From a phage: a stretch of 64,000 nt of DNA. Both the position numbers and the translations under genes were made by a program. The notes beneath the pieces are model-generated. The model did not search any database. It was not told the origin of the DNA and was given only the letters and a program-made list of their open reading frames with translations. Where the stretch lies: the sequence record OZ346189.1, one strand, 5' to 3'. Positions 1 to 64,000 of this stretch are shown piece after piece; positions within the stretch are counted from its first letter, which is position 1; the number at the start of each line of letters is the position of its first letter.

Positions 1-1
1 C

Positions 2-325
2 GGCGTTAGTTTCAAAAATGGGAAAAAACCAGAAGCGCTTTTGAAGCGAATTTTCGAAATGTGTACGCGAGAAGGCGATTTGGTATTGGATTCATTCGGT
101 GGTTCGGGAACTACTGCTGCTGTAGCTCACAAGATGAAAAGACGTTGGATCTCAATCGAGCTAGGTGATCATTGTCATACCCATATTATTCCGCGCTTGG
201 AAAAAGTGATCGATGGTGAAGATCAAGGTGGTATTTCTAAGTCTGTAAACTGGGAAGGTGGTGGTGGCTTCCGCTATTACAAACTTACCCCGACCTTAAT
301 TGCGAAAGATAAGTCTGACCAATAA
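2..325 (+). CDS. DNA methyltransferase, C-terminal part (5' end lies upstream of window)
   Basis: Frame open from window edge; ...KPEALLKRIFEMCTREGDLVLDSFGGSGTTAAVAHKMKRRWISIE carries the AdoMet-binding D-x-F-x-G-x-G-T-T motif of beta-class N6A/N4C DNA MTases; stop TAA 323-325. Confidence 0.6.
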   Translation, partial: GVSFKNGKKPEALLKRIFEMCTREGDLVLDSFGGSGTTAAVAHKMKRRWISIELGDHCHTHIIPRLEKVIDGEDQGGISKSVNWEGGGGFRYYKLTPTLIAKDKSDQ

Positions 326-338
326 AGAGTACAATCAA

Positions 339-644
339 ATGATGAAACGTTATAAACCATACACTTTTGAAATCGATTTCGAACTTGACGATATGTTCAC
401 TGTGGAAGCTCAGGCAGTTGTCCAGTTGCCAGACCCAGAGTGCCGTGATTCTGATGTTGACTATTACGGATTTAGACAAATTACCGATGTGCATGTTTAC
501 CACAACGGTGAAGAGGTGGACTTCCACCAACTGCCAAACGATTTGCGACACTCAATTTACAAACGTGCAGCCCGTGAACTAGAGTCCTATCTGGATGCAG
601 CGACGACAGCAGCTGCATTTGCTGAAGAAGTGGGAGGTTTCTGA
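339..644 (+). CDS. hypothetical protein
   Basis: ORF track 300-644; first ATG at 339 (MMKRYKPYTFEIDF...); acidic small protein; weak SD. Confidence 0.4.
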   Translation: MMKRYKPYTFEIDFELDDMFTVEAQAVVQLPDPECRDSDVDYYGFRQITDVHVYHNGEEVDFHQLPNDLRHSIYKRAARELESYLDAATTAAAFAEEVGGF

Positions 645-1039
645 TGATTACAGGTGTGAAGGTTATCCAATACCACTTAACCAAATTGGAAGATGCTGAA
701 AAAGAGCTTGCAGAAGTTCTGAATAGTGGATATACTTTGCTATCATGCGCCTGCTCAGACACCTACGCTGTGTGGACACTTATCCGGAAGGAGGAGCCTG
801 CAGGGATCTTGGTGCCAAACCCTAAGATTATCAGTGAAGTGGATGACTGCTCTCAGGACGGCCTGTCAGAAGGCTGGGAAGTATGGGAAGGTGGTGAAAA
901 CCCTGCACCAGGTAAGTGGGTAAAATACAAACTACGTAGCGGTGCACAGCACGCTGGATACTCTGATAACCTGGACTGGAGTCATTCTTCACCGGAATCA
1001 TTGGTAAGTGCATATGATATCGTTGCTTTTCAGGAATAA
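644..1039 (+). CDS. hypothetical protein
   Basis: 131-aa ORF, start overlaps previous stop (ATGA coupling); no recognisable motif. Confidence 0.45.
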   Translation: MITGVKVIQYHLTKLEDAEKELAEVLNSGYTLLSCACSDTYAVWTLIRKEEPAGILVPNPKIISEVDDCSQDGLSEGWEVWEGGENPAPGKWVKYKLRSGAQHAGYSDNLDWSHSSPESLVSAYDIVAFQE

Positions 1040-1051
1040 GGAGAGAGTGTT

Positions 1052-1534
1052 ATGTCAGATTTTATGTGGAAAGTAGGTTATGCCTCTCCTGAAATGTGCG
1101 AGGCTTGCTTTGTAAAAATAGGCCGCGAGGATATTGACAAAGTGATCTTTAAGTTTCGTGATGTATCTGTGATCGGCAACCGAGTGCTTAAGCACTTAAA
1201 GAATCTGAAGCTCACCAAAAAGAAGTTCTTCGGACTTTTCGAAGAGAAAGTTGATGCTTGGACCCATTGCATTCAGGAAGCTAAATCTCACTACAGTGCT
1301 ATCGTTACCCCAGAACGGGTAGCCAAGATGGAAGGATTCATCAACAGCACAGAGTTTGAGTGCCTAAAGGCTGCCCTTAATAGTTATCCAAAGTGCCTCA
1401 AACACCTTGACAAGTATGTAGAAAAGGATGGGGAAATGTACCTAACCCTGGACGCATATTATGAGATGCAAGAAATTTTAAATTTAGATTTGACATTGGT
1501 ATCCACCGAGTATACAATAGGTATCCGGGTTTAA
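1052..1534 (+). CDS. hypothetical protein
   Basis: 160-aa ORF preceded by AAGGAGAG SD; followed by terminator hairpin. Confidence 0.55.
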   Translation: MSDFMWKVGYASPEMCEACFVKIGREDIDKVIFKFRDVSVIGNRVLKHLKNLKLTKKKFFGLFEEKVDAWTHCIQEAKSHYSAIVTPERVAKMEGFINSTEFECLKAALNSYPKCLKHLDKYVEKDGEMYLTLDAYYEMQEILNLDLTLVSTEYTIGIRV

Positions 1535-1540
1535 CACTAG

Positions 1541-1567
1541 GCCCTGCCCGAAAGGGTGGGGCTTTTT
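1541..1567 (+). terminator. rho-independent terminator
   Basis: GCCCTGCCC-GAAA-GGGTGGGGC stem-loop (two G-U wobbles) followed by TTTTT; near-identical copy at 12924-12951. Confidence 0.6.
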
Positions 1568-1585
1568 GCATTAGGAGACAGCAAA

Positions 1586-2350
1586 TTGAAATTCATCTAC
1601 AAAGAACACTACCACAAAGGTGTTGTGTGGAGTCTATTTGACGGGTCTGGTGGTGCAGTTATTGACTGGGCAAAAGCTGGGTACCTGTGCCTGTGCTTTA
1701 ATGCAGAAGGTGCTGACCACGGCAGTTATGCAGAGGTGATAACCGATCATCCTAACATTCACTATGTGGATTATTGGATTGACCCATGGTTCCCTCAGGA
1801 AACTTTTTGCATGTATCCAGCTCCAGACTTTATTCTTGCATTTCCTCCGTGCACGCATTTAGCGGTATCAGGTGCTGCACATTTTAAGAAAAAGCTGGCT
1901 AAGGATCCTTTGATCCAAATTAATGCTGTAAAGGATGCTCGGGTTGCGGAAGAGTTGGGAGAGATTTACGATTGCCCGTGGCATGTAGAGAATCCTGTAG
2001 GGGTTATGTCCACACTGTGGCGAAAACCTGATTACCGTTTTCATCCTTCGGATTATGGTGGGTATTTACCGGAGGATGATGTAAACCCCTGGTTTCCTGA
2101 ATTTATAGCTCCACGTGATGCCTACCCAAAAATAACTTGCGGCTGGATAGGCAATGGATTTATAATCCCGGCCACAAAACCTGTCCCGCAAATAGTTGAC
2201 GCGGTTAGCGGGTATTCCATGCAACACGCCAAGCTGGGTGGAAAGAGTGCAAGAACGAAGATGATCCGAAGCCTCACGCCACGTGGCTGGGCAAAAGCCG
2301 TATTCTTAGCAAACGAGCCTGTAGTAAGGAGCAGAATTAATGGGAAGTAA
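1586..2350 (+). CDS. C5-cytosine DNA methyltransferase-like protein
   Basis: ORF track 1556-2350 but 5' end overlaps terminator; TTG 1586 with AGGAGA SD 1573-1578; motifs FDGSGG (motif I-like), PPCT..S.AG (PC motif, Q replaced by T) and VENPVG (ENV-like). Confidence 0.45.
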   Translation: MKFIYKEHYHKGVVWSLFDGSGGAVIDWAKAGYLCLCFNAEGADHGSYAEVITDHPNIHYVDYWIDPWFPQETFCMYPAPDFILAFPPCTHLAVSGAAHFKKKLAKDPLIQINAVKDARVAEELGEIYDCPWHVENPVGVMSTLWRKPDYRFHPSDYGGYLPEDDVNPWFPEFIAPRDAYPKITCGWIGNGFIIPATKPVPQIVDAVSGYSMQHAKLGGKSARTKMIRSLTPRGWAKAVFLANEPVVRSRINGK

Positions 2351-4418
2351 ATTTATGGCATCTGCATACAACCGTTTCGGTGAGCCAAACCCGAAAGCAA
2401 TTAAGTATAAAAGTGGGGGAAGTGTGAAACGAGACTATCGTGATGAAAAAGAGGTTGAAACTGTAGAGACTGTTTTAGAAAATACTAAAATCGTCCCTGT
2501 CCCACAACAAAATATCGGTCTGATGGCTGCACAATATTTTGGTGTGCGATCAGCATTGTCCCAAGAAGACGGTGTGACAGTCACTGCAACATATTTCCCA
2601 TATTACGACCGATACGGAAATCTGTCCGGTTTCAAAAAGCGTGACTGGACTATTCCTAAAGAACAAAGGGGCCACTTCTCCGTTGTTGGCATAGTAAAGG
2701 CCAACTCCCAGATGTTTGGTCAAAAGCTGTGTGCATCTTCCAACAACCGTAAGCAGATTAACGTTTGTGAGGGAGAAGGTGATGTTATTGCAGCATGGCA
2801 GGCTGCATATCAGATACAAGTAAAAGGGATTCTCACCAACGCTAAAGCCCCGGCAAAGGTGAAGCAGTGGGCTAAAGAGGTCCAGGACGGGATCGACGCA
2901 GTTATCAACGGTGGTGATCTGGCAGGAAAACCCTGCCTGCCTTTTGTTGGAATTAACTGTGGATGTGCAAACGCAGTAGATACTTTTGCAAACAATGAGA
3001 AGTTTATCCGTAGCTATGGAACAGTTGTGCTGGCAATGGATAACGATGCAGCTAACGAGGTAGAGAAGCAAAAACACGTCATTAAAGGTGTTGAGGCCAC
3101 GCACAATATCGCAGCATTTTTGATGGCTGATAACGTTTACCACGTAGAATACCCTGGTGAAGTAAATGACCCTGACGGGGTAAAAGATATCCGTGACATG
3201 CTGAAGGCTAAAAAGCTGGAAGATATTGTCAACATGTTCCGGCACCCTGTTAAATATGTGCCTGATGCTGTGTCGGATTTAGAAGACTTCTCTATCGAGT
3301 CTTTGCGGAAAAAGACTTCCAACGGGGTAGATATCAGCGCAGAGTTCCCAAAACTGCAAAAAATGCTAAAAGGCTTGCACAAAGGGACACTCGTAATGCT
3401 TACAGGGCCATCAGGGGGCGGTAAAACAACTGTAGCTAAAAAACTGGAACATTGTATTGCAAGATACCTAATGGACCCGACATGCCCGAAGGCTGATGAC
3501 TATGAAGAGGATGATCGTCTATGTATGATCCATCTTGAGGAGGACCCAGAGGAAGCAATTAACTCCTTGTATGCAAACCAGTTAGGGTTTGATGTTAAAG
3601 AGTTTGTTGAAGATCCTAGCCAGTTTTTAACTGATCAAGAACACGCAGAGATTCACCAATCATGGGCAAAAGCTGGAAAAATCAAAGTGTTCAAACATTT
3701 CGGATCTATTCCGGTGGACGAGTTGATTACCAAGCTTAAGCAAATGGTTTGCCTGTACCATTGCCGTTATATTGTGCTGGATCACCTATCCATGGTAATT
3801 TCAGGGCTTAATGTTAAGGATGAGCGAAAAGAACTGGACATGGCTATGACTCAGCTGGCTGCGTTTTGTAAGCAGTTTAACGTGTTTATCTTGGTGATCG
3901 CTCACCTCAAACGTACAGAGATTGTGCCTCCTAAGGACAAGGATGGTAACCCGTTACCTTTCTGGTATCCTGTGCGAAAAGAGAATTTGCGAGGATCGGC
4001 GGGGCTTGAACAGTTGAGTTGGGTAGTCATAGGTGTCGAGGCCGAAGAAATGGTGGATCGTTCTCGTGGACGTGTCCGTCTGGTAGGTCTTAAAAACCGT
4101 CCAGCAAAAACTCTAGGTATTGCTGACACTTTGGTTATGGACCCGCACACAGGTAAGTTCCATGATGCCAGTAATTGGTACTGGGACAAAGAAATGCAAA
4201 TGTTTACAGACGGAGAAGGTGGGGAGGTTGTTTGGAGACCTCAGGCTATGTTTGAGGATCAGGAGCATGCAGTTGTAGAAACACCTATGGGCAAGGTTGT
4301 GGCTGATAAGGTTGTAACTCCTACTGTTAAGCCTGTTGACACGCAGGAAGACCTCCAGTACGATGATCCATCCTCTGACCCGGTCCCTGGTTTTGAGGAT
4401 GATGAAACGCCTTTTTAA
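2340..4418 (+). CDS. bifunctional primase-helicase (toprim primase + DnaB-family helicase)
   Basis: 692 aa; toprim-like VCEGEGDVIAAW, Walker A GPSGGGKTT, RecA/DnaB-like C-terminal domain; acidic C-terminal tail ...GFEDDETPF. Confidence 0.8.
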   Translation: MGSKFMASAYNRFGEPNPKAIKYKSGGSVKRDYRDEKEVETVETVLENTKIVPVPQQNIGLMAAQYFGVRSALSQEDGVTVTATYFPYYDRYGNLSGFKKRDWTIPKEQRGHFSVVGIVKANSQMFGQKLCASSNNRKQINVCEGEGDVIAAWQAAYQIQVKGILTNAKAPAKVKQWAKEVQDGIDAVINGGDLAGKPCLPFVGINCGCANAVDTFANNEKFIRSYGTVVLAMDNDAANEVEKQKHVIKGVEATHNIAAFLMADNVYHVEYPGEVNDPDGVKDIRDMLKAKKLEDIVNMFRHPVKYVPDAVSDLEDFSIESLRKKTSNGVDISAEFPKLQKMLKGLHKGTLVMLTGPSGGGKTTVAKKLEHCIARYLMDPTCPKADDYEEDDRLCMIHLEEDPEEAINSLYANQLGFDVKEFVEDPSQFLTDQEHAEIHQSWAKAGKIKVFKHFGSIPVDELITKLKQMVCLYHCRYIVLDHLSMVISGLNVKDERKELDMAMTQLAAFCKQFNVFILVIAHLKRTEIVPPKDKDGNPLPFWYPVRKENLRGSAGLEQLSWVVIGVEAEEMVDRSRGRVRLVGLKNRPAKTLGIADTLVMDPHTGKFHDASNWYWDKEMQMFTDGEGGEVVWRPQAMFEDQEHAVVETPMGKVVADKVVTPTVKPVDTQEDLQYDDPSSDPVPGFEDDETPF

Positions 4419-4480
4419 TGTTTAACAAAGAGTGGGAGGGGTAGTACAACCGCCTCCCCTTTAAGGAGAACGTTTATACT

Positions 4481-7400
4481 ATGAGTATGTGGAATTTTGA
4501 CTTTGAGGCCTCAGGTCTTCTGGACGAGGAAGATCTTTACTACCATTGTGGCCTGTTTAAAGAGTTGAATAAAAATAATTTTATGTTGTTTTTGCCTATC
4601 AATGATAGATCTCATTACAGTGAAGAGGAGGTTGAAAAAGCAAAACAATTTATGCTGGCAAAGCAAGATATCTATCCTAGCTGCTCTGTCCGTATTGCGG
4701 ATTTCAGCCAGCTTGAATGGTGGTTAACCGGGAACTCCGATTGGTCACCCACATCATTAAGTTGTCACAACTGTTTTAGTTATGACTTTATCTTGATGGA
4801 GAAGCTGTCTGGTATTCATTTTGATATGTTCCGTGATCCCAAGTGTATGGGGACAATCAATAATCATCAGGTGAACCTGTTCGACACTCTGCCAATGAGT
4901 CGTATACTATGGCCCGACAGACCGTTACCTAAAGGATGCCCTGATTCTGTATACAATCCTGTTACAAAACGTATGCAGCAGGTAGGTCCTCATGGCCTAA
5001 TGGCGTGGGGGTACGCTTTAGGAAACCAGAAGGTTAAAATTGATGACTGGAGAAATTTACCTCTGTGGAAGTATGTTGATCGTGTATTCGAGGACGTTAT
5101 CATCCAGGAGCTGCTCTGGAAAGAGCTGGTAGCGGAATCAAAAGGTGTATTCTACGGCAAATCTGACATGCAGAACTTTATGTACGATCCAGCCAAAGAG
5201 AAGCCGAAAGGGTTCAAGAAGATTACCTGGAAGAATGCATTACGCCGAGGCATGCTGCAGCACTTCCTGATGGAGCTGCAGGCCCGTCAGGGTGTATACT
5301 TCGACATAGATGGAGCTATTGCTTTACGTGACCGTTGCGATGCGTGGATGAAAGAAATCGCTGATCGTGTTGAACCACAACTACCTTTAAAAGAGCTGTC
5401 AATGTCTCAGCGGCCCAAGTTCCCTGAAAAGCCGTTTAACCAAGACGGGACAATCTCTAATAATGGTTGGAAATGGTTAAAAGATAAGCTTGGCTATCCT
5501 GTAGACATGAGTGCTTTAGAGTTCAAAGCCCCGCCTAAGCGAGCATTTACCTCTACAGGAGATGTCAGCAAGATGGGGATAAAATGGTGTGAAGAGATGG
5601 GCTGCAAAGACCCCGATAAGATGGCTGATTTCTTGAGAGGCTATATTAAGGGCACCTCCACACCACAACCCTTACCTAAAGAGCTGATGGATCAGGCAAT
5701 AAGTGATCTGCAGCAGAAGCGAATGCCTGACTGCAAGATACCTATGAAAATCAGCAATCAGGACGACATCAAGCGATACCTAATCAGTGCTGGTTGGCTC
5801 CCAACAATGTGGAGAACTAAAGATGTAACTAAAGACAGCAAGAAGAAAGCTTTACCTGATGCAGATGTTGATGCACGAGTATATGCATATATGGACGAGC
5901 TTTTGGAGTCAGAGTATTGTGACCTAATTATCAACTTCTGGAACAAAACTGATGCTAAGTTCCAGACAACCGTGCACAAGTTCCGAAGCTTTCCTAACTC
6001 CGAAAGGATTAAAAAGGAAGTATTCGGGAAAATACGTAGAAAAGCCAGGGCACTTATTACTTCTCCGCAACTGAAAGATACGTTTGGACACCTATGCCCA
6101 AATCTTGAAAAATTGAACGGAGAGATGGCTAAAGATATCGTCTTGTGGTTATCATTGCGAAACCGCAGATCGGTCCTTGATCCAATCAAGGAGGATAAGG
6201 TTGATACTGGTCTTCTTAATCACCCACGTTTGAAGATTGACCATAAGCTTCCTGCTAAAAGCTCTGGATTAACAAACACTTCCAGACAGAAACACAGTAT
6301 TTGTGCAAACATGCCTAAACCATCTCCTAAAGTGGTTATGGGTAAAGAGATGCGTAGTCTGTGGGGTGTTCCTCCGGGATACTTTGAGATCGGTATTGAC
6401 GGGTCCAACTTAGAGCAGCTTATCGGGGCTTGGGGTGCCTTTGAGTTCGACAACGGCCTGTATTATGATGTTGTAAGTAATGGCGATGCACACTGTTATT
6501 CAGGAGATACACAAATTCTCACGGAGAAAGGGTGGGTGAGGTTTGAAGATCTTGATCCGGGAACACAAGTGTTCCAGTACGATCACAACACCTCGTCAAT
6601 GAACCTTGTTACTCCATTAAATTACGTTAAGCGTAGTTATTGTGGGGATATGTATCATTTCCACAACAGTAGTGTGGATTTTATGGTTACAGATCAACAC
6701 AGGATGCTGACTGTGGATCACAGAAGCAATAAATTGTTTGAAGATTTGGCAAAAGACCTGAAAGCAGGTAAAGGGTCTAATTCAGGAAGAAGGTTTATCC
6801 ATGCGGCAGAGTTTTATGGGAATACAACCTTATCTCCTGCCCAGGTTAATTTGCTTATTGCTATTCACGATGATGGGCACTTGCATACAAATAAGGACGG
6901 CAGCATCGTGTGCAGGATTCAGGTCGGAAAGGGAAGAAAAGTTGCAACGCTTTTAGATACTTTTTCTGCTCTAAGCCTTAGTTATGTAGAGCAGAGCGGG
7001 AAAACCACAAAAGGGGGCTTACTGGCGAGAAGGTTCCAATTCCACGTTCCGTCCTGGGTATTTGAGTTTTTGGACAACAATAAGGATTTCACCTATAACC
7101 TGATGAACCTTGATAAAGAATCTAAAAACCTGTTTATAGCTTCTTTATCTAACTGGGACGGGTGGGTATCTTCCGAAGGTGGAAAGGTTGCTTACTACTC
7201 CCAGGCCGAGTGCAGGAAGAAATCTGTAGAGGTGGTGTCTGCGCTGGCTACTCAGTGTGGTTTACGGAATAATACGGTGGCGATTCACAAAAAAGGTCGT
7301 GCCGTGCAGCACAGAATCACAATTGGTAGCAAACAGAGAGCAGGGTTGCTGACACTATCTAAAGAGTCTGTCGAGGTGAGCGGTTCTTTGGTTTATTGCG

Positions 7401-7879
7401 TTACCGTCCCTTCTGGAGCAATCATTGTGAGAAGGAATGGTAAAGTGGCAGTGTGCGGTAACTGTAATAACGCCAAAGCTTACTCTTCTGTAGCAGGCAA
7501 GGAGATTTCCCGTAACGATGGTAAACCTATCACGTATGGGGTTATGTATGGGGCACAAAAAGATAAAGTTGCAGATATGCTGGACATCTCCCCAGAGTTG
7601 GGACAAAGGGTAATCGATGCACTCTGGGATGCCAACCCAGGTCTTAAGGGGCGCAAAGAGGATCTGGAGAAATTCTGGGAAGCAACAGGTAAGAAGTTTA
7701 TCTACTCTTTTGATGGTCATGCTATCTGGACCCGATCTAAACACTCTTTACTTAATGCATACCAACAAAATGGCGGTGCATCGTTGTGTGACTTAGTTGG
7801 AATACTCATGCACCACCAGATGGTGAAGCGTGGGTGGTACGATGAAGGTGTTCGTCGTATTATTTATTACCATAAATAA
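4481..7879 (+). CDS. DNA polymerase, family A (Pol I/T7 gp5-like), N-terminal and catalytic part; contains an intein; interrupted before C-terminus
   Basis: SD AAGGAGAA; motif A IDGSNLEQL, Pol I-like DAH segment, motif B SRNDGKPITYGVMYG, Q..G.A.D segment QQNGGASLCD and HDE-like WYDE near end; stop TAA 7877-7879. Confidence 0.85.
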   Translation: MSMWNFDFEASGLLDEEDLYYHCGLFKELNKNNFMLFLPINDRSHYSEEEVEKAKQFMLAKQDIYPSCSVRIADFSQLEWWLTGNSDWSPTSLSCHNCFSYDFILMEKLSGIHFDMFRDPKCMGTINNHQVNLFDTLPMSRILWPDRPLPKGCPDSVYNPVTKRMQQVGPHGLMAWGYALGNQKVKIDDWRNLPLWKYVDRVFEDVIIQELLWKELVAESKGVFYGKSDMQNFMYDPAKEKPKGFKKITWKNALRRGMLQHFLMELQARQGVYFDIDGAIALRDRCDAWMKEIADRVEPQLPLKELSMSQRPKFPEKPFNQDGTISNNGWKWLKDKLGYPVDMSALEFKAPPKRAFTSTGDVSKMGIKWCEEMGCKDPDKMADFLRGYIKGTSTPQPLPKELMDQAISDLQQKRMPDCKIPMKISNQDDIKRYLISAGWLPTMWRTKDVTKDSKKKALPDADVDARVYAYMDELLESEYCDLIINFWNKTDAKFQTTVHKFRSFPNSERIKKEVFGKIRRKARALITSPQLKDTFGHLCPNLEKLNGEMAKDIVLWLSLRNRRSVLDPIKEDKVDTGLLNHPRLKIDHKLPAKSSGLTNTSRQKHSICANMPKPSPKVVMGKEMRSLWGVPPGYFEIGIDGSNLEQLIGAWGAFEFDNGLYYDVVSNGDAHCYSGDTQILTEKGWVRFEDLDPGTQVFQYDHNTSSMNLVTPLNYVKRSYCGDMYHFHNSSVDFMVTDQHRMLTVDHRSNKLFEDLAKDLKAGKGSNSGRRFIHAAEFYGNTTLSPAQVNLLIAIHDDGHLHTNKDGSIVCRIQVGKGRKVATLLDTFSALSLSYVEQSGKTTKGGLLARRFQFHVPSWVFEFLDNNKDFTYNLMNLDKESKNLFIASLSNWDGWVSSEGGKVAYYSQAECRKKSVEVVSALATQCGLRNNTVAIHKKGRAVQHRITIGSKQRAGLLTLSKESVEVSGSLVYCVTVPSGAIIVRRNGKVAVCGNCNNAKAYSSVAGKEISRNDGKPITYGVMYGAQKDKVADMLDISPELGQRVIDALWDANPGLKGRKEDLEKFWEATGKKFIYSFDGHAIWTRSKHSLLNAYQQNGGASLCDLVGILMHHQMVKRGWYDEGVRRIIYYHK
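6494..7462 (+). mobile_element. intein with LAGLIDADG-type homing endonuclease domain inside DNA polymerase
   Basis: 323 in-frame codons between Pol motifs A and B; starts CYSGDTQIL (block A), TDQH (block B), LLIAIHDDGH and LFIASLSNWDGW (LAGLIDADG-like), ends ...LVYCVTV...VAVCGN followed by Cys +1. Confidence 0.7.
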
Positions 7880-8377
7880 CATTGTGGCTTCATAGAGTAA
7901 TCTATGTCGAATAACCTCTTTAACTGCGGGAAGCCTAAACCTTATGGCAAGGTAATCCGCAACGAAGCGCTCAAAAGAGCGAACGCTCAGAGGCCATTCC
8001 GAAAGGAAGTAGACCAGCAAGTGCGGTCGAAATGGGAGGATTCCTGTGGTTGCTTATCATAGGAATATGAGATGGTCCGATCCTACGTGAAAACGTATGG
8101 CTATGCACGTAATGGTGCGGGGTAGCTTAACGACCTACCTGAACTATTGGATGAGTACCAACTTCAAGTGCCTGACACACCGAAGTATAAGACTGTGTAC
8201 ACCTTCGACACAATTGAAGAACTGGAAGCATTTAAGGCAGAGCAGGAAGCCAAACTTCATGTGTTCGACGGTCATAAGTACAAAAAGGCACGCAAGGATG
8301 AGGACGGAAACGAAGTGGTTGACAGAGACGGAAACACGGTGTACGATCCTATCCTGAACGATGACGGAAAGCTTGAA
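7847..8377 (+). other. intervening sequence in DNA polymerase gene (candidate group I intron; boundaries approximate)
   Basis: In-frame stops at 7877, 7898 and 8060 separate ...GWYDE from the polymerase C-terminus encoded in the same frame from about 8378; no large ORF inside. Confidence 0.4.
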
Positions 8378-8503
8378 CTTATCTGGAGCCCTGTGGGTGA
8401 AATGGTGGTACATTGCTTCTGGCAAGCTTCTAAAATGATGGGAGTCCCGTTCCAGATCACAGGTGAATACTTGTGTGGTCGTAATTGGGGTAATTGTCAC
8501 TAA
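8378..8503 (+). CDS. DNA polymerase C-terminal exon (ORF open from 8147)
   Basis: LIWSPVGEMVVHCFWQASKMMGVPFQITGEYLCGRNWGNCH matches the conserved ...VPL.V..G.NW..AH terminus of Pol I/T7 gp5; same reading frame as 4481-7879. Confidence 0.55.
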   Translation, partial: LIWSPVGEMVVHCFWQASKMMGVPFQITGEYLCGRNWGNCH

Positions 8504-8552
8504 TGTAAACTATCAACACATGGAAGTGTTGTTGAGCAAAGAGGAGACTTTT

Positions 8553-8837
8553 ATGGTAGTAGAACCAACAAAAACATTTACATCCATGACTATCCCTGTT
8601 ATTATGCAGGTGGAGTGTGTTCAGGTATCTCAAGTGTGGCCTGGCACCAAAATCCCAACAGGGCCTGATTTCTTTCAGGTTGGGAAAGTGTACAATGTCT
8701 GGAAGGCACCAGATTGTTACCCTTTCATTAAAGATGACCGTGGGATGCTGTGGTATCTTGGAAATGACTTGACACTGCACCTTGGGAATGCTATTATTGC
8801 AGTATTCAGACTTAACAAGAAGGAGACCGATCAATGA
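8553..8837 (+). CDS. hypothetical protein
   Basis: ORF track 8463-8837; ATG 8553 preceded by GAGGAG SD 8541-8546. Confidence 0.5.
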   Translation: MVVEPTKTFTSMTIPVIMQVECVQVSQVWPGTKIPTGPDFFQVGKVYNVWKAPDCYPFIKDDRGMLWYLGNDLTLHLGNAIIAVFRLNKKETDQ

Positions 8838-9061
8838 CGACTTTGGTTAAAGCCACCTTTGTAGAAGAAAAGATGACAGACATGTCATTCTTTAAAGAAG
8901 GAAAGACCTACGAGGTTTATTCCGATAAAGCTCGTGCAAACAAAATGATTAAAGACGAGGAAGGGGTTGACTGGTATATCTCTCACCTGGCAAACGGTGA
9001 GTATCATATCTACGGAACCACTTTGCTTGCCAAGTTTGTAGTTGTTGAAGAGGACCTATGA
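8834..9061 (+). CDS. hypothetical protein
   Basis: 75 aa; AAGGAG SD; start overlaps upstream stop. Confidence 0.5.
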   Translation: MTTLVKATFVEEKMTDMSFFKEGKTYEVYSDKARANKMIKDEEGVDWYISHLANGEYHIYGTTLLAKFVVVEEDL

Positions 9062-9252
9062 AAGTAAAGTATCTTGCTGAAGGTATGAATAGGTATTTTA
9101 CCCTTGGTGAAGAATATTGGCCCTTTACAAACAACGGCGATGTCTACGTGAAAGATAATTTCGGCACGCCGTGGTTTCTGCACTCTAATGGGCTGGGATA
9201 CTCCATTTACTGCGGTGCAGTGAACAACACAACTCTTGCAGAGTTCGTTTAG
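9058..9252 (+). CDS. hypothetical protein
   Basis: 64 aa; translationally coupled to upstream ORF. Confidence 0.45.
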   Translation: MKVKYLAEGMNRYFTLGEEYWPFTNNGDVYVKDNFGTPWFLHSNGLGYSIYCGAVNNTTLAEFV

Positions 9253-9262
9253 AGGAGGTAGG

Positions 9263-9634
9263 ATGTTAGTAAAAGGTACCCACACAGTCAAACAACGTAT
9301 TGAAGTTGAGATTGATGATTGTGAGCTGAAGCATATTTTACGGTCATGCTCCAACGTTTTGCTCCTTAGTATTCTTCAGGAGCGAGCGGAGAACGAGTTC
9401 TTAAATGCATTGGCAGGCCGTCCCGGTGACTTCTGTGTGCGTAAGCGTGGTGACAACAAGTCGTGGTTGTGGGAGATCGATGCCGACTGGGATTACCACA
9501 AAAATGAGGGTATAGATGAGCCTATTCGTGAACTGACGGACAAAGAGATTCAGATGTACAATGAAGTTTGTCATTGGGCAACACGCCAACAAATTTACCT
9601 AGACCCTGTGTGGCTGATTGAAAATAGTCGTTGA
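9263..9634 (+). CDS. hypothetical protein
   Basis: ORF track 9236-9634; ATG 9263 after GAGGAGG SD. Confidence 0.5.
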   Translation: MLVKGTHTVKQRIEVEIDDCELKHILRSCSNVLLLSILQERAENEFLNALAGRPGDFCVRKRGDNKSWLWEIDADWDYHKNEGIDEPIRELTDKEIQMYNEVCHWATRQQIYLDPVWLIENSR

Positions 9635-9659
9635 CAAGAAGTAAGGTTAGATGTAAGAT
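9631..9659 (+). promoter_or_regulatory. sigma70-like promoter
   Basis: TTGACA 9631-9636, 17-nt spacer, TAAGAT 9654-9659; upstream of CDS 9711. Confidence 0.5.
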
Positions 9660-9710
9660 ACTCCTCACAAACAGAGTATTGATTGTTAAATAATTAAGGA
9701 GACCTCTAAG

Positions 9711-9965
9711 ATGAAAATCATGTTGAAACCAGAATGCGTTGCAAACGACCGAGCTTTTAAAGATTGCACACTTGGCGCTACTTATGAAGCAGAGTTTTGT
9801 GAGAACCCTTTGGTAAAAGCCCTTTTGGAAGAAGGGGCCCCTCTATCACAAGAAGAGCTTGATGAGCTGGAAAACTCAGCACAGTGCCTTACCTTTAAAG
9901 ATGATGAAGGAGACTCTGTCTGGTGCACTGTTAACGAAGTAGTTTTTGTAAAAACTGAACATTAA
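9711..9965 (+). CDS. hypothetical protein (paralog of 10029-10289)
   Basis: 84 aa; AAGGAGA SD; shares AF(K/R)DCT and D..GD.V.CT motifs with the next gene. Confidence 0.55.
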   Translation: MKIMLKPECVANDRAFKDCTLGATYEAEFCENPLVKALLEEGAPLSQEELDELENSAQCLTFKDDEGDSVWCTVNEVVFVKTEH

Positions 9966-9968
9966 TAC

Positions 9969-9997
9969 TTGACAACAGCGATAGGACCTAATACAAT
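9969..9997 (+). promoter_or_regulatory. sigma70-like promoter
   Basis: TTGACA 9969-9974, 17-nt spacer, TACAAT 9992-9997. Confidence 0.55.
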
Positions 9998-10028
9998 GGT
10001 CCTATCAAAACGAAAGGGGACCACAGCA

Positions 10029-10289
10029 ATGACCAAACAATATCAACGAATTAAAGCCAAGGTTAAGCCAGACTATCTAGAGAAGGACTCTGCTTTTCGG
10101 GACTGCACAGCTGACAAAGTTTACACAGGGGCCGTCCTGTTGAACGATAAACTTGAAGTAGATGTGCTGGGTAAAGAGGCCGTTATCGAGGATGACAACG
10201 GTGACTGTGTTTTCTGCACCACACGAGAGCTAGAAGTCTTAGAATATTTCGGTGAAATCTTCAACTCCTTAGACGACGAGGAAGCGTGA
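10029..10289 (+). CDS. hypothetical protein (paralog of 9711-9965)
   Basis: ORF track 9969-10289 starts inside the promoter; ATG 10029 lies downstream of predicted TSS. Confidence 0.5.
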   Translation: MTKQYQRIKAKVKPDYLEKDSAFRDCTADKVYTGAVLLNDKLEVDVLGKEAVIEDDNGDCVFCTTRELEVLEYFGEIFNSLDDEEA

Positions 10290-10678
10290 TGAAAAATATT
10301 TGGGATATCGATATCTTTGAAGCCTCTAAGCTTGACGGTGCTGATGGAGTGATTATGGTGTCTGATGGCAAGGCAACACTAACTTCCGGAGATATCATCT
10401 ATGCCTTGGACGAGCTGGCGCTTCTGAAATCTACCGGTAACACTTTGGAGGAGCGTCTTCAAGGATTCGCTTTCAAAGAAGGTACAAATACAGCCATGAT
10501 GTGCACCACACGGACAGTTCAGGTTGGTAACGGTGTCTATATGATTATTGCTGTGTGTCCTAAATTCAGCAACGTCAACAAAGATGATGCTGACGCGGTC
10601 AACGATGTGGTTGTTCTCTTCGTGGGTGACGCTATGGCAGATCTGATGAATGCAGGAGAAGCAGCAAATGAAGACTGA
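10286..10678 (+). CDS. hypothetical protein
   Basis: 130 aa; overlapping start/stop with neighbours. Confidence 0.5.
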   Translation: MMKNIWDIDIFEASKLDGADGVIMVSDGKATLTSGDIIYALDELALLKSTGNTLEERLQGFAFKEGTNTAMMCTTRTVQVGNGVYMIIAVCPKFSNVNKDDADAVNDVVVLFVGDAMADLMNAGEAANED

Positions 10679-10970
10679 AAACATCACCCCAGCAGGGTTC
10701 TTAAAAGTATACCGTGAACTGCTATATACTACAGAGGACAGTGTTCTAGAGTATCCAGAATATCTTTTGCTGTATAAGTATCTGCAGGAGGCTGGTGAAA
10801 ATCTGCCAGTTAGTGCAGAAGGTGGTCCAAACTGGATATACAGCGCATGGAGAAAGGTTGACATTCTCCCAGACCCAGGTAAAGATATGGTAGTTTGGCA
10901 GCTTATCAACAACATCGGGATTCCAATCTTTGATGAAGCTGTTAAAATCTATTTTGAACTTGACGATTAA
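10668..10970 (+). CDS. hypothetical protein
   Basis: ORF track 10650-10970; ATG 10668 with AGGAGA SD 8 nt upstream. Confidence 0.5.
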   Translation: MKTENITPAGFLKVYRELLYTTEDSVLEYPEYLLLYKYLQEAGENLPVSAEGGPNWIYSAWRKVDILPDPGKDMVVWQLINNIGIPIFDEAVKIYFELDD

Positions 10971-10987
10971 TATCAGGAGACCTTAAG

Positions 10988-11233
10988 ATGACTGAAGCAG
11001 TTGCTCGCGCAGGACAGAAAGTACGTTGTGTTGAAGTAGGTTTTGGTGGCAAAGGGTGTCAAAACTTGACTCAAGGCAAGGAATATGCTGTTATCTCTGG
11101 TGGTGGCGACGAAAGTATTGTGTTCGAGGGCCACATCCTGGATGCTGAAAACTTTGAAATCTTTGACGACGATGGGGATCCGATCACCTGCCTGCTGGAC
11201 GGGAATTGGGGAACTTTCGAAGTGATTGGCTAA
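10988..11233 (+). CDS. hypothetical protein
   Basis: 81 aa; CAGGAGA SD. Confidence 0.5.
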   Translation: MTEAVARAGQKVRCVEVGFGGKGCQNLTQGKEYAVISGGGDESIVFEGHILDAENFEIFDDDGDPITCLLDGNWGTFEVIG

Positions 11234-11316
11234 CAAATACCTATTGTAATTTACAGAAGGGGATGCTAAAATAGTGTCTCCTTCTATGTTGTTCAAATAA
11301 AATCGGAGATTCCATA

Positions 11317-11685
11317 ATGGAACAAATGAACGATCAAGAGTCGGTTGCGATGAACGAGCAAGAACAACCTCAAGAATTTTTCTTAGGGTTAAGTAAAGAT
11401 CAAGTGTCTCTTTTGCTAGTGCTTTCTTCTTTCATGGGAAGACTTCAGGAGCTCACACAACAACCGGAGGCTGAACAATTATTTCAGGCTCTGCGTGAAG
11501 AAGAAAAATATCGTCGTTTGGACTATGCCTTAGGTTGGGTAGCTCAACAACGAGATATGCTGATGGCCCTCTCTGGGACCACAAGTTTTGCAATGGGCCT
11601 GTTGGCTCAAGTTCAGGACAAATTAATTCAAGCAGGGTTTGCACACACGGCAAACACTAACGAAGAACAAGGAGACAAAGAATGA
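11317..11685 (+). CDS. hypothetical protein
   Basis: 122 aa; Gln/Glu-rich N-terminus. Confidence 0.5.
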   Translation: MEQMNDQESVAMNEQEQPQEFFLGLSKDQVSLLLVLSSFMGRLQELTQQPEAEQLFQALREEEKYRRLDYALGWVAQQRDMLMALSGTTSFAMGLLAQVQDKLIQAGFAHTANTNEEQGDKE

Positions 11686-12908
11686 GCGTTATTCAACAAT
11701 TCGCTAACCCGATGAATCCGCGTGAAACTGTTTTACTGGCTCACGGCATGATTAAACGCGTCAGCATCAAGCCTATCAAAGGTGCTGATCCTACAACAGG
11801 TATTAAAACCACTGTGTGGCAAGGTAAGAAAATTGAATCCAGCCACACCATCTCTTTACTGATTTCTGAACTGGATTCCTCTGATAACCTACTTCAAGGT
11901 GGTGAAGAAGTTTGGATCAGTATGGGCGATAAGCTGCTTAAACCGGGTCATCAAGACTCTGTCTCTGTTAAAATTGATGACAAGTGGGAAACCGTAACGC
12001 CAGGATGGATCGTAAATATCCCTTTGAAGGCAAACGAGCATAACGGTAAGACCTACTACAAAGGCTCACTGGCTAAGATGGTTAAGCTGGGTGCAGGAGA
12101 GGCTCCAGCAGCGACTCAGCAGCAAAAACAGCAACAAGGTGCACAATCACAAGGCCAGAAGCAGAAACCTCAGCAGAATGCCAATCAGGACGTTTTACGC
12201 ATCTATGGTGATGTGACTCAGATTGTTGGCAACGTGGTTACTGTAAATGACCACAAGATTGGCGAAGGTGCTATGGTTGTAACTGATGAGCAGCTTAAAG
12301 ACCTGGTGGTAGGTGGTCGTGTTGCAGCCATTGTTGACAAAGACACTGGAAACATTATCAGTGGTTTCAAGGCCTATCCTCCTAAGGCAGAGAACGGCAC
12401 TCAAGGCTCCGGTGGCAAGCGTAAATCCTCTTACGACCCTATCGGTGTGGAAACGGGGCATAGCATCAATGCGTTGCAGATCATCCTGGATCGCGGGTTT
12501 AAGGTAGACGACCCACTGGGCGTGGCTAAAACACTGCACGTAGTCACCATTGAGCTTAAGAAAGAGTATGCTCAAGCCACCAACCGAACTGAAGATGAAG
12601 TAGGTGCCAGTGTCGGTAATGCGGTGTTGAACGCTTGTCGCCGTATTGACAAGAAAACGAAAGTTGATGATTTTGCAGCGGCAATTACTGCAGAAGCAAA
12701 AGATGTCTTGACTAATCTGGCTGAGCCGTTGTACGATTGGATCAAGAACGGTGCTGGGTCAACTGACCATCAAGAACCTCAGGCTGCCAAACAGGAAGCA
12801 GCTCCACAGCAAAACACTGTAGACGCTCCTCCTGTAAATGATGGGGAAGATGACCCGATGGATCAGAATCCAGCACAGTACGCCTTTGATGATGACATCC
12901 CTTTTTAA
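11682..12908 (+). CDS. SSB-like protein with acidic C-terminal tip
   Basis: 408 aa; Gln-rich linker (ATQQQKQQQGAQSQGQKQKPQQ) and C-terminus ...AFDDDIPF, identical in form to the SSB tip motif DDDIPF; AGGAGA SD. Confidence 0.45.
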   Translation: MSVIQQFANPMNPRETVLLAHGMIKRVSIKPIKGADPTTGIKTTVWQGKKIESSHTISLLISELDSSDNLLQGGEEVWISMGDKLLKPGHQDSVSVKIDDKWETVTPGWIVNIPLKANEHNGKTYYKGSLAKMVKLGAGEAPAATQQQKQQQGAQSQGQKQKPQQNANQDVLRIYGDVTQIVGNVVTVNDHKIGEGAMVVTDEQLKDLVVGGRVAAIVDKDTGNIISGFKAYPPKAENGTQGSGGKRKSSYDPIGVETGHSINALQIILDRGFKVDDPLGVAKTLHVVTIELKKEYAQATNRTEDEVGASVGNAVLNACRRIDKKTKVDDFAAAITAEAKDVLTNLAEPLYDWIKNGAGSTDHQEPQAAKQEAAPQQNTVDAPPVNDGEDDPMDQNPAQYAFDDDIPF

Positions 12909-12923
12909 CAATTAGTTAACATA

Positions 12924-12951
12924 GCCCTGCCCGAAAGGGTGGGGCATTTTT
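12924..12951 (+). terminator. rho-independent terminator
   Basis: GCCCTGCCC-GAAA-GGGTGGGGC + ATTTTT; second copy of the 1541 terminator. Confidence 0.6.
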
Positions 12952-12970
12952 GTATAAGGAGATCTGAAAA

Positions 12971-13387
12971 ATGACATTAGAAGATATCATTGTTAAACCT
13001 GAGAACTATGACCAATACAACCTGTCAACTCAATCTGTAGACCTTGGATGCGCCACAGTTAGTGCGTGGCTGGTTAATGGAAAAGAGCTGGACAAGTGCT
13101 TAGAAGCTCACATGTCTGTTAACAAGTTTCTGGATGAAAATACTCACTGGCTTGAGGGTGCTGGAGTATATGCTTCATGGTTGGAGAGCATGGGCTTTGA
13201 CTATCAATCTGATGAAGGGTGGTGGAGCTATCTGGCTATCTGTCCAGAAACACTGCAATGCTTCATGAAATACTCTGAAGATCTTGAGTACCGAGCGGTG
13301 GTTGATAGTGCTATTGCCCGTTATAGCCGTAAACCTTTTTCCCATGACATTAAAACTGTGGAAGAATTTGTTGAAGTTTTCTGTTGA
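12971..13387 (+). CDS. hypothetical protein
   Basis: 138 aa; AAGGAG SD. Confidence 0.55.
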   Translation: MTLEDIIVKPENYDQYNLSTQSVDLGCATVSAWLVNGKELDKCLEAHMSVNKFLDENTHWLEGAGVYASWLESMGFDYQSDEGWWSYLAICPETLQCFMKYSEDLEYRAVVDSAIARYSRKPFSHDIKTVEEFVEVFC

Positions 13388-13483
13388 CACAGGTTGAAAG
13401 GTGTGCAATTATAACTTCATAAAACGGGAGGACGCGATGAACGAAGAAAACTGGGATGTATAACTAACAGGAGACCACTGCCC

Positions 13484-13681
13484 ATGATTTATCGAATCCG
13501 TGTAAGAGAAGATGCACCAGGCTGTTACTTTGACTGGCGTGGGTGGTGGTTTCTCCACCCAATGGATGGACTCACAGATAGAATGCTGGATGCTGCCCTT
13601 TATACAGATACCGACATAGAATATAATCTCTATCTGAAGGACGGTATAGATAACGGTCTATTTGAAGCAATTCCTGTGTAA
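13484..13681 (+). CDS. hypothetical protein
   Basis: 65 aa; CAGGAGA SD. Confidence 0.45.
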   Translation: MIYRIRVREDAPGCYFDWRGWWFLHPMDGLTDRMLDAALYTDTDIEYNLYLKDGIDNGLFEAIPV

Positions 13682-13749
13682 GAGACTGTGATAGCCATGT
13701 TTTATGATCTTCCTGTAGCACCACCACCTGTTGAACCTGGAGAACTAAG

Positions 13750-14169
13750 ATGATCTATGAAATGCCAAAACTGATTCGTGACGATGCCCAAAACCACACC
13801 ATTATTATGGGTAAACGCATGAATATCCTTTGCCGTAACGATTTCTGTGGTGTAGAATACGTTGCAGACTACTTCGGTGAGAATGGTAAACACCCTGTTC
13901 AGTTCTTCCTTGACCATGAGGATAACATTATCTGGGAGTTTGAAACTGAAGATATCCGCAACCTCTTCATCTTCCTCGGTGTCAAGGTTAAGGCCAATTT
14001 CGCGGAAGGTGAGTGCGACGATTGTGGATTTTATGAGGTGACAGACTTCTATCTCCCGAGTGGCAAGAACATTTACTATGAGAGTCACTTCGGAAACACC
14101 AACATGCCTCAAAGCTGGGAAGAATTTTTCAGTATCGTAGAAGAGGAGCTGGCATACCGTGATTATTGA
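13750..14169 (+). CDS. hypothetical protein
   Basis: 139 aa; several Cys/His; SD present. Confidence 0.5.
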   Translation: MIYEMPKLIRDDAQNHTIIMGKRMNILCRNDFCGVEYVADYFGENGKHPVQFFLDHEDNIIWEFETEDIRNLFIFLGVKVKANFAEGECDDCGFYEVTDFYLPSGKNIYYESHFGNTNMPQSWEEFFSIVEEELAYRDY

Positions 14170-14617
14170 TACTGTAAAGGGAGATTTAATCTCCCTTTTT
14201 AAGAGCGGTGCTGGTCACCTAATCCACGGTTGTAACTGCTTCCACACAATGGGTAAGGGCATAGCAAAACAGATTGCCCGTGAGTTTCCTCAAGCATTGT
14301 CAGCCGACAAAGAGACCAGACACGGTTGCCTAAGTAAACTGGGTGCGTTCTCCCGATGGGAGCACTTATCTCCGAGAGGTATTGTCTACGGAATCAATCT
14401 GTATACTCAGTTCTACCCAGGGCCTAATGCTGAATATTTCTCAATCCTGAAAGGCTTTGAGCTAGTCAATGAGGTATTCGAGGGATCGACTTTACCATTC
14501 TACATCCCTAAGATCGGATGCGGCATAGGCGGTTTGAAGTGGGAGCACGTAGAGGACGTTATTAACCTCGCCACTTTTGATATAGATATTATCGTGGTGG
14601 AGTACAAAGAGTGTTGA
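14159..14617 (+). CDS. macro-domain protein (ADP-ribose binding/processing)
   Basis: 152 aa; N..(5)..G-x-G-[IV]-A..IA segment (HGCNCFHTMGKGIAKQIA) and IPKIGCGIGGL, matching the two macro-domain signature segments. Confidence 0.6.
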   Translation: MIIDTVKGDLISLFKSGAGHLIHGCNCFHTMGKGIAKQIAREFPQALSADKETRHGCLSKLGAFSRWEHLSPRGIVYGINLYTQFYPGPNAEYFSILKGFELVNEVFEGSTLPFYIPKIGCGIGGLKWEHVEDVINLATFDIDIIVVEYKEC

Positions 14618-14642
14618 CAGCTGACTTTTGAGATGGTATAGT
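14614..14642 (+). promoter_or_regulatory. sigma70-like promoter
   Basis: TTGACA 14614-14619 (overlaps upstream stop), 17-nt spacer, TATAGT 14637-14642. Confidence 0.55.
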
Positions 14643-14673
14643 CACCACAACGATTGAGAGAGGGAGCACCACT

Positions 14674-14874
14674 ATGGAGACTAAAATCTTAATTCTGGCT
14701 GTGATAGATACGACCGAAGGGGCCGTGTTCGAATCTGCAGGAGGGTATTTCTACCTGCCCTACGGAAAAATAACTTCCGAACCGAGTAAAGATTCAATCC
14801 TTAAAGTGTTCCCTTGTGCTTTCTGGCTGGAGATTCTGGTAGAAGATTGCAGAGGATTGGGGAGAGAATTATGA
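14674..14874 (+). CDS. hypothetical protein
   Basis: 66 aa; GAGAGGGAG SD. Confidence 0.45.
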   Translation: METKILILAVIDTTEGAVFESAGGYFYLPYGKITSEPSKDSILKVFPCAFWLEILVEDCRGLGREL

Positions 14875-15065
14875 GAAACAAGAAAGAGCTTTACTCTGGC
14901 GAGTGGATCAACGATCAACAGGTCGGAGAGGTAACCTGCTTCCGGTGTTTTACTCGGTACAATCTTAAAACTGCACCAAAAAGTGTTCCAAAGACTGACG
15001 GTTATTACATAAAAGAACCTCATTGCCCAAAATGTAAATGCCGATTGTACTGGAGCAATCTATAA
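14871..15065 (+). CDS. zinc-ribbon protein
   Basis: ORF track 14814-15065; ATG 14871 after GGGGAGAG; CxxC...CxxC (CFRC...CPKC). Confidence 0.5.
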   Translation: MRNKKELYSGEWINDQQVGEVTCFRCFTRYNLKTAPKSVPKTDGYYIKEPHCPKCKCRLYWSNL

Positions 15066-15069
15066 GAGG

Positions 15070-15097
15070 TTGACATCTGAAAACTGCAGTGTATAGT
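15070..15097 (+). promoter_or_regulatory. sigma70-like promoter
   Basis: TTGACA 15070-15075, 16-nt spacer, TATAGT 15092-15097. Confidence 0.55.
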
Positions 15098-15128
15098 ATA
15101 CACATAAACTAACAGAGAGCGATGTATT

Positions 15129-15320
15129 ATGGTAATTTTTAACCGGGATGGTATCATAGTTAGACAGCACCCGTTCCTTGAATACTATCAAATTGAGCAA
15201 TGGTGCTACGGGGATTGCAGTCACTCCTATGGGCAAAGTTGGGGATATCGTACAGTTTTTGAATCAACAGACCTTGACAAAGTAAGACAGAAAGTTTTAG
15301 AACTTATTAACAACAAGTGA
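15129..15320 (+). CDS. hypothetical protein
   Basis: 63 aa. Confidence 0.45.
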   Translation: MVIFNRDGIIVRQHPFLEYYQIEQWCYGDCSHSYGQSWGYRTVFESTDLDKVRQKVLELINNK

Positions 15321-15329
15321 GTATGATAT

Positions 15330-15662
15330 ATGGTAACATTAGAAAGACGTAAAGCTATCGCCGCCACACTGGCAGACATCTTTTGGGATTGCAACTTAAA
15401 AGATACCAGAAATTGTGGCGCATCTGTAGATGTATTATTCCCACGGCCCACCATTGTTGCAATGGGAAACCTGTTAAACGTAGTGTACGGAGCATGGGAC
15501 AAAGAAGGTGGATTCTATATCTGGCAACCTGACTACAGAGCCTGGAAAGAGGTAAGGGGTGCGGTTGACTTTGGGCCTGCAAGTGCTAAGATGGATGGCT
15601 GGGAAATTTATGTTGGAAACGACATGAAGCTGAAAGGCGAGATTGTTTACTGGTTACCTTAA
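15330..15662 (+). CDS. hypothetical protein
   Basis: 110 aa; weak SD. Confidence 0.45.
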   Translation: MVTLERRKAIAATLADIFWDCNLKDTRNCGASVDVLFPRPTIVAMGNLLNVVYGAWDKEGGFYIWQPDYRAWKEVRGAVDFGPASAKMDGWEIYVGNDMKLKGEIVYWLP

Positions 15663-15682
15663 GAGAATGCAGGAGATAAAGT

Positions 15683-15928
15683 ATGAACAAAGGGTGGACA
15701 TTTGTAGACGGCGTTGAAAACATGCCTCTAGGAAAGTATATTGTAGCCATGGCAGATGAGAATGGCAAGGTTGATTTCGGAGCTTGCGAGGTTGTTCTTG
15801 CAGGATCTGGTGACTATGCTCACAAAACTGGGATAATTAACGGTCATTTCTACTTTGATTACAACCCTGTTGTGGCGTATATGGCTATGCCAGAGTTCGA
15901 GCTCCCAAAGGAGGGTGCGGATGTTTAA
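15683..15928 (+). CDS. hypothetical protein
   Basis: 81 aa; CAGGAGA SD. Confidence 0.5.
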   Translation: MNKGWTFVDGVENMPLGKYIVAMADENGKVDFGACEVVLAGSGDYAHKTGIINGHFYFDYNPVVAYMAMPEFELPKEGADV

Positions 15929-16118
15929 GCTTAAATCTGCATGGAACATCGCTGTGGGGGACGAGATCCGCATCCCAGGTGGAAAGACCATTATGAAGAT
16001 ATCTCGTATCGAGTACGAAGGTGATCGTGTATTTCATATCTTTGCAGAAGATGGTCGAGAAATTTATATACAGGCAGGCTCTCACATCTATATTCGTAAG
16101 AAAGGGGACGACAAATGA
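15921..16118 (+). CDS. hypothetical protein
   Basis: ORF track 15855-16118; ATG 15921 after AAGGAGGG; coupled to upstream stop. Confidence 0.45.
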   Translation: MFKLKSAWNIAVGDEIRIPGGKTIMKISRIEYEGDRVFHIFAEDGREIYIQAGSHIYIRKKGDDK

Positions 16119-16444
16119 CAGAGATCATCATTTCAACTGCAGGGTATGTGTTCCTGACAATCATTGCACTGACCATTTTGGTGGTGGTATATGGAATTGT
16201 TATTCTCCCTATTCTTGAGACAATTAGTTTGTGTCGGTGTTGGAGAAAGGCTTACGGTCCACAGCCGTGGAAGGACTGGCCCCACCTGGTGCACATAGCG
16301 TTCTCTTATGCTTATGATCACGCCAGCAGTGCATGCATAACCGGGTATCACGCCCACAACTGGAGCTGGGAAGGGTTGAGGAAATGGAATGTTACAAAGA
16401 CCATACCTCTGCGCATGTACAAACCTAAAAACAAAGACAGCTGA
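16115..16444 (+). CDS. membrane protein
   Basis: 109 aa; N-terminal transmembrane segment YVFLTIIALTILVVVYGIVILPIL; last gene before the non-coding repeat region. Confidence 0.5.
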   Translation: MTEIIISTAGYVFLTIIALTILVVVYGIVILPILETISLCRCWRKAYGPQPWKDWPHLVHIAFSYAYDHASSACITGYHAHNWSWEGLRKWNVTKTIPLRMYKPKNKDS

Positions 16445-16519
16445 TACTTGAAAATCCCTGGCATATCAAGTGTAAGGAGGATTTCTAAAATGGATTTCCT
16501 CCTTTTGATATTTCACCGG

Positions 16520-17040
16520 GCCAGATATTTTAAAATTCTTAGAAAATCAGAAAATGGATCGAAAACTAAAATGGATTTTTCAAGACAGGCACGATAAGAT
16601 GTGCTGCTCATTCTATCGTTCGCACCGTACTTTAAGTCACTATTCCAGATTTTTCCGCACATACTCTCACCCTTCTACCAGAACTTTCCCAGCTTACCTC
16701 TGACCTTTTATAACAATAAGTCCATTATTATCAGAAAGTTTCGGCACATCTCTTTCGGTACTCGATCTGTTTTTCATTTCAAAGACCTGATTTTCTGAAA
16801 ATTTTTCTCGATAAATTTCTTAGTACTCGATCTGTTTTTCGTTTTCTGAATCGGATTTTCTGGAAATCGTTCCAGCCCTCGACCTGAAATTTTTGGGGAC
16901 GAAATCGATTTTTCGTTTTCAGAAATGGATTTTTAAAATTTCTATATGGGAATATTTTATGGGATACTGTTTTATAGGAAATTGTTACGGAGGGTAATTA
17001 GCATGCTAATTAAATTTATTAAATGCGAGGAGTTCTCATT
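16520..17040. repeat. AT-rich non-coding region with direct repeats and an 18-bp perfect palindrome
   Basis: GTACTCGATCTGTTTTTC at 16758-16775 and 16823-16840, related CTCGACCTGAAATTTTT at about 16876; repeated AAAATGGAT; palindrome TAATTAGCATGCTAATTA 16995-17012. Confidence 0.5.
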
Positions 17041-17049
17041 TAGAATTTT

Positions 17050-17066
17050 GAATGATAATCATTCTC
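17050..17066 (+). promoter_or_regulatory. Fur-box-like site 1
   Basis: GAATGATAATCATTCTC; 15/16 match to the 3' part of the Fur box consensus GATAATGATAATCATTATC. Confidence 0.35.
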
Positions 17067-17080
17067 GTTTGCAGAATAAC

Positions 17081-17104
17081 GGGCAGGCCCGGTGATTGTC
17101 TCCC
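17081..17104 (+). repeat. conserved motif copy 1 (GGGCAGGCCCGGTGATTGTCTCCC)
   Basis: 22/23 identical to the reverse complement of 26869-26891; diverged copy at 17221-17240. Confidence 0.5.
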
Positions 17105-17180
17105 GGCCCCTGTTGCCCCGGCTTGTTATTATAGTATCACACAGGACAAAGAAAGCAAGGATTTTTTGCATAAATTTTTA

Positions 17181-17202
17181 AATGATAATGATAACCGTTC
17201 TC
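17181..17202 (+). promoter_or_regulatory. Fur-box-like site 2
   Basis: AATGATAATGATAACCGTTCTC; core GATAATGATAACCGTTCTC is 16/19 to Fur box consensus. Confidence 0.35.
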
Positions 17203-17721
17203 ATTTTATGCAGCGCCCATCCCCGGTGGTTGTCTCCCCCGTCACCGGTGCCTGCCGTCCTTTCGATAGGTATATTGTGCCACCTGGCGGGGCCGCTGTC
17301 AACACTTCTTCAAAAATTTTTTCTAACATAATGCACCAACCGCTGCAACCTGGCGGGGCCAGCCTGGCAGGACCTGACTGACCAGGTAGGAGAGAGTGAA
17401 AACTTGCAAACCTGGTAGGCCTATGCTACAGGGCAGGTAACAATTGAAGAGGAGGTACAAAAATGAAAAGTAATATAATCCCCTGGAAAATGTAGCGATC
17501 AACGCCGCTGAAGTTATCACCCTGGTTGAAAAGGCTATGGCGGGAGCGTTGGAACATAAAGAAGAGTACGAAAAATGATGGTTAACCTGGCAGGGGCGGC
17601 GGCTGGAGAATTCTTCCCAAAAAATAATTCTAACTAATGGTTGACAGCTCGGAGAGTTCTGTTATTCTTATCCTCGCAAGGTGAACAACACCACACTAAT
17701 TAACAGAGAGGATAAAAAATC

Positions 17722-17919
17722 ATGAACGCCTACGGAATTAAAGTACGTCGCAACACTCACCAGGCCGTCACCGATCAAATGGTTTGCCAGGTGGACGTAA
17801 CCATCAACAACGGGCAAGGCCTTTATAAATTCCGTCGCGGTCAGAGCTATACCCGGCAACAGCTTAATCGTTGCGCCCTGACAAAAGGCCAGATCAACCA
17901 CTGGTTTAATAAAAAATAA
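17722..17919 (+). CDS. hypothetical basic protein
   Basis: 65 aa; AGAGAGGA SD; first gene after the non-coding locus. Confidence 0.5.
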   Translation: MNAYGIKVRRNTHQAVTDQMVCQVDVTINNGQGLYKFRRGQSYTRQQLNRCALTKGQINHWFNKK

Positions 17920-17922
17920 GTA

Positions 17923-17951
17923 TTGACATATAGTCTGACACCAAATACACT
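17923..17951 (+). promoter_or_regulatory. sigma70-like promoter
   Basis: TTGACA 17923-17928, 17-nt spacer, TACACT 17946-17951. Confidence 0.4.
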
Positions 17952-17983
17952 AAAAGCACAAAAGACACTAAGAGGATAAAATC

Positions 17984-18382
17984 ATGAAAACCACTACCTT
18001 TAATTTTGATAATGCGGACTTTTCTTTTTCTGATGTCAAGAACTGCCGCCGGGATCGTGGATTTTACAAGGCTTATAATCTGGTGGGCCTGGACGATGAC
18101 AATAATTTGCACGAAGTAGCTGAGATCCGGTATTATGCCGCCGCCAGCGGGAACACTCAATACTGCGTTTTTTGGATTCACGACAACAAGAACAATAAGT
18201 ACGGTTATACTGGCGGGAAGGCGAGCGGTCACGGTTACGATAAAGCTAATGCAGCACTTGAGAGCGCATTAAATGCTATGGGGATCACTGCCAACGGCTG
18301 GATCTATGAAGAAGAGTTTTTGTCGGCACTTGCTGACCACCTGGGCTATAAAAAGCACATTGTAACATGCGCCCACGAATAA
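17984..18382 (+). CDS. hypothetical protein
   Basis: 132 aa; AAGAGGA SD. Confidence 0.55.
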   Translation: MKTTTFNFDNADFSFSDVKNCRRDRGFYKAYNLVGLDDDNNLHEVAEIRYYAAASGNTQYCVFWIHDNKNNKYGYTGGKASGHGYDKANAALESALNAMGITANGWIYEEEFLSALADHLGYKKHIVTCAHE

Positions 18383-18388
18383 AAATTG

Positions 18389-18416
18389 TTGACACGCTGC
18401 AAAATTCAAGTAAACT
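18389..18416 (+). promoter_or_regulatory. sigma70-like promoter
   Basis: TTGACA 18389-18394, 16-nt spacer, TAAACT 18411-18416; followed by leader hairpin 18427-18445. Confidence 0.5.
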
Positions 18417-18464
18417 AGTCACAAAAGGCGGGAATGTTTCCCGCCAACACAAAGGAAAAAGATC

Positions 18465-18869
18465 ATGAATAAGAACGTACGCCGCATCATGAACGAACTG
18501 GCAAACGATGAAAAAATTATTGACATGCATTTGATCAACATTTGCCGCCGTTGTGTAACATATAACAACCGCGCCGCAAAAGCGCGTGAGATGAACGCAA
18601 AAGGCACCTTAAAGCCATTCCAGGTGGTGGTAAAGGCCATTAAAGATGTAGCTAATACGGCAAACCAGGTACAGGGGAACACCAACGAGAGTACCAATAT
18701 TGATCCGGCTTACATCATGAAACGGATCCGGACCTGCAAGAACAAAGAGCAAGTGTATAATGTCATAGACTGGTTGGATTCTATGGGCGATGTGGTGTAC
18801 AATAGATTCTCGGCAGCTATTGAGATCCAGCTTGACAGGTTAGACGGTAAAGTACTTAAAACTTACTAA
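18465..18869 (+). CDS. hypothetical protein
   Basis: 134 aa; AAAGGAAAAAG SD. Confidence 0.55.
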   Translation: MNKNVRRIMNELANDEKIIDMHLINICRRCVTYNNRAAKAREMNAKGTLKPFQVVVKAIKDVANTANQVQGNTNESTNIDPAYIMKRIRTCKNKEQVYNVIDWLDSMGDVVYNRFSAAIEIQLDRLDGKVLKTY

Positions 18870-18870
18870 A

Positions 18871-18915
18871 TTTATTTTTAGATGGCCTTGACTCCAGGGC
18901 CATCAATAAAGTAAA
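18871..18915 (+). repeat. 45-bp post-gene hairpin element, copy 1
   Basis: TTTATTTTTA-GATGGCC-TTGACTCCAG-GGCCATC-AATAAAGTAAA; stem 18881-18887/18898-18904; directly after stop codon. Confidence 0.6.
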
Positions 18916-18949
18916 TTAATCTCAGCTAAGCGAAAAAGGGGGCTTTAAG

Positions 18950-19069
18950 ATGAGCACTACACGCCAATACACAAAGGTAACTATTATCGCCTGCGTTGTC
19001 GGTTACATCCTGGCGCAAATGTTAATGAGTAGCGCTAACAGTTTTGCAAAATTTTTCTTAAATTTTTAA
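18950..19069 (+). CDS. small hydrophobic protein (39 aa)
   Basis: ATG 18950 after AAAGGGGG SD; MSTTRQYTKVTIIACVVGYILAQMLMSSANSFAKFFLNF; below ORF-track size cutoff. Confidence 0.4.
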   Translation: MSTTRQYTKVTIIACVVGYILAQMLMSSANSFAKFFLNF

Positions 19070-19097
19070 TTGACAAGCTAACTTAGATTGATATACT
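19070..19097 (+). promoter_or_regulatory. sigma70-like promoter
   Basis: TTGACA 19070-19075, 16-nt spacer, TATACT 19092-19097. Confidence 0.55.
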
Positions 19098-19148
19098 TAA
19101 ACACGTAAACGGGAAAACTTCCCAGAACACACAAAAGGAGAAAACACC

Positions 19149-19490
19149 ATGACTACTATGACCGCCGCAGAAAAAGCTATTCAGATCGCCGCACTGAAAA
19201 AACAGATCGCAGACCTTGAGAACAAGATCGATAACTTTGAAATCGACGAGGACAAGTACGACGAAAACTATGATGAATGGTTAGACGAGATCTACGGCGA
19301 AATTATGATCGGAAACATTTCTTTTCTTCCGTCGCGTATCCTCAAGGAGCTAGATCCTATCACTTACCGCTGCGGATTTAGCGACTACATCGACAGCCTG
19401 GATATTGAGGACGATGAAGAATACCAGGAATTACAGACAGAGTTAGAAGAAGCAAAAGAAGAGCTTGCAGAACTGGAAGAAAACGAGTAA
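19149..19490 (+). CDS. highly acidic protein (candidate DNA mimic)
   Basis: 113 aa, about one third Asp/Glu with predicted coiled-coil N-terminus; AAAAGGAGAA SD. Confidence 0.55.
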   Translation: MTTMTAAEKAIQIAALKKQIADLENKIDNFEIDEDKYDENYDEWLDEIYGEIMIGNISFLPSRILKELDPITYRCGFSDYIDSLDIEDDEEYQELQTELEEAKEELAELEENE

Positions 19491-19492
19491 GA

Positions 19493-19536
19493 TTATTTTT
19501 AGATGGCCTTGACTCCAGGGCCATCAATAAAGTAAA
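19493..19536 (+). repeat. 45-bp post-gene hairpin element, copy 2
   Basis: Identical core to copy 1; stem 19502-19508/19519-19525. Confidence 0.6.
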
Positions 19537-19579
19537 CTTTATACTGTTAACACTGAACTAATGCATAGGAGTTAAAACC

Positions 19580-19825
19580 ATGGCAGCACTAATCACCAAA
19601 TATTATGCCCCTACCAACACCAAAAGCGCCCGTATCATGGTAAAAGGCTTCGGACGTAAAAAGGTGTACACCTGGGATTATGCCTTAGACACGGAAGACA
19701 ACTACACCAACGCGATGACCGATTTTATTAATGATCTGAACACGCGGATCTTGACAAATTATAAAATTACCGATATTGCCTATATAGGGGAAGGCGGGAT
19801 CTGTTTTGTCGGTATCGTCAAATAA
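19580..19825 (+). CDS. hypothetical protein
   Basis: 81 aa; TAGGAG SD. Confidence 0.5.
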   Translation: MAALITKYYAPTNTKSARIMVKGFGRKKVYTWDYALDTEDNYTNAMTDFINDLNTRILTNYKITDIAYIGEGGICFVGIVK

Positions 19826-19900
19826 GCTGTTTTTTCGGTGGTCCTGGTAGCAGGGCCATCTATAAAGATAGTTTATCAATACAATGAAAGGAGAAAGTAC

Positions 19901-20254
19901 ATGATCAGCGGGGCAAGTTTTATTATTGGCGCTATTGCTACGGCTTTAATTGTAAACAAGATCCAATCTAAAAACGAAAAAGATAGCAACGCCCTTACAG
20001 AATACCCGTTTTGGGTATTCAACGACAATGAAGACTATATTATCAAGTACAAGAATGAGAAGGGCGACCAGGTAACACCGCGACCGATCCCGGCTTACAA
20101 GATGCAAGAAACACTATACCGCCTAAAGGCTGGAGGCGCAAAAATCGTAGACTTTTGGGGATACGATCACACAGATCAGGAAGTTATAAAGCGCCGTATC
20201 CGGGCTATTCAGGCCAATATTGAAGTTAGCAAGGGGGGAATATATGAAGATTAA
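19901..20254 (+). CDS. membrane-anchored protein
   Basis: ORF track 19838-20254; ATG 19901 after AAAGGAGAAAG; N-terminal TM helix ASFIIGAIATALIV. Confidence 0.5.
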   Translation: MISGASFIIGAIATALIVNKIQSKNEKDSNALTEYPFWVFNDNEDYIIKYKNEKGDQVTPRPIPAYKMQETLYRLKAGGAKIVDFWGYDHTDQEVIKRRIRAIQANIEVSKGGIYED

Positions 20255-20441
20255 TTTTGAGAAGATTGTAAAGCGATCTCATGCTTCCGAAGAGCTGCCG
20301 GAACGCCGCCAGCGCAACAATAAACTGAATAAGCCAAAAAGATTTGGGAAGATCTGGCGGAATCATTATGATCGCAAATTACCGGGCCTGCTTTTGGAAC
20401 GTGAACGACAGGCGGAACGATACCGCCACAAAGGCAAATAA
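20244..20441 (+). CDS. small basic protein
   Basis: ORF track 20220-20441; ATG 20244 after AAGGGGGG; Arg/Lys-rich. Confidence 0.45.
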   Translation: MKINFEKIVKRSHASEELPERRQRNNKLNKPKRFGKIWRNHYDRKLPGLLLERERQAERYRHKGK

Positions 20442-20449
20442 CAACCAAC

Positions 20450-20474
20450 GCCCCGCCATTGTGCGGGGCTTTTT
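20450..20474 (+). terminator. rho-independent terminator
   Basis: GCCCCGC-CATTGT-GCGGGGC followed by TTTTTATTT. Confidence 0.65.
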
Positions 20475-20622
20475 ATTTCTATCCTACGAATAGCGCCCCC
20501 GGTTGGCCCTGTAAGCGCCAAAAAGGCCCCACCTATGCAATCGCCCCCCTTTAACCTGAAAACATCGCTTAGGGCCGTTTTATGGCGTTAAAAATATCAT
20601 TGATAGTGATTTTATTTAAAGC

Positions 20623-20650
20623 TTGACATCTTAAACAGGTTAGCTATACT
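20623..20650 (+). promoter_or_regulatory. sigma70-like promoter
   Basis: TTGACA 20623-20628, 16-nt spacer, TATACT 20645-20650. Confidence 0.55.
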
Positions 20651-20682
20651 AACCACATCAAAGAGAGAAAGGAGTAAACGCC

Positions 20683-20943
20683 ATGCGTAAATTAAAAAAT
20701 TTTGATAAAGTTGATGTTGTCCTGAATAATTTTTACTACTGCAACAACAAGGCCATTTGGTGGCGTGATAGTTCCACCGATAAAGTCAAGGCGCGCTTTC
20801 TCCAGGGGCACTGGCAAGGCCGTCCAGTGATTAAAATCATGGGGCAATTGGTAGCGTTTAAAAATTGCCGCCGTGTTGATGACGTTGAGGAGATTTTAAA
20901 CATTTTGCGCCACAATAATTTAAAAAATAGTGTTGACAAGTAA
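20683..20943 (+). CDS. hypothetical protein
   Basis: 86 aa; AAAGGAG SD. Confidence 0.5.
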   Translation: MRKLKNFDKVDVVLNNFYYCNNKAIWWRDSSTDKVKARFLQGHWQGRPVIKIMGQLVAFKNCRRVDDVEEILNILRHNNLKNSVDK

Positions 20944-20960
20944 ATCTCAATAAGTATAAT
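20933..20960 (+). promoter_or_regulatory. sigma70-like promoter
   Basis: TTGACA 20933-20938 (overlaps upstream stop), 16-nt spacer, TATAAT 20955-20960; leader hairpin GGCGGGAAAACTTCCCGCC 20971-20989. Confidence 0.6.
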
Positions 20961-21017
20961 TAAACACACAGGCGGGAAAACTTCCCGCCACTAACAAAGA
21001 AAACAGGAGAAAATATC

Positions 21018-21641
21018 ATGACCACCGTTAACATTACCACAGGTTACAATTTAGCTTTCGACGTGCTGACCGACGAACAAAAAGAAAAAGCCGTTGAAAT
21101 GGTCCGCGAAAGAGAAGAACACAGCGGGGATAACTTTTTTGCAGAAAGTGTAATTGAAGACTATAAAGAATATATCTTTCCAGAGTATGGCCTTGAAGAT
21201 ACCGAAGTACATTGGTCCGGCTTTTGGTGCCAGGGCGACGGCGCATCAATCAGTGCGGAAAACGTGGATTTAGAAAAATTCTTGCGTAAAGTCAAGTCTC
21301 TGACTAAATTCCGCTCAATTCGTCACTTGTTCGGCACAATGCACGATGGCGAGCTATCCGCAAGTGTTGAGCGCGATCCATATAGCCGTTATAGTCACGA
21401 AAACACTGTAAGCGGGTACATCGATACTACATGGCTAGACCTGACCGCCAAACAAGAAAACAAAGTGGAAGACCTGGAAGAACTGATCACCGAGACGGTA
21501 CGGGAGCTATCCCGCAAGGTTTACGTAGACCTGGAGGAGGCCTATCTAGAACAGTTCACCGCAGAAAACCTGATCGGCCTTATCGAGGCCAATGATTGGC
21601 GGTTTGATGTCGATGAATATGGTGAGATGACTTTTTCATAA
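21018..21641 (+). CDS. acidic hypothetical protein
   Basis: 207 aa; ACAGGAGAA SD; Asp/Glu-rich. Confidence 0.55.
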   Translation: MTTVNITTGYNLAFDVLTDEQKEKAVEMVREREEHSGDNFFAESVIEDYKEYIFPEYGLEDTEVHWSGFWCQGDGASISAENVDLEKFLRKVKSLTKFRSIRHLFGTMHDGELSASVERDPYSRYSHENTVSGYIDTTWLDLTAKQENKVEDLEELITETVRELSRKVYVDLEEAYLEQFTAENLIGLIEANDWRFDVDEYGEMTFS

Positions 21642-21731
21642 ATAAAGTGTTGCAATAGCCTAAAAACCTGCTATATTAAAACTCAAGGGGGCAAGACGTT
21701 TGCCCCCACACAAAACAAAGAGGAAAACATC

Positions 21732-22112
21732 ATGAAAAACACTACTAAAGCTATTGACACTGTTATGTTTAACCTGGTTACATTCCGTGAAGATATGAAA
21801 GATCTTCCACGTGAAACAGTGTGCGATCACATTGAAAACTATCGCAAACTAATCAAAGAGTTGCCTTTAAAACGTGACCAGTATGCGGCTAACGCTATGC
21901 TTAACGCCATGATCAAAAAGATGATTCAGTGTGATTTAACTCTGGCCTATGATTATGCAGGTGGTCGTTTTGCAGTATACAATCAGCCCGTGCCTGGTAT
22001 GAGCACCACCGAAGAATTGCACGCGTTAAATCTGAAACAAGATGTATGGGATAACATGCCCCGCGTGGTGGTGTGGGCAGAAAGCGGAAAGATTTACGGC
22101 GATAATTTTTAA
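21732..22112 (+). CDS. hypothetical protein
   Basis: 126 aa; AAAGAGGAA SD. Confidence 0.55.
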   Translation: MKNTTKAIDTVMFNLVTFREDMKDLPRETVCDHIENYRKLIKELPLKRDQYAANAMLNAMIKKMIQCDLTLAYDYAGGRFAVYNQPVPGMSTTEELHALNLKQDVWDNMPRVVVWAESGKIYGDNF

Positions 22113-22122
22113 TCAGGTAACA

Positions 22123-22148
22123 GGCGGCATATTTGCCGCCTTATTGTT
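22123..22148 (+). terminator. rho-independent terminator
   Basis: GGCGGCA-TATT-TGCCGCC followed by TTATTGTT. Confidence 0.5.
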
Positions 22149-22176
22149 AAACAGAACTGCAAAAGAGGTACATAGA

Positions 22177-22548
22177 ATGGAATTTATTATTTTGGCTGTA
22201 GTAGTTGCCTTGTTCAACGCCTGGATCGCTGGCAAGATAGGTAGATCCGCTTTTCTATGGTTTGTTATATCTATTTTCCTGGGAGTGGTTGCAACTATTG
22301 TATTGGTTATCCTTGCAATTGTTGACAAGGGCGATAATAGAAAGGGTAAAGTGTTTTCCGACCTGTATGACGCACAAACGTTTGTCAACGCCTATTATAG
22401 TGATCTTCCAGTCTCCCTACGCTGCAGCCTGGCACAACAGGTTTTTGATGAGGCTAAAACCAGAGACCAAGCCCATGAGATATGTTTAACTGAAGCGGAT
22501 CGCCTATTTGAGAGGAATAGAAAATATGTGGACCAGCCGTTTAAATAA
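22177..22548 (+). CDS. membrane protein
   Basis: ORF track 22042-22548 spans the terminator; ATG 22177 after AAAGAGGTA; two TM helices (FIILAVVVALFNAWIA, FLWFVISIFLGVVATIVLVILAIV). Confidence 0.5.
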   Translation: MEFIILAVVVALFNAWIAGKIGRSAFLWFVISIFLGVVATIVLVILAIVDKGDNRKGKVFSDLYDAQTFVNAYYSDLPVSLRCSLAQQVFDEAKTRDQAHEICLTEADRLFERNRKYVDQPFK

Positions 22549-22658
22549 CGCCACGTTAATTAATCCCTTTAGTGAAGATTTGAAGCCAGCCGCCTGGCGT
22601 GACGGATTCAATAACGAACGCTTTATTTTCAGGCCTGATCTTGAGGAATTTTATAACA

Positions 22659-22784
22659 ATGGATCGAACAACAGCGGAGATAATTTTTCTTGTGGTGTGC
22701 GTGGTGATAGGACTCCTGGGGGCCATTGTAAACCACGTCACTACTAACAGGAGGGAAGGGGGAGACGATGACAACCAAGGATAA
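22659..22784 (+). CDS. small membrane protein (uncertain)
   Basis: ORF track 22599-22784; ATG 22659; TM segment IIFLVVCVVIGLLGAIV; competes with overlapping ORF 22508-22747. Confidence 0.3.
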   Translation: MDRTTAEIIFLVVCVVIGLLGAIVNHVTTNRREGGDDDNQG

Positions 22785-22891
22785 GCCATGCGCTGATAAG
22801 GTGCGCCGTGTTATGGTATGGCTTGAGATTATCGCCCTTGAAATATTGTTAGGCGTAGGGATGTACTTTATCGCTGTAAGTAACTAAGAGC

Positions 22892-22920
22892 GGCCCCCGA
22901 TCATGGGGGCCTATCTTTTT
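22892..22920 (+). terminator. rho-independent terminator
   Basis: GGCCCCC-GATCAT-GGGGGCC followed by TATCTTTTT. Confidence 0.65.
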
Positions 22921-22942
22921 AAAAAATTTTTCTTCCGGGGTG

Positions 22943-22970
22943 TTGCAATCCGGTCCGGAATGTGGATAAT
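22943..22970 (+). promoter_or_regulatory. sigma70-like promoter
   Basis: TTGCAA 22943-22948, 16-nt spacer, GATAAT 22965-22970; leader hairpin 22981-22995. Confidence 0.45.
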
Positions 22971-23026
22971 AACAATCAACGGGGAGCTAATCCCCACCAC
23001 CACAAAAACCAGAAAGGAGAAACAAA

Positions 23027-23227
23027 ATGAGCAACAATATCCGCGTTATTAACTTCAAAAAAGAAGAAAAAATTGCCGTGCTGATTGACGGTCAAGAAAT
23101 CTTCAAGGGCGACTATGAAGATCATCAAACGGCGATTAGTATCACTCGCGTGATTGGTTATCATAATTTCTACCCCCAAGGCGCTGAGGCAGCAGTTAAA
23201 CGAATCAAAGAGATTGTAGGCCTGTAA
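23027..23227 (+). CDS. hypothetical protein
   Basis: 66 aa; AAAGGAGAA SD. Confidence 0.5.
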   Translation: MSNNIRVINFKKEEKIAVLIDGQEIFKGDYEDHQTAISITRVIGYHNFYPQGAEAAVKRIKEIVGL

Positions 23228-23230
23228 AAT

Positions 23231-23274
23231 TTATTTTTAGATGGCCTTGACTTCAGGGCCATCGATAAAGTAAA
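23231..23274 (+). repeat. 45-bp post-gene hairpin element, copy 3
   Basis: TTATTTTTA-GATGGCC-TTGACTTCAG-GGCCATC-GATAAAGTAAA; two substitutions relative to copies 1-2. Confidence 0.6.
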
Positions 23275-23320
23275 TTTAAACCCTGTTAAAATACCACGCA
23301 GTTAACAAGGAGTGATAGAC

Positions 23321-23620
23321 ATGTTTATCCAGGCTAATAATCTTTATTTCTTTGATGGTCAGATCGTAGATGGTGTGGAAGTGGAGATCACCGGGTGCCC
23401 TGGCGGTCAGGCTATGACTTTTCGGAATAATGCCTTTGATGATTCTCATATCGTTATGAGAATGGAAGTTACGAAGCTGGACGACAAGAAAACACTTATT
23501 GACTATTCTGTGAAAGATCATCCAGACTACCGCATGATCCATGGTGATTTGTGCATTGTTGACCGTGACAAGGTGGGCGGCATTGTGATCGCTATTGTGA
23601 ACGATGTTTTCTCAAACTAA
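23321..23620 (+). CDS. hypothetical protein
   Basis: ORF track 23312-23620 (GTG); ATG 23321 after AAGGAG SD. Confidence 0.5.
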   Translation: MFIQANNLYFFDGQIVDGVEVEITGCPGGQAMTFRNNAFDDSHIVMRMEVTKLDDKKTLIDYSVKDHPDYRMIHGDLCIVDRDKVGGIVIAIVNDVFSN

Positions 23621-23637
23621 TTTCAGCAGGCGATTTT

Positions 23638-23988
23638 ATGAAAGTCAAACTATATTACCTTAATGAGCTTAACCCCCTTGCCCAGGTCCGCGCCCTAGCT
23701 AATACCTTGATTTGTGAGAAATCTGTATATTGTGTTGAGCTTAACGCCATGCGTGAACGTCTCAAAGGTGGTTACTTTGACATCCATGCTGCAATCAACG
23801 GCCTGAATATGGAATTTATACGCTTACGTAACAGCCGCCGGAATCTGGCAAGAATGGAACAAGATCCGGCCCACCTTCGTAAGCTGGTTATTGAAAATCA
23901 TCTGATGTTTAATGCCGAGGGTGATTATTACCATTTTCACCGCAAACGCTGGTACCGTGGCGGCAATACAGGCAAGAATGCAAAATAA
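23638..23988 (+). CDS. hypothetical protein
   Basis: 116 aa; weak SD. Confidence 0.45.
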   Translation: MKVKLYYLNELNPLAQVRALANTLICEKSVYCVELNAMRERLKGGYFDIHAAINGLNMEFIRLRNSRRNLARMEQDPAHLRKLVIENHLMFNAEGDYYHFHRKRWYRGGNTGKNAK

Positions 23989-24023
23989 GGCCCCTAGCAG
24001 GGCCTGCAGCAATATAATCACAT

Positions 24024-24057
24024 AAAGGCCATGCGGTTGCATGGCCTTTATTATTTT
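24024..24057 (+). terminator. rho-independent terminator
   Basis: Perfect 11-bp stem AAAGGCCATGC-GGTT-GCATGGCCTTT followed by ATTATTTT. Confidence 0.7.
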
Positions 24058-24190
24058 GGCGTTACAACGGCATACGGGGCGCTTAAAAAATTTTTAAAGA
24101 AGTACTTGCATCATTCCCGACAATATGGATAATAAGAGTTGTCGAGGGGGAGGCCCCCAATCGTTGACCAGATAGATAGGAGTTAAAATC

Positions 24191-24475
24191 ATGGCTATTG
24201 TTACCGCTGGCGATGTAGTAGAAATGGAAGCAAAATACTTAAAAGCGGGTATGCACATCCTACGGAATGATCAAGAGTTATTATTAACGATGGTTGACTA
24301 TAATCACGGCCAGGATTATCCAAGCATCGACTACTTTTTTGAGTATGTTGATGAAGAGTTGAAAGAGGATGAGGCCTATTGCGGTGAGTTCTGCAACTTC
24401 TTTTGTCCTGATGAGGTTGTAAAGGTTATTTATCAACCTGGCGTAGCTTTCCCGCTGCACGCTATCAATAAATAA
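24191..24475 (+). CDS. acidic hypothetical protein
   Basis: 94 aa; TAGGAG SD. Confidence 0.5.
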   Translation: MAIVTAGDVVEMEAKYLKAGMHILRNDQELLLTMVDYNHGQDYPSIDYFFEYVDEELKEDEAYCGEFCNFFCPDEVVKVIYQPGVAFPLHAINK

Positions 24476-24530
24476 ACCTGGCGGGGCCGAAAAGGCCCCC
24501 AATTATGAAAATAAAGAGAGGCAAATCATC

Positions 24531-24764
24531 ATGATGGAACAAATTAAACGCGCCGAGGCTATTAATGGCAACGTGATCTATTTTGTCAGCAAAAACGAAA
24601 AAGGCGTACCATATGCGGCAGTAATAGTACAACCTGACGGCGATTATTGGTTTACTGTGTACGGCGCTTATTCTTTTGGGCGTCCAGTGCATGATAAAAT
24701 TTTGAAAGTAGCGAACCCTACCGGGAAGAATATCACAGCAGAAAAATTTTTTGAAAATAGTTGA
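24531..24764 (+). CDS. hypothetical protein
   Basis: 77 aa; AAGAGAGG SD. Confidence 0.5.
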   Translation: MMEQIKRAEAINGNVIYFVSKNEKGVPYAAVIVQPDGDYWFTVYGAYSFGRPVHDKILKVANPTGKNITAEKFFENS

Positions 24765-24788
24765 CATGACCATATAAGACTGTAATAT
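24761..24788 (+). promoter_or_regulatory. sigma70-like promoter
   Basis: TTGACA 24761-24766, 16-nt spacer, TAATAT 24783-24788; leader hairpin about 24799-24814. Confidence 0.55.
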
Positions 24789-24839
24789 ATAAATCAAAGG
24801 GGGCAACTAACCCCACCAACTACAAAGAGGATAAAAATC

Positions 24840-25019
24840 ATGGCTATTATTGCAAAGACTGAGATCGTAGGCTTAGATTCTATTCTCCTCGCATATGAGG
24901 AAGCTATAGAAATGTATGTGGTTTCCTATGGTGAGTATATCCGTGAATATAAATCTATTGATCTGGCTTTTGAATGTTATATCCGCCAGGTTAATAAAGC
25001 GTACGATGATTATCGTTAA
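24840..25019 (+). CDS. hypothetical protein (59 aa)
   Basis: ATG 24840 after AAAGAGGA SD; 60 codons to TAA 25017-25019; below ORF-track cutoff. Confidence 0.45.
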   Translation: MAIIAKTEIVGLDSILLAYEEAIEMYVVSYGEYIREYKSIDLAFECYIRQVNKAYDDYR

Positions 25020-25025
25020 AATAGT

Positions 25026-25054
25026 TTGACAACAGCCATCTTACAAAGCATAAT
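25026..25054 (+). promoter_or_regulatory. sigma70-like promoter
   Basis: TTGACA 25026-25031, 17-nt spacer, CATAAT 25049-25054; leader hairpin GGCGG...CCGCC 25061-25079. Confidence 0.55.
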
Positions 25055-25106
25055 ACATAAGGCGGTGGAATGGTCCGCCACCTGGAACAAAGAAGAGGTA
25101 AACACC

Positions 25107-25352
25107 ATGAAAAGCAATAAAGGTTATAACGGTTACAAAAACAAAACTCATTGGAATGTAAGCCTTTGGATTAATAACGATGAGTCATTGTACCGGTTGG
25201 CCCAAGGCTTTATTAACGCCAATGCTAATCGTAATGATGCGGCGCGGGATATGATGCTTTTTCTGGAGCTAACCGGACAAGATAAGACCCCGGACGGCTT
25301 CAAGTACAGCACTACGGCGATCCGTGCCGCGATGGTTGGAATGAAACACTAA
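25107..25352 (+). CDS. hypothetical protein
   Basis: ORF track 25026-25352 starts in promoter; ATG 25107 after AAGAGGTAAA. Confidence 0.5.
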   Translation: MKSNKGYNGYKNKTHWNVSLWINNDESLYRLAQGFINANANRNDAARDMMLFLELTGQDKTPDGFKYSTTAIRAAMVGMKH

Positions 25353-25429
25353 AAGCACATAGCTGCCTTACCCTGGGGCTGTGGTAGCGGCCCCATGAAT
25401 AAGGTTACTAACAGAAGAGAATAAACACC

Positions 25430-25534
25430 ATGAAACAGAAATTAATCGATGCAGTGATCTTGGTTATTGCCCTGGGTATTGGCCTGATTGCAACCATGTC
25501 TAATATGATCTTGTCTTCCAACGGTATCGGGTGA
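25430..25534 (+). CDS. small hydrophobic protein (34 aa)
   Basis: ATG 25430 after AGAAGAGAA; MKQKLIDAVILVIALGIGLIATMSNMILSSNGIG. Confidence 0.35.
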   Translation: MKQKLIDAVILVIALGIGLIATMSNMILSSNGIG

Positions 25535-25543
25535 GGTTGGCAA

Positions 25544-25759
25544 ATGATCACTAACAAAACAGGCAAAACGGAATTTTTACGCAACTTACAGATCGGCAAG
25601 CCTGAGATCTGGTACTGCACTAAAACACCACGTGACGAAATGAAAGACTTCACCGCCACGCTGCAACGGGTAAAGATATCTATCACGCAGAAAAAGGCCT
25701 TACTAGTGGTGGAAGGGGAGATCCCCCAAACCGTTGTTATAGTTGAGCGTACAGCATAG
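25544..25759 (+). CDS. hypothetical protein
   Basis: 71 aa. Confidence 0.45.
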   Translation: MITNKTGKTEFLRNLQIGKPEIWYCTKTPRDEMKDFTATLQRVKISITQKKALLVVEGEIPQTVVIVERTA

Positions 25760-25850
25760 TTTAATTTATACAGATACCTGAAAATTAACCAACAAAGCAT
25801 AAACAGGCGGTTACCGCCGCCTTAAACGTAGCAGAAAGAGGATAGACACA

Positions 25851-26135
25851 ATGAAAAAGATGATCGCAGTGGTTACCCTGGTTGTTGGACTTAATGCGCC
25901 TGTAATGGCTAAAGAGCTGGCAAAAGAGGTTAATCTAACGGATATTCATGCCGTCAATCAAATCGGGGTTACTTATCGCTTATGCCTTGCCGCTAAAACT
26001 TTTAAGGACGGCACAACAGAGTACTACGGATTCGAGGGTATCCGGTGCGGTGAGCTTGCTCGCGACCTTAAGGAAGATCCAGACCTGGAGGATCTGCCCA
26101 TAACCGTGAACGGAAAAACTTACGTGAACCGTTAA
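25851..26135 (+). CDS. secreted/periplasmic protein
   Basis: 94 aa; signal-peptide-like N-terminus MKKMIAVVTLVVGLNAPVMA; AAGAGGA SD. Confidence 0.5.
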   Translation: MKKMIAVVTLVVGLNAPVMAKELAKEVNLTDIHAVNQIGVTYRLCLAAKTFKDGTTEYYGFEGIRCGELARDLKEDPDLEDLPITVNGKTYVNR

Positions 26136-26469
26136 CCATGAGAAAGATAATTATTACCATGGGGATCGTGGCGGCAATGTTGGCGATCTTTCCCTTTATG
26201 GTTAGGTATGTGCTGATTAATGTTGTCCTGGTAGTCAGCGATCTGGTGTTATATATTAACTCATTGTTTTAGGCGCGATAATGACAGCGGAAGAAGTTAA
26301 AAAAAGTACTGGCGGTACTGCGTTATCATAATCATTGCAAGGTGAAGAATGATCCTGATTATCTTGATTCATCCCTTGAAGAGGATACACTACAAGCCAT
26401 AAGCAACATGCAAGAATTGCTTAAGCGTATGACAGAGAAAAACCGACCGGACTACATAGGGGGTAAAAT

Positions 26470-26781
26470 ATGATCGCTATTACGCCAACCGTTTTAGATT
26501 GGTATCGGCAACGCATAGCGCCTCCGCTGGCTATCTTCAAAGATGCGGAAGCAAAACAACGCCGGATCTCAATACATGAGATCATCAACCTTAACGCTGG
26601 AGGCACACCATACCGCCCAGGACCTGGCCGTGAGATGGACAATACATTGGCGATCCTGAAGATACGCCGTAAACGGTCCTCCCTTACGCTGGATTCATTA
26701 CACACAATGCAGTCCCCGTTCCAGGTGACTGGGAAACGGATCGCCAGGTCCTGGACAAAGGCCAATGACCGGACCGTATAA
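26470..26781 (+). CDS. hypothetical basic protein
   Basis: 103 aa; GGGGG SD. Confidence 0.45.
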   Translation: MIAITPTVLDWYRQRIAPPLAIFKDAEAKQRRISIHEIINLNAGGTPYRPGPGREMDNTLAILKIRRKRSSLTLDSLHTMQSPFQVTGKRIARSWTKANDRTV

Positions 26782-26868
26782 ATAAAAAGTGTTTTGGTAC
26801 TGATTTTGGGGTTGACTTGTTCGGCCCCTTTTGCTATTCTTATTAAACGGGCGGCACTTGGGAACAGG

Positions 26869-26891
26869 GGGAGACAATCACCAGGCCTGCC
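26869..26891 (-). repeat. conserved motif copy 3 (inverted orientation)
   Basis: GGGAGACAATCACCAGGCCTGCC on + strand; reverse complement 22/23 identical to 17081-17104, flanking CCCCTGTT also conserved. Confidence 0.5.
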
Positions 26892-26916
26892 TGTCATATA
26901 AGAACTATAAAAACCG

Positions 26917-26945
26917 TTGACATCTGCCAGGGGGTGGGGTAACAT
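26917..26945 (+). promoter_or_regulatory. sigma70-like promoter
   Basis: TTGACA 26917-26922, 17-nt spacer, TAACAT 26940-26945; second candidate TTGACT 26812-26817 / TATTCT 26835-26840. Confidence 0.4.
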
Positions 26946-26999
26946 TTATCTTGAAGGGGCAAAGGTGCCCACACAACAACCAGAAGAGAGGAAAACACT

Positions 27000-27272
27000 A
27001 TGTCAAGCTGGATTAATCAAGAAGTCGAATCACGTTTTAATGCTATTTGGGATCTCATCGAAAAAGAAGACGGCACATCAAGCCCCTACCTCAACAATTT
27101 GGAATTCCATTTTGTGGAAGCGATGAACGCAGAACATGATCACGAAGGTGGTGCGGACGAGTTCGCTAAAGGGTATGGCTTCAACAATGCCAACGAAATG
27201 ATCGAGGCGGTTGTACTCCAGGCTGAGGAAGATTATCAATTAAAAACGCTTGAATTCTGCCGCCGTAAGTAA
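27000..27272 (+). CDS. acidic hypothetical protein
   Basis: 90 aa; AGAGAGGAAAA SD. Confidence 0.5.
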   Translation: MSSWINQEVESRFNAIWDLIEKEDGTSSPYLNNLEFHFVEAMNAEHDHEGGADEFAKGYGFNNANEMIEAVVLQAEEDYQLKTLEFCRRK

Positions 27273-27332
27273 TAAGATAATGACACGGGCCGGGAGGCCC
27301 ACTAATCAGAACCACACAAAGAGGTAAACATC

Positions 27333-27596
27333 ATGAAACGTCTTGATCAGCTTAAACTAGTTCAGTACATGGCCTACAAAGTTCTTGAAGTCCAAAAAGG
27401 TAGCAAAAAAGAGGTTTGCGAGAAAGCATATAAGATCTTTACCCGTAAAAAAGATGATTGGATGTTACGCCAGACCAAAAAAGCCGATATCCTGGGATAC
27501 CTGGAAGAAGAGATCCGACTTGAAGAACAAGAAGAGATCCGCCGTAGTGAGGCAGATTATCAGGCAGCTTGGGAAAACTGGATGAGCAACAAATAA
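27333..27596 (+). CDS. hypothetical protein
   Basis: 87 aa; AAGAGGTAAA SD; Lys/Glu-rich. Confidence 0.5.
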   Translation: MKRLDQLKLVQYMAYKVLEVQKGSKKEVCEKAYKIFTRKKDDWMLRQTKKADILGYLEEEIRLEEQEEIRRSEADYQAAWENWMSNK

Positions 27597-27662
27597 TACA
27601 ACAAGTTACATGGTCAGGGGCAATAAAGCCCCTTGATCACATAAAAATTATGCTATCCCTGG

Positions 27663-27691
27663 TTGACAGGGATCGGCAGTTTTGCTATATT
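27663..27691 (+). promoter_or_regulatory. sigma70-like promoter
   Basis: TTGACA 27663-27668, 17-nt spacer, TATATT 27686-27691. Confidence 0.55.
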
Positions 27692-27740
27692 CTTTTTTGA
27701 AGGGAAGTTGTAAGAAAATTAACTAAGAGGTAAAAACACC

Positions 27741-28160
27741 ATGAACATTAAATCTAATAATCCGGCATATAGCTTTGATAACGCTTTTTGTCACGGTCCG
27801 GCGGCGAAAGGATTCGAAATCGATGGTAAACTAATTATTGTCAATGTTGACGGGGAAGAGGTTGCAGTATATCCGGTGGCAGACGTAAAAAGCCGTTTAC
27901 AATGCCGCATGGATGTTACCGCCTATCAGCTTGATCCGGTCCGCATAGTTGCCCTGGTCCTGGAAGAAGAAATTAAAGCCATGCACCATAGCAACAGATT
28001 TATTGGTGACGCGCAGGATAATATGAAAGTATGCCGCCATAAAGTTAATGAAGTGCTTAAAGAGTACGGCTATAAAGATCTTATGATCAAACGTGAGGAA
28101 AAATTCCGCTACCGTAACGACCTGGCAAATCGGATTTTTGAAATATACGAATCATTATAA
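27741..28160 (+). CDS. hypothetical protein
   Basis: 139 aa; AAGAGGTAAAA SD; last gene of + block. Confidence 0.55.
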   Translation: MNIKSNNPAYSFDNAFCHGPAAKGFEIDGKLIIVNVDGEEVAVYPVADVKSRLQCRMDVTAYQLDPVRIVALVLEEEIKAMHHSNRFIGDAQDNMKVCRHKVNEVLKEYGYKDLMIKREEKFRYRNDLANRIFEIYESL

Positions 28161-28178
28161 TTTTTTAACTGAATTATC

Positions 28179-28203
28179 AAGGGGCTTAGGCCCCTTTCTT
28201 TTT
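28179..28203 (+). terminator. rho-independent terminator at end of + block
   Basis: AGGGGC-TTAG-GCCCCT followed by TTCTTTTT. Confidence 0.65.
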
Positions 28204-28589
28204 GTCTGCTCTTCCTCCTACCACAAACGGCCCAGCCTGGCAAGTGGAATAATTGACTAGCCATCAATCCCACACACTGTACAAATATACATGGAAAATA
28301 ACTATTGCATAATTTTTCATTGTGTGGTAGCAGGTCCATTTTTACCCGTTTTCTCTCTCAAAATTGCACGTAATGCCGCTATTGCACAAAATTTAACCTG
28401 ATGCACATCTTCAATATCTTGTCAACAACTAAAAATCTTTATAAGTCATACACTTACACACTCACAAAAGCGTGTTCTACGTGAAAAATCGAGTATAACT
28501 ATAGCCGCCAGATCTCAGAATTTACAAAGGCCATCATTAAAGCTTCAGTAAAATCAGTCATTCCTCACCTCTTGTTAGTCACTATACTA

Positions 28590-28853
28590 TCATTTATCCT
28601 TGTCGTCAAGAACTTTTTTAAATCTTTCAGGGATATCTCCCGTTCTTAGATAGTTCATGACCTCGCAAGGTTCCCACTTGAATTTCTTACAGAGCAGGGC
28701 GGCTGAGATTGTTTCATTGCGAAAAGAAAGGATATTAATATCCCACTCTGAGAACCCCAACTTCCGAAGGGTAGCTACAGAAATCCTCACCGCAACCCAG
28801 CAGCAAAAACATGCAACAAACGCCACTGCTACAACCCACATCAGGATGTTCAT
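28590..28853 (-). CDS. membrane protein
   Basis: 87 aa; N-terminal TM WVVAVAFVACFCCWVAV; last gene of - block. Confidence 0.45.
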   Translation of the reverse strand: MNILMWVVAVAFVACFCCWVAVRISVATLRKLGFSEWDINILSFRNETISAALLCKKFKWEPCEVMNYLRTGDIPERFKKVLDDKDK

Positions 28854-28862
28854 ATAAGCACC

Positions 28863-28946
28863 TTACTGAAATACAAGACACAGTGTTAAGGTTACTGACC
28901 AGCAAATAATTAACAGTGCCGTTGCAACCTTGGCAAGATTTATCAT
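28863..28946 (-). CDS. micro-ORF, hydrophobic (27 aa)
   Basis: ATG overlaps upstream stop (ATGA); MINLAKVATALLIICWSVTLTLCLVFQ; GAGG SD. Confidence 0.25.
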   Translation of the reverse strand: MINLAKVATALLIICWSVTLTLCLVFQ

Positions 28947-29230
28947 AGTGCCTCTAAGATTTCATATCCTTCGGGTCGGAATACAAGCCACTCCGTGGCT
29001 CCGTTTGGTCGATACGCTTTATACAGAACAACCTGGTCTCGGCACATGCACATGGCTACATAGTTTTCATCCACACCTGCAGCCTGCATTGCATCTTCTT
29101 CTCCGGCAACTGCTTTGCTTACAACTTCCTTGGTAGGCAGGTGTGCGATCAGCTCGTCACCATCATTAATTCCAAAATGGCTGAGTTCGCCGTTGGTATC
29201 TTTAATCTTAATCTTAACCAGATCTTTCAT
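28943..29230 (-). CDS. small acidic protein, paralog family member
   Basis: 95 aa; N-terminal KIKIK and C-terminal ...EGYEILEAL shared with family. Confidence 0.5.
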   Translation of the reverse strand: MKDLVKIKIKDTNGELSHFGINDGDELIAHLPTKEVVSKAVAGEEDAMQAAGVDENYVAMCMCRDQVVLYKAYRPNGATEWLVFRPEGYEILEAL

Positions 29231-29559
29231 TAGTCTTCCCCCAGGTTCAAAGGTCCTAAGATTTCATATGCCAGATTAGAAGTTACAAGAGGGTCTTCTG
29301 CGTCTTTAGTATTATACCACCCGTGAATAACCAGAGTCCCACTTTGTTTCATGTCCAACTGGAACTCTTCTGCCGTTTCCTCATCCAGCTCCAAGATTTC
29401 CATAAGGTATTTGATGTTAGGGAGGTATGCAGCTGTTACAGTCCCCTCTACCAGACCTTCAGGCCAACCTACATCTGGATGACAAGTAGGAACCAGATTG
29501 GTCAGCTTAATGGTGTACGCTTTTTCTGCACGAGCCTTCAGTAACGGGTCAATCTTCAT
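29230..29559 (-). CDS. hypothetical protein
   Basis: 109 aa; acidic. Confidence 0.5.
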   Translation of the reverse strand: MKIDPLLKARAEKAYTIKLTNLVPTCHPDVGWPEGLVEGTVTAAYLPNIKYLMEILELDEETAEEFQLDMKQSGTLVIHGWYNTKDAEDPLVTSNLAYEILGPLNLGED

Positions 29560-29909
29560 TATTCGTCCTCCTCTTCGGTACCTGCTTCCAGTAATAAGTT
29601 AAGAATATCTTCTGCACAAGGCTCATAGAACTCTTGGCCTTCATTATCGATGATTTTGTAGTCATCTCCGCGAATAATCAGAGGATCACTCTCAAAATTA
29701 TCGAGACCTTTAACAACGACAACACGATCGATTGCCATCATTGTAAGAACTTTATCGACATCTTCCTCTGCTACACCATACTGCAGCAGAATGTCTTTGG
29801 TAGGAGGAACAGCATCCACCACAACACCGTTACCAAAACCTTCCGGTAAGTTAGCTAAAATATCTTCCGGAACCACACTAACATCAAAACCAGTAATTTC
29901 TACTTTCAT
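29559..29909 (-). CDS. small acidic protein
   Basis: 116 aa; MKVEITG... start; poly-Glu C-terminus. Confidence 0.5.
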   Translation of the reverse strand: MKVEITGFDVSVVPEDILANLPEGFGNGVVVDAVPPTKDILLQYGVAEEDVDKVLTMMAIDRVVVVKGLDNFESDPLIIRGDDYKIIDNEGQEFYEPCAEDILNLLLEAGTEEEDE

Positions 29910-30170
29910 TTACAGCACCTCTTCGTCAACTACTTCATAAAAATGGCCTGGGATTGCAATAGCGTTCTCACCTTCACCTACAAACACAGTTCCGTCAAGA
30001 ATCAACATCATAAGAGTTTCTGGAATATCCTCTTCCTGAACGTTGCCAAAACCTTTAATCAGCTCGTAGGTTGGAAGATTTACCTCTAAGATGTCACCAT
30101 CTTTAGAGCGGAAATCAACACCATCCTGAATCTCTGCCATTTCAAGGTTTTTCAGTTTAATCTTCATCAA
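29910..30170 (-). CDS. small acidic protein, paralog family member
   Basis: 86 aa; MMKIKLKNLE...HFYEVVDEEVL. Confidence 0.5.
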   Translation of the reverse strand: MMKIKLKNLEMAEIQDGVDFRSKDGDILEVNLPTYELIKGFGNVQEEDIPETLMMLILDGTVFVGEGENAIAIPGHFYEVVDEEVL

Positions 30171-30246
30171 TCAGTCTCCCGTCTTGTTAAGATGAAGGTA
30201 TTATTTCACACAGGGTTGGCGTTGTCAACACCTGTGTGCAAGAAAA

Positions 30247-30642
30247 TTACTGAAACAGTGCGGATAAATTACCTTCTGGTGGGAACTTATCTGCCAAAAA
30301 CGGTGTTAGCACAGTAGCCTTCTGAAGATCTGGGGTCCACTCGTTGTTCAGAACATCCCAGTAGTACGCAATGTTGCTGTGTGGGTGCCGCATTACGAAC
30401 TTTTTCCCTTCGTAGTCATCTGAAACCTCTACAGAAGAAATAACAACAGAATCTTCAAGGGTTTCTTCATAGAAAGATCCACCTTCAAATTTCCAACGAG
30501 ATGCAAGAGCTCCTGCCTTGAACGCTGCAGATAACGGACTGTCTGCAAGAACATACATTTCTTGCACTCTGTCGCTGCGATCTTTGCTTCTTACGTTGTA
30601 TACAGTATCTGAGCTATACTCAACACGGTATAGGCTTACCAT
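30247..30642 (-). CDS. hypothetical protein (paralog of 32449-32847)
   Basis: 131 aa; shared segments ..A.KAG.A.RW..EG... and ..HP.S...YW.....WTP. Confidence 0.55.
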   Translation of the reverse strand: MVSLYRVEYSSDTVYNVRSKDRSDRVQEMYVLADSPLSAAFKAGALASRWKFEGGSFYEETLEDSVVISSVEVSDDYEGKKFVMRHPHSNIAYYWDVLNNEWTPDLQKATVLTPFLADKFPPEGNLSALFQ

Positions 30643-30974
30643 TACCGCACCTCCTCAATAACTTCCACATCTGAGCCCACCACAAATGCAAAAGGACAGG
30701 TTTCATGAAAGACATCCGGATCGCCGCCAAGCTTGCTAACAATCTCTCCACCACTAATAAACACAAGCTCACCGATATTCATCAGATTGCTGAAATAGTA
30801 CCCATAATGATTAAAGAATGCAGCAGGGTCAGGTAGACTAGTAGCCTCAAGCACTACATCAGTTGAGGTTACTTTCTTATCATAACCTCTCGCCTTTTGA
30901 GATGCAAGATCTGCAGAATCCTCAGGCGACCGGAGATGCACAGGAATTGTTTCACCAATAAAGCGTACTTTCAT
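30642..30974 (-). CDS. small acidic protein, paralog family member
   Basis: ORF track 30642-31001; family-type start MKVRFIGE at 30974; C-terminus ...DVEVIEEVR. Confidence 0.5.
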   Translation of the reverse strand: MKVRFIGETIPVHLRSPEDSADLASQKARGYDKKVTSTDVVLEATSLPDPAAFFNHYGYYFSNLMNIGELVFISGGEIVSKLGGDPDVFHETCPFAFVVGSDVEVIEEVR

Positions 30975-30978
30975 ATTA

Positions 30979-31242
30979 TCACCCAACAACCATAGCTTCA
31001 AAAGGGGTCATGAACGAATAAACGGCATCATCATCTGCTTCAGGGAATGCTCCCAAAGACTTCATGTCTGAGCCCTTGACAAATACAAGGTTTTGATCAA
31101 AAGCTTCTTGAGGATCAATCCGATACATATTTCGTAGAATATCGCCTACCTCCTCATCAAGAGGTGAGTATGCTGTGCACGTTTTTCCGATCAAGCTTTG
31201 AGAATCAGGGTATCCACCTGAAGTTTTAAAATAAACAATCAT
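30979..31242 (-). CDS. hypothetical protein
   Basis: 87 aa. Confidence 0.45.
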   Translation of the reverse strand: MIVYFKTSGGYPDSQSLIGKTCTAYSPLDEEVGDILRNMYRIDPQEAFDQNLVFVKGSDMKSLGAFPEADDDAVYSFMTPFEAMVVG

Positions 31243-31333
31243 ATAGTATCACCTCTGGTAAGAGATTGGGATTCCTTTCCCACAAATAATTACAAACCTT
31301 CCTTATCGAGGAAGTATGCTAATCCAAGCAGGA

Positions 31334-31603
31334 TTATTCCTCTACAATCTCATACACATCCGGAGTTACAATCAACTCTTCTCCGTTACCCGGTGCAACA
31401 AACACCACCATGCCTTCAGGTGTGTGCTTTTTAGCCATCTCGATAACATCTTCTCGCAGAGCTGGCTCCATCAGATCAAAACCTTCACCCAGGGCATCAC
31501 GAACCACCTTCATATAGTCAACTGGTTGTGCTTCGACAATCATACCTTCAACCAGTCCACAGTTTTTGTCTGCCAGCTCAGTTTTGAATAATTTAATTTT
31601 CAT
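31334..31603 (-). CDS. small acidic protein, paralog family member
   Basis: 89 aa; MKIKLFKTEL...DVYEIVEE. Confidence 0.5.
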   Translation of the reverse strand: MKIKLFKTELADKNCGLVEGMIVEAQPVDYMKVVRDALGEGFDLMEPALREDVIEMAKKHTPEGMVVFVAPGNGEELIVTPDVYEIVEE

Positions 31604-31629
31604 TTAGAGGTCTCCTCAATTATTTGATA

Positions 31630-31731
31630 TTAATAGCCGTAACCTAACACATTAACTACAACTGCGATTGCAAACATAATTTCAAAGCATGCAATCTCTA
31701 CATTTGGAACTAATTTCTTGATCACACCCAT
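31630..31731 (-). CDS. micro-ORF, hydrophobic (33 aa)
   Basis: MGVIKKLVPNVEIACFEIMFAIAVVVNVLGYGY; GAGGTG SD 7 nt upstream. Confidence 0.25.
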   Translation of the reverse strand: MGVIKKLVPNVEIACFEIMFAIAVVVNVLGYGY

Positions 31732-31740
31732 TGTAGCACC

Positions 31741-32058
31741 TCATTCTCTAAAGTCAATCTTTACTTTGCCTTTCCCCTTACCTTTCTTTCCACCGCATTT
31801 AGCCAGTTGACGTGCTGCAACATCTACCATACGGTCAGTTGCCTCGTAAGCATCACTGCCTTTAGCTTTGGCAATAACTTCTTTTCCAGAATTGTCAAAA
31901 ATGAACGCCATAACTTCCTGGTGATCATTTTCAACTTTTACACTCACACGTGCATAGTTGGCAGAGGGATGCAAACGCTCCAGCTTAGACATTTTGTGGG
32001 AAATGAAAGACACCATACCTTCAGTGATTTCTACGTTGCCAGTGATTTCAATTTGCAT
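31741..32058 (-). CDS. hpf: ribosome hibernation promoting factor / RaiA family protein
   Basis: 105 aa; MQIEITGNVEITEGMVSFISHKMSKLERL...ARVSVKVE...AKAKGSDAYEATDRMVDVAARQLAK parallels bacterial HPF/YfiA (MQLNITG..VEIT.AL...KL......V.LKVEK......A.G.D.Y.AID...DKL.RQL) over its full length. Confidence 0.7.
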   Translation of the reverse strand: MQIEITGNVEITEGMVSFISHKMSKLERLHPSANYARVSVKVENDHQEVMAFIFDNSGKEVIAKAKGSDAYEATDRMVDVAARQLAKCGGKKGKGKGKVKIDFRE

Positions 32059-32140
32059 AACGTGTTCCTTTTAAAGAAGAGGGAACCAAACCCTCTTTGA
32101 AAACAATGATACTAAATCTGAAGCGTTGTGTCAACAGTTT

Positions 32141-32431
32141 TTACAGATTGTTGTCGATAGTTTTTAAAATATCCACAGCAAGATCTGCCATTTTTCGAAC
32201 ATACTCTGCAAACTCAACAGGATCCTTGATCAAAGAATTCACAGGGTCGTACCCTAGAGCGTTCAAAATGGCTGCAGCATCTACAACCTTCTCATCATTT
32301 GCGAAGATCTCTCCATCAAACTTGTAGGTCCATTTTGAGTCAATCTTGGCAGGGAATGATTGGTCAACGCTTGTTACACCATCCTTTTTAAACGCTCCGG
32401 TGTTATCAGTGTCTAGAACTAAATCCATCAT
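32141..32431 (-). CDS. hypothetical protein
   Basis: 96 aa; acidic. Confidence 0.45.
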   Translation of the reverse strand: MMDLVLDTDNTGAFKKDGVTSVDQSFPAKIDSKWTYKFDGEIFANDEKVVDAAAILNALGYDPVNSLIKDPVEFAEYVRKMADLAVDILKTIDNNL

Positions 32432-32448
32432 GTTAGTACCTCACCGTT

Positions 32449-32847
32449 TCAGTTTAGCTTTTCTTCAACAACCCCATAGCTCGGGACAGAGTCAAGAGCT
32501 TTCTGGTTTAAAAGTGGTGTAGCAGAATCTGCAAACGGTGTCCAAGTTTTTGTTCTGGCATTCCAGTAATGCTTCACTCTGGAATCTGGATGCACTATAA
32601 CAAAAACTTTTTCACTTGTCAACACATTAATTTCTTCTACACCCTTGCTGATAATTTCTCCGTCATAGCCACCAGTCTGGTATCCTTCGTACCAGGTTCT
32701 TGCATATGCATAGCCAGCCTGCCAGCATGCAGCCTCCTCCGAGGTGGAGACTACGTAGAAGTCTTTCTCAAATTCTGGGATACGCCCTTGCTTTACGCTC
32801 CAAGCTCCGCGAATTTTCATTGTAACTTTGAACAGTTTATTTTTCAC
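32449..32847 (-). CDS. hypothetical protein (paralog of 30247-30642)
   Basis: 132 aa. Confidence 0.55.
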   Translation of the reverse strand: MKNKLFKVTMKIRGAWSVKQGRIPEFEKDFYVVSTSEEAACWQAGYAYARTWYEGYQTGGYDGEIISKGVEEINVLTSEKVFVIVHPDSRVKHYWNARTKTWTPFADSATPLLNQKALDSVPSYGVVEEKLN

Positions 32848-32859
32848 AACGGTTACCCA

Positions 32860-33114
32860 TCACAGCTCTACAATCTCTGCATCTGACCCTGCCCCAAAGG
32901 CATAATAGGATTCTTCCCCGAAATAATATTCCGGTGCACCAGCAGCGATCAGGTCTGATCCCAAGATAAACACCACGTTGTGGCCTACATAACTGTGATG
33001 TTGCCGCACAGGATCATCCCACGGCAACCCTTCAAAGTATACCGCAGGAACGACCTTTCCCTTCAGGAAGGATTGTCCCAAGTAGACGTTAGAATCAAGA
33101 ATTTTAACCTTCAT
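32860..33114 (-). CDS. small acidic protein, paralog family member
   Basis: 84 aa; MKVKILDSNVYLGQ...DLIAAGA...DAEIVEL. Confidence 0.5.
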   Translation of the reverse strand: MKVKILDSNVYLGQSFLKGKVVPAVYFEGLPWDDPVRQHHSYVGHNVVFILGSDLIAAGAPEYYFGEESYYAFGAGSDAEIVEL

Positions 33115-33331
33115 TCTCGTCCTCCACTATCTCTACATCCTCACCAAGGGCAAAGTTGTAGGTCCACTGGCTGTCAAAGCAGTCCTGAGATGCACCAGCG
33201 GAAATAAGATCTGCACCTTTTATTTTTAAAAGGTCAGGATAATCTTCGTTAGGGATAGCGGTAAACACTTTCCCCACTAAGGGCTCCTGACCAATATAGA
33301 AGCTTGAATCTAAAACTTTAACTTTCATCAA
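33104..33331 (-). CDS. small acidic protein, paralog family member
   Basis: 75 aa; MMKVKVLDSSFYIGQ...DLISAGA...DVEIVEDENEG. Confidence 0.5.
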   Translation of the reverse strand: MMKVKVLDSSFYIGQEPLVGKVFTAIPNEDYPDLLKIKGADLISAGASQDCFDSQWTYNFALGEDVEIVEDENEG

Positions 33332-33615
33332 CGGTCTCCCTCAGGCGGTTGTGGGACGTAAACACTGTTACGAATATCGTCAGCAGTGTAGTAATAAGTG
33401 GTTCCAACCCTATCTCGGGCTGCAATGTACTCTGCTATACCAATAAGTGCCATTGATTTGGTGGCGTATCTTCCCCACTCGTTAGCTCCCCAGTAGAATT
33501 TAGACCAGTAGGGAATAATACCGAACAAATATACCTTTTGACGAACTTCCCAGTAAGTGCCTTTTCCGACAAGTTTAAACTCTACTTCACTACTGTTAAT
33601 CTTTTTCATTATCAA
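33328..33615 (-). CDS. hypothetical protein
   Basis: 95 aa; Trp/Tyr-rich. Confidence 0.45.
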   Translation of the reverse strand: MIMKKINSSEVEFKLVGKGTYWEVRQKVYLFGIIPYWSKFYWGANEWGRYATKSMALIGIAEYIAARDRVGTTYYYTADDIRNSVYVPQPPEGDR

Positions 33616-33908
33616 TCTCCCTCTACCGTGGTCGGATTGTCAGTAAGAAATTGAGCATTGGCTGGAGGCACGCCTGACATTTTCCACACAACCATAAGTT
33701 TGTAACCAGGAACTCTATTAAGTGCAGATCGAGTAGAGTTTGTGCACGTATACTTTCGCTTTCCAAACCCGTTCTCCATCATAATCCAGTACCCAGTATC
33801 TTTGTCACCAGGTATCGGTAGACCACCTTCATCAACCCACTGAATGGACCACGGCACGATGGCTACAGCTTTATATTTAAACTTTTTAAACCACTCAAAA
33901 AGTTTCAT
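33612..33908 (-). CDS. hypothetical protein
   Basis: 98 aa. Confidence 0.45.
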   Translation of the reverse strand: MKLFEWFKKFKYKAVAIVPWSIQWVDEGGLPIPGDKDTGYWIMMENGFGKRKYTCTNSTRSALNRVPGYKLMVVWKMSGVPPANAQFLTDNPTTVEGD

Positions 33909-34003
33909 AATTCAGCCTCGCATAGACATAATCACTATAAACAGGCAAACAATGAATCCGAATGCCACGCCACCCATAAACGTTAATATTGATGCAATCA
34001 TAG

Positions 34004-34189
34004 TCAATCAGCCTCGCTTGGCAACTCTTCTACCTTAACATGCCGAAAAGTGTTACCGTAATGGTTGATCCATGACATCAGCTCGCTTTCTTGCTCTTCC
34101 TCTGGGATGAACTCTCGAATGCTGACAAGTTTTAAGAAAACCCAATCACAATCTGCACCCATTCTACCAGACAGGCAATAGTGCTTCAT
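34004..34189 (-). CDS. hypothetical protein
   Basis: 61 aa. Confidence 0.35.
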   Translation of the reverse strand: MKHYCLSGRMGADCDWVFLKLVSIREFIPEEEQESELMSWINHYGNTFRHVKVEELPSEAD

Positions 34190-34207
34190 AAAACCCCCCC
34201 ACCTGGT

Positions 34208-34402
34208 TTAGAATATTGCTTCTTCCATTGCACCTGAGAGCAACAAAGAGGTGATCTGGCTAACATTCATCTCAGACTCTACTTCCTCCCCTTTGAAAGG
34301 TTCGCGGCAGAATAGGACTGTTTCAGGACTTTTACTTCGAACAATATAATACAAATCATTCAATGTGTTGTAGTAATAAGTGTTAAAACGTAAGTTTTTC
34401 AT
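34208..34402 (-). CDS. hypothetical protein
   Basis: 64 aa. Confidence 0.35.
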   Translation of the reverse strand: MKNLRFNTYYYNTLNDLYYIVRSKSPETVLFCREPFKGEEVESEMNVSQITSLLLSGAMEEAIF

Positions 34403-34686
34403 TTTCTAGTCCCCTTCTTAGATTTTTGTGTAGAAACGCTTTCTGCAATACGAGACAAACGTTCTTCTGAAGCCTTGCCTATTCCAGGTTTTTTGAGTGG
34501 GTTATCTTTATGACCACAATCCAATTGGATATTGGATACCTCTCCAACCTTGTAAGTCAATTCTAGCAAAAGGTTGTCGTCCTTGTCAAATGTTCTTACG
34601 ATAAATTTTTTATCGTTCTCCTGAACTTCGTATCGGGTACCCGCAGTATACAACATGGTGCCATCCGCATAGGATATCCAGATCAT
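34399..34686 (-). CDS. hypothetical protein
   Basis: 95 aa; basic C-terminus. Confidence 0.45.
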   Translation of the reverse strand: MIWISYADGTMLYTAGTRYEVQENDKKFIVRTFDKDDNLLLELTYKVGEVSNIQLDCGHKDNPLKKPGIGKASEERLSRIAESVSTQKSKKGTRK

Positions 34687-35030
34687 TGAACCTCCTTCTG
34701 CTGCAACAGCATTAACTCTTTGTTGGAGATTTTTACTGCTGTTTTTATTGTTCCATCTTCACGAAACCACGACCAGAACTCTACAGTGTCCCCACTGTCA
34801 AGCAAAGCATACCCGTGGTAGAAGTCTTTGTCCTTAGACAGTTTCTCATCTATGTCTGCATCGACACATTCGTGATCCATAGCATTTTGCCTGAATGCAT
34901 CGGTTATACCAATGCACGCCTTGCTCTCAAGACTGGTATATCCGATATCTTTTAATTCAGTTTCCCAAGTCCAGTACCCTATAAAAGCTAAAACAGCTAC
35001 CCACATTAATAACGTTTTAATCTTTGGCAT
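34683..35030 (-). CDS. secreted or membrane-anchored protein
   Basis: 115 aa; N-terminal hydrophobic segment LLMWVAVLAFIGYW. Confidence 0.45.
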   Translation of the reverse strand: MPKIKTLLMWVAVLAFIGYWTWETELKDIGYTSLESKACIGITDAFRQNAMDHECVDADIDEKLSKDKDFYHGYALLDSGDTVEFWSWFREDGTIKTAVKISNKELMLLQQKEVQ

Positions 35031-35092
35031 TCTCTCTACCTCTTTCTTAGTTTATTTCACTATGGCACATCCTTTGTGCCATATCTCAACCA

Positions 35093-35554
35093 CTACTTAA
35101 ATAGTAGTCCAAAATAGTGCAAAATTAACAGAAGTTGAACTACACCTAGTGCAACGGCGAGTATGTTAATCTTAGAATCGAAAAACTTCTTAACTTTTAC
35201 TCTAAAAGGTTCCTTAATGTCCTTTACGATCCTATTTATAGATGATTTCATATCCCTGATTACCATCCTAAACATTAGAGACGGATCTTCCTTCTCTGTA
35301 ATAGAATCGAAAACATACTCTCTTCGGTCATAAGGACCTCCAGATCTGCGTATTAACCTCTCCACAGAGACCTCGTACGACACACCTGTAACGTAATCAT
35401 CTATGATAAGTAGTGACGGGTCTTTATCGTCCAAGGGTATTAAAGTTATCTTTCCAGATTTTGTTAAAATTTCTCCTTTTTCAAGCAAGGTGTACCAATG
35501 CTCTCTACCAAGATTGTTGAGGCACGTTTTTACATATTTAACAAACATCGTCAC
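35093..35554 (-). CDS. C-terminally membrane-anchored protein
   Basis: 153 aa; C-terminal TM ILAVALGVVQLLLILHYFGLLF. Confidence 0.5.
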   Translation of the reverse strand: MTMFVKYVKTCLNNLGREHWYTLLEKGEILTKSGKITLIPLDDKDPSLLIIDDYVTGVSYEVSVERLIRRSGGPYDRREYVFDSITEKEDPSLMFRMVIRDMKSSINRIVKDIKEPFRVKVKKFFDSKINILAVALGVVQLLLILHYFGLLFK

Positions 35555-35736
35555 CCCTCATAGCACGTCTGATATAACCACTCTATGAAATCTTGATACC
35601 ATTCGCCCTCTGAGCGCTCCGTAGGCCAATAATCTTCACCCTCTCGTGCATTAAAATCTGAGTATTCAACTTTCCACTCCTTTACCAGCTCGTGGAGAAG
35701 GTTTTCAGCCTGCTCTAAAGATTTATTTTTTGCCAT
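35551..35736 (-). CDS. hypothetical protein
   Basis: ORF track 35551-35754 (TTG); likely start ATG at 35736 (MAKNKSLEQ...) after AAGGAGA SD. Confidence 0.4.
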   Translation of the reverse strand: MAKNKSLEQAENLLHELVKEWKVEYSDFNAREGEDYWPTERSEGEWYQDFIEWLYQTCYEG

Positions 35737-35955
35737 TGCTGTCTCCTTTTTCAAGATAGTTATACATCAGAACTGCACCACCTAAGATGGCTACCAGTAA
35801 CAATATCCCAGATAGCATCTCAATAAACATGGCTTGAAACACTGGAAGGTCTCCCTAAATTAACGCACCATTTTAAATACATGCTCTTTTCCCATAAAGG
35901 TGCCTGGCTAAGATCTGCGTAGAACGCAATCTCTTTAAGAACAGTATAGATAGTT

Positions 35956-36183
35956 TTAGGTGCGGTCTCCATCCCTACTCTCCTTCCTGATATTCTTGTA
36001 GTAATCAACTAGGCACATTATTACGATGAAGATAACAACAGGCCAAAAAGGTGCAGCAGTGATGATGGTGATAAAATCATCAAACTTCACCCTTCGTCTG
36101 GACACGATGCATACACCTGTCAAGAATACCGCTGTTATAACGGACATTACCAGGTAACCTATTAGCACAACATTTATACTCAT
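35956..36183 (-). CDS. membrane protein
   Basis: ORF track 35956-36273 overlaps upstream gene; internal start MSINVVLIGYLVMSV at 36183; two TM segments. Confidence 0.4.
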   Translation of the reverse strand: MSINVVLIGYLVMSVITAVFLTGVCIVSRRRVKFDDFITIITAAPFWPVVIFIVIMCLVDYYKNIRKESRDGDRT

Positions 36184-36214
36184 TGGTCCTCCCCTTTGTA
36201 GGTTAAATTGTATA

Positions 36215-36748
36215 CTACAAATGGTCGCTGAGGGTGTCAAGAAAATTATCCCGTTCTTTCTCAGAGTTTTCATGTGTGTAGCTGAAAAACATATCGAGAA
36301 TAACCTTATTGATATATTCCAGCTCCTCTGTGTTCAGATGCTTAGCAGGATCTACAATGACATCCCAAATATCATACAGACCACACTCATGATACCCATA
36401 ACGCCACTCAATTGTCAAGCTGAGCGGCAAATCTTTACCGTCACAAACAACCTTCCATCTACATATGTTGGTATCTGGTCGTACCTGTGCACGGTACACC
36501 TGTACAAAATCCAATTTGAATTTGAGGTACTCGTCATACAATTTAAGCACAAAGCTCTCGATTTGTGGAGACACTTTTGCAGCAAACTGTGCGTATTTGT
36601 ACTTGCACTGGATGATCTTTCTGCGTTTTGCAGTTAAATTTTTTGCCGCCAGTTGTTCTTCAGTGTATCTCCACCTACGATCAACAAACGCAACAGGGTC
36701 TTTGTCCCCATAGAGGTCTTCCCAGTTAATCAGAAGCATACCTGTCAC
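36215..36748 (-). CDS. hypothetical protein
   Basis: 177 aa. Confidence 0.5.
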   Translation of the reverse strand: MTGMLLINWEDLYGDKDPVAFVDRRWRYTEEQLAAKNLTAKRRKIIQCKYKYAQFAAKVSPQIESFVLKLYDEYLKFKLDFVQVYRAQVRPDTNICRWKVVCDGKDLPLSLTIEWRYGYHECGLYDIWDVIVDPAKHLNTEELEYINKVILDMFFSYTHENSEKERDNFLDTLSDHL

Positions 36749-36978
36749 TCCTCCACAACTTCAAGGCCTTTACCGCCTCGCTCTGGCAGATTACTTAAAG
36801 ATAGGTAATACATATAATCAGGAGAGATCCTGCCAGACTCTGCACCTGCAGCTAGTAAATCCTTCCCTTTAACCAGGACAACATTCTCGTTTGCAGATAG
36901 CCGTTTTGCTTCCACAATTTTACCAACACAGTCAACCAAGGAAGGGTACCCTAAATCTGTAAGAAATTTAACTTTCAT
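36745..36978 (-). CDS. small acidic protein, paralog family member
   Basis: 77 aa; MKVKFLTDLGY...DLLAAGA...GLEVVEE. Confidence 0.5.
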   Translation of the reverse strand: MKVKFLTDLGYPSLVDCVGKIVEAKRLSANENVVLVKGKDLLAAGAESGRISPDYMYYLSLSNLPERGGKGLEVVEE

Positions 36979-37015
36979 GCTACCTCCTACCTACCATCCC
37001 TGGTAAGATAAATTA

Positions 37016-37414
37016 TTACTGAACAGAGCGCGGTGCTGGGAAGGATAACTCTTCTAAAGAGAAGATTTCATTTCCTACCACCCAAGTTGCTGGGTCATCT
37101 GGATCAACAGGTTGGATAATCATTACCTCATCAGCCTCGCACACACGTTTCCCACCCATAGTAGCGTCAGCCACTAACATACGCGGCTCTTCAGAAATGC
37201 ACAGGTAGCCACCTCGGCCCACTGTTCCTTCCACGGGATCCTGCCCTTTGACCACAATGAATACCTTCTCTCCTGTGGCGATATTACTTTTCACACTAAC
37301 AGTTTGACCAACTTTAGATGTACCGATCTTGGTGGCTTCAAACATTAAATCCCGAATTACTGTTGCATAGTTGCCGGACACTTTCTTACCTTCTTTAGTA
37401 ATCTCAATCTTCAT
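37016..37414 (-). CDS. hypothetical protein
   Basis: 132 aa. Confidence 0.5.
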   Translation of the reverse strand: MKIEITKEGKKVSGNYATVIRDLMFEATKIGTSKVGQTVSVKSNIATGEKVFIVVKGQDPVEGTVGRGGYLCISEEPRMLVADATMGGKRVCEADEVMIIQPVDPDDPATWVVGNEIFSLEELSFPAPRSVQ

Positions 37415-37686
37415 AATCTAGGCTCCTTAAATGAATCTATGTAATCAATTAAATCCCAAGCATCGCGATGGGCTGTCAGAGGGTATACTTCTCCGAGAGG
37501 GATCATAGCAATAAGTCTATCAAAAACCCAGTCTGGACGCAACATTTTATGGTGATATTCCCACTCACCTTCCACAGATTTTTTCTGAGTTATCAGGATC
37601 TCTGTGTAGTGTTTCTCCTGTCTTGAGTAGATTGAAAATGACTTGTACATAAATGACCCCCTCTTGTTGAAAACAACAATACACAA
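37411..37686 (-). CDS. hypothetical protein
   Basis: 91 aa. Confidence 0.45.
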   Translation of the reverse strand: MCIVVFNKRGSFMYKSFSIYSRQEKHYTEILITQKKSVEGEWEYHHKMLRPDWVFDRLIAMIPLGEVYPLTAHRDAWDLIDYIDSFKEPRL

Positions 37687-38001
37687 CTACCAGGTTACTG
37701 TCAAGTAGGCAACCGTATTATTTTTCTCTGGGGAGATGCCAACAACATCTACCTGCAGACCTCCTGCCCTTAAATCTCCAACAATGTGAGGGAAGTAATC
37801 TGAGAGATGCGAGGGTAGATTTATCGAAAATCCGCACCCCAGAAAGCCTGCTAACGCTTTATTTTGTATCTCCCCCACAATCGCATCATAAATGGAGTTA
37901 AGCTCGTCAGGGAGCGTTACAGGACGTTTTAGCGCTAACTGGTGTAATTTGTCCTTAGCACTCATTTTCATTTCAGGTCTACCTCTGGAGGTGCCAACCA
38001 C
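37687..38001 (-). CDS. hypothetical protein
   Basis: 104 aa. Confidence 0.45.
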   Translation of the reverse strand: MVGTSRGRPEMKMSAKDKLHQLALKRPVTLPDELNSIYDAIVGEIQNKALAGFLGCGFSINLPSHLSDYFPHIVGDLRAGGLQVDVVGISPEKNNTVAYLTVTW

Positions 38002-38501
38002 ATAAACGGCGGCAAGTCTAAACGGTTTTTCTTATCCCACACAAAATATGCATATGCTTGCCCGTCAGTTCTGCCGTTTGATTGAAATGATGGACGCTTA
38101 GATATTGTGATCACAGTAGTAGGTGCATTATCAAGCCACCATTCAAATCTGGCTTTGCTTTCCAGAAAATTAAGACGCAAAAGCATAATAACTACGTCAG
38201 CATCTTTCAACGCCTTGTCTACAAACTCACGAGCCAGGCTGTATGGTGGGTTGGTGATAATACAGTCAACATGGTTGTATTCTGTATTCAGATAGTCAAC
38301 ACCTTCTTGTATTTCTCCCCATGCAGATCCTAACGGCATACGGGAGTAGAACACACCTGAGGCACTATTCCTGCAAGGCTCTAAGTAGGTCCAGTCTTCT
38401 GGGAACGGAATAAGGTCATACAGCCCTTCTGCACACCACTCCGGTGTCACATACTCATCGTAGGCGTTACGTTGTTCATCAGGTTTTCGAGCACAAGTCA
38501 T
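37968..38501 (-). CDS. DNA N6-adenine methyltransferase (small Dam-like)
   Basis: 177 aa; catalytic motif ITNPPYS (motif IV, NPPY type). Confidence 0.6.
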   Translation of the reverse strand: MTCARKPDEQRNAYDEYVTPEWCAEGLYDLIPFPEDWTYLEPCRNSASGVFYSRMPLGSAWGEIQEGVDYLNTEYNHVDCIITNPPYSLAREFVDKALKDADVVIMLLRLNFLESKARFEWWLDNAPTTVITISKRPSFQSNGRTDGQAYAYFVWDKKNRLDLPPFMWLAPPEVDLK

Positions 38502-38552
38502 GCAAATCTCCAGATCATAAAAGCCCTCCGAAGAGGGCTTTAGAATTAATGT

Positions 38553-39602
38553 TTAAGCTTCTTCGACAATTCCTGCACCCAGGATTTTTTCATTGAGCTC
38601 TTTTGCTGTTTTAATAATATTGTCCACCAGACGCTTGCGAGTCTTATCTTTTACCTTAACCTCTTCACCGCCGTTTAGGGTTGTCTTCAATTGGGACAAA
38701 ATGTCTTGAAGTTCAACGACAGAGAATCGCTGCAGATCTTCTGAGGTAATCTCACCTAAGGCAATCTTAACGGTCTCACCACTTTCCATCTGCAGGTTCA
38801 GGAACACAGTGTGAACATCACCTTTCGAACCACCAGCTTTTGCAGATTCAACAGCATGAACTAACTCATCTAAAGAGGTACACTGGTGAATCTCCGGGAG
38901 ACCTGCTTCACCTAACACACCTTCTTCATCACCTTTTGCCAGAAGCTTTTTCGGTTTTTGTCCGTTCTGGATGCGTTGTATGTTACCTTCATCCAGAATG
39001 ATAGCTCCAGTTCGAGCTGCCAGCTCCTCTCCGTCCAACCACACTTCACCACCAGCTGTGATGGATGCGATCTCATCTTCTGTCAGCACCCAACCGTAGT
39101 ATTTTTCGATCAGGCGTTCGAAACGCTTTTTCCAGTAGCTGACCTGAGTATTCATGTTCACACCGTTACCATAAGTGCCACCTTGATAGTAGTGGAACAT
39201 AAATTCTGTGTCCGGAGCCACAGTACGTTCTTTGCAACCCAGCCATAAGATTGTTCCCGCAGAGCAGCACATCCCTTCCGCATGTGCAACAACGCTTGCC
39301 TGAGACTCGCGGAATGCCTGCAGATAAGCCATCGCAATGTGCACGCAACCACCAGGGCTGTTAATGATCACTCGAATGCTTTCTTCAGGCTGAGCCATAC
39401 GGATCGTCTGCAGGCGAGACATATGATCCTGCAGGTCTTCCAAATCGTCGATATAAAGAACGTGGTCAACAACAGGTGTTGGGTAGCTGTATGTCTCCAT
39501 AATACCACCCGGCATACCGAACATTTTATTACTCATAGGTTCGAAACCGTTCTGTTTTTCTTTCATGCCGTGTACCATGGTGCTGCGAGGTGTTAAATTC
39601 AT
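38553..39602 (-). CDS. ClpP-family serine protease with C-terminal extension
   Basis: 349 aa; INSPGG, active-site region MCCSAGTIL and His motif FMFHYYQGG (ClpP IHQP-type); about 150-aa Glu/Lys-rich C-terminal tail. Confidence 0.65.
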   Translation of the reverse strand: MNLTPRSTMVHGMKEKQNGFEPMSNKMFGMPGGIMETYSYPTPVVDHVLYIDDLEDLQDHMSRLQTIRMAQPEESIRVIINSPGGCVHIAMAYLQAFRESQASVVAHAEGMCCSAGTILWLGCKERTVAPDTEFMFHYYQGGTYGNGVNMNTQVSYWKKRFERLIEKYYGWVLTEDEIASITAGGEVWLDGEELAARTGAIILDEGNIQRIQNGQKPKKLLAKGDEEGVLGEAGLPEIHQCTSLDELVHAVESAKAGGSKGDVHTVFLNLQMESGETVKIALGEITSEDLQRFSVVELQDILSQLKTTLNGGEEVKVKDKTRKRLVDNIIKTAKELNEKILGAGIVEEA

Positions 39603-39662
39603 GAGAAATCCTTAATATTGGAAGTTGAAAGCTATTTATTTAAACCTGATTCACATTTACCT

Positions 39663-39974
39663 TTATTTAGCAATCACTAGTGAATACTTACGATTGTCAG
39701 AAGCATCACAGCTCAATGATTGCCAGTCTACCACATACCACGTATCATTGTCAACAATTACTTTATCGCCTGTTCTGTAGCAGGTACTGCTTTCAATAAT
39801 CCGAGACTCGATAAAGAATCTGTGTCGGCGCTCACGTAGCAACGCTAAGTTGATTATATTACCACCGCTGTCCTTGATCCACACATTCTTGGATCCTTTA
39901 TTTGCCAAAATTGTCTCGCCGTTGTAGACAAACAGGCAGTATATTTTATTCAGTTTCTCTTGTATTGTAGCCAT
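39663..39974 (-). CDS. hypothetical protein
   Basis: 103 aa. Confidence 0.45.
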   Translation of the reverse strand: MATIQEKLNKIYCLFVYNGETILANKGSKNVWIKDSGGNIINLALLRERRHRFFIESRIIESSTCYRTGDKVIVDNDTWYVVDWQSLSCDASDNRKYSLVIAK

Positions 39975-40075
39975 ACTGTCCTTCTCTCTGTTTTGTCCGA
40001 TAATAATATCTAAAGCTTACCTATTTGTCAACAACTGTTTTAGATATTTAAGGGTGGAATAACCACCCTTCTGTA

Positions 40076-40864
40076 TTACTCGGAAACAGGGGTCCAAATA
40101 TGGTTTGCACGATCCTCAATAAGATTGAGTGCGATCTGACGACCCAACCCGGAACGAACGACATCGTCTGGACTATCAAAGCTGATCATTCCAACCTCAG
40201 GATCTGGATGACGAGTAAAGAAATCCGTCACCCATGCAAGGCCAGATTTACCAGGGATGTCACGTTGGCTATTATCACCCATAATTACAAGGGTGGCCTG
40301 ATCAGAGATCCTTGTGATAATTGACAACATTTCTTCAGGGTTAGTTTGCTGTGCCTCGTCAATCAGGACAAAGCATCGCTCATCGAAACTACGACCACGA
40401 ATGCTTTCAACTTCACAAATCTCGATACGACTGTTCTGACCGTCTCCCAGCATTGCGGCAAAAGCACCTTTGCCAACACGACGACAAATCGTGTCCATCA
40501 TGCTTCGAAGATAGGGCCACAGTTTCTGCATTGCATTTCCGGGTTTAAATCCTGAAGTCTTTCCTGTCTGGACGTAAGGACGTGCAACAATGATCTTATC
40601 AATCTCGTTCTTACGCAGAAGATCACCTGCATATGCAGATGCCATAAATGTCTTACCGGATCCAAACACACCGTTTACAATAATAATCTTACGTGACCCC
40701 AGATAATCAAGATACTTTTGCTGCTTCTTATTCATTGGTCGGAGAGCTGGAGCGGTGTGCTCTCTTTCGTCAGCAAATTTCTCAGCAGCCTTACGCAGGC
40801 GATCAGATTTGCGAGCCTCTCTAGCTTCATCACGCATGCGTTTTGTTTCTTTAGCTCGACCCAT
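40076..40864 (-). CDS. phoH: PhoH-family ATPase
   Basis: 262 aa; Walker A GVFGSGKTF, Walker B VLIDEAQ, typical PhoH spacing. Confidence 0.8.
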   Translation of the reverse strand: MGRAKETKRMRDEAREARKSDRLRKAAEKFADEREHTAPALRPMNKKQQKYLDYLGSRKIIIVNGVFGSGKTFMASAYAGDLLRKNEIDKIIVARPYVQTGKTSGFKPGNAMQKLWPYLRSMMDTICRRVGKGAFAAMLGDGQNSRIEICEVESIRGRSFDERCFVLIDEAQQTNPEEMLSIITRISDQATLVIMGDNSQRDIPGKSGLAWVTDFFTRHPDPEVGMISFDSPDDVVRSGLGRQIALNLIEDRANHIWTPVSE

Positions 40865-40902
40865 GTTGGGACTCCTTTCAGATTGAGATGTGCCAAGTAC
40901 TT

Positions 40903-41253
40903 TTACTGCAACAGTTTTTCAATAGCCGCTTCCATGCTGCTTGCAACAGCCTGAACTCGGATATTCATCTCTTCTTGGTGGATCAGCTCCTTAAGCTCTT
41001 TAATGGTAAATTCTTTAGAGAAACCTTCCACCATAATCTTGTGCAAGGCTTCTTGCGTGTCTACTTGCAAGAACTTTTCCAGTTTGTTGGCAGAGGCTTC
41101 TAAATCAGCCCGAATACGAGGGTCATCTGTGCGATTCAGCATTAGGCGTAAGCCATCAAGATTAGTAGAAATAGCATCTGCATGTTGAGTAACTAACCGT
41201 GGCAAAATGAGGTCTACAAACTTATTAGCCAAATCGATACGTTCTTGTGTCAC
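40903..41253 (-). CDS. hypothetical protein
   Basis: 116 aa; GTG start. Confidence 0.45.
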   Translation of the reverse strand: MTQERIDLANKFVDLILPRLVTQHADAISTNLDGLRLMLNRTDDPRIRADLEASANKLEKFLQVDTQEALHKIMVEGFSKEFTIKELKELIHQEEMNIRVQAVASSMEAAIEKLLQ

Positions 41254-41363
41254 TGTTGCACCCCCTCTTCATCTTCATGATGTTTCTTTTCACGCTTGTG
41301 TTTTTTCTTAAGCTCAAGCGCAATCTCTTTCTTGTACGCCTTCTTCAAGGCTTTTTTAGCCAT
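41250..41363 (-). CDS. small highly basic protein (37 aa)
   Basis: MAKKALKKAYKKEIALELKKKHKREKKHHEDEEGVQQ; strong SD GAGGAGGTG; stop overlaps next start. Confidence 0.35.
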   Translation of the reverse strand: MAKKALKKAYKKEIALELKKKHKREKKHHEDEEGVQQ

Positions 41364-41425
41364 TTGGCACCTCCTCTGCTTTCATTACGCTAATTATAAC
41401 CAACTTAACAAAACTTTGTCAACAA

Positions 41426-41899
41426 TTAGTCAACCTGAACCCAACCACCTGCTGCCTTTTTAAACATTCTTTGGTTATCACTACCTCTGAAGGGTTTTTT
41501 GGTTGGGTTATCTTTTTCGTACTTACCATCCATAATGTAATCGACACTATCTTTAATGTAATCGGGAACCTCTTCAAACAAATACCCTGTGTACACCCAG
41601 ATAGTTTTTGTGTTGCCGAAGTGTTCACGGATAGCGCTAATGATCGAGTACATACCCTCAATATTGTAAGGCGCTAAAGGTTCGCCACCGCATAATGTAA
41701 CGCCAGTAATGTGTTTCGGCTCTATAGAGTGAAGTATACTCTCAATAGTGTCATTTGTTAACGGTTCCCCTTTAGCTGGTGACCAAACACTTTTGTTTTG
41801 GCAACCGACGCAGTGATGTGGGCAACCAGAACAGAACACCGTTGTCCTAATGCCTGGGCCGTCAACCATGCTACACTCTATAATATTAACAACATTCAT
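41426..41899 (-). CDS. nrdG: anaerobic ribonucleotide reductase activating protein
   Basis: 157 aa; radical-SAM-type Cys cluster CSGCPHHCVGCQN near N-terminus; adjacent to nrdD. Confidence 0.75.
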   Translation of the reverse strand: MNVVNIIECSMVDGPGIRTTVFCSGCPHHCVGCQNKSVWSPAKGEPLTNDTIESILHSIEPKHITGVTLCGGEPLAPYNIEGMYSIISAIREHFGNTKTIWVYTGYLFEEVPDYIKDSVDYIMDGKYEKDNPTKKPFRGSDNQRMFKKAAGGWVQVD

Positions 41900-42132
41900 T
41901 CCTTATCCTCTTTTAGGTAAGGATATTCAGGCCCACAATAAGCTCTATCCAAGAAAACAGCTTCTTCCCCTCTGGAATCAGTAGATCTATAATACCCATC
42001 ACCATGGTAACTAACGAACCAGTGGCACCCATCATCGCTTTCTACTGTTGTGGCTCTGTCCGAATGAAAGATAATTTCGTAATCCTTACCGAATGTAAAC
42101 CATCTGTTAGCTTTTACACAGACACCTATCAT
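41896..42132 (-). CDS. hypothetical protein
   Basis: 78 aa. Confidence 0.4.
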   Translation of the reverse strand: MIGVCVKANRWFTFGKDYEIIFHSDRATTVESDDGCHWFVSYHGDGYYRSTDSRGEEAVFLDRAYCGPEYPYLKEDKE

Positions 42133-42463
42133 AAGGAACCTCTCTTCTGTGGTGTGCTTCTATTCAAGATAAACCTATAAAAGTCCATTTGATGAAGCCG
42201 TATAACTTTTTATACTTACGCTTCAGTGCTAACAATTTTATCTTGATTTTCTTGATAGATTCCCGCATTTCGACCCCTTATGCTTATAAGTACTCCGCAT
42301 CGCATTCAGGGCAATGCCAAATAAAATCGTCCAGTGCCTTGCACCAACGAAGATTGCAACGACAACCACACTTGCAAATTTTATAAATACCTTTAGACAT
42401 ACTGTACCCCCCAGCTCACTGTGTGTCAATAATATGCCACATCCTTGTGGCTTTTGTCAAGTA

Positions 42464-43726
42464 TCAGCAACTACAACTTCCATAGTGCTTAACTCGCTCG
42501 ATAACTTCCGCTTGCTTACCTTTATTGTAAGGACGGGAGTTAGGACTGGAAAGGTATCCAGACACACGTCGAATTACACTGATCGTTCCCTCTTCATGGT
42601 TTCCACACTCTGGGCATACAAAGCCTTTAGCTGTTGCACTGAACTCACCAGAGAAACCACACTTGAGACATTTATCCACAGGTTGGTTAATACCAAAATA
42701 CATAATATGTTTATACCCGAAGTCAACAAGAGCCTCTAAAGCATCCAGGTTGTTTTTCAGGTTAGGTGTCTCTACGTATCCAATGTTGCCACCAGAGGAG
42801 ATCATAGCAAAACCTTCCTCATACTCCCACTTATCAAAAGGAGAGCTATTTATCCACACTGGCTGATGGAAACTGTTGGTGAGATATTCATGCTCGTGCT
42901 TTAACACTTCTGGATATTCACGATCCAGACAGGTTGCAGCTTTATAGCATAGACTCTCAGAAGGAGTGCCGTACAAGCTAAATGCTAGTCTACTTTCCTT
43001 CTTGTATCGCTCACAAGCATCTCTCATGTGCTGAAGGATTCCAAGAGCTAAAGCCTTGTCACCTTCTCTGCCCAAAATCTGACAGGTTTCATACACACCA
43101 ATATACCCAATACTGATGGAAGCGTACCCGTCATAGAAGAGTTTATCAATACTTTCTTCGGGATCCAGGCGAGCAAGAGCGCCTTCACACCACATGATGG
43201 GGTTCTGCCCTGCCTTTGTTCCTTTTAGACGGTTAACCCTTACAAGGTGAGCCTCGTATGCAAGATCCAAGTATTCGTCAAGAACTGCAAAGAAATCAAC
43301 ACATTCCGTCTTAGCTTTTGCCGCAATCATTGGCAGGTTAAGGCTAACAACACCCAAGTTGAATCTGCCGAGGTATTTCTCCTCACCTGTTTCCAAGTCA
43401 TTGTATTTGCTAAGAAAACTCCGGCAACCCATACTCGTTACTTTGCCATCTGTCGAGCCTGTCACTTTACGATTTAGTGGAACAGAAACAAAGTCAGGAT
43501 AAATCCGCTCTGCAGAGCATTCCAGAGCTAATCGTTTCAAATCATAGTTAGGATCTCCGGGGTTCATGTTGACACCCTCTTCTAGGAAGAACAGCACTTT
43601 AGGGAACACAGGTGTGATACGTTCTTCACCAAGACCCATTTTGTGGACTTTCAAGTAATTTTTGGTAATCATTCTACCAAAGACCGAGGTATCCAGTCCT
43701 AAACTTAATGTGATGAATGGAGTCTG
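42464..43726 (-). CDS. nrdD: anaerobic ribonucleoside-triphosphate reductase, exon 2
   Basis: ORF open upstream of first Met to 43762; QTPFITLSLGLDTSVFG...ITPVFPKVLFFLEEG...GDPNYDLKRLALECS matches NrdD core; C-terminal glycyl-radical motif RRVSGY and Zn site CLKCG...CPECG. Confidence 0.8.
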   Translation of the reverse strand, partial: QTPFITLSLGLDTSVFGRMITKNYLKVHKMGLGEERITPVFPKVLFFLEEGVNMNPGDPNYDLKRLALECSAERIYPDFVSVPLNRKVTGSTDGKVTSMGCRSFLSKYNDLETGEEKYLGRFNLGVVSLNLPMIAAKAKTECVDFFAVLDEYLDLAYEAHLVRVNRLKGTKAGQNPIMWCEGALARLDPEESIDKLFYDGYASISIGYIGVYETCQILGREGDKALALGILQHMRDACERYKKESRLAFSLYGTPSESLCYKAATCLDREYPEVLKHEHEYLTNSFHQPVWINSSPFDKWEYEEGFAMISSGGNIGYVETPNLKNNLDALEALVDFGYKHIMYFGINQPVDKCLKCGFSGEFSATAKGFVCPECGNHEEGTISVIRRVSGYLSSPNSRPYNKGKQAEVIERVKHYGSCSC

Positions 43727-44523
43727 CTGTCTCCTCCCTGTGTTTCCACAGGGCCAGACTATCTATTACTCTACTTCAATAAGATAATAACCCTTTATTG
43801 TGAGATGCTTACCTTCGGCATTTCCTTCGATAGCCCTGTGAACGTTACCTACGTTCAAATTTAAGGCTTTTGCACAGGCGTAGAGTGAAGGATATTCACC
43901 CACCAAGATTTTCCCTTTGTATGCCTGCACTTTCCTATAGCACTTACCTGGACAAAGTCCTGTTCGGAAAGCATGTCTCTTATTATCTTCCGGCAAAACC
44001 CACTCTAGGTTAGACGGATGATCATTCAATGTATTGCCATCTTTATGATTCACTTCCCAGTTTTCAGGGTCTTCTGGGACATCTGGCAAACAATACAAGG
44101 CAACAACCCTTGAGGTTTGGATTCGAATCTTTTTACCTTTGTGGTTGAAAGAGTACATATAACGGCGTTTAACATGCTTATTACCTTTTCCATAACCTCC
44201 CCACAATATTGGGTGCAGCATTCCACGTTTTCCGTATACGTTTCCAACTTCATCAATCACATAGTTTGATTCTTCACCATTAAGAATGATCTTTTTCATA
44301 GAGCCTCTCCATTTCGAAGTTAGTATTTCAACTAACCCCTACACTACTTGGTTCAGAAATGTTTGTCAAGCATCTCTGCCTTTCGTTAGTCGTTACAACC
44401 GTTCCAACTCCTGTAAGAACTAGTCACGGGATTGGCATAGCTTTCGCCTTAGCGTTCCCCGTTAGCCGGATTTACCGACCCCTCTTATGAGGTTAGGAGA
44501 GTTTTACAACGGCCAGTTTGTTA
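43727..44523 (-). mobile_element. group I-type intron in nrdD carrying an HNH homing endonuclease gene
   Basis: 797 nt between NrdD-homologous segments; 5' exon ends ...AACGGU (U at -1), intron begins with in-frame UAA, ends ...CAG (G at 3' end); joins ...NTLTSVNG to QTPF... exactly as in uninterrupted NrdD. Confidence 0.65.
43766..44299 (-). CDS. HNH homing endonuclease (intron-encoded)
   Basis: 177 aa; HNH motif NHKDGNTLNDHPSNLEWVLPEDNKRH. Confidence 0.75.
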   Translation of the reverse strand: MKKIILNGEESNYVIDEVGNVYGKRGMLHPILWGGYGKGNKHVKRRYMYSFNHKGKKIRIQTSRVVALYCLPDVPEDPENWEVNHKDGNTLNDHPSNLEWVLPEDNKRHAFRTGLCPGKCYRKVQAYKGKILVGEYPSLYACAKALNLNVGNVHRAIEGNAEGKHLTIKGYYLIEVE

Positions 44524-45384
44524 ACCGTTGACAGAAGTTAACGTATTGATTTGATAGAGCAAAGTCTGCATGCTGTCAAATACGTCTTTATCTGTCATTT
44601 GCATTGCAACAGTCTCAGCATCTGGCAACCAATGTTCCTGGCAAAATTTAAGGTTCTTCTCATAAGTCGCCTCAGCATACTGTGCCAAATAATGGTCAAT
44701 ATGGCTCATAGTCTGACCCCCATATTGAGCACTAGCTACTGCACTAGAGATTTGGCTAAGGATTGTTGTTGCAACCCCTATTGACTTCGGCTTACTGACA
44801 TGGGCGTTACCAATGTTGAATCCGTTTTCCAACATATCTGGATAATTTACCAAACAACAGTTTGTTAACGGACTGATCAAGTAGTCAAGATCATGCACAT
44901 GGATGAAGCCTTTATTGTGCTCTTCTGAGACACGGTCTGGCAGGATCTGTGTTGATGCAAGGTGTTTGCTAAGGATGCCTGCAAGCAGGTCACGATGAGT
45001 GTGTACATGATTGGTAGGCTTATTTGCGTTTTCTTTTGTAAATTCATCACAAGTTCGATCCAAGAAGCCACTAATATCTGCAAGCAGTTTTCCACCTGCC
45101 TCTCTGTTATTATCTCTTGTCTGTCTATACTGGATGTATTCTCTGGCTGCACATTTTAAACCCATATCCATAAGAGCATCTTCAACAAGGATATGGATAT
45201 TTTTTACAGAGATCGTGCACTGGTCGGTTGGTAGATTGTTAGCAACAACTTCATTAACCGCACAAGCGATCCGGTAAGCTTCTTCTTCAGTATGTCCAGA
45301 CTCAAGTAAGGCGGACTCTGCCGCCTTGATCACCTTAATTCCGTTATAGACCTCTTCTCTACCGTCCCGTTTTACAACTTTCAC
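44524..45384 (-). CDS. nrdD: anaerobic ribonucleoside-triphosphate reductase, exon 1
   Basis: 287 codons; ATP-cone MKVVKRDGREEVYNGIKVIKA, conserved DLLAGILSKHLA and HVHDLDY segments; stop codon lies in intron. Confidence 0.8.
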
Positions 45385-45659
45385 TTTTTCTCTCCAAAAC
45401 CATTCTTAACAAAAGAGATGAAATCGTCGGCACCGCCTATATGGACACTTTCAAGATTGCTTTCTAAGAAGATCTGCGGCAACGTTCTGGGGACAATTGG
45501 ACTACACTTCTCAATAAGCTCTTCTTTTGTGTAGCCCTCGCCAAGTGTCTTATATACAAAAGGCAGACCTTTGCTGATTGCAAATTCTTTTGCTCTGACA
45601 CAGTGTGGGCAGTTATCCTTACCGTAAATGATGATGAAAAAAGATTTTTCGCAGCTCAT
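45381..45659 (-). CDS. glutaredoxin/NrdH-like redoxin
   Basis: 92 aa; active site CPHC in YGKDNCPHCVRAKEF. Confidence 0.65.
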   Translation of the reverse strand: MSCEKSFFIIIYGKDNCPHCVRAKEFAISKGLPFVYKTLGEGYTKEELIEKCSPIVPRTLPQIFLESNLESVHIGGADDFISFVKNGFGEKK

Positions 45660-45662
45660 ATA

Positions 45663-46751
45663 TTAAAACTCCCAAATTTCTTCTTCAGCGTCGTTAACAG
45701 TTGTGTTGACGCGGTAGTCAGTGTTCGACATTTCTTGGTTCGCCGTCTGTTGCAATGAAGGTTTCATCCACACCTGCATAAACGGTAGCGGGTCCTTTGT
45801 TGGCGGCACAAAGTCTTTGTCGATGTCGTAGTAATCATAAATCGGTGAGCAGTTATAGTCAACCCATTCTTTAAGCAACGGTGAGTTAAGACCTATAATC
45901 GCTCTTCCTTCGCTGAAAATATAGTCACTCCAACCGTACTCTTTGGTTCGCACTTCATCAAGAATCTCTTTTAACTCCCCTTTTATCTCAAGGAAGCTTT
46001 TCTCCCATGCGGGATCATTAAGCAGGATATCAATGATGGCAAAATCACCTTTCGAATGTAGCATTTCGTCAAGCATGATTTTTTGAACAAGCTGCGCCAC
46101 CTGAACAAAGATACCCTGTTCAGCTACTGCGAAAGTGCATGCAAAACTTGCAATAAACTCAATACTTTCCAGAGCTAAAAGTGCAAAAAGCGCTCTAAGA
46201 ATGCATTTCCGCACAACATCTTCTTCAACACTAGAAGGATCCAGTCGGTATTTTGCACCAATAACCTCAAGCTCTTGCATGTATTTGACAATAACGCCGG
46301 ATCTGCTCAGAACGTTTTGGTTTTCCTGAATCTCTTCTATAATCTCACGGGCATTGGGGAGGCATTGTCTAACAATCTCTGAGTAAGTTAGTGCGTGAAG
46401 AACTTCAATCTCCGACTGTTTCATCAATAGAGTGAAAAGCTCACTATTAGTGATGAATGGTGAAAAGAGGCAGATGATCGATCTTGCCGCAACGCTATCA
46501 GCCTCCCATTGCCACATCAAGGTCTGAACCATCACATCATAAGTTGACTTTGAGCATGTTACAAAATCTGAAATAGATTGCGACAAATCCACTTCATCCT
46601 CTGCCCAGTCTTGTTCTTTTTGTTTTTTGTACAGTTCGAACAGTTGTGGATATTTTTTGTTGATAGAGTCGTACATACCCATTTGCTGTCCCAGAAACAG
46701 CGGATAGTCACCAGTTTTATGAGCGGTGTTCTCAGCATTAAATACAGCCAT
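45663..46751 (-). CDS. nrdB: ribonucleotide reductase small subunit
   Basis: ORF track 45663-46811 runs through an intercistronic hairpin; likely start MAVFNAENTAH at 46751 after AGAGGTAGAA; ferritin-like RNR beta. Confidence 0.85.
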   Translation of the reverse strand: MAVFNAENTAHKTGDYPLFLGQQMGMYDSINKKYPQLFELYKKQKEQDWAEDEVDLSQSISDFVTCSKSTYDVMVQTLMWQWEADSVAARSIICLFSPFITNSELFTLLMKQSEIEVLHALTYSEIVRQCLPNAREIIEEIQENQNVLSRSGVIVKYMQELEVIGAKYRLDPSSVEEDVVRKCILRALFALLALESIEFIASFACTFAVAEQGIFVQVAQLVQKIMLDEMLHSKGDFAIIDILLNDPAWEKSFLEIKGELKEILDEVRTKEYGWSDYIFSEGRAIIGLNSPLLKEWVDYNCSPIYDYYDIDKDFVPPTKDPLPFMQVWMKPSLQQTANQEMSNTDYRVNTTVNDAEEEIWEF

Positions 46752-46768
46752 TATTCTACCTCTAAAAT

Positions 46769-46782
46769 GGGGCCGAAGCCCC
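46769..46782 (-). terminator. intercistronic hairpin between nrdA and nrdB (attenuator/processing site candidate)
   Basis: Transcript-sense GGGGC-UUCG-GCCCC followed by AUUUUA, 13 nt before the nrdB SD. Confidence 0.35.
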
Positions 46783-46789
46783 TTTAAAA

Positions 46790-49105
46790 TTATAGTGCAC
46801 AGCTTTCGCAATACGGATCTTCAACTGAACTATCTGCAATCAAAGGATAGTTCTTTCTGGTTTCATCTTCAGCCTGTTTCTTGGCATGAAGTTCCTCTGC
46901 CAAGGAGTCACCCGCACCAACCCTAGAGTTTAAATAATACCATGTCTTCATTCCGAATTTAGTGGCACGGATAAGGTACCCTAGCTGCTCCTTCATTGAA
47001 ATTTTACCATCTTTCAACTTGGTGTAGTCTATGTATAAATCCGCGCTGATTGCCTGACCTGTGAATTTTTGAATCACAGCATACATATCGATCATGTCGT
47101 TAGTATCAACGTCCCAAGCCGAAGTGTAATACTCTTTCAACTCATCATAGTCAGGAACGATAAACAGCACCTGCCCTTGTGGCGACTTTTTAAAGATAAT
47201 GTGCTCACGGACAGGATAAACCCCGTTAGTGGTGTTTGTTGCCAGCGAAGAGCTTTCATTAGGCATATATGCTTCAAGAACGCTATTACGTAGCCCACCA
47301 TTTTCAACGATTTCTTTACGTAACCCTTCCCAATCCTGTTTAAGAGAAGGATCTTTCACCACGCTATCGACCTCTTTGTTATAGGTGTCGATTGGTAACC
47401 AACCTTCTGGATATTTTGTTTTATGCATCCACTCGCAGACACCACGCTCTTTTGCCAACCGTAAACTTGCCTTATGCAAGCTGTAGCTGTGAAGTTCTGC
47501 AAGATCGTGAACGAGCTGTTTACTTTCAGGAGACCCGTAAGTAACCTTGTGGCTGGCAATAAAATGTGCAACATTGGTAAGGCCAACCCCGATGGATCTG
47601 CGTTTTTTAACTGTGCTTTCCATATTTTCATACGGATATGTCATGATTTCCATAACATTGTCAATCATAAGCACCGTATAGTATGCAACATCCTCATACT
47701 CCTCTGGAGTAACCCTCCCAGCTACAAGAGATGACAGGAAGCACAATGCAACCTCTCCATCATCAGCATCGTACTTGAAGATATTACGCATATCTGAATA
47801 GCCTTTTGTCGGGAGGGCTATTTCTGCACACAGGTTGCTTGAATAGATCACATCTTTAAAAGGTGTATGTCTATTCATCTCATCTGTCCAGTATACGTAC
47901 AGCCTTCCCACCTCAGTGCGCTGCGTGATCAGTTCAACAGCAAGATCTCTAGCTCGGATCCATGTTTTAGGAATACTGTCATCTTTAGCAATACGATCAA
48001 CCTCTGCATCAAACTCCTCTATAGACATGGTGAAGATACCCTCATGCAGTTGAGGCGCGTGCTTATAAGAAACAAGCATCCAATCTAAATTCTTAGCCAC
48101 ACGGTTGATAAACGACCTATTAATACCGATGGAGTAGTCCATGGTGTTGATTCTTTTTGAAGCAACAGTCATAGGGTTTCTCAAACGGATTAGCTCATCA
48201 ATCTGCGGGTCCAGTGCAAGGAATGATACTGTTGCAGAACCACCACGTGATTGTTGTCTGTTCTCCTTAACCCCAGCATCAATACCTCGATAATATGGAA
48301 TCTTACCCATATGTTTAATAGTGTTACCACGAACACCATCGCCTGCAGATCTTGAGGATAAGTAGTAGCCGATACCTGCTTGGTTAACCGTCATTGTGTA
48401 CGCAACTTCACGTGCCACACCAATAGATTTTGCTGTATCGTCAGCTTTTATTACACAACAAGATGCATACCCTGTCTTACCTGTGCGCAGCCCGTTTAAG
48501 TACGGTGTCGGGGCATTGATCTTTAAGTCGGACAGGTAAGTGTATAATTTTACAACATCGTTGATACGACGTTCTTTCGGCATATTCTTCATGACAGCCA
48601 TTGCTATCCCCATAAACATCATCTGGGGAGATTCAAACAAGGTGTCTTTAAGAGTATCCTTGATCCCGTATTTGTCGCGAAACTGTTTAAGGACTGCATA
48701 GCCATAACCGAGATCTTTACTGTGATCAATAACAGTGCCTAAAGTGTTTAACTCGGTAAAGCTATAACCCATATCCTCCCAATACCCTTTCTCAACCATG
48801 TCGTTGTAAAATGATGGTAAGGAAGGGATCTTTGTAAACCCTCCAAAAGCCTCTTTATAAATCTGACCAATAAGAACACGACCAGCCATACGGGAATGTG
48901 CTTCGTCTTTACGGCTAACACAGGAGTCTATGATAGCTTGGTTAACTTCTTTGGTTGTACATCCATCATACAGTCGTTTGTATGCATCCAGTGCAATGTG
49001 TGACCAATTGCCGTTACCGTCGTCACCGAAAATAGCTGCCTTATTTAAACGTTCTGGATCGAATGCCACTTCACATCCGTTGCTTTTAATTACCTTGGTG
49101 ATCAA
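46790..49105 (-). CDS. nrdA: ribonucleotide reductase large subunit
   Basis: 771 aa; N-terminal ATP-cone, catalytic SSNLCAEIALPT, C-terminal redox pair ...CESCAL. Confidence 0.9.
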   Translation of the reverse strand: MITKVIKSNGCEVAFDPERLNKAAIFGDDGNGNWSHIALDAYKRLYDGCTTKEVNQAIIDSCVSRKDEAHSRMAGRVLIGQIYKEAFGGFTKIPSLPSFYNDMVEKGYWEDMGYSFTELNTLGTVIDHSKDLGYGYAVLKQFRDKYGIKDTLKDTLFESPQMMFMGIAMAVMKNMPKERRINDVVKLYTYLSDLKINAPTPYLNGLRTGKTGYASCCVIKADDTAKSIGVAREVAYTMTVNQAGIGYYLSSRSAGDGVRGNTIKHMGKIPYYRGIDAGVKENRQQSRGGSATVSFLALDPQIDELIRLRNPMTVASKRINTMDYSIGINRSFINRVAKNLDWMLVSYKHAPQLHEGIFTMSIEEFDAEVDRIAKDDSIPKTWIRARDLAVELITQRTEVGRLYVYWTDEMNRHTPFKDVIYSSNLCAEIALPTKGYSDMRNIFKYDADDGEVALCFLSSLVAGRVTPEEYEDVAYYTVLMIDNVMEIMTYPYENMESTVKKRRSIGVGLTNVAHFIASHKVTYGSPESKQLVHDLAELHSYSLHKASLRLAKERGVCEWMHKTKYPEGWLPIDTYNKEVDSVVKDPSLKQDWEGLRKEIVENGGLRNSVLEAYMPNESSSLATNTTNGVYPVREHIIFKKSPQGQVLFIVPDYDELKEYYTSAWDVDTNDMIDMYAVIQKFTGQAISADLYIDYTKLKDGKISMKEQLGYLIRATKFGMKTWYYLNSRVGAGDSLAEELHAKKQAEDETRKNYPLIADSSVEDPYCESCAL

Positions 49106-49332
49106 TTTGCTTCCTCCACTTCATTAACGTATTTATCAAGGCAGGTATCAGTATCTTGCTGGATAAAGGTATCCTCTTCTACAGAGATATTTATAATTTT
49201 ACCTGTATACTCGTCATAATAAACATCATCATACATTTTAATATCGTTTGTCAGGCCGTTGAACCAAAGCCAACCAACATACTCTGCCCGACTTGCAAAA
49301 CCAAGATCCTTCCACTTGGAGTTATGACTCAT
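49102..49332 (-). CDS. hypothetical protein
   Basis: ORF track 49102-49410 overlaps upstream gene; internal start MSHNSKWKDLG at 49332 after AAGGTGG SD. Confidence 0.35.
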   Translation of the reverse strand: MSHNSKWKDLGFASRAEYVGWLWFNGLTNDIKMYDDVYYDEYTGKIINISVEEDTFIQQDTDTCLDKYVNEVEEAN

Positions 49333-49342
49333 CTTCACCACC

Positions 49343-49843
49343 TTAGCTTTCAATACCGAATAATTTTTCCAGGCGATGCAGATCTTCAAAATTAAAAGGT
49401 TCATCAACAATATGAATATCTTCAGCCTTTTCAGATTGTTTTGTATACTTTCTTACATTAACACGATCCTCTACAGGGATATCATACGGAAGATCTTGAA
49501 CAAGCATTGCCTCACCGGGTGCTTTATCTACATCTAAAATATCTACACCGTTATACATTTGCGGGTATCTAAAGTCTGCACGCATGACACCAGCAAATAC
49601 ATCTGCCTTTCGATAATGTGTTGGCTTATTTTTGCATCGAACGTTTTTTCCACGAAGAACATCAATACTTTTTAAATCAAACCCTACGGCAAAGAGTGCA
49701 GCTCGGAGACCGTTTCGTGTGCGAACGTTAAACCCGGGAACGGTAGATAGGAAATCCAAAGTAACTGAAATAAATGTCTTTTTAGGAATCATAACATTAC
49801 TCATATCTGTCTCCATTTCTGGCCCACTAACAAAGTGAGCCAT
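49343..49843 (-). CDS. hypothetical protein
   Basis: 166 aa. Confidence 0.45.
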   Translation of the reverse strand: MAHFVSGPEMETDMSNVMIPKKTFISVTLDFLSTVPGFNVRTRNGLRAALFAVGFDLKSIDVLRGKNVRCKNKPTHYRKADVFAGVMRADFRYPQMYNGVDILDVDKAPGEAMLVQDLPYDIPVEDRVNVRKYTKQSEKAEDIHIVDEPFNFEDLHRLEKLFGIES

Positions 49844-49902
49844 TATTATAGATTATCTAATACTATTAGTCAACACAAAAATTACCTATCGCTGTGATAG
49901 GA

Positions 49903-50886
49903 TTAACCTTTCACGAAGTGGTTATTAAGCAGTTGTCTGTGCTGAACCCACCCACAAAAGTTGGCAGACCAGAATTTACCATCACGATCTTGATGGGTTA
50001 CACCTTCCTGCCAAGTACTGATGTCTTGTGTGATTTCACATGAAGACAGGTAGTAGTTTAAACGTTCCATTGCGTTATCGTGATCCATAGGTGTCGCCTG
50101 GTGCTCGTAAGGGCTTGCATGAATACGATCCCCACCAATCAATTTTTTAGCCACACTGTCTGCCTTTTCAAACGTGCTGTCAATATTTCGATAAGATACT
50201 TGTGCACAGCAACTAGCACTGATAGACAGAGCTTCTTTAGTATCGAGAATGCAAAGCTTTCCTTCTGTGTCACGTACAGCGTAGTTAAACTCTCCGTCCA
50301 AATAAACGTGCTCTACATATGGGGTGTGCCATTGACCCGGTTTAAGGATTTCAGGAGTGCTATTCCCAAGAGCCTCCCACATACAATTAGCCAACATCTG
50401 AATCGTAGGATCCGCATCGTGCCAGCAACGGAGGTGGAAAAAATTATTCCACTCGGTGCTTGTTACAACTGTTTTCATGCGCTGGAATGGCTCCACTAAG
50501 CGGTTACATACTTGCTTATGGTAACCAGCAAGGGCGAACTTCTCTGCATGCCAAGCGGCGTTTTTTGCAGCTTCTTTCCAAAACTCTTCAGGAGTTAGCT
50601 CCATGTCAGTGTACTCTACACGGATCTTTTGATCGTGTTCCCCACCATCTTCCATTCCTCGCTTATTTACACCGAAGCGAACTGGCATTGCCGGATTCTC
50701 CACAATCTGTTGCAGCATCTTGCCGACAGGTACTGCACGGGAAGACATGGCGTTTCGGCTGAACACTCGGTGCGTCATAAGCTCTGAGTGAATAATTCGA
50801 GGATACTCTAGTTCAAAAGTGGTGATACGCTTACCTTTCTCGGAAATGCTGTCAGCAATAATCTTTGCAGTGCACAGTTTTAGCAT
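49903..50886 (-). CDS. thyX: flavin-dependent thymidylate synthase-like protein
   Basis: 327 aa; ThyX-type motif THRVFSRNAMSSR (RHR..S....S.R pattern) in N-terminal domain; longer than typical ThyX. Confidence 0.5.
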   Translation of the reverse strand: MLKLCTAKIIADSISEKGKRITTFELEYPRIIHSELMTHRVFSRNAMSSRAVPVGKMLQQIVENPAMPVRFGVNKRGMEDGGEHDQKIRVEYTDMELTPEEFWKEAAKNAAWHAEKFALAGYHKQVCNRLVEPFQRMKTVVTSTEWNNFFHLRCWHDADPTIQMLANCMWEALGNSTPEILKPGQWHTPYVEHVYLDGEFNYAVRDTEGKLCILDTKEALSISASCCAQVSYRNIDSTFEKADSVAKKLIGGDRIHASPYEHQATPMDHDNAMERLNYYLSSCEITQDISTWQEGVTHQDRDGKFWSANFCGWVQHRQLLNNHFVKG

Positions 50887-51086
50887 TATTTAGCTCTCCT
50901 TGTTTTAATTTTGGAAATTTCGTCTGGGTTTATGTTGGCCTTAAATGCAAGGTATCTGTTGAACATGTCAGAGCACATATCTTGGGTGATCCTAGAGGCA
51001 TACACTAGCTTACCTCCTAGATCATACACCTCTAGCCAGTCACCGTATCTGACTACAGGATCGCCACCTTTAGAACATCTGCCCAT
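50886..51086 (-). CDS. hypothetical protein
   Basis: 66 aa. Confidence 0.4.
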   Translation of the reverse strand: MGRCSKGGDPVVRYGDWLEVYDLGGKLVYASRITQDMCSDMFNRYLAFKANINPDEISKIKTRRAK

Positions 51087-51087
51087 T

Positions 51088-51681
51088 TCAAATACCTTCT
51101 AAAAATTTTCCTATTTTATACCAGCTATTAGCGGTATAGTCAACACTGACCTTTAACTCCTCGAATTGCTCATAAGGCGTATCTTTTAGGATTTTAATAA
51201 CTTCAGGTCGTGAAGCGAATTGGTTCAGGTATTCATGCCTGTCGTCAATTATAACATCTACAGCCACATTCCCTTTGAAATGTGTGGCGTAGAAGCCGTG
51301 GCCCTGGGTGTGATCGTCCAGATCCATAAAATCACTGGTCCAACGCTTTAAGAACCTTGATTTAGATGCAAGGTGACCTTTCTTGCATACCGAGATAAAT
51401 GCAAGCTTGTGACCACGAGCCACCAAATCTTTCATAACCTCAATAGCCCCCTCTTCAGGCTTAAGGAAGTCGTAGAGGAACGGATCACTCCAGAAATCAA
51501 AAGGTCCTATGATGTTTTCTTTGGGACGATCAGGCCAATACTTTGACAGATCGTAGTACATTAGCCCATTAGAAGGTTTAGCTACTGTCTTACTGGCTGG
51601 ACCATACAAACGCTCCAACCACTCCCACCATGCTGTTCCTGAATCTACCAGTGTCAGATCTACATCAATTCCGATTAACAT
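51088..51681 (-). CDS. HAD-family 5'(3')-deoxyribonucleotidase
   Basis: 197 aa; HAD motif I GIDVDLTLVD (D-x-D-x-T). Confidence 0.5.
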   Translation of the reverse strand: MLIGIDVDLTLVDSGTAWWEWLERLYGPASKTVAKPSNGLMYYDLSKYWPDRPKENIIGPFDFWSDPFLYDFLKPEEGAIEVMKDLVARGHKLAFISVCKKGHLASKSRFLKRWTSDFMDLDDHTQGHGFYATHFKGNVAVDVIIDDRHEYLNQFASRPEVIKILKDTPYEQFEELKVSVDYTANSWYKIGKFLEGI

Positions 51682-52289
51682 TCTTCTTGGGCCTCTTTAG
51701 CATCAATATACTTGCACACAATCTCCGATGCACACTCCCAAGGTGCACCTTCAGGGTTTACAACATCAAACTCAACCCCTTTTATTCCGTTCTTTTCCAG
51801 ACTTAGATAGGTTCTGGAATCATTTCCCCAGTCATATCCTACACGGTGAATACGGAACAACAACAGATCTCCACCTGTGCTGTATGCGTACTCGCTAAGG
51901 CATGCCAGCTCCTCTTTGAATCCCCCATCGGAGTAAACAATAACCCCTTTACCTTCAGGGAAATCTTTCTTCAAAGATGCGACTGAGGCTTTACCGAAAG
52001 CATCTTCACCAAAGATAGGTTTAATCAGATTTTCACTACAATGGATCATCCATTCTCGCGGAGAAACATGCTTGCCGTCTATCATTAAGAAAGGGCAAGG
52101 CTCTTCTTTGTAGTGGCGGTCATAAAGTGCATTCCAGAGTTGAGGAGTTACACCAGCTGCCTTAATTGCCACACTGAAGAGCATTTCCTTAACCTCACGG
52201 TGGTGTGAGTTAGGAATAGCTTCCAACAAGAGATCTGCAATGTGATCCTTACCACTGCTGGGTGGGGCGTTAAGAACAATAATATCCAT
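51675..52289 (-). CDS. deoxynucleoside monophosphate kinase
   Basis: 204 aa; P-loop NAPPSSGKDHIADLL as in phage dNMP kinases. Confidence 0.5.
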   Translation of the reverse strand: MDIIVLNAPPSSGKDHIADLLLEAIPNSHHREVKEMLFSVAIKAAGVTPQLWNALYDRHYKEEPCPFLMIDGKHVSPREWMIHCSENLIKPIFGEDAFGKASVASLKKDFPEGKGVIVYSDGGFKEELACLSEYAYSTGGDLLLFRIHRVGYDWGNDSRTYLSLEKNGIKGVEFDVVNPEGAPWECASEIVCKYIDAKEAQEEC

Positions 52290-52492
52290 TAAAAACCTCC
52301 GTGGTATTCTTCAACTGCATCAATAATACTTTTACACTTATCTACCAGCTCGTTAGCCACTACAGCATCGTCTTCCCAAACAGCCTCCTCAATCTGATCA
52401 AGCAATGATCGCATCTTACTCATCATTTCTGGGATAAAGTTTTCTGAAAAGCTGTCTGGAATTGTTAACTCTAGTGTCATTTCGGTCTCCAA
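52289..52492 (-). CDS. acidic hypothetical protein
   Basis: 67 aa; about 30% Asp/Glu. Confidence 0.4.
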   Translation of the reverse strand: METEMTLELTIPDSFSENFIPEMMSKMRSLLDQIEEAVWEDDAVVANELVDKCKSIIDAVEEYHGGF

Positions 52493-52507
52493 TCATACTA
52501 TGCGTTA

Positions 52508-52966
52508 TTAGAAGTTTGTTTTTACACGTCCCTTCTCATCAACCTCGTTGTTAGCTAAAAGCGTTACAAAGTCTGTGAAACGAACATGAAGAACCCTTTT
52601 CTTATCAAGGTATCCTAAAGCCACCCCTGAGAAATTTAGCATCAAAGGGGCTAAAGAAGCTCTGGCACTGAAATGCTGTTGTTCTACCCTTCCAACACCC
52701 TTAGTGTAGGATGGGTTAAGATTGTAAGTTCTGAATCCCAGTTTTGTTGGAGCTTTAGAATTAAAAACGACTTTATAGCGTTTCTTACTCAACTTATGCT
52801 CCAGGATAAGCATTCCCTTATCACCTTTGATAAGTTGAAAATCTGTAAAGTGCTCTTTTAAGACGAAAGGTAGTGCCAGTCCCATCGCCTGTCCTCTTTG
52901 TACCGCTGTCTCACCAAAAGCTTTTGCATCAGTAAGTTCTTTGGTCAAGTCTATGCTTTTGATCAT
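52508..52966 (-). CDS. hypothetical protein
   Basis: 152 aa. Confidence 0.4.
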   Translation of the reverse strand: MIKSIDLTKELTDAKAFGETAVQRGQAMGLALPFVLKEHFTDFQLIKGDKGMLILEHKLSKKRYKVVFNSKAPTKLGFRTYNLNPSYTKGVGRVEQQHFSARASLAPLMLNFSGVALGYLDKKRVLHVRFTDFVTLLANNEVDEKGRVKTNF

Positions 52967-53777
52967 ACCTGGTCTCCAAAATGTATTGTAGTTCTTTCTT
53001 ACCTATACTCTTCATTCCAGCAGTCTTACCTGCTTCTTCTTGAAAAGAAGAATAGCATTCAGCAAACACTCTGTCAACACCGTTAACTAAAGATTTTATG
53101 AAATATGTTGATTCTTCAGATTTTGGGTCATCATCCCCCAATACTTTTCCAGCATTATACCCAACACGTCTTACACAGAAGTCGTAGTCATCTGGTGTGC
53201 TAAAAGAAAATAACTTATTCTCTCCAATCTCTACAGGATCCCTATTGCACGCCTTTTTCTCCCAAATTTGGAAAACACATGGCACGTCATAAGGTTTGCC
53301 ATTAAGTAAAAACGAATTCTTAGGGCACCTTTCGCTGTAGACAAGGTGCATCGACATGTCCAGTTTGTTTGCAAAAAATATTTTTTCAAATGTCCGTGGC
53401 AAGATGAAGGCTATAGCCCCTCCAAGCTCTAGCAATGATGCACAATGGTTAAAGAATTTGCAAGCTAAGGATGAATTCTTGCCAAATGGTGGGTTACCTA
53501 TGAAGACATCTGCCTTGGGATGCACCTCCAAGAAGTTTGCCTGAATGCACGGTGTTGGTCCTTCAAATTCAGGATCTGGTACTAAATCGTACGACAGTAT
53601 CTCTGAAAATAGTTTTGAAAAAGAACCCCTTCCAGCAGAAGGCTCAACGTATGCACAATTCCCATACTTATCTTTTACTTTACCAACAAGATATTCTGCA
53701 TACTCAGGGTTTGTGTAGTATTTGTCGTTGGACTCTTTCTTGCTCAAAGTGCCTCCAAAAGGAAAAGGGAGGCGCAA
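52929..53777 (-). CDS. DNA N6-adenine methyltransferase
   Basis: 282 aa; motif I VEPSAGRGSF and motif IV FIGNPPFG. Confidence 0.7.
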   Translation of the reverse strand: MRLPFPFGGTLSKKESNDKYYTNPEYAEYLVGKVKDKYGNCAYVEPSAGRGSFSKLFSEILSYDLVPDPEFEGPTPCIQANFLEVHPKADVFIGNPPFGKNSSLACKFFNHCASLLELGGAIAFILPRTFEKIFFANKLDMSMHLVYSERCPKNSFLLNGKPYDVPCVFQIWEKKACNRDPVEIGENKLFSFSTPDDYDFCVRRVGYNAGKVLGDDDPKSEESTYFIKSLVNGVDRVFAECYSSFQEEAGKTAGMKSIGKKELQYILETRYDQKHRLDQRTY

Positions 53778-53792
53778 GCCTCCCTATAATTG

Positions 53793-54776
53793 TTAGATTA
53801 TCTGAATCAGGGTATTTTTCATTTCTTCTCTGGTGCGGATGTTGTTACGGTCACGAACAACAGATCCACAACCTTCGCAGCGGTATGTTTTAAATGCACT
53901 CAGTTGAGTATACGCCAAAGCTTCTTCCTCGTGAAGGTGTTCTCCACCACAGCGTGGGCAACGAACTTTTGGCTCCTCATCCTGGTAGTACAATGACATG
54001 TTGGGGTGCTGCTTAGCAAACGGGCGAGCCAGCAAATACAGGCCTTCCAGAGATAGGATATCGCCAACATTGTACTCCCGCATCTGTTTAAACGCCTCAA
54101 GATCACCGTGAACACACTTGATCCACATTTCAAATGTGTGGTCAATCAGTTTCTGTCGGGCAAGTTGGAAGTATTTGCATGCATACTCCAAAGTGTTTGC
54201 ATTCAAACGGAATGCCTTCTTGATCATTTTAAGGGTGTCAACCTCTTTGTAGGGGCTTGTTGGAGGCAATCCGTGAAATGCAAATCGTTGGTTGGCCCAC
54301 CCACAGTCAAAACCTGAATTGTGGGCTACTGCGACATCACATTTATCCAGATAATACCACAAATCCTGAATCAATTCGAGATCATTGTGAATATCCTCAT
54401 CCCACATTTTGTAATCAGGAAGAGCGCAGTCAACCACACTAGGACTGTCTAACCACTTACCTGCGAAAGTTAGCATGTAGGGCATAATTTCAATACCGCA
54501 GGTTTGAATGTTGGTCTTATAGTGCCCAAAGAACCAGCCGTTTGTTGGAGATGTCTCTGTATCATACACCCAAACTTTAGCACCTTTGTGCTCTTCAAGG
54601 AAGCGCTCCGTTGCTTCTCCTACAATCTCTGACATATTCTCTTGTGCACGTTTAAGCTGTAGTCGGATCCAGCTCTCACGTGACTCACGGCCTAAAAATT
54701 CACGAGCAATTTGTCTATTAGTGTATCCCTGTTGCTTTAGTGTTAAAATTTGCTCAAGAGTTAACTTTGTCATCAT
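53793..54776 (-). CDS. DnaQ-like 3'-5' exonuclease with C-terminal zinc ribbon
   Basis: 327 aa; Exo I VWVYDTETSP, Exo III-like AVAHNSGFD; CPRCGG...CEGCG. Confidence 0.5.
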   Translation of the reverse strand: MMTKLTLEQILTLKQQGYTNRQIAREFLGRESRESWIRLQLKRAQENMSEIVGEATERFLEEHKGAKVWVYDTETSPTNGWFFGHYKTNIQTCGIEIMPYMLTFAGKWLDSPSVVDCALPDYKMWDEDIHNDLELIQDLWYYLDKCDVAVAHNSGFDCGWANQRFAFHGLPPTSPYKEVDTLKMIKKAFRLNANTLEYACKYFQLARQKLIDHTFEMWIKCVHGDLEAFKQMREYNVGDILSLEGLYLLARPFAKQHPNMSLYYQDEEPKVRCPRCGGEHLHEEEALAYTQLSAFKTYRCEGCGSVVRDRNNIRTREEMKNTLIQII

Positions 54777-54788
54777 CGTTAAGATTCC

Positions 54789-55010
54789 TTAGTAAAACTG
54801 AAGAATGTCTTTTAAAGCGAAGTCACGATATTCGCCCTTGTCTACATCGAAGGCACGCATCAACCACTGCTCTTCTTTATGATACTCTGTAGAGCCAAAC
54901 CATAAATTAGGCTCAGTAACGCAGCGATCTGCAACAACACCTTTCCAGTTACGGTATTTCATCCTGATCAGGACTGAGTCGCAAGGATTGAATACCTTTT
55001 TCATCCCCAT
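54789..55010 (-). CDS. hypothetical protein
   Basis: 73 aa; 5' end overlaps Endo VII-like gene, true start uncertain. Confidence 0.3.
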   Translation of the reverse strand: MGMKKVFNPCDSVLIRMKYRNWKGVVADRCVTEPNLWFGSTEYHKEEQWLMRAFDVDKGEYRDFALKDILQFY

Positions 55011-55554
55011 AGAAATCTCTCTCCTCAGTTTTCTTTATAAACTCCTGCATGTAGGACTCAATAGCCTCATGCTTGGTGCACTCTGGATTAATGACAAGAT
55101 TGAGATCTGATTCTGCTCGTGCAATGATCGTAGCTTTAGAGCATCTCCTCAAGAACTTTGTCATATCATCTCTGTAGTTTTTGTGGAGCGGGAAGTCGCT
55201 GTAGTCTTTCTCCAAATAGTCAGCCATCCGGCGCAACGCCTCTGATAAACTGCAATCTGTATACTCGTTACAGTATTTCATCCAGTATTTAAGCACATAC
55301 CCCTCAAAGGTATTAGTGCATTGTGACAAAACACCCCTGCAACGACCAGTCAGATGGTCATGATCCAAACAAGGCTTACGAAGTGGCTCGCACAAGATCG
55401 GATCAAGACCATCCTGCTCCTCTGACAATTCTTTTCGAAAGTTGGCTATGTCCTTAGAATCTTTTAGCCACCCGCTATGAACGGGGGCTTTGACAGCTTT
55501 CTTTCTTATTTTACGCTTTGCGATAACCCCTCCAGATGCGCCCTGCCTATCCAA
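54949..55554 (-). CDS. endonuclease VII-like junction-resolving nuclease
   Basis: 201 aa; CLDHDHLTGRCRGVLSQCTNTFEG resembles the T4 endo VII catalytic/Zn region (..DHDH..G..RG.LC..CN...G). Confidence 0.55.
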   Translation of the reverse strand: MDRQGASGGVIAKRKIRKKAVKAPVHSGWLKDSKDIANFRKELSEEQDGLDPILCEPLRKPCLDHDHLTGRCRGVLSQCTNTFEGYVLKYWMKYCNEYTDCSLSEALRRMADYLEKDYSDFPLHKNYRDDMTKFLRRCSKATIIARAESDLNLVINPECTKHEAIESYMQEFIKKTEERDFYGDEKGIQSLRLSPDQDEIP

Positions 55555-56135
55555 TAAGCATCGGCGAGATCGGCCTTACCTTGTACCAAATTGATCCCAT
55601 CTAGGAACCCAGGTTCAGATACTTCGCAGGCCTTAACCATCAACTTTTTATCCATCGTAACAGGTTTCTTCACAGTATGCTCTTTACCTGTCTTTTTGTC
55701 AAGCTTTTTCTTCTCCTCAAAAGCAAGTTCCTCAGGAAGATGACTACGAGCAAACTTTTTGGCAGTTGTTGGTGTCACGGTGTGGACCTTAAACAGGCCG
55801 TCATTTTCACAATCAGCTAAAGCATCCCAAAGCATAACTTCAAGACCGTAAAACAACCCAGCCAGTTCGCGTGTGGCATCCCCGCGTGATCCAAAGGAAA
55901 GCCCTTCCATAACCACGGTGTCAACGCCGTGCGTGTGGATGTAATATCTGACCTGTTTGCAGATCCAGTCAATACGCTCAGCAGCTGTTGCAAAAGAAAC
56001 CGTCCCTGGTTTCTTCTCTTTTGCAGATGAGCTTTGAGTTCGTAACACAACCTTATGAACAGGCTTTCCATCGTCCCATACAACGCAAGCTGTGTGTGTC
56101 AACGACTGGTCTATGGATAATAGACGCTCTCTCAT
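55506..56135 (-). CDS. RuvC-like Holliday junction resolvase
   Basis: 209 aa; LSIDQS (Asp in strand 1), VVMEGLSFGS (Glu), DAYWIGRAHL (Asp), RNase-H-fold resolvase pattern. Confidence 0.5.
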   Translation of the reverse strand: MRERLLSIDQSLTHTACVVWDDGKPVHKVVLRTQSSSAKEKKPGTVSFATAAERIDWICKQVRYYIHTHGVDTVVMEGLSFGSRGDATRELAGLFYGLEVMLWDALADCENDGLFKVHTVTPTTAKKFARSHLPEELAFEEKKKLDKKTGKEHTVKKPVTMDKKLMVKACEVSEPGFLDGINLVQGKADLADAYWIGRAHLEGLSQSVK

Positions 56136-56464
56136 GCTTCCTCGTCCTCCTCTCCTTCATCAGGAGCATAAGCCTTATCTTTGAACAAGACGAGAGAGCA
56201 AAGCTTAACATCTGTTTCCACACTGGTGAACATGCATAACCGCTCGCCCTCAATCAGCTCACAATCCTCTTTTAAAACAGCAGACCATACACGGTCATCT
56301 GCGTAATCATCCGTGTACAGGATGTATGAAATGGTGTCATCTTCATACAACCGCCACATACCTGTGGCAACAACGAATGTATTTTTTGTTTTAAGTGTCC
56401 CTGTTGTGTGATCATCCTCAAAAACAGCTTCCATAATTGCGTTATCTACAGCATTTTTAGTCAT
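56132..56464 (-). CDS. acidic hypothetical protein
   Basis: 110 aa; poly-Glu C-terminus. Confidence 0.4.
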   Translation of the reverse strand: MTKNAVDNAIMEAVFEDDHTTGTLKTKNTFVVATGMWRLYEDDTISYILYTDDYADDRVWSAVLKEDCELIEGERLCMFTSVETDVKLCSLVLFKDKAYAPDEGEEDEEA

Positions 56465-57603
56465 CAGATTGCTCCAACATTTCTAAGAACGTTAACAAGT
56501 TTTGTCTGGTCATTAAATGTCCGCTTCATATACAAACAGTCAAAAATTATACTCATCCATTGACCTACGGAAATTCTACGATCAATACCATTGAAGTCAG
56601 TATACTTAACAACACCTTTCGGGAACCACTTCTTGTACTGATCAATAATAGCCACCCACATCTCCTTTGGAGTGCTGCACTGAGACAGTAGGTAGAATGC
56701 TGAGGCATCCCCGAACTTACCCTTACCGATAAGTCCTTGATACGGCTTGATGTTGTCAGCAGAGTCACCACACAGCATTTGGTATCCGAAGAACAGCATC
56801 CCGTAACCGCCAACCTCTCCATTAGGCTTCATGAAGATGTTCCCCATACCGTTATCGATCAGCATAGGGGTTTCCCTTACAAAATCTCCCTTATCGTTTC
56901 GCATGGGATCGAACACAAGCCCCGGTAGTGTTCTTTGGTCCTTATCAATAGAGATAATAAACTTGTTGAACTTACCTGTTTTTTGGTAGTGGTTCCAACC
57001 TTCAAATTGCTGGATAGCTAACCAGTCGTCAGCCTCGATACCGTTGATCACTTGAGCATTATACTGCTTTTGGAGATACTGTCTTGCATCTCCAAGCAGC
57101 AGTGGTCTAAGAGTATTGTTACGGTTGGCTTTATATCTTTCCGGCATGGGAAGATCTAGTCTGAAATTACCTGTGCCTCCAAGTACCCCCACGCACCGAT
57201 CTTCCGGAATACCGAGATAATTAAGGACTGCATTAGCTTTACACTTAATTGTGTGCAAGCAGTTCTCTACAGGATCAGGGGTTTGGATATCCAAGACATC
57301 GAAATCTTCTCGTGTCCACGGAATAAACTCCTTGCCAGCCTTTTTACATGCAGCTTCACGGTTGGTATTCTCAGCTTTTAACCAACCACCAACGGTGTTC
57401 TTCTGCCGCCCCCAGAACTCTGTTCGTGTTTTAAACATCTTCTTACGTCCGGAGGCTTTGTGTGTTACCTCAATTGTCCTTTTTTCACAACTTGCTGCAG
57501 CTTGATATGCAACCTGATCGAAGTCATAATAAACTATAGCGTCAGGTTCAAGAAGATCAGCTAGACAATCTATGGACTCAATAAGTGGATATTCTCTACT
57601 CAA
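56464..57603 (-). CDS. FEN-like 5'-3' exonuclease (tentative)
   Basis: 379 aa; NGIEADDWLA and CGDSADNIKPYQGLIGKG resemble the acidic metal-binding segments of flap endonucleases. Confidence 0.4.
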   Translation of the reverse strand: MSREYPLIESIDCLADLLEPDAIVYYDFDQVAYQAAASCEKRTIEVTHKASGRKKMFKTRTEFWGRQKNTVGGWLKAENTNREAACKKAGKEFIPWTREDFDVLDIQTPDPVENCLHTIKCKANAVLNYLGIPEDRCVGVLGGTGNFRLDLPMPERYKANRNNTLRPLLLGDARQYLQKQYNAQVINGIEADDWLAIQQFEGWNHYQKTGKFNKFIISIDKDQRTLPGLVFDPMRNDKGDFVRETPMLIDNGMGNIFMKPNGEVGGYGMLFFGYQMLCGDSADNIKPYQGLIGKGKFGDASAFYLLSQCSTPKEMWVAIIDQYKKWFPKGVVKYTDFNGIDRRISVGQWMSIIFDCLYMKRTFNDQTKLVNVLRNVGAI

Positions 57604-57904
57604 AGACCCTCCTGTTAGTTATTCTGCAAGATGGTTGGATGCTGTAATGAAATGCATCATCACTCTCTGCAATAAGTGACTCAACATCCCAATACTTTTC
57701 AAAAAGGAACGGATTAGACCCCCAGTGGTGGGTTATTTTCATCAATGAGTCTGGTAGCAGATAGCCACAGATCTTAATTACATCACCAGGTTGAATTGTG
57801 TTTTCATAGAGGTTGCTTTCCTTCTTCAGAATAATACCTTTATGATTCTCGTTTGCATACAACTGGACAATATCTTTATCTTCAACAATAAAAATTTTAA
57901 GCAT
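57596..57904 (-). CDS. hypothetical protein
   Basis: 102 aa. Confidence 0.4.
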   Translation of the reverse strand: MLKIFIVEDKDIVQLYANENHKGIILKKESNLYENTIQPGDVIKICGYLLPDSLMKITHHWGSNPFLFEKYWDVESLIAESDDAFHYSIQPSCRITNRRVFE

Positions 57905-57963
57905 GTCTAGTTCTCCTAGTTTATAAATATCTGACTGATAATATCAGATTAATAACACTTTTG

Positions 57964-58260
57964 TCAAGACTTTTTAGTCTTTCTTGGAGAGCTTTTTGTT
58001 GATCTTTTCCTTTTGTGGTAGATTCCAAGTGCAGCGTTTTCTTGGGCGCACGTTTTAACAGTTCTCAGAGAAGAACTTTCAGCTTTAGGCAGGTTTAACT
58101 CCCACCAACCGAGCCAGTAAAGTTCTGATTCCGACAGCTGCTCAGATTCAGCCTTCCGATACAATGATTGCATACCTCTAATGATGTCGTCCAGAGGTGT
58201 ATCGAATACAAAAGCTGTCTTATCAAATTTCTCTTTTACAGGTTTCTTAGCCATGCTCAC
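57964..58260 (-). CDS. hypothetical protein with basic C-terminus
   Basis: 98 aa; C-terminal KRKRSTKSSPRKTKKS. Confidence 0.4.
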   Translation of the reverse strand: MSMAKKPVKEKFDKTAFVFDTPLDDIIRGMQSLYRKAESEQLSESELYWLGWWELNLPKAESSSLRTVKTCAQENAALGIYHKRKRSTKSSPRKTKKS

Positions 58261-59131
58261 CTCTCACACAATCATCCACTGACTTCATAAACTCTTGCAC
58301 CCAAAGTGCCCCTATTTGAGGAACTATGGCGTTACCGAAGCCTTTGTGGCGAGACAATCCCATTGGGGTGGATAGCCCATCAACCAACAAGGGAATGCCG
58401 GGTTCAGGAAGTTTACGCCATTTTCCGTCTCGGCATAGATACTGTCTTGTATGCTCCCACACCCGTAATACATCCTCACCTGCTCCCACAGATTCCCAGG
58501 ACTTAATGACTTCCTGCCAGTTGCTAAGCGTTGTTGCTTGCGCCTTTCCATCGCTTCCTGAGATCTGCACCCTACCTGAGTTACCGTAGGGGTTAACCAC
58601 GTTGCTAACTGCCCCGAAGTAAAGTCGTTCGCGGCGGTGCGGGGCGTTGAGGATTGCAGCATTAAGTATGGAAGCCCCGAAGCTGTAACCAGCGTTTTCC
58701 ATTTCATTCTGCATATCGTCGAGCCATCCGGATTCAATCGCTTTTGCAACCTGCTCTCCAAACATGAACTCAGGTTTAAGCTGTTTAACGAGCCGGAGGT
58801 ATGTTGGTGCAAGATGTCTTGGGTCAAATTTTCCACGTTGCTTACCTGCTTGAGAGAAAGGTTGGCAGCACGGAGATCCTGTGCATACCGACCAAGTTTC
58901 TGGAATGCCAGCAAGTTTCAAGGCCAAAGGCCATCCACCTATACCAGCGAAGAAGTGCCACTGTGTGAAACCTCTAAGATCTTCTACAGTAACCTCTGTA
59001 ATAGAACGATCATCCACCTCGCCTTGAGGAAGTAGTCCTAAAGATATTAGATTCTTCAACCAAGCAACTGCATCTTTATCATTGTCATTGTAGTATACCA
59101 CACTTAATTCTCCAAATACTGATGTATCCAA
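58247..59131 (-). CDS. DNA C5-cytosine methyltransferase
   Basis: 294 aa; motif I FFAGIGGW, motif IV GSPCCQPFSQAGK (PCQ), RRERLYFGAV, motif X GNAIVPQ. Confidence 0.7.
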   Translation of the reverse strand: MDTSVFGELSVVYYNDNDKDAVAWLKNLISLGLLPQGEVDDRSITEVTVEDLRGFTQWHFFAGIGGWPLALKLAGIPETWSVCTGSPCCQPFSQAGKQRGKFDPRHLAPTYLRLVKQLKPEFMFGEQVAKAIESGWLDDMQNEMENAGYSFGASILNAAILNAPHRRERLYFGAVSNVVNPYGNSGRVQISGSDGKAQATTLSNWQEVIKSWESVGAGEDVLRVWEHTRQYLCRDGKWRKLPEPGIPLLVDGLSTPMGLSRHKGFGNAIVPQIGALWVQEFMKSVDDCVRGEHG

Positions 59132-59619
59132 GAAAAGTCAGTCTTCCATTCCGGAACCTTGCTAAGCTCCCGCCACTCTGCAAAGCAGTCTCGATAATAA
59201 GCCTCTGCCATGCCCTTGGTGATCTTATTCACCTTAGCCAACTGATTAACTGCCTGAGCATACTTTCCACGGATATTTGCTAACCCAGGGTGCACCGATG
59301 TGTGACAATCCGGGCACAACGCTATCAGTCCGACAAGACGGATCACTCCATCTTCGAAAGTGTAAAGTTCATGACACTCCACTGGGTGTTTGCTGCCCTT
59401 ACCGCCGCACACCTCACAAGTGTAGTTGGCTTCTCTGTAGCACTTCTTACGGATCTTATCCCACTCACTCTTCTTCACAGCGTTTCGGAGGTTATTATAC
59501 CAAGCTGTTTCTGGGATCAGTTGCACAATAAGCCTGCGTTCAGACTTCATTAAACGTCCGTCTTCCACGTGTTCTCCCTCATTCAAAGAAATGGGTGCGA
59601 GGGCAGGAACCTGCCTCAC
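59104..59619 (-). CDS. HNH-like zinc-binding nuclease (tentative)
   Basis: 171 aa; CEVCGG...HPVECHE...LCPDCHTSVH. Confidence 0.35.
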   Translation of the reverse strand: MRQVPALAPISLNEGEHVEDGRLMKSERRLIVQLIPETAWYNNLRNAVKKSEWDKIRKKCYREANYTCEVCGGKGSKHPVECHELYTFEDGVIRLVGLIALCPDCHTSVHPGLANIRGKYAQAVNQLAKVNKITKGMAEAYYRDCFAEWRELSKVPEWKTDFSWIHQYLEN

Positions 59620-59785
59620 CTTGTTTCACAAGCTCGTAGAGCTCACCTTGGCCTGTCTCATAAAGGCAAATACGTTTACCATTGTCCCGATATACATCGA
59701 CAAGATACGCTGTTTCACCTGCAAACACGACACCACAGGCCAGACATGCTGTCATGAACAAAATTGCCAACAGAAAATCTTTCAT
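59579..59785 (-). CDS. small signal-peptide/lipoprotein-like protein
   Basis: 68 aa; hydrophobic N-terminus LLAILFMTACLACG with Cys at 14/17; overlaps 59104-59619 in another frame. Confidence 0.35.
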   Translation of the reverse strand: MKDFLLAILFMTACLACGVVFAGETAYLVDVYRDNGKRICLYETGQGELYELVKQGEAGSCPRTHFFE

Positions 59786-59848
59786 GGTTAAACCCTCCTA
59801 AACATTTTATGAGGTAACAATACCACGTCCGTGTGGTTATGTCAATGA

Positions 59849-60319
59849 TCAATCCAGGACAACGCCACCTGCTTTTTTAAACACATCGATCAACTTCTCG
59901 ATCTTCTGTTCATGCTGACCATATCCAGCACCAGGTAGCGAAGCCCAGCGGGAACGGCATTTGTGGATAGCTTCGTGGATACGCCCTTCGTCAATGTCAG
60001 CGAGAGCCTTGCACTCACGGATCAGTTGCAACGCAATCTTGTCCTGACTGGCAGGGCCAAAATCTGGTAATCCTAGCTGCTTCATATAGTGTTTAGCGAA
60101 CTTCTCCAAAACCTGGTAACGCCCAGCAGCGGAGGAGGTAAGTTTAGCATTTAGCTTAACGTAAACACCGGGATGCTTGCTGTAATCGCTGAACAGCTTG
60201 CCACCGACTATGACATCGTATCCACGATCCTTGGTAGGTTGTCTACCATTATCTGTGCCTTCCGAATATGCGATCATATCCAAGAAAGCTTTTCGTTGAA
60301 CATTTTTATCAAGTTTCAT
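59849..60319 (-). CDS. endolysin, lambda R-type lytic transglycosylase
   Basis: 156 aa; QRKAFLDMIAYSEGTDNGRQ...GYDVIVGG.LF.DYS.HP...AGRYQ....W.SLPGAGYGQ.E matches lambda R almost throughout. Confidence 0.85.
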   Translation of the reverse strand: MKLDKNVQRKAFLDMIAYSEGTDNGRQPTKDRGYDVIVGGKLFSDYSKHPGVYVKLNAKLTSSAAGRYQVLEKFAKHYMKQLGLPDFGPASQDKIALQLIRECKALADIDEGRIHEAIHKCRSRWASLPGAGYGQHEQKIEKLIDVFKKAGGVVLD

Positions 60320-60443
60320 TTTTCATACTCTCCAGTTTACTCATAACTAACCCGATCAACAACACTGCATAGTGTGGTTATGTAGGTGCCAATTGAAAAA
60401 CCATCATTCAATTGACTACCGTTGCCTACTAAACCTTCCTACA

Positions 60444-61727
60444 TCATTCCAGCACCTCCCAAGTGTCTGGGTTAACATTCCGGACGCAGATACCGACAGG
60501 GAATTGGTAGTTGTTGTCTTCTGTCCTTGCTTGATATTTGAAGGTGACAAACTTGCCGATCATTTCCTGCATTCTGTCATAGCTACGCTCCTCGTGCGTA
60601 CCTTTCATCTTCATTTTAACAACAACACCTTCCTTGTCAACACAGATAAGAACACCTTCATCATTCTTATCTTTCTCAACGTCAATAACTTTCACCTCTG
60701 CGTCGTTGAACTTTTTCCATTTCAATGCTTCAGATGTTCGCTGACCATACTCATATTTACCGCAGAAATTACGCATGATAGTACCTTCATATCCTTCGGA
60801 CATGAATATACCAACAGATTCTTCGCAATGATCAACTGTGTACGCAAGCTCTGCGTCAACAACCTTGATATGATCAAGCATCAGAGTGGTAACGGTATCC
60901 TCTGCATCCATAAGATCCTTGCAGCGTCCAGACTCTGTTTCTGGATCCCACCACACCTTGTCGCTAGGAATATCAAAAATGTGATACTCCAGATCGTAGC
61001 TACAGTATCCACCGTAACGCAAATCATCACGAACAGGCTCAACATCGACAGGAATATCTACCTTGTTGAAGTTTTTGTATGTTGATAAGCCTGCCTTAAT
61101 TGCTGCATGACGGCGTTTTTTATCTGCCTCATAGTCTTTATCGATCTCGGCCTGAATCTCTTCCTGTGTGCGCCACCGTTTAGCAAGAGACACTATTTTC
61201 TGCAAAGGAAGACCATGAATGTATAGTTCCCCATCAAGTTGTTTAATCCCAGTGGTAGAATGGAAAGAACGAAGTTGCTCTAAAAGCTTTCCTTGAATAG
61301 GGTAGGACTTATTACCACGGGAAATAAATTTAGGCTCACCATTTTGGAAAACAACAAGCAGACGAAGGCCATCTAACTTACGCAAGATCCAGCAAGGTAA
61401 TTTAAGTGCCTTGCCACGCTTCAGGTAGTCATGCACCAGCATAGGTAAAAGATCAACACCCTGCTCGCAATCTTCCATGTTTTCAACATACCCCAGACGG
61501 ACTTGTTTTTCCCACTTGCTGATAGCCTCAAGCTCGGCCTGTTGCTCAGCTGTAGTCTCGTTGGCACGACCTACGTTTTTAGGTGTGCATACCGTCTCTT
61601 TGTACTGCAATTTACCGTCAAGCTTGCCAAACTCTACGATAACCTTTTCGCCATCAGTGAATACTTTCCACTGTTGGTAGCTGCCATCTTTGTTCAGTGC
61701 GTACAGTGTTGTTTTGATTTGATGCAT
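60444..61727 (-). CDS. ATP-dependent DNA ligase
   Basis: 427 aa; adenylation motif I K-x-D-G-x-R (ILRKLDGLRLL). Confidence 0.6.
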   Translation of the reverse strand: MHQIKTTLYALNKDGSYQQWKVFTDGEKVIVEFGKLDGKLQYKETVCTPKNVGRANETTAEQQAELEAISKWEKQVRLGYVENMEDCEQGVDLLPMLVHDYLKRGKALKLPCWILRKLDGLRLLVVFQNGEPKFISRGNKSYPIQGKLLEQLRSFHSTTGIKQLDGELYIHGLPLQKIVSLAKRWRTQEEIQAEIDKDYEADKKRRHAAIKAGLSTYKNFNKVDIPVDVEPVRDDLRYGGYCSYDLEYHIFDIPSDKVWWDPETESGRCKDLMDAEDTVTTLMLDHIKVVDAELAYTVDHCEESVGIFMSEGYEGTIMRNFCGKYEYGQRTSEALKWKKFNDAEVKVIDVEKDKNDEGVLICVDKEGVVVKMKMKGTHEERSYDRMQEMIGKFVTFKYQARTEDNNYQFPVGICVRNVNPDTWEVLE

Positions 61728-61996
61728 TACTCGGCCTCTTCCTTAAAAATTTTAAACATCTCTTCTTTACTCATTACCAACCAGTCTCCCATAAAGTCAA
61801 CTAACCAATCTCCCTGGTACAAAACCAAGTTGCCAAACGGCTCAACAAGCTCACACATGCGACGAATATCTCTGGTCCGAACAGGTGACGATGTAAACAC
61901 ACCTGTATCAATCCACCGTTGCAGATCAGATACTGATGAAGAGCTTCCATCAAACTGGTGTGCTTCTACAGGTTTAGCAAGATTAAATAACGGCAT
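61727..61996 (-). CDS. hypothetical protein
   Basis: 89 aa. Confidence 0.4.
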   Translation of the reverse strand: MPLFNLAKPVEAHQFDGSSSSVSDLQRWIDTGVFTSSPVRTRDIRRMCELVEPFGNLVLYQGDWLVDFMGDWLVMSKEEMFKIFKEEAE

Positions 61997-62291
61997 TGCA
62001 GTCCTCCTTCTGTAGTAGGTCTTTTATAGGATAAACAAGTAAGTGTGGATCGGAATAACGTATAGTCCTATTCTGCCATACTATGAACTTTATTACAACC
62101 AAATTTACAATATCTTTATCACCATGTAGCCCAACACACACATTTGTCCATATTTTGTGGTTGAAGATCTTGCTATCGATGTAGATTTTAGTGTCAAACT
62201 TATCTTCCATTCTACCTATAAGTTTGATCAGCTCCTTCATCTGGTCGCCAAACACAGCATCTTTTTCAAGATCTCTGGAATGCTTGTACAT
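61983..62291 (-). CDS. hypothetical protein
   Basis: 102 aa. Confidence 0.4.
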   Translation of the reverse strand: MYKHSRDLEKDAVFGDQMKELIKLIGRMEDKFDTKIYIDSKIFNHKIWTNVCVGLHGDKDIVNLVVIKFIVWQNRTIRYSDPHLLVYPIKDLLQKEDCNAVI

Positions 62292-62353
62292 AACTAACTA
62301 CCTCACTGCATACTTTCCATAATAAGTAAAGCCGGGTAATCCCGGCTATGTTG

Positions 62354-63067
62354 TTAAATATACTCTGTTACATCCTTGAAGCTCGAAGGCTTCATAATCT
62401 TACCTTTACTGTCAAGGAATATAATAGCTTTATTACCGTTGTAGAACTCCTCTTTAGCAACGAAACCTTCGTAGCGACCACCAAAACGACGCTCAAGATC
62501 TTCAATCTCTAACTCTATGAGCAATTCAGTAGACATATCTGCACTGGCACCGTGAGAATATCGTAGATGGTTGATCCGTGCAAACTTGCTGTCATTAGAT
62601 TTGAGAACCTTCCGCATCATCCCACACACATCGCCGCGAAGCTGGAACAGCAAAGCTGTTGACAACTCCGCTAAGCGGTAAGCTGACGCTCTTTGCTTGG
62701 ATGTGTTTTTCGCAGCGATCAGTGTATCATAGAACTCACCGATCTTGAACTTAAGACCTCGTGGATTATCAAACAGGTTTGACCACTTTTCGTGATTATC
62801 ATTAACAAGATAAGCGGCATAACTTGTGACAACGTGAAGATCGCAGGCCTCTTTTAGCAGGTGATCTCCACCATCACCTTTCTCCAGCTCTTCCAAAACC
62901 TCATTGAACTCTTCCTCAATGAAGCTAAGCTGTAATTCGAATGGTGTGTATGATTTTTTCACTTTAGCTGCCACACGGTTCCAGTTTTCCACCCAGTTGG
63001 CAGACCAAAGGTAGTTTTCAGGCTGAGACAGTTTTTCCAGGTTGTCGATCAGTTTAGTATTCAGCAT
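62354..63067 (-). CDS. MazG-like nucleotide pyrophosphohydrolase (tentative)
   Basis: 237 aa; EE..E..E...D helix pair FIEEEFNEVLEELEKGDGGDHLLKEACDL typical of all-alpha NTP-PPases. Confidence 0.4.
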   Translation of the reverse strand: MLNTKLIDNLEKLSQPENYLWSANWVENWNRVAAKVKKSYTPFELQLSFIEEEFNEVLEELEKGDGGDHLLKEACDLHVVTSYAAYLVNDNHEKWSNLFDNPRGLKFKIGEFYDTLIAAKNTSKQRASAYRLAELSTALLFQLRGDVCGMMRKVLKSNDSKFARINHLRYSHGASADMSTELLIELEIEDLERRFGGRYEGFVAKEEFYNGNKAIIFLDSKGKIMKPSSFKDVTEYI

Positions 63068-63080
63068 TGAAGGTCTCCTT

Positions 63081-63842
63081 TTAAAGTTCCATAAAGTTTT
63101 CTACAGTTTCAATAAATGCTTTATCAGAGAAAGCGTCAACAGCACCGTTAAACCATACAGGGATCCCGCGATCCTCATATTGATAAAGGTCGCTACGTGA
63201 AATGCCACTTCCATCTGCACTCTGCGAGTCATACTTGTTTACAATCAGCAGTTTTGTGCCTTTACAAGTAGCAGGAAACAATTCCCAGTTAAAATTAATA
63301 ACTGTGTTAGAACAACCTACTAGGATCACCATATCATTGCTTGTGAGAGATGTCAACAGGTCATACATGTCTGTATACTTAGGAGCAACCTCACCGAAGA
63401 ACACTACATTGGGCTTAACCCAGGTATACTTGCCTGTATCTACCTCCGTGTATCCGATATTTTTAATTACATCATTACCTTCAGCATCTTCGTAGGTGAT
63501 TTCAGGCAAATACCCGTGGACATGTAAAATATCTTCATGTTTTACACCAGCACGCTCCAGCAAATCATCTACATTGGTGGTAAGGTTGATCACACGACCA
63601 GACCAGCGGGAATACCACTCAGCGATCCGAAGATGTGCAAGGTTAGGATCAACACTGCCCAGAGCTACACGACGTGCATTGTAAAAGTCATGCACCTTAT
63701 AGTAATTCTTGGCAAAGGTGTGAATGTTGCACACCTCATCGATGCTGAAATTCTCCCACATTGCAGTGCTACCAGATCGGAAAGTGGGAATACCAGATTC
63801 AGCGCTCAAACCAGCACCGGAGATAATAATCAGTCGTCGCAT
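63081..63842 (-). CDS. Sir2-family (sirtuin-like) NAD-dependent enzyme
   Basis: 253 aa; NAD-binding signature ISGAGLSAESGIPTFR and TTNVDDL...HVHG. Confidence 0.7.
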   Translation of the reverse strand: MRRLIIISGAGLSAESGIPTFRSGSTAMWENFSIDEVCNIHTFAKNYYKVHDFYNARRVALGSVDPNLAHLRIAEWYSRWSGRVINLTTNVDDLLERAGVKHEDILHVHGYLPEITYEDAEGNDVIKNIGYTEVDTGKYTWVKPNVVFFGEVAPKYTDMYDLLTSLTSNDMVILVGCSNTVINFNWELFPATCKGTKLLIVNKYDSQSADGSGISRSDLYQYEDRGIPVWFNGAVDAFSDKAFIETVENFMEL

Positions 63843-63850
63843 AAGTGTCC

Positions 63851-64000
63851 TCAGTAGATGTTTTGTTTAATCTCTATTCCAAACTTCTTGAATGAGTCAG
63901 CAGCAAGCATAAATTTACGAGCTGCCGATGGATTAGAAGTATGCACGAAAATAATCACGTTGTCAATAAGTGGTGGCTTTCCGAATACAAGTTTCTCCTC
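63851..64000 (-). CDS. hypothetical protein, C-terminal 49 codons (5' end beyond window)
   Basis: Frame open to window edge, ...KFMLAADSFKKFGIEIKQNIY then TGA 63851-63853. Confidence 0.4.
   Translation of the reverse strand, partial: EEKLVFGKPPLIDNVIIFVHTSNPSAARKFMLAADSFKKFGIEIKQNIY

Follow-up and report, generated by a model that had tools for sequence, protein, structure and literature searches.

An HPF/YfiA-family ribosome hibernation factor homolog kept under strong purifying selection in Vequintavirus coliphages

The gene described here encodes a phage member of the HPF/YfiA family of ribosome hibernation factors, and it is under strong purifying selection. It lies at 31741..32058 on the minus strand of a 64,000-nucleotide stretch of phage DNA (sequence record OZ346189.1), referred to below as the window, and codes for 105 amino acids plus a stop codon. 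What the protein does during infection can be proposed only tentatively. The favored reading, which falls somewhat short of being probable outright, is that of a YfiA-like, salt-labile occupant of the HPF site on vacant host ribosomes early in infection, which would keep idle ribosomes intact and monomeric for the phage and may exclude RMF.

The identity of the gene is not new, since the HPF gene of the rV5-like coliphages (Vequintavirus) has been annotated and published before; it is known as ORF144/gp139 in phage rV5 and as bas56_0150 in Escherichia phage AlexBoehm. What is added here is an audit of the residues that contact the ribosome, the recognition of the C-terminal tail as phage specific, estimates of selection and age, and an ortholog in a sister lineage. 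Another addition concerns the negative binding assay in the literature, which was run under conditions that can strip such factors from ribosomes. These additions refine the existing question on phage HPF and open no new one.

A known gene of rV5-like phages

The 2 kb around the gene is 100% identical to phage AlexBoehm (bas56_; Vequintavirinae, Vequintavirus), and this stretch is found in 119 phage records at a nucleotide identity of at least 80%, with 118 of them at 90% or above. Over the first 25 kb of the window, the best match is phage MaxTheCat at 97.3%. Because the closest relative around the gene is an exact match and that over the first 25 kb is not, the window is a mosaic member of Vequintavirus and not any single deposited genome. 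A tblastn search with the phage protein found 118 phage records, 117 of which have at least 95% amino-acid identity; the AlexBoehm protein, annotated as “ribosome hibernation factor,” is 100% identical to that of the window. The rV5 counterpart (YP_002003641, ABI79209) is the same gene, found at the same position behind the same promoter, P144, and its product has 99% of its amino acids in common with that of the window. It differs at the strain level only; for example, R104 of the window protein is G104 in rV5.

More than 100 GenBank records label the gene, and the names used include “ribosome hibernation factor,” “hpf,” “ribosome-associated translation inhibitor RaiA,” and “sigma 54 modulation factor.” In some records, the last of these labels is also given to a nearby CDS of 89 amino acids at 31334..31603. 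That CDS has no Pfam match, and the label looks like an annotation slip rather than a sign of a second HPF.

The rV5 protein (ABI79209, 105 amino acids) was listed among virus-encoded ribosomal proteins by Mizuno et al. 2019 (PMC6375957), and their tree places it among the gammaproteobacterial HPFs. In the same study, the rV5 HPF was expressed from pBAD24 in Escherichia coli. Mass spectrometry found its peptides in the crude extract and none in the purified 70S and 100S ribosomes, and the sedimentation profiles showed no discernible change in 100S abundance upon expression (PMC6375957). The cells had been harvested at an OD600 of 1, and the ribosomes had been pelleted through a sucrose cushion containing 500 mM NH4Cl. 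The authors termed the outcome inconclusive and gave growth phase, a real loss of binding, or salt washing as possible reasons for the negative result (PMC6375957). The hpf gene was also noted by Mathieu et al. 2020 (PMC6969025) in their own rV5-like isolates. A literature search found no later functional work on phage-encoded HPF beyond these two papers, and it returned neither an rV5 transcriptome nor a paper joining rV5 to “modulation protein.”

Family membership and predicted fold

The minus-strand reading frame at 31741..32058 runs exactly from ATG to stop, and its translation is MQIEITGNVEITEGMVSFISHKMSKLERLHPSANYARVSVKVENDHQEVMAFIFDNSGKEVIAKAKGSDAYEATDRMVDVAARQLAKCGGKKGKGKGKVKIDFRE. Reading the plus strand over the same coordinates gives an unrelated peptide. 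The original prediction had called the product a phage-encoded HPF/RaiA homolog and had quoted peptide strings, all of which are found in the minus-strand translation, and it had named profile and structure searches among the ways to check the claim. Both searches bear it out. In Pfam, PF02482 (Ribosomal_S30AE) matches residues 3–88 at 48.3 bits against a gathering cutoff of 23.7, with an E value of 1.8e-12, where the absence of a significant S30AE hit would have spoken against homology. In NCBIfam, TIGR00741 (HPF/YfiA) scores 45.9 bits against a cutoff of 40.9, so the family assignment holds above the curated cutoffs in both collections.

Within the family, the top NCBIfam model is NF007780, the equivalog model for E. 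coli HPF, at 55.8 bits, which is far under its cutoff of 125. The equivalog model for RaiA, NF007654, gives only 17.6 bits against a cutoff of 158. A similar preference is seen among PDB sequences: the best matches are to E. coli HPF (2rql/4v8h/6h4n; E about 5e-12, residues 1–89), and the RaiA/protein Y chains reach E values of 0.35–0.77 only. Because of these two differences, the phage protein is classed by sequence as a member of the HPF/YfiA family that is HPF type rather than RaiA type and has diverged from both. It has no long-HPF C-terminal dimerization domain, being 105 amino acids long (long HPFs have about 180–190), with no second Pfam domain and a disordered C-terminus.

The fold was predicted with AlphaFold2 from an alignment of 22 sequences. 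The model has a mean pLDDT of 82.8 and a pTM of 0.71, with a pLDDT of 87–94 across residues 1–80 and below 50 for residues 91–105. Its elements (E2–7, H13–29, E33–43, E46–55, E60–67, and H70–93) follow each other in the order beta-alpha-beta-beta-beta-alpha, and this fold, the one that had been expected, superposes on E. coli HPF with a TM score of 0.90. Together with the Foldseek matches, the model defines a core S30AE (HPF/YfiA) domain of residues 1–88, encoded at 31795..32058 on the minus strand.

The top 36 Foldseek matches in the PDB consist entirely of HPF, RaiA, protein Y, and related ribosome factors with the S30AE fold (such as pY, MPY, and RafH). Ranked first are the E. coli HPF of a hibernating 100S ribosome (6h4n_x; TM score by target 0.90, rmsd 1.1 Å, 41% identity) and Vibrio cholerae HPF (4hei; TM score by target 0.93, rmsd 1.0 Å, 35% identity). 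Over residues 1–87, the likeness to the short HPF of E. coli (YhbH; 2rql, 6h4n, 4v8h) amounts to 41–44% identity at the TM score and rmsd given for 6h4n_x. E. coli YfiA/RaiA (protein Y) has the same fold and also carries a C-terminal extension past the short-HPF length, and by homology the same binding site would be expected for the phage protein. YfiA differs in its much weaker sequence similarity to the phage protein and in the unrelated sequence of its tail.

Selection, distribution, and age of the capture

Selection was estimated by the Nei-Gojobori method. The codon alignment contained the window copy, those of two IMG/VR contigs, and those of phages V18, A6-1, JES2013, and Murica. For codons 1–88, dN/dS is 0.02–0.11 in every comparison with measurable divergence, while dS reaches 0.8. 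Every one of the 118 phage records covering the region also has the gene. A single record has the flanks and lacks the gene, but it is a 3.2-kb fragment and does not represent a natural deletion of HPF.

An ortholog was found in the same gene order in uncultivated contigs of about 125–137 kb that form a sister lineage to Vequintavirus. This protein, P0004, has 103 amino acids, passes PF02482 at 50.6 bits, and is 64% identical to the window protein overall and 70% identical over the core, which makes it better conserved than its immediate neighbors (40–60%). Its gene is preceded by a TTGACA promoter of its own, and its synonymous differences from the Vequintavirus copies are saturated. The sequence diversity was drawn from an exhaustive HMMER search and from GenBank phage records, the IMG/VR scan having returned only two loci and a word-indexed protein search only five proteins. 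The second-best match of the exhaustive HMMER search, P0006, proved spurious: it is a PPC-repeat protein of 1160 amino acids with eight matched stretches.

A tblastn search with E. coli HPF matched 130 of 50,697 records, and 118 of these are Vequintavirus phages. No phage of the other Vequintavirinae genera is among the 130, although the replication module of the window does find matches among phages of those genera, whose hosts include Klebsiella, Salmonella, Pectobacterium, and Serratia. The gene was thus gained before Vequintavirus split from its sister lineage, and strong constraint has maintained it ever since.

Several features argue against a recent capture of the gene from a bacterium. 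Its product is only 42–44% identical to E. coli HPF, its GC content of 41.8% equals that of the surrounding phage DNA, and the synonymous differences from the sister lineage are saturated, so the capture is an old one. The “relatively recent” transfer proposed earlier (Mizuno et al. 2019, PMC6375957) is not supported by these three values.

Promoter and genomic setting

Directly upstream of the gene, at 32106..32134 on the minus strand, is a sigma-70-type promoter, TTGACA-17 nt-TATCAT, with 11 of 12 consensus matches. It sits between the stop codon of the upstream gene (32141) and the ATG of the HPF gene. In all eight Vequintavirus copies compared, the –35 hexamer, the AAACTG upstream of it, and the spacing are invariant, and the –10 element is either TATCAT or TATTAT. 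The divergent sister lineage (L004) has TTGACA-17-AATTAT in the same place, with flanks that differ. The equivalent promoter is annotated in the rV5 record (NC_011041) as “Sigma70-type promoter; P144.” Because the gene has a dedicated and conserved sigma-70 promoter, the sequence suggests that it is transcribed early by the unmodified host RNA polymerase.

A Shine-Dalgarno sequence, AAGGA, is read at 32066..32070 on the minus strand, 7 nt before the ATG, and a ribosome binding site is annotated at the equivalent place in the record of phage Murica. Between promoter and Shine-Dalgarno, following the predicted transcription start, the minus strand at 32077..32097 could form a hairpin with a 7-bp stem (AAGAGGG-loop-CCCTCTT). 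Its minimum free energy is –9.9 kcal/mol, with a z-score of only –1.0 against shuffled sequences. In the V18/Murica-type and L002 copies, the stem does not pair perfectly, and L004 has no such hairpin. Since its stability is not above that of the shuffled controls and it is poorly kept in these copies, this weak candidate is not claimed as a regulatory element.

The original prediction had placed the gene in an array of small genes, and the setting is as described: in AlexBoehm, the same-strand run of small genes around the HPF gene comprises 43 CDS in 12.3 kb. The functions of these genes are unassigned, and none of the 10 neighbors of the HPF gene matched Pfam.

Residues that contact the ribosome

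The contacts made by gammaproteobacterial HPF and YfiA in a cryo-EM study (bioRxiv 10.1101/2025.10.07.680626) were mapped onto the phage protein and 18 bacterial relatives taken from the exhaustive HMMER search. The conserved basic residues among them that touch 16S rRNA lie in helix alpha2 (K80, R83, K87, K89, and K91) and in helix alpha1 (K26). Several of the contact residues are kept. E. coli K26, which binds phosphates near m3U1498, is K25 in the phage protein and also lysine in the sister lineage. Q29, which contacts the same phosphates, is replaced by arginine in both lineages (R28 in the window protein), and arginine is the commonest residue at this position among the 18 relatives. R83, which contacts m4C1402, and K87, which contacts 16S rRNA, are present in both lineages. 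Two further residues that the window protein has in common with E. coli HPF are not retained by the sister lineage, namely E60, a contact of uS9 (valine in the sister lineage), and K91, a contact of 16S rRNA (serine).

The remaining contacts differ from E. coli in both lineages. T53 and H62, which both contact m2G966, are phenylalanine and isoleucine in the window protein and arginine and methionine in the sister lineage. H55, which contacts the C-terminus of uS9, is phenylalanine in both. Of the 16S rRNA contacts, K80 is valine in the window protein and threonine in the sister lineage, and K89 is glycine and serine, respectively. Some of these substitutions are also seen in bacteria, with V or T at position 80 in 3 of the 18 relatives and F at position 55 in 4. 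Where helix alpha2 begins, both phage lineages have DAYEATD in place of the near-universal motif DMYAAID. Overall, the phage protein has the consensus residue in 18 of the 26 columns with at least 70% conservation among the bacterial relatives. The two phage lineages agree at only 5 of 12 mapped contact positions, a smaller share than their overall identity of 64%.

These residues can be read as a central anchor (R83, K87, and K26) that stays constrained and an interface periphery that has relaxed. Such a pattern predicts binding at the canonical site with a lower affinity, and binding of this kind would be compatible with loss of the protein during a wash in 0.5 M salt.

The C-terminal tail

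Residues 89–105 (GGKKGKGKGKVKIDFRE), encoded together with the stop codon at 31741..31794 on the minus strand, form a Lys/Gly-rich tail with a net charge of +5 that lies outside the HPF alignment. The C-terminus of E. coli HPF is short and helical (KHKDKLKQH), and the phage protein has KCGGKKGKGKGKVKIDFRE there, a longer, disordered Gly/Lys stretch. The tail raises the pI to 9.0, compared to 6.5 for E. coli HPF. The product had been said to match HPF along its whole length, including a basic C-terminal tail. The match holds for residues 1 to about 89–91 and fails for the last 15–17, which have no HPF counterpart; a basic tail is indeed present, but it is a phage-specific extension and not the tail of HPF.

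Across Vequintavirus, the tail hardly varies. The sister lineage has another basic sequence in its place (YSKSKGIDKRTAKWDY), so it is not conserved between the two lineages. In phage Murica (L010), a 1-nt deletion in a run of A cuts the protein to 99 amino acids and truncates the tail, and in APECc02 the match covers residues 1–88 only.

The disordered tail departs from helix alpha2 just where the tail of YfiA heads toward the RMF site. The longer C-terminal tail of YfiA has been reported to run to this site, which is the proposed reason why YfiA-bound ribosomes are without RMF and undimerized. By position alone, the phage tail could exclude RMF as the YfiA tail does, and this analogy is offered as a lead.

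A proposed role on idle host ribosomes

In the favored reading, an HPF gene captured from a bacterium long ago has been retained as a functional phage gene. The host RNA polymerase would most likely transcribe it early through its own sigma-70 promoter, and the protein, by homology, would most likely bind the HPF/YfiA site, that is, the tRNA/mRNA channel of vacant host 30S and 70S particles. Because about half of the secondary contacts are lost, binding would probably be weaker than that of the host factor and salt labile. Idle host ribosomes would be held as intact, quickly reusable 70S monomers, an action like that of YfiA rather than HPF, and the RMF-driven formation of 100S particles may be excluded. 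Translation capacity would thereby be saved for the phage once host ribosome synthesis stops. The identity of the gene, the fold, the selection, and the promoter consensus with its conservation are shown by the data; ribosome binding, expression timing, what the tail does, and which way the effect goes are inferred.

Washing in high salt is routinely used to remove RMF, HPF, and YfiA from ribosomes, and RMF is probably low at an OD600 of 1. Since the 500 mM NH4Cl used when the rV5 protein was assayed can strip hibernation factors, the binding result of that assay is treated here as uninformative rather than negative. Its outcome (protein in the lysate, none on ribosomes washed in 0.5 M NH4Cl, and 100S particles unchanged) fits weak, nondimerizing binding. 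The favored reading also draws on the retained contacts (K25, equivalent to K26; R28, equivalent to Q29; E60; R83; K87; and K91), as well as on purifying selection, presence in every phage record with the region, the syntenic ortholog, and the disordered tail with its charge of +5. A number of points count against it. The sole test of ribosome binding was negative (Mizuno et al. 2019), T53, H55, K80, and K89 are changed in both phage lineages along with DMYAAID, and with 5 of 12 contact positions shared, the interface looks partly relaxed. The tail, which differs between lineages, is cut short in Murica and goes unmatched in APECc02. The score of 55.8 bits lies well below the HPF equivalog cutoff of 125, and the case for early expression comes from the promoter consensus.

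One alternative has the S30AE fold repurposed, with binding in the decoding channel lost and another RNA or protein of the host or the phage as the target. The expressed protein gave no peptides in the ribosome fractions (Mizuno et al. 2019), four conserved contact positions are lost, and DMYAAID has become DAYEATD, with the same changes fixed in both lineages. The new polycationic tail with its pI of 9.0 and the low identity to host HPF (only 42–44%) point the same way. Set against this, R83 (to m4C1402), K87, and K26, the residues most consistently tied to rRNA, are kept in both lineages; valine or threonine at position 80 and phenylalanine at position 55 occur in bacterial members, too; the wash in 0.5 M NH4Cl could have stripped a bound factor, a salt-driven dissociation that the authors of the assay themselves raise; and no search pointed to an alternative target. 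A change of target is thus unlikely, though it is to be taken seriously. Slightly lower in standing, and likewise unlikely, is a role as an anti-hibernation decoy: a deliberately weak and fast-exchanging occupant of the HPF/YfiA site with a polycationic, RMF-blocking tail, which would stop a host under stress from locking its ribosomes into 100S particles as a final response to infection and leave them free at once for phage mRNAs. If true, this would be a counter-defense aimed at ribosome hibernation, and the earlier suggestion of interference with host defense survives only as a version of it.

The protein might instead be a canonical HPF that joins host RMF to build inactive 100S dimers, shutting down host translation or pacing the infection. 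Short HPFs, including the E. coli HPF of the 100S ribosome, are its nearest relatives in both sequence and structure; it is near them in length and lacks the C-terminal domain of long HPFs. The missing rise in 100S particles is not decisive here, given the harvest at an OD600 of 1, when RMF would probably have been low. Nonetheless, expression in E. coli left the 100S particles unchanged, and the protein was absent from purified 70S and 100S ribosomes (Mizuno et al. 2019). Its 17-residue extension is unlike the short-HPF C-terminus and is placed where the tail of YfiA, associated with the absence of RMF, heads. The protein also scores below the HPF equivalog cutoff, and an early block of vacant ribosomes would presumably hurt phage translation as well. 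This makes canonical HPF action rather improbable. A nonfunctional passenger, meaning a host gene that was captured and is now neutral or in decay, might be suspected from the frameshifted tail in Murica and the APECc02 match that is limited to residues 1–88. However, the dN/dS of 0.02–0.11 amid many synonymous changes effectively refutes it. The gene also persists in every one of the 118 records as well as in a sister lineage with saturated synonymous differences, its dedicated promoter is conserved, and the protein was detected when expressed (Mizuno et al. 2019), so a passenger is very improbable indeed. What probability remains falls to an explanation that was not considered.

Significance and related phage proteins

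Ribosome hibernation is a major bacterial stress response, and a phage copy of one of its factors hints at manipulation of the pool of idle ribosomes. In this case, strong selection maintains the gene throughout an entire genus of well-studied coliphages, of which some are candidates for therapy. Its importance would rise substantially only with experimental proof of an anti-hibernation or ribosome-protection role.

HPF-like proteins with the S30AE fold are also found in jumbo phages, which are, like the rV5 group, large virulent phages of Gammaproteobacteria. Examples are the proteins of Cronobacter phage GAP32 (K4F6Q6), Escherichia phage PBECO4 (L7TII8), and Xanthomonas phage XaC1. In structural alignment, the GAP32 and PBECO4 proteins are about 21–22% identical to the window protein. 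Because Mizuno et al. 2019 (PMC6375957) placed the GAP32 protein in another part of their HPF tree, the jumbo-phage genes are probably independent captures.

Sequence variation in the HPF gene

Within Vequintavirus, the gene for the homolog of the ribosome hibernation factor HPF (31741..32058, minus strand) differs between records at both ends of its product. Phages V18, A6-1, and Murica read GNNVEIT at codon 8, as does the HPF of E. coli, whereas the window reads GNVEIT. The two forms thus differ by an indel of a single codon, a polymorphism that falls within the beta1-alpha1 loop of the protein. In some species, the corresponding loop of HPF-family proteins touches 16S rRNA near A964 (bioRxiv 10.1101/2025.10.07.680626).

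At the other end, the Murica copy has lost one nucleotide from an A-run (GGGGAAAGGC becomes GGGGAAGGC, at the equivalent of window position ~31760..31775), which puts the Lys/Gly tail out of frame and leaves a protein of 99 aa. The match of APECc02 to the window's protein is likewise confined to residues 1-88. A shortened tail of this kind is either a genuine truncation or a homopolymer sequencing error.

Gene neighborhood and sister lineage

Downstream of the HPF gene, an ORF for a hydrophobic 33-aa product, MGVIKKLVPNVEIACFEIMFAIAVVVNVLGYGY (31630..31731, minus strand), starts 9 nt past the HPF stop codon, with which its Shine-Dalgarno sequence, GAGGTG, overlaps. This ORF is annotated in Vequintavirus records. 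Several of the small genes in the vicinity are related to one another. A pair flanking the HPF gene (30247..30642 and 32449..32847, both on the minus strand) shares 28% identity (E 4e-9), and a set of three nearby (32860..33114, 33104..33331, and 36745..36978, all on the minus strand) is related at 41% (E 4e-14) and 30% (E 1e-5). The presence of these paralogs indicates that the early-gene array has been expanded in part by local duplication.

An uncultivated sister lineage of Vequintavirus (L004-L006) comes from the Logan assemblies ERR6997038, ERR4623478, and SRR25571739, in contigs of up to ~137 kb, and has no representative in the GenBank phage collection searched. Over ~10 kb, the lineage is collinear with the window, and individual genes are 40-87% identical at the amino-acid level. 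The lineage carries an HPF ortholog of 64% identity, without the hairpin in the 5' UTR and without the 33-aa ORF, which has no counterpart at the syntenic site in L004.

Labels in public records

The HPF region is a source of erroneous labels. In the bov and NWU phages, the HPF gene is mis-annotated as "ATP-dependent protease La type I," and in the A6-1 record the label "sigma 54 modulation factor" has been placed on the adjoining 89-aa CDS (31334..31603), which has no Pfam match; these are annotation errors. A second "sigma 54 modulation factor" label within the 2-kb region in APECc02, HMD-6, JLBYU08, and the MN8506xx series is probably on this same CDS. Host names may be affected as well. 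Eighteen GenBank records of the MG0656xx series bear the name "Campylobacter phage" and give Campylobacter jejuni as host. These records match window positions 31000..33000, over which they are ~95-98% identical to rV5-like phages of E. coli, and 22 "Campylobacter phage" records match the first 25 kb of the window. The MG0656xx deposits look like cases of mislabelling or contamination.

Extended -35 motif and group I intron

The extended -35 motif CTGTTGACA occurs five times in the window (plus strand: 4333, 13381, and 62656; minus strand: 32129 and 63351) against 0.92 copies expected, a count reached in 0 of 100 shuffles. The motif is a possible signature of one group of early promoters, in which an upstream element would be shared with the HPF promoter.

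In Rfam, window positions 7864..8099 (plus strand) matched the group I catalytic intron (RF00028), as a complete copy, at 64.7 bits (gathering score 50; E 4e-14). The intron overlaps the 3' end of a 1132-aa ORF at 4481..7879, and together they probably represent a DNA polymerase gene split by the intron, since the polymerase CDS of Escherichia phage AlexBoehm is annotated as a two-piece join.

Follow-up and report, generated by a model that had tools for sequence, protein, structure and literature searches.

The window analysed here, a 64-kb stretch of sequence record OZ346189.1, belongs to an rV5-like Vequintavirus, and one of its genes encodes a ClpP-like protein of 349 aa. With a probability of roughly 0.55, we read this protein as a predicted catalytically competent serine peptidase of the ClpP fold, forming a second, non-structural protease of rV5-like phages. 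The peptidase would form ClpP-like rings, given that it keeps the handle helix, and would work in the cytoplasm in mid-infection, acting on host or phage proteins or peptides; that host proteins are its targets we purely infer. Judging from the loss of the docking pocket in the alignment, it may act without canonical docking to host ClpX or ClpA. Additionally, its tethered C-terminal domain, in view of a weak likeness to the Rho N-terminal domain, may recruit a substrate or a partner, possibly nucleic acid. The gene and the parts of its product are as follows:

38553..39602, minus strand: ClpP-like serine peptidase gene, 349 aa, homologue of rV5 gp122 and APECc02 gp104 (open reading frame and profile matches)
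39471..39602, minus strand: N-terminal region, residues 1-44, predicted disordered (pLDDT <50 for residues 1-43)
38958..39470, minus strand: ClpP-fold peptidase domain, residues 45-215 (AlphaFold pLDDT ~90, Foldseek and alignments)
39372-39374, 39282-39284 and 39276-39278, minus strand: codons of the pocket positions R77, H107 and E109 (alignment)
39261-39263, minus strand: codon of Ser114, catalytic position
39192-39194, minus strand: codon of His137, catalytic position
39045-39047, minus strand: codon of Glu186, at the ClpP Asp171 position (alignment)
38817..38957, minus strand: variable linker, residues 216-262, poorly conserved and of varying length (pLDDT <50 at 223-241 and 257-262)
38574..38816, minus strand: lineage-specific C-terminal domain, residues 263-343, beta-beta-alpha-alpha-alpha, with F293, E297 and R322 invariant

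The gene is already in databases and has never been characterised, so that spotting it is no new discovery. The annotation of rV5 gp122 as 'ClpP (ATP-dependent) protease subunit' dates from 2013. The literature searched contained no functional study on phage ClpP-like proteases, on PhoH together with Clp or on ICP1 gp211, and no biochemical or genetic data for any family member. A full-length match links the protein to phrog_5410 (Vequintavirinae 'ATP-dependent protease'; E 7.7e-155; protein residues 24-345, profile positions 4-322/323). Positions 48324-49373 of APECc02 are 100% identical to the gene region, a level reached only there, since identity between the window and APECc02 is 94-98.7% elsewhere. 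Furthermore, the gene is kept at an identity of at least 95% in more than 100 Vequintavirus genomes. PADLOC, used to look for an anti-defence link, returned no match for the protease or for the 103-aa ORF upstream of it.

The ClpP-family motifs described in the earlier note were borne out by profile and structure comparisons. The Pfam CLP_protease model (PF00574) matched residues 59-168 (E 2.3e-12; 47.6 bits against a cut-off of 20.2), and the AlphaFold model of residues 45-215 adopts the ClpP alpha/beta fold with its handle helix, matching many ClpP chains in Foldseek (E ~1e-10, target TM ~0.7). Across 22 long-form homologues and a more diverse set of 13 sequences that includes E. coli ClpP, Ser114 and His137 never vary, and the motifs around them (INSPGG, CSAGT and MFHxYQGG) are invariant throughout the family and beyond it. 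At the position of ClpP Asp171, this protein carries Glu186, most long-form homologues carry Gln and ICP1 carries Asp; with Gln as the prevailing triad acid in the long forms, the catalytic mechanism may differ. Residues 1-44 stand in place of the axial loop and helix A of ClpP, whose N-terminus has no counterpart in the alignment, and contain a conserved FG...YP motif (F28, G29, Y40 and P41) with columns invariant or nearly so among the long forms.

The protease domain is followed by an extension that had been described as Glu/Lys-rich and about 150 aa long. The enrichment is real (E+K 24% against 11% in the protease domain), but the extension comprises ~134 aa (residues 216-349) and is not of low complexity, consisting of a linker and a folded domain. 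In the long-form alignment, the linker appears as a gapped, variable block (columns ~230-280), and the domain that follows (~263-343) is conserved and predicted to be folded (pLDDT 75-90). No counterpart of this domain was found in other protein families, and it is family-restricted. Homology between the extension of ICP1 gp211 and that of the rV5-like proteins was considered and rejected (hhalign probability 0.2).

As the earlier note had stated, the gene lies in a non-structural module near PhoH. The surrounding genes form a leftward transcription unit devoted to nucleotide metabolism (NrdD, NrdG, NrdAB, ThyX and methyltransferases), and the closest features are:

37968..38501, minus strand: DNA methyltransferase-like gene, 177 aa, downstream of the ClpP-like gene (phrog_799, E 8.1e-67)
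39663..39974, minus strand: 103-aa ORF (phrog_5456), syntenic between PhoH and the ClpP-like gene throughout Vequintavirinae
40003..40031, minus strand: sigma-70-like promoter, 11/12 consensus, in the gap between PhoH and the 103-aa ORF (consensus match only)
40076..40864, minus strand: PhoH-family P-loop ATPase, 262 aa (Pfam PhoH, E 3.6e-47; phrog_170, E 3.8e-75)
41393..41422, minus strand: sigma-70-like promoter, 12/12, upstream of two small ORFs and PhoH (consensus match only)

Homologues of the 103-aa ORF occur upstream of the ClpP-like gene in 17 IMG/VR loci (L009-L024) and in KpS8 (L004), directly adjoining it in Vequintavirus loci and lying one gene away in other genera. This ORF is labelled 'PhoH-like' in RefSeq, yet it exhibits no similarity to PhoH. 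The true PhoH matched Pfam PF02562 over residues 41-245 (160.9 bits against a cut-off of 27) and remained under the NCBIfam equivalog cut-off (137.9 bits against 380), and is therefore a family member and not an equivalog of E. coli PhoH. A methyltransferase also lies 3' of the ClpP-like gene in KpS8 and Barba8S. Transcription of the 103-aa ORF together with the ClpP-like gene likely begins at the consensus match at 40003..40031, and a promoter was predicted at the matching place in phage Gotham; sigma-70-like sites in the region do not exceed the shuffled expectation in total. In ICP1, the homologue gp211 is classed as 'Middle-late', as are PhoH (gp208) and nrdB, and the ICP1 paper assigns the structural genes to the late class; the 'Middle-late' class is close to late.

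The protein could alternatively be a true Clp proteolytic core that docks host ClpX or ClpA and redirects ATP-dependent degradation, a reading that we regard as unlikely. It would accommodate the ClpP fold with its handle helix and the conserved Ser and His, and genuine ClpX-ClpP pairs do exist in phage contigs; a ClpX-like partner turned up only in two unrelated environmental contigs (L077 and L084), where ClpX lies directly upstream of ClpP. However, the protein reached 33.2 bits with the NCBIfam ClpP equivalog TIGR00493, whose cut-off is 308.6, and stayed far under the cut-offs of the remaining ClpP models. Through alignment, Y60, Y62, I90 and M92 of E. coli ClpP were found to correspond to R77, I79, H107 and E109 of the phage protein. 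Of these, R77, H107 and E109 are invariant in the family and would place polar or charged residues where the IGF-loop pocket of E. coli ClpP is hydrophobic (Y60, I90 and M92); the N-terminal axial loop and helix A likewise appear to be missing. Furthermore, no ClpX-like gene was found in the related loci of the rV5-like protease clade. A rough neighbour-joining tree placed the long forms of rV5-like phages with ICP1, PAK_P4, phiPsa267, Roth39 and the metagenomic contigs L026 and L051, apart from the prohead-kind long forms and from the clade of E. coli ClpP and the ClpX-linked forms. With docking pocket and axial loops apparently missing and scores under the curated thresholds, the phage protein is probably misdescribed by its common database name, 'ATP-dependent Clp protease proteolytic subunit'.

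The earlier note had also raised the possibility of a prohead protease-scaffold fusion displaced from the structural module, that is, a maturation protease fused to a scaffold or targeting segment that would enter the procapsid via its C-terminal domain and digest the scaffold. The best curated family match of the protein is indeed NCBIfam Clp_rel_HeadMat (NF045542), at 60.3 bits, but 120 bits are required for membership of that family. The protease domain also resembles several 'head maturation protease' PHROGs, among them phrog_1684 (match to residues 70-256), and together these matches make a capsid-protease ancestry or a residual capsid role conceivable. In addition, prohead proteases often have C-terminal targeting segments, and a Glu/Gln triad acid is common to the long ClpP-like forms of the prohead kind.

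The genomic context argues against such a role. Major capsid and portal genes immediately beside the gene had been named as the sign of an ordinary prohead protease; tblastn detected no capsid genes anywhere in the 64-kb window. In APECc02, the closest complete relative examined gene by gene, the capsid operon lies ~33 kb from the ClpP-like gene on the other strand. In it, the portal gene (Portal_Mu) is followed by genes for an XkdF-type protease of 139 aa (65 bits to Pfam Peptidase_S78_2, cut-off 24) and an E/A/K-rich, scaffold-like protein of 325 aa, and then by those for the decoration protein and the major capsid protein. The same layout, with the XkdF-type gene between the portal and scaffold-like genes, is seen in PAK_P4 (annotation note, pfam14550). 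The XkdF-type homologue in ICP1, gp125, is a predicted capsid protease, and the gene is named 'prohead protease' in BASEL phage annotations. Since the real capsid protease and scaffold are encoded elsewhere, the ClpP-like gene does not appear to be a misplaced prohead protease. As a separate observation, the XkdF-type head protease gene is widely mis-annotated as a DNA methyltransferase.

Expression, virion and family data point in the same direction. The ClpP-like gene sits behind sigma-70-like promoter matches, and its ICP1 counterpart shares the expression class of nrdB and PhoH. In rV5 virions, the N-terminus of the major capsid protein is intact, peptide K5-R22 having been detected there; the stored rV5 virion mass-spectrometry table contains no gp122 peptides, a weak argument given that most prohead proteases exit the head. 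The head model of phi92 comprises only capsid protein, cement protein and portal. Members of the clade in PAK_P4, phiPsa267 and T5-like phages have no extension at all, and the related gene in a 253-kb Vibrio phage (D481) is flanked by dihydrofolate reductase and DNA-repair genes. A place beside capsid genes was looked for in the case of the long ClpP-like forms of IMG/VR contigs; the 360-aa protein encoded downstream of them belongs to phrog_38780 and has no Pfam match. For the scaffold part, a nested gene of the lambda C/Nu3 type was sought and rejected, as no in-frame start preceded by a Shine-Dalgarno sequence was found within codons 150-300. The displaced fusion is thus not supported, and we consider a prohead role improbable; the regulatory, non-structural protease that had been offered as its alternative is consistent with all the evidence.

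A further reading concerns the upstream gene. The ClpP-like protease and the PhoH ATPase might constitute a phage-specific two-component module for ATP-dependent degradation. Nearly every Vequintavirinae locus has PhoH on the protease strand at a distance of 0.5-2 kb upstream, and it is also found upstream on the same strand in ICP1, phiPsa267 (8-nt gene overlap), Barba8S (54-nt gap) and contigs L026 and L027. Counting these two contigs as one further unclassified lineage, the linkage recurs in five lineages and is absent from others. The shared expression class of PhoH and the ClpP-like gene in ICP1 would suit such a module, as would an analogy with true phage ClpP genes, which have ClpX directly upstream.

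However, the lineages with this linkage are distant relatives of one another (PMC4309531), so common inheritance may be enough to account for the synteny. A clade member is present in PAK_P4, whose genome has no PhoH anywhere, contig L022 has no PhoH within 10 kb, and the members in T5-like phages, N4-like phages and D481 are preceded by different genes, such as those for dNMP kinase or DHFR. A '253-aa phosphomevalonate kinase' upstream in Roth39 was considered as a hidden PhoH and rejected, being a dNMP kinase with no PhoH HMM match. Moreover, PhoH is a helicase-like P-loop ATPase and not an AAA+ unfoldase, according to its Pfam and NCBIfam helicase-family matches. A degradation module of this kind is therefore doubtful at best. 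A more specific version, in which PhoH would feed or target substrates (perhaps RNA- or DNA-bound proteins) to a peptidase that has no docking pocket, with the rV5-like C-terminal domain tethering it to nucleic acid, is very unlikely; if true, the pairing would give a concrete biochemical role to phage PhoH, a widely used marker gene.

It is highly improbable that the protein is an inactive decoy or inhibitor of host proteolysis, for instance one poisoning ClpP rings or sequestering adaptors, since the divergent pocket and N-terminus and the Gln triad acid of many homologues, which would suit it, are set against an invariant Ser114, His137 and surrounding motifs, the pattern that purifying selection on catalysis would produce.

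The reading as a second, non-structural peptidase has consequences beyond the name of one gene. Besides the doubtful Clp-subunit label, the analysis assigns the role of head protease to the XkdF-type gene, and it describes a broad clade of second proteases that large virulent phages encode among their replication genes (rV5-like, ICP1, PAK_P1-like, T5-like, N4-like and D481). The substrates of these enzymes could reveal a step of host takeover or quality control common to therapeutic phage genera, and could also show whether phage PhoH has any connection with proteolysis.

Among known systems, the rV5 gp122/phrog_5410 family is the same gene. The rV5 protein is also 349 aa long, shows the same order of PhoH, 103-aa ORF and protease and has no structural difference from the window protein; the family name is based on homology only. 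E. coli ClpP (MEROPS S14) shares the alpha/beta fold, the handle helix and the Ser and His in the same motifs, and its Asp171 position is likewise acidic in the phage of the window. The phage protein differs in having ~20% identity, a shorter helix B, neither axial loop nor helix A, an additional 134-aa C-terminal linker and domain, and no Clp ATPase gene nearby.

The head maturation proteases (NF045542; phrog_1684, 94, 2976 and 133; Felix O1 gp56 and protease-capsid fusions) share the Ser-His site on the ClpP fold, and in the NF045542 kind the third position is commonly Glu or Gln and C-terminal extensions are frequent, as here. Unlike them, the rV5-like gene is located away from portal and capsid genes, among nucleotide-metabolism genes, in a phage that also has an XkdF-type protease. 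A setting of the same kind, within a module for replication or nucleotide metabolism, is found for standalone ClpP-like genes of ICP1, Pakpunavirus, Otagovirus, Barbavirus, T5-like and N4-like phages and D481. ICP1 gp211, PAK_P4 gp168, phiPsa267 gp047 and the proteins of Barbavirus and of T5-like Klebsiella and Proteus phages (phrog_1827) fall in the same clade as the rV5-like protein in the rough tree. They are often encoded after PhoH, and combine the Ser-His-acid residues with non-hydrophobic pocket positions, as in the rV5-like protein. These proteins are mostly 180-230 aa long without an extension; the ICP1 form has 326 aa, and its extension is not detectably homologous to that of the rV5-like protein.

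The ClpP-like gene lies with two other ORFs in a 2.3-kb interval:

40076-40864, minus strand: PhoH ORF, 262 aa (Pfam PhoH, E 3.6e-47)
39663-39974, minus strand: 103-aa ORF (phrog_5456, which carries no function label)
38553-39602, minus strand: ClpP-like gene, 349 aa (Pfam CLP_protease, E 2.3e-12, residues 59-168)

This interval is 100% identical in APECc02, the closest complete relative compared gene by gene, and at least 95% identical in about 100 other Vequintavirus genomes. The rV5 counterparts are gp120 (PhoH-like), gp121 and gp122, the last of which, also 349 aa long, was annotated in 2013 as a "ClpP (ATP-dependent) protease subunit" (PMC3606486, supplementary table). Among the PHROGs, phrog_5410 ("ATP-dependent protease") covers the 349-aa protein over its full length (E 7.7e-155), and several "head maturation protease" PHROGs match it more weakly. 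The Pfam and PHROGs matches and the rV5 annotation confirm the ClpP-like gene next to PhoH described in the earlier note; the observation is real, and the gene had already been catalogued and named by homology. The 103-aa ORF gave no match in Pfam or NCBIfam and no similarity to PhoH, despite which RefSeq calls it (APECc02 gp105) "PhoH-like protein". It is found upstream of the ClpP-like gene throughout the Vequintavirinae, including a contig without PhoH (L022), directly adjacent in Vequintavirus loci and one gene off in Klebsiella phage KpS8 and other genera.

A DNA methyltransferase-like gene (37968-38501, minus strand) directly follows the ClpP-like gene, likewise in KpS8 and Rheinheimera phage Barba8S, so the conserved block runs from PhoH to the ClpP-like gene and then the methyltransferase. 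A few kb downstream of the ClpP-like gene, at approximately 35.1-35.6 kb (minus strand), the leftward non-structural transcription unit contains a homologue of APECc02 gp094 and rV5 gp133 (151 aa, one predicted transmembrane segment); rV5 gp133 is among the predominant proteins reported from rV5 virion mass spectrometry.

In an alignment of 22 long-form homologues (304-355 aa), each encoded by a phage genome or phage-like contig, the motifs INSPGG, HAEG, CSAGTILWL (Ser114) and MFHxYQGG (His137) are invariant. The AlphaFold model has a pLDDT of ~90 over residues 45-215, and Foldseek retrieved ClpP structures at E ~1e-10 (target TM ~0.7, 17-24% identity). When the protein was aligned with E. coli ClpP (MG1655 record) and short relatives, Ser and His were invariant throughout; the position of ClpP Asp171 is occupied by Glu186 here, by Gln in most other Vequintavirinae and by Asp in ICP1. 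In contrast to E. coli ClpP, residues 1-44 are predicted to be disordered and bear no relation to the axial loop and helix A, and the pocket residues Y60, Y62, I90 and M92 are replaced by R77, I79, H107 and E109, all of them invariant across the family except I79. Judged from the alignment, the ClpP features for partnership with an AAA+ unfoldase are not conserved. The protein scored 33 bits against the NCBIfam ClpP equivalog (cut-off 308.6) and 60 bits against the best NCBIfam model, "head maturation protease, ClpP-related" (cut-off 120); with both scores below cut-off, it is a ClpP-fold Ser-His peptidase that formally falls outside both curated families.

The extension, previously described as Glu/Lys-rich and about 150 aa long, is indeed enriched in Glu and Lys (24% versus 11% in the protease domain), and its length is corrected to residues 216-349. 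This region is not a low-complexity tail. In the alignment, a variable, gapped linker leads into a conserved block (~85 aa) in which F293, E297 and R322 are invariant; modelled alone, the block forms two strands and three helices (pLDDT 82), and it has no sequence match in Pfam or the PDB. When 1.84 billion representative proteins were searched with its profile, the domain turned up in only five clusters, all ClpP-like long forms or fragments of these. The extension is absent in PAK_P4, phiPsa267 and T5-like members, and that of ICP1 gp211 (326 aa, also long) is not detectably related to the Vequintavirus one. The confinement of the domain to long forms, with other members lacking it, identifies the extension as specific to this lineage, added to a core that is conserved.

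A displaced prohead protease-scaffold fusion, one of the two readings proposed in the earlier note, is unlikely, given the combined results on the head operon, virion, expression, promoters and internal starts. By tblastn, no portal, capsid, scaffold or sheath genes were found in the window. The head operon of APECc02 lies ~33 kb from the ClpP-like gene, on the opposite strand, rather than next to it; its order is as follows:

portal (Portal_Mu)
139-aa protein gp212, APECc02 33350-33769 (Pfam Peptidase_S78_2 (XkdF), E 8.7e-18, 65 bits against a cut-off of 24)
325-aa protein with a high content of Glu, Ala and Lys
decoration protein
major capsid protein (lambda-E-type)

The operon thus has an XkdF-type protease of its own, carrying DAHG and GGLSIQ motifs that may be similar to the motifs around the catalytic His and Ser in HK97-type proteases. 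Its ICP1 homologue is gp125, a predicted capsid protease, and PAK_P4 shows the same order (portal, XkdF, scaffold-like, decoration, capsid). Several RefSeq/GenBank records and PHROGs label the XkdF-type protease "DNA methyltransferase" or "DNA-binding protein" (APECc02 gp212, FV3, FFH2, ESCO5, PAK_P4 gp003; phrog_1530), a naming error passed from record to record that obscures the true capsid protease.

Mass spectrometry of rV5 virions covered 83% of the capsid protein, including peptide K5-R22, which indicates that no N-terminal delta domain is removed; gp122 peptides were absent from the stored table of these data. Furthermore, the phi92 head model needs only capsid protein, cement protein and portal, and codons 150-300 of the ClpP-like gene offer no Shine-Dalgarno-preceded in-frame start from which a nested scaffold could be made. 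In the ICP1 transcriptome, the ClpP-like gp211 is "Middle-late", the class of PhoH gp208 and nrdB, whereas structural genes were placed in the late class. Near-consensus sigma-70-type promoters were predicted on the coding strand, one upstream of PhoH (12/12 consensus positions) and one upstream of the 103-aa ORF (11/12), fitting the host-type promoters that the rV5 authors described outside the late region.

A non-structural regulatory protease, the other reading, is plausible, although host proteins as its substrates are a guess. Our preferred model, to which we assign a probability of roughly 0.55, is that the ClpP-like gene encodes an active ClpP-fold serine peptidase made in mid-infection alongside nucleotide-metabolism genes. 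The peptidase probably assembles into rings, since the handle is retained, and would act in the cytoplasm without canonical docking onto host ClpX or ClpA, its linker-tethered, private C-terminal domain locating a partner or substrate.

In all but one of the Vequintavirinae-type loci, PhoH is found 0.5-2 kb ahead of the ClpP-like gene and on the same strand. The same arrangement occurs in ICP1, in two contigs (L026 and L027), in phiPsa267, where the two genes overlap by 8 nt, and in Barba8S, where they are 54 nt apart. This linkage is far above random placement, yet the lineages share ancestry. PAK_P4, a member of the clade, has no PhoH anywhere in its genome, and in the T5-like, N4-like and D481 members the protease gene is flanked by other genes, which excludes an obligatory PhoH-protease partnership across the clade; a facultative one is a possibility.

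The window is a mosaic Vequintavirus, closely related to APECc02 but distinct from it. Identity to APECc02 is ~94% in the first 25 kb and 98.4-98.7% between 28.5 and 58 kb, reaching 100% only in the PhoH-to-ClpP-like interval; APECc02 33.7-38.3 kb has no counterpart, and 24-kb matches in the phage collection reach ~98% at best. Relative to APECc02, whose nrdD is uninterrupted (707 aa), nrdD (anaerobic ribonucleotide reductase) is split by a 797-bp insertion at 43728-44524, which resembles the insertion of a homing endonuclease or an intron:

44521-45384, minus strand: nrdD, N-terminal part
43766-44299, minus strand: HNH-type endonuclease ORF
42464-43672, minus strand: nrdD, C-terminal part

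Additionally, about 20 records named "Campylobacter phage", with C. jejuni as host, match the PhoH-to-ClpP-like interval (38553-40864) of this E. coli Vequintavirus, and two of them, C9 and C11, encode an XkdF-type protease 100% identical to that of APECc02, which suggests contaminated or mislabelled records.

Searching with the protease domain (tblastn) identified relatives in 1087 phage records. Among those sampled, ClpP-like genes stand alone within modules for replication or nucleotide metabolism in the following:

ICP1; Pakpunavirus; Otagovirus; Barbavirus
T5-like Klebsiella and Proteus phages; N4-like vibriophage; 253-kb Vibrio phage D481

The rV5-like, PAK_P1-like and Felix O1-like phages and ICP1 have been described as distant relatives (PMC4309531). 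A rough, unbootstrapped neighbour-joining tree contained a non-structural clade with the 349-aa protein, a group of long forms (344-672 aa), followed in all five tested by a conserved 360-aa protein, and a group that joins E. coli ClpP to short environmental forms; in two of these short forms a ClpX-like AAA+ gene sits immediately upstream. The ClpP-like gene, a divergent variation on the ClpP-fold peptidase, is one of a widespread group of uncharacterised second proteases that large lytic phages carry, which makes it a reasonable, though not urgent, experimental target. It contrasts with the apparent phage-borne ClpXP pairs of two IMG/VR contigs (L077:3866-6341 and L084:8465-10420), where a ClpX-like AAA+ ATPase (AAA_2 and ClpB_D2-small) directly precedes a short ClpP whose pocket residues are hydrophobic and whose triad contains Asp.

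Follow-up and report, generated by a model that had tools for sequence, protein, structure and literature searches.

The nrdD gene of an rV5-like phage is very probably interrupted by a mobile group I intron with an HNH endonuclease gene

Ever since T4, phage ribonucleotide reductase genes have been a textbook setting for group I introns that encode homing endonucleases. The T4 nrdD (sunY) intron, with I-TevII, interrupts the same host gene, in the same conserved region, as the intron described here. I-TevIII of phage RB3 is likewise an HNH enzyme, and its group I intron, of the T-even type, interrupts another ribonucleotide reductase gene, nrdB. The best match to our endonuclease among solved structures is I-HmuI (PDB 1u3e), an HNH homing enzyme from the DNA polymerase intron of phage SPO1 that nicks one strand; at only 24 bits this match is distant, and the host gene and target differ. 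For the T4 intron endonucleases, the ribosome binding site is sequestered by RNA structure (PMC2988022).

The same intron, in the same gene and at the same site, is present in sister Vequintavirus phages, with DNA that is 95-99% identical and an HNH protein that is 98-100% identical. Among the BASEL phages, MaxBurger (MZ501093), EmilHeitz and WalterGehring have the HNH form, and AlexBoehm, HeinrichReichert and RudolfGeigy have an ORF-less form at the same nrdD site; the intron is also found in FFH2, slur16 and FV3. Some sister phages carry a second nrdD intron, which is absent from the copy studied here. The BASEL records give nrdD as a joined coding sequence, with proteins that equal our predicted join exactly and with intron boundaries that were set by comparative annotation (PMC8594841). 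A literature search turned up genome annotation as the only account of this intron, and no RNA or enzymatic data for the element. The intron is thus already known at the level of annotation, where the MaxBurger and AlexBoehm GenBank proteins use the exact junctions, and is an unremarkable member of a familiar class.

The window, a stretch of 64,000 nucleotides from sequence record OZ346189.1, belongs to a Vequintavirus (an rV5-like coliphage), and we compared it with 120 related phage records. The features of the locus are collected in Table 1. One minus-strand ORF (44521-45384) ends in NTLTSVNG and a stop, and a second (42464-43672) is open upstream and reads ...QQTPFITLSLGLD. Exon 1 matches positions 1-154 of the Pfam NRDD profile together with the ATP-cone, and exon 2 matches NRDD positions 156-562 and Gly_radical. 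Excision of 43727-44523 joins the exons into a 707-aa NrdD, which aligns with T4 NrdD (PDB 1h78) without a gap across SSNG/QTPFV (E=3e-167) and is identical at 702 of 707 residues (99%), with no gaps, to the uninterrupted 707-aa NrdD of a sister phage (QHR73053.1). The ATP-cone supports the GTG start that we assign to exon 1, 71 codons upstream of M72, at which the BASEL coding sequences begin. The earlier note had proposed that a 797-nt intron splits nrdD and that joining the exons restores a 707-aa protein with the conserved NG-QTPF; the collinearity with T4 NrdD and the near identity to the sister protein bear out both proposals.

Table 1. Positions of the nrdD exons, the intron, its ribozyme elements and the endonuclease gene in the window.
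Feature	Position	Strand	Remarks
nrdD exon 1	44524-45384	-	GTG start, 287 codons; ATP-cone and N-terminal NrdD part
nrdD exon 2	42464-43726	-	starts with CAG, Q288; 420 codons and stop; holds the glycyl-radical domain
Group I intron, 797 nt	43727-44523	-	first bases UAA, which stop exon 1 in frame; last base (43727) the terminal G (omega-G)
P1 5' strand CAACGGU	44524-44530	-	last 7 nt of exon 1
Internal guide sequence GCCGUUG (P1 3' strand)	44507-44513	-	first G (44513) pairs with U at -1; outermost pair (6-29) covaries C-G/A-U with the exon
P3 5' strand CUCUCC	44496-44501	-	
Two extra hairpins, P3.1/P3.2 (names coined here), P3 to J3/4	44465-44492	-	CCUC-AUAA-GAGG; GUCGG-UAAAU-CCGGC
P4-P5-P6/P6a domain	44397-44461	-	CGGGG ... 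GAAA-tetraloop P5a ... UCCCG, GAC...GUU
P7 5' strand GACUA	44387-44391	-	
P7.1 (44350-44380) and P7.2 (44319-44336) hairpins	44319-44380	-	GUAGGG motif between them, as in T4 introns
P3 3' strand GGAGAG	44305-44310	-	doubles as Shine-Dalgarno sequence of the HNH ORF
P8 5' strand GCUCUAU	44298-44304	-	includes A and U of the HNH start codon
HNH homing-endonuclease ORF, 177 aa and stop	43766-44299	-	fills the P8 loop; motif H85, N97, N106
P8 3' strand GUAGAGU	43768-43774	-	last two sense codons of the HNH ORF and first base of its stop codon
J8/7 AAUAGA	43762-43767	-	U at 43765 private to the window copy; G in other copies
P7 3' strand UAGUC	43757-43761	-	
P9 hairpin CCCUGUG-GAAA-CACAGGG	43736-43753	-	

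Both splice junctions could be placed with the help of natural alleles of the site. Among the 120 related records, 28 have the HNH-bearing intron, 14 have a 257-nt ORF-less intron in its place and about 77 have an empty site. The flank of the ORF-less introns is a variant one, GTAAACGGT...CAAACCCC. Intron-less sister phages have 604 nt where the window has 1401 nt, a difference of exactly 797 nt, and read GTCAACGGG/CAAACTCCA at the insertion site (here and below, a slash in a sequence marks the junction). The 5' splice site lies after GGU, where the U at -1 forms the U.G wobble of a 7-bp P1, as the earlier note had it in starting the intron at UAA. Of its account of the 3' junction, the terminal G, the length of 797 nt and the protein sequence VNG-QTPF hold, but the wording CAG/ACU does not: the site lies before CAG, between 43727 and 43726. 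The predicted ligated-exon junction is ...GUCAACGGU-CAGACUCCA..., and P10, read straight from the sequence, has only 3 bp (CAG with CUG). The intron ends ...GACAG/CAG in the HNH form and ...GACCG/CAA in the ORF-less form. GenBank proteins QXV82698.1 and QXV75731.1 are identical to the joins made with these junctions on their own genomes. The junctions are thus fixed independently, by the natural empty-site alleles, by an ORF-less intron with a single available G and by the matching joined proteins in GenBank. The match of the joined NrdD to T4 NrdD and to the uninterrupted sister protein is far beyond chance. GACAG/CAG/ACU holds a second G in an identical context, and in principle the 3' splice site could instead follow the second CAG, three bases downstream (43724/43723), to give a 706-aa NrdD without Q288. 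We consider this extremely improbable: Q288 is kept in the intron-less alleles, in T4 NrdD and in 9d3x, the ORF-less intron has no second G at its end, and the empty sites lack 797 nt rather than 800.

The insert has the architecture of a T4-type ribozyme. Unconstrained minimum-free-energy folding of the ORF-deleted intron recovered P1, P3, P3.1, P3.2, P4-P6, P7.1, P7.2, P8 and P9 (z = -6.1). Across seven sequences, 45 specified pairs gave standard pairs in 100% of 312 cells, compared with 27-51% in slid controls. Pair counting in these sequences found both-sided changes in P1, P3.2, P6a and P9, although in essence only two lineages contribute compensatory changes, which therefore amount to few independent events. 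Because the MAFFT alignment of the two intron forms was wrong across P7.1-P8, the pair-counting tool could not score P3 and P8, which were checked by hand instead: in P3, CUCUCC with GGAGAG flips to CUCUGC with GCAG(A/G)G, and P3 is also complementary, with wholly different sequences, in five other phage introns. The order of elements (P7, P7.1, GUAGGG, P7.2, CGAAAY, P3', P8, J8/7, P7', P9) is that of the T4 nrdD intron, and the IA2 hallmark is present, with P7.1/P7.2 between P7 and the P3 3' strand, followed by CGAAAU and P3'. Two other assignments of P3 were rejected. Placing P3' in CGAAAG-GCAGAG, directly after P7, leaves one mismatch, whereas GGAGAG is a perfect complement, stands in the T4-like context GUAGGG-P7.2-CGAAAU and was chosen by the free fold. 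The P3 5' strand in the Rfam alignment of the sibling intron (CGCUG, adjoining J3/4) contains a mismatch, and introns of the window type have nothing that corresponds to it. On this comparative evidence, a T4-type (IA2-like) group I core with compensatory support is demonstrable in the predicted intron RNA.

The window intron and the T4 nrdD intron have in common an IA2-type core without P2, the P7.1/P7.2 hairpins and the motifs GUAGGG and CGAAAC, and their P7 and J8/7 are almost identical. They differ in that the T4 intron lacks the two hairpins between P3 and J3/4, and that its in-frame UAA comes two codons after the 5' splice site, whereas that of the window intron is immediately at it. In T4 the insertion lies within codon Y180, 32 nt upstream of the window site, which falls between G190 and Q191 in T4 numbering. 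The T4 endonuclease is of the GIY-YIG type and encoded 3' of P9 (intron nt 236-1012; PMC2988022), whereas the window has an HNH gene in L8. We therefore rejected the idea that the element is an orthologue of the T4 nrdD intron and I-TevII, as the insertion site is 32 nt off and the ORF is HNH rather than GIY-YIG.

The earlier note would have given up its reading if a covariance-model search found no group I core, and at its gathering score of 50 bits RF00028 indeed returns none at this intron; the core is shown instead by comparison and unconstrained folding. At the gathering threshold, an Rfam search of the whole window did not find the nrdD intron and returned only a different intron at 7864-8099. 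A relaxed RF00028 search gave 23.3 and 11.3 bits for the nrdD intron, and restricting the search to the 5' ribozyme half gave no better score. The ORF-less sibling intron aligned with the full model, including P1 across the splice site, at a sub-threshold 29.8 bits (E=7.6e-6). At gathering, six sister loci yielded only a second nrdD intron, in L012. The low score probably stems from the 523-nt ORF in L8 (P8) and from the extra hairpins at P3.1/P3.2 and P7.1/P7.2, and introns built in this way are missed by the Rfam group I model.

An HNH gene cassette that splits nrdD without splicing, leaving an enzyme that works as two polypeptides, would also fit the Rfam result and the many database records that annotate two separate nrdD coding sequences and an HNH gene. 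In Aeromonas phage Aeh1, a ribonucleotide reductase split by mobE reportedly works as two polypeptides. Here, unlike in the Aeh1 nrdA/mobE type of split gene, the downstream fragment lacks a translation start of its own at the break, and the insert contains a ribozyme core. The first start codon in exon 2 is that of M306, and a fragment translated separately would miss 18 conserved residues (QTPFITLSLGLDTSVFGR); the group I core is complete and shows compensatory changes; and the 257-nt ORF-less version at the same site is intelligible only if it splices. HNH inserts that do not splice have been recorded in phage genes (PMC7344957), but we think it very improbable that this is one of them. We consider it very likely that a mobile group I intron, T4-like and of type IA2, separates codons G287 and Q288 of nrdD in this rV5-like phage, and infer from its sequence that it is spliced.

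One base sets the window copy apart. At 43765, in J8/7, it has U in place of a G; the change is absent from all 28 database copies, 22 of which match the G version exactly in the final 74 nt, and the T4 nrdD intron also has G at the aligned position. Given that J8/7 is a conserved junction of the catalytic core, the window copy might splice poorly or not at all, with NrdD reduced or lost. Such a defect seems quite unlikely to us, because the position varies in related phage introns (A in L013), all helices and both exons are intact in the window copy, and the U may be a sequencing error.

The ORF inside the intron, which the earlier note had read as HNH, matches Pfam HNH_3 at 29.5 bits (cut-off 24.8) and PHROG 59 'HNH endonuclease' at E=4e-26. 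Its alignment with I-HmuI (174 aa) is nearly full length, covering residues 8-160 of 177, and places H85, N97 and N106 on the I-HmuI motif. An I-HmuI_NUMOD-like module scores 18.4 bits, below its cut-off of 27, and the PDB alignment extends to residue 160. The ORF is intact and 98-100% identical in 28 of 28 carrier records. Outside these 28 phages, no close relative of the HNH protein or of the P7.1-P8 module was found, and the next-best protein is 32% identical. A scan inside the intron for a sigma-70-like promoter upstream of the ORF found none.

Three allelic states (empty, ORF-less and HNH-bearing) coexist within one genus and also within one species (slur16 compared with bov10K2). Phages with the ORF-less intron have 14 synonymous changes in common, all of which fall within positions -58 to +12 around the site. 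An IMG/VR scan with the core pattern found 15 related introns, of which only L012, on an rV5-like contig, lies at this nrdD site. The patchy distribution within the genus and the co-conversion-like tracts may be read as indirect signs of homing. It could be that the intron splices but that the HNH protein is not, or is no longer, the agent of its spread, being inactive or a nickase with another role, with spread left to general recombination or to an endonuclease acting in trans. The weakly recognisable C-terminal DNA-binding module would fit this, as would the ORF-less intron, which carries no such gene yet has spread among backgrounds, and trans-homing is documented in T4 (PMC2988022). We judge this unlikely, as the ORF is full length and conserved in every carrier, its motif residues align with those of I-HmuI, and genes of active intron endonucleases typically lie, as this one does, in a ribozyme loop with a Shine-Dalgarno sequence of their own.

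The two nrdD intron forms are 86% identical over P1-P7 and 83% identical over J8/7-P9, and their P7.1-P7.2-P3'-P8 blocks are at shuffled-level identity. They may therefore be a mosaic rather than a simple ORF-plus/ORF-minus pair, in which the endonuclease gene entered a resident intron with its own structural cassette and P3 flipped a base pair to match; we offer this reading tentatively and regard it as doubtful. CGAAAG-GCAGAG, directly after P7, may be a leftover of the old P3'. If the mosaic reading is true, the P3 core helix doubles as a translational off-switch for the endonuclease, with the Shine-Dalgarno sequence as its 3' strand.

On the reading that we prefer, a mobile, self-splicing intron, a ribosome translating exon 1 would halt at the UAA formed by intron nt 1-3. 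The intron would fold into P1, P3, the two extra hairpins, P4-P6, P7, P7.1, P7.2, P8 and P9; an external guanosine would attack after GGU; and the terminal G (43727) would then take the G-site, so that the exons are ligated GGU-CAG to encode the 707-aa NrdD. With the HNH Shine-Dalgarno sequence in the P3 3' strand and the AUG in P8, ribozyme folding and endonuclease translation would be mutually exclusive. The ribosome binding site would thus be held by a core helix, P3, whereas the T4 cases use a dedicated hairpin. In a mixed infection, by analogy with described homing endonucleases, the I-HmuI-like HNH enzyme may cut or nick the intron-less allele GTCAACGGG/CAAACTCC, as carried by rV5, and recombinational repair of the cut allele would copy the intron in. 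The sequences themselves show the layout of the intron, its junctions, its allelic states and its compensatory changes; the activity and specificity of the endonuclease, its translational coupling to ribozyme folding and, again by analogy, homing are all inferred.

For annotation, these results mean that the two 'nrdD fragments' of many rV5-like records, and the 'hypothetical protein' that separates them, should become a joined 707-aa NrdD and an intron-encoded HNH endonuclease. Biologically, little is new in this intron. Within one genus, there is a natural series of empty site, ORF-less intron and endonuclease-bearing intron, together with further intron sites in nrdD. The series would lend itself to work on the homing cycle, co-conversion tracts and the coupling between ribozyme folding and endonuclease translation.

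Our analysis supported the interpretation in the earlier note that nrdD of this phage is interrupted by a group I intron containing an HNH endonuclease gene. Its observation that nrdD lies in two pieces with an HNH ORF between them was accurate, as indicated by the ORF coordinates (Table), the split NRDD profile and the HNH matches of the middle ORF to Pfam, PHROG and I-HmuI. The N-terminal ORF matches the ATP-cone and positions 1-154 of the NRDD profile, and the C-terminal piece, from Q288, matches positions 156-562 and the glycyl-radical domain (Pfam).

Table. Features of the nrdD locus in the window and elements of its intron (P, J and tail elements in intron numbering)
Feature	Position	Strand	Remarks
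nrdB	45663-46811	-	
Glutaredoxin gene	45381-45659	-	
nrdD N-terminal ORF	44521-45384	-	GTG start, 287 aa, ends ...NTLTSVNG then stop
HNH ORF, 177 aa	43766-44299	-	Pfam HNH_3 above cut-off; PHROG 59 'HNH endonuclease', E=4e-26
nrdD C-terminal ORF	42464-43672	-	Frame open upstream, reading ...QQTPFITLSLGLD
nrdG	41426-41899	-	
P1	Last 7 exon nt CAACGGU / GCCGUUG 11-17	-	U.G at splice site
P3	CUCUCC 23-28 / GGAGAG 214-219	-	Complementary strands
P3.1/P3.2	32-43 and 45-59	-	Hairpins between P3 and J3/4
P4-P6	63-127	-	GAAA loop
P7	GACUA 133-137 / UAGUC 763-767	-	Pairing
P7.1, P7.2	144-174, 188-205	-	Either side of GUAGGG motif, then CGAAAU
P8	GCUCUAU 220-226 / GUAGAGU 750-756	-	Encloses HNH ORF
J8/7		-	AAUAGA, between P8 and P7 3' strand
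P9	771-788	-	GAAA loop
Intron 3' end		-	9-nt tail after P9, last base G

Excising 43727-44523 (797 nt) fuses GGU with CAG to give a 707-aa NrdD, and this join, proposed in the note, was borne out by alignment with T4 NrdD (1h78; gap-free across ...SSNG/QTPFV..., E=3e-167) and with a sister phage's uninterrupted NrdD of 707 aa (702 of 707 residues identical, 0 gaps). The joined protein also aligns without gaps, from residue 1, with a full-length bacterial NrdD (9d3x). An alternative acceptor 3 bases further on was rejected because the conserved Q288 would be deleted. On DNA of phages from the BASEL collection, the predicted junctions yield the proteins deposited as QXV82698.1 (MaxBurger, with the HNH gene) and QXV75731.1 (AlexBoehm, without it). 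BASEL records of these two types place the NrdD start at M72; the homologous window stretch is 45172-45384 (-). The upstream GTG at 45384, which overlaps the glutaredoxin stop, extends NrdD by a complete ATP-cone (Pfam E=2e-14); the GTG-start protein aligns with 9d3x from residue 1, and deposited proteins of other phages include 707-aa versions.

The nrdD region is 95-99% identical to that of Vequintavirus (rV5-like) coliphages. The full insert occurs in 28 of 120 matching phage records and a shorter one, in the same place, in 14; the remainder, minus one fragmentary record, have 604 nt where the window has 1401 nt, exactly 797 nt less. These intron-less alleles read GTCAACGGG/CAAACTCCA, coding VNG/QTP, and rV5/V5 itself is intron-less at this site. 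The short insert, an ORF-less intron of 257 nt, starts with UAACAAACUGGCCGUU, as in the window, and ends ...GACCG/CAAACC, with a single G available as terminal G. Both forms are found within the species 'Vequintavirus slur16' and are already annotated in BASEL records, with nrdD as a joined CDS and intron boundaries fixed by comparative annotation (PMC8594841); the rV5 genome paper describes introns in the terminase gene only (PMC3606486). Sister genomes already carry annotations of the element, which is an ordinary member of its class. Eighteen records (MG0656xx; A135, C2, C9 and others) bear the name 'Campylobacter phage' and contain Vequintavirus sequences that barely differ from those of coliphages; A135, the sole one opened, is marked UNVERIFIED, and the host label is doubtful. 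Escherichia phage V18 (KY683736) has exon flanks typical of ORF-less-intron carriers, yet lacks the intron; its junction is 2 nt short (GGT--AACCCC) and its unannotated nrdD has several further frameshifts. Either this gene is decaying or the sequence is of low quality.

The Rfam check proposed in the note had a divided outcome, as RF00028 missed the nrdD intron at the gathering threshold and matched it in part at relaxed thresholds. At gathering, the sole match in the window was another intron (7864-8099), with none in nrdD; formally, the nrdD intron stays below the gathering score (50 bits). Relaxed searches gave 23.3 bits, reliable over J8/7-P7'-P9 only, and a second partial match of 11.3 bits over P4-P7. 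The alignment of the ORF-less sibling covered the model from end to end and took in P1, which spans the splice site; it scored 29.8 bits (E=7.6e-6 in a small search), below the 50-bit cut-off. In our reading, the L8 ORF and the additional hairpins limit the sensitivity of the model, and the low score does not speak against a ribozyme.

When the intron was folded without its ORF and without constraints, the minimum-free-energy structure (z = -6.1) contained all non-pseudoknot helices. When 3 HNH-form and 4 ORF-less sequences were aligned, the 45 specified pairs were standard in 312 of 312 cells, compared with 27-51% when partners were slid by 1-3 columns. Both-sided changes, mostly reflecting two lineages, were found in P1 (C to A in the exon together with G to U in the guide), P3.2, P6a and P9; P3 has C-G in one form and G-C in the other, and in FV3 the G.U closing P8 is A-U. 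Introns on other viral contigs (L013, L016, L018) likewise have two hairpins inserted between P3 and J3/4; their sequences are unrelated but their P3 strands are complementary. Such an insert is not new, since P3.1 is listed among optional group I pairings (PMC3873408). The window carries a private G-to-U change in J8/7 at 43765 (- strand U), one base past the HNH stop codon, seen in 0 of 28 database copies, 22 of which match the G version at every position of the last 74 nt. This change may be harmless, as a related intron has A there.

The T4 nrdD intron, taken from the T4 genome, has the same element order and several of the same motifs: a UAAAA-P3-UAAAA-P4 start without P2, then P7.1, GUAGGG, P7.2, GAAAC, P3', P8, AAGAUA and UAGUC. 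However, it lies 32 nt upstream of the window site, inside codon Y180, and its enzyme I-TevII is a GIY-YIG protein encoded 3' of P9, whereas the window enzyme is HNH. The window element is therefore of the same ribozyme type and in the same gene region, but not an orthologue. In unrelated IMG/VR viral contigs (L014, L021, L024), a third nrdD site, at the glycyl-radical motif (...SRVCG/), is occupied by an HNH-containing group I intron that shares the P4/P7 core motifs. Some sister phages have a second nrdD intron 300 nt inside exon 2, at residues 387/388 (rV5-like contig L012, 2246-2485, RF00028 70.5 bits; also A135 and, by coverage, phita32, C2, JEP1, A147, navn and 241Ecol014PP); the homologous window site (43427/43426) is empty. 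Elsewhere in the window, a PolA-type DNA polymerase gene (4481-8503, +) seems to have two insertions, an intein-like one (CYSGDTQILTEKGW ... VAVCGNCNN, in the 1132-aa ORF 4481-7879) and a group I intron without an ORF (7864-8099, 64.7 bits, the only gathering-level RF00028 match), with its frame picking up again in ORF 8147-8503.

Comparison of the two nrdD intron forms indicates that they are mosaic. They share 86% identity over P1-P7 and 83% over J8/7 and everything 3' of it, whereas the P7.1-P8 block shows 44.8% identity against 45.7 +/- 3.0 for shuffled sequence; the window-type block is restricted to the same 28 records. Right after P7, within P7.1, the window has CGAAAG-GCAGAG (44373-44385; intron nt 139-151), which mimics J7.2/3 and P3' of the ORF-less intron (CGAAAC-GCAGAG) and may be a rearrangement remnant. 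All five ORF-less carriers examined have the same synonymous substitutions next to the insertion site, 10 within the final 58 nt of exon 1 and 4 within the opening 12 nt of exon 2. Outside this -58/+12 tract they resemble various backgrounds, and AlexBoehm does not differ further from the window for ~350 nt. The tract looks like co-conversion from a distant donor.

All carriers have an intact and highly conserved HNH ORF; outside the 28, the top phage protein match reaches 32% identity. Its nearest solved relative is I-HmuI, which it matches over almost its whole length, with H85, N97 and N106 aligned with the motif. A good Shine-Dalgarno sequence lies 7 nt 5' of the AUG, and we saw no sigma-70-like promoter inside the intron. 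The MaxBurger enzyme is annotated 9 codons longer because a substitution of G for A in its P7.2 loop (L001 ~1975) creates an in-frame upstream AUG; the window has AUA at the homologous 44324-44326.

Splicing and cleavage by this element are predictions from its sequence. Ribosomes would halt at the splice site at the in-frame UAA of intron nt 1-3, the ribozyme would excise itself in the usual two steps initiated by guanosine, and translation of the ligated mRNA would yield NrdD. Because the HNH Shine-Dalgarno sequence is the P3 3' strand and P8 includes the first two bases (AU) of the start codon, the folded ribozyme should hide the HNH start site and ORF translation should block folding. Sequestration of the ribosome binding site is a known theme in all three T4 intron endonucleases (PMC2988022); its execution by a core helix is what we infer here. 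Given its patchy distribution, the element may home into the ~77 intron-less relatives.
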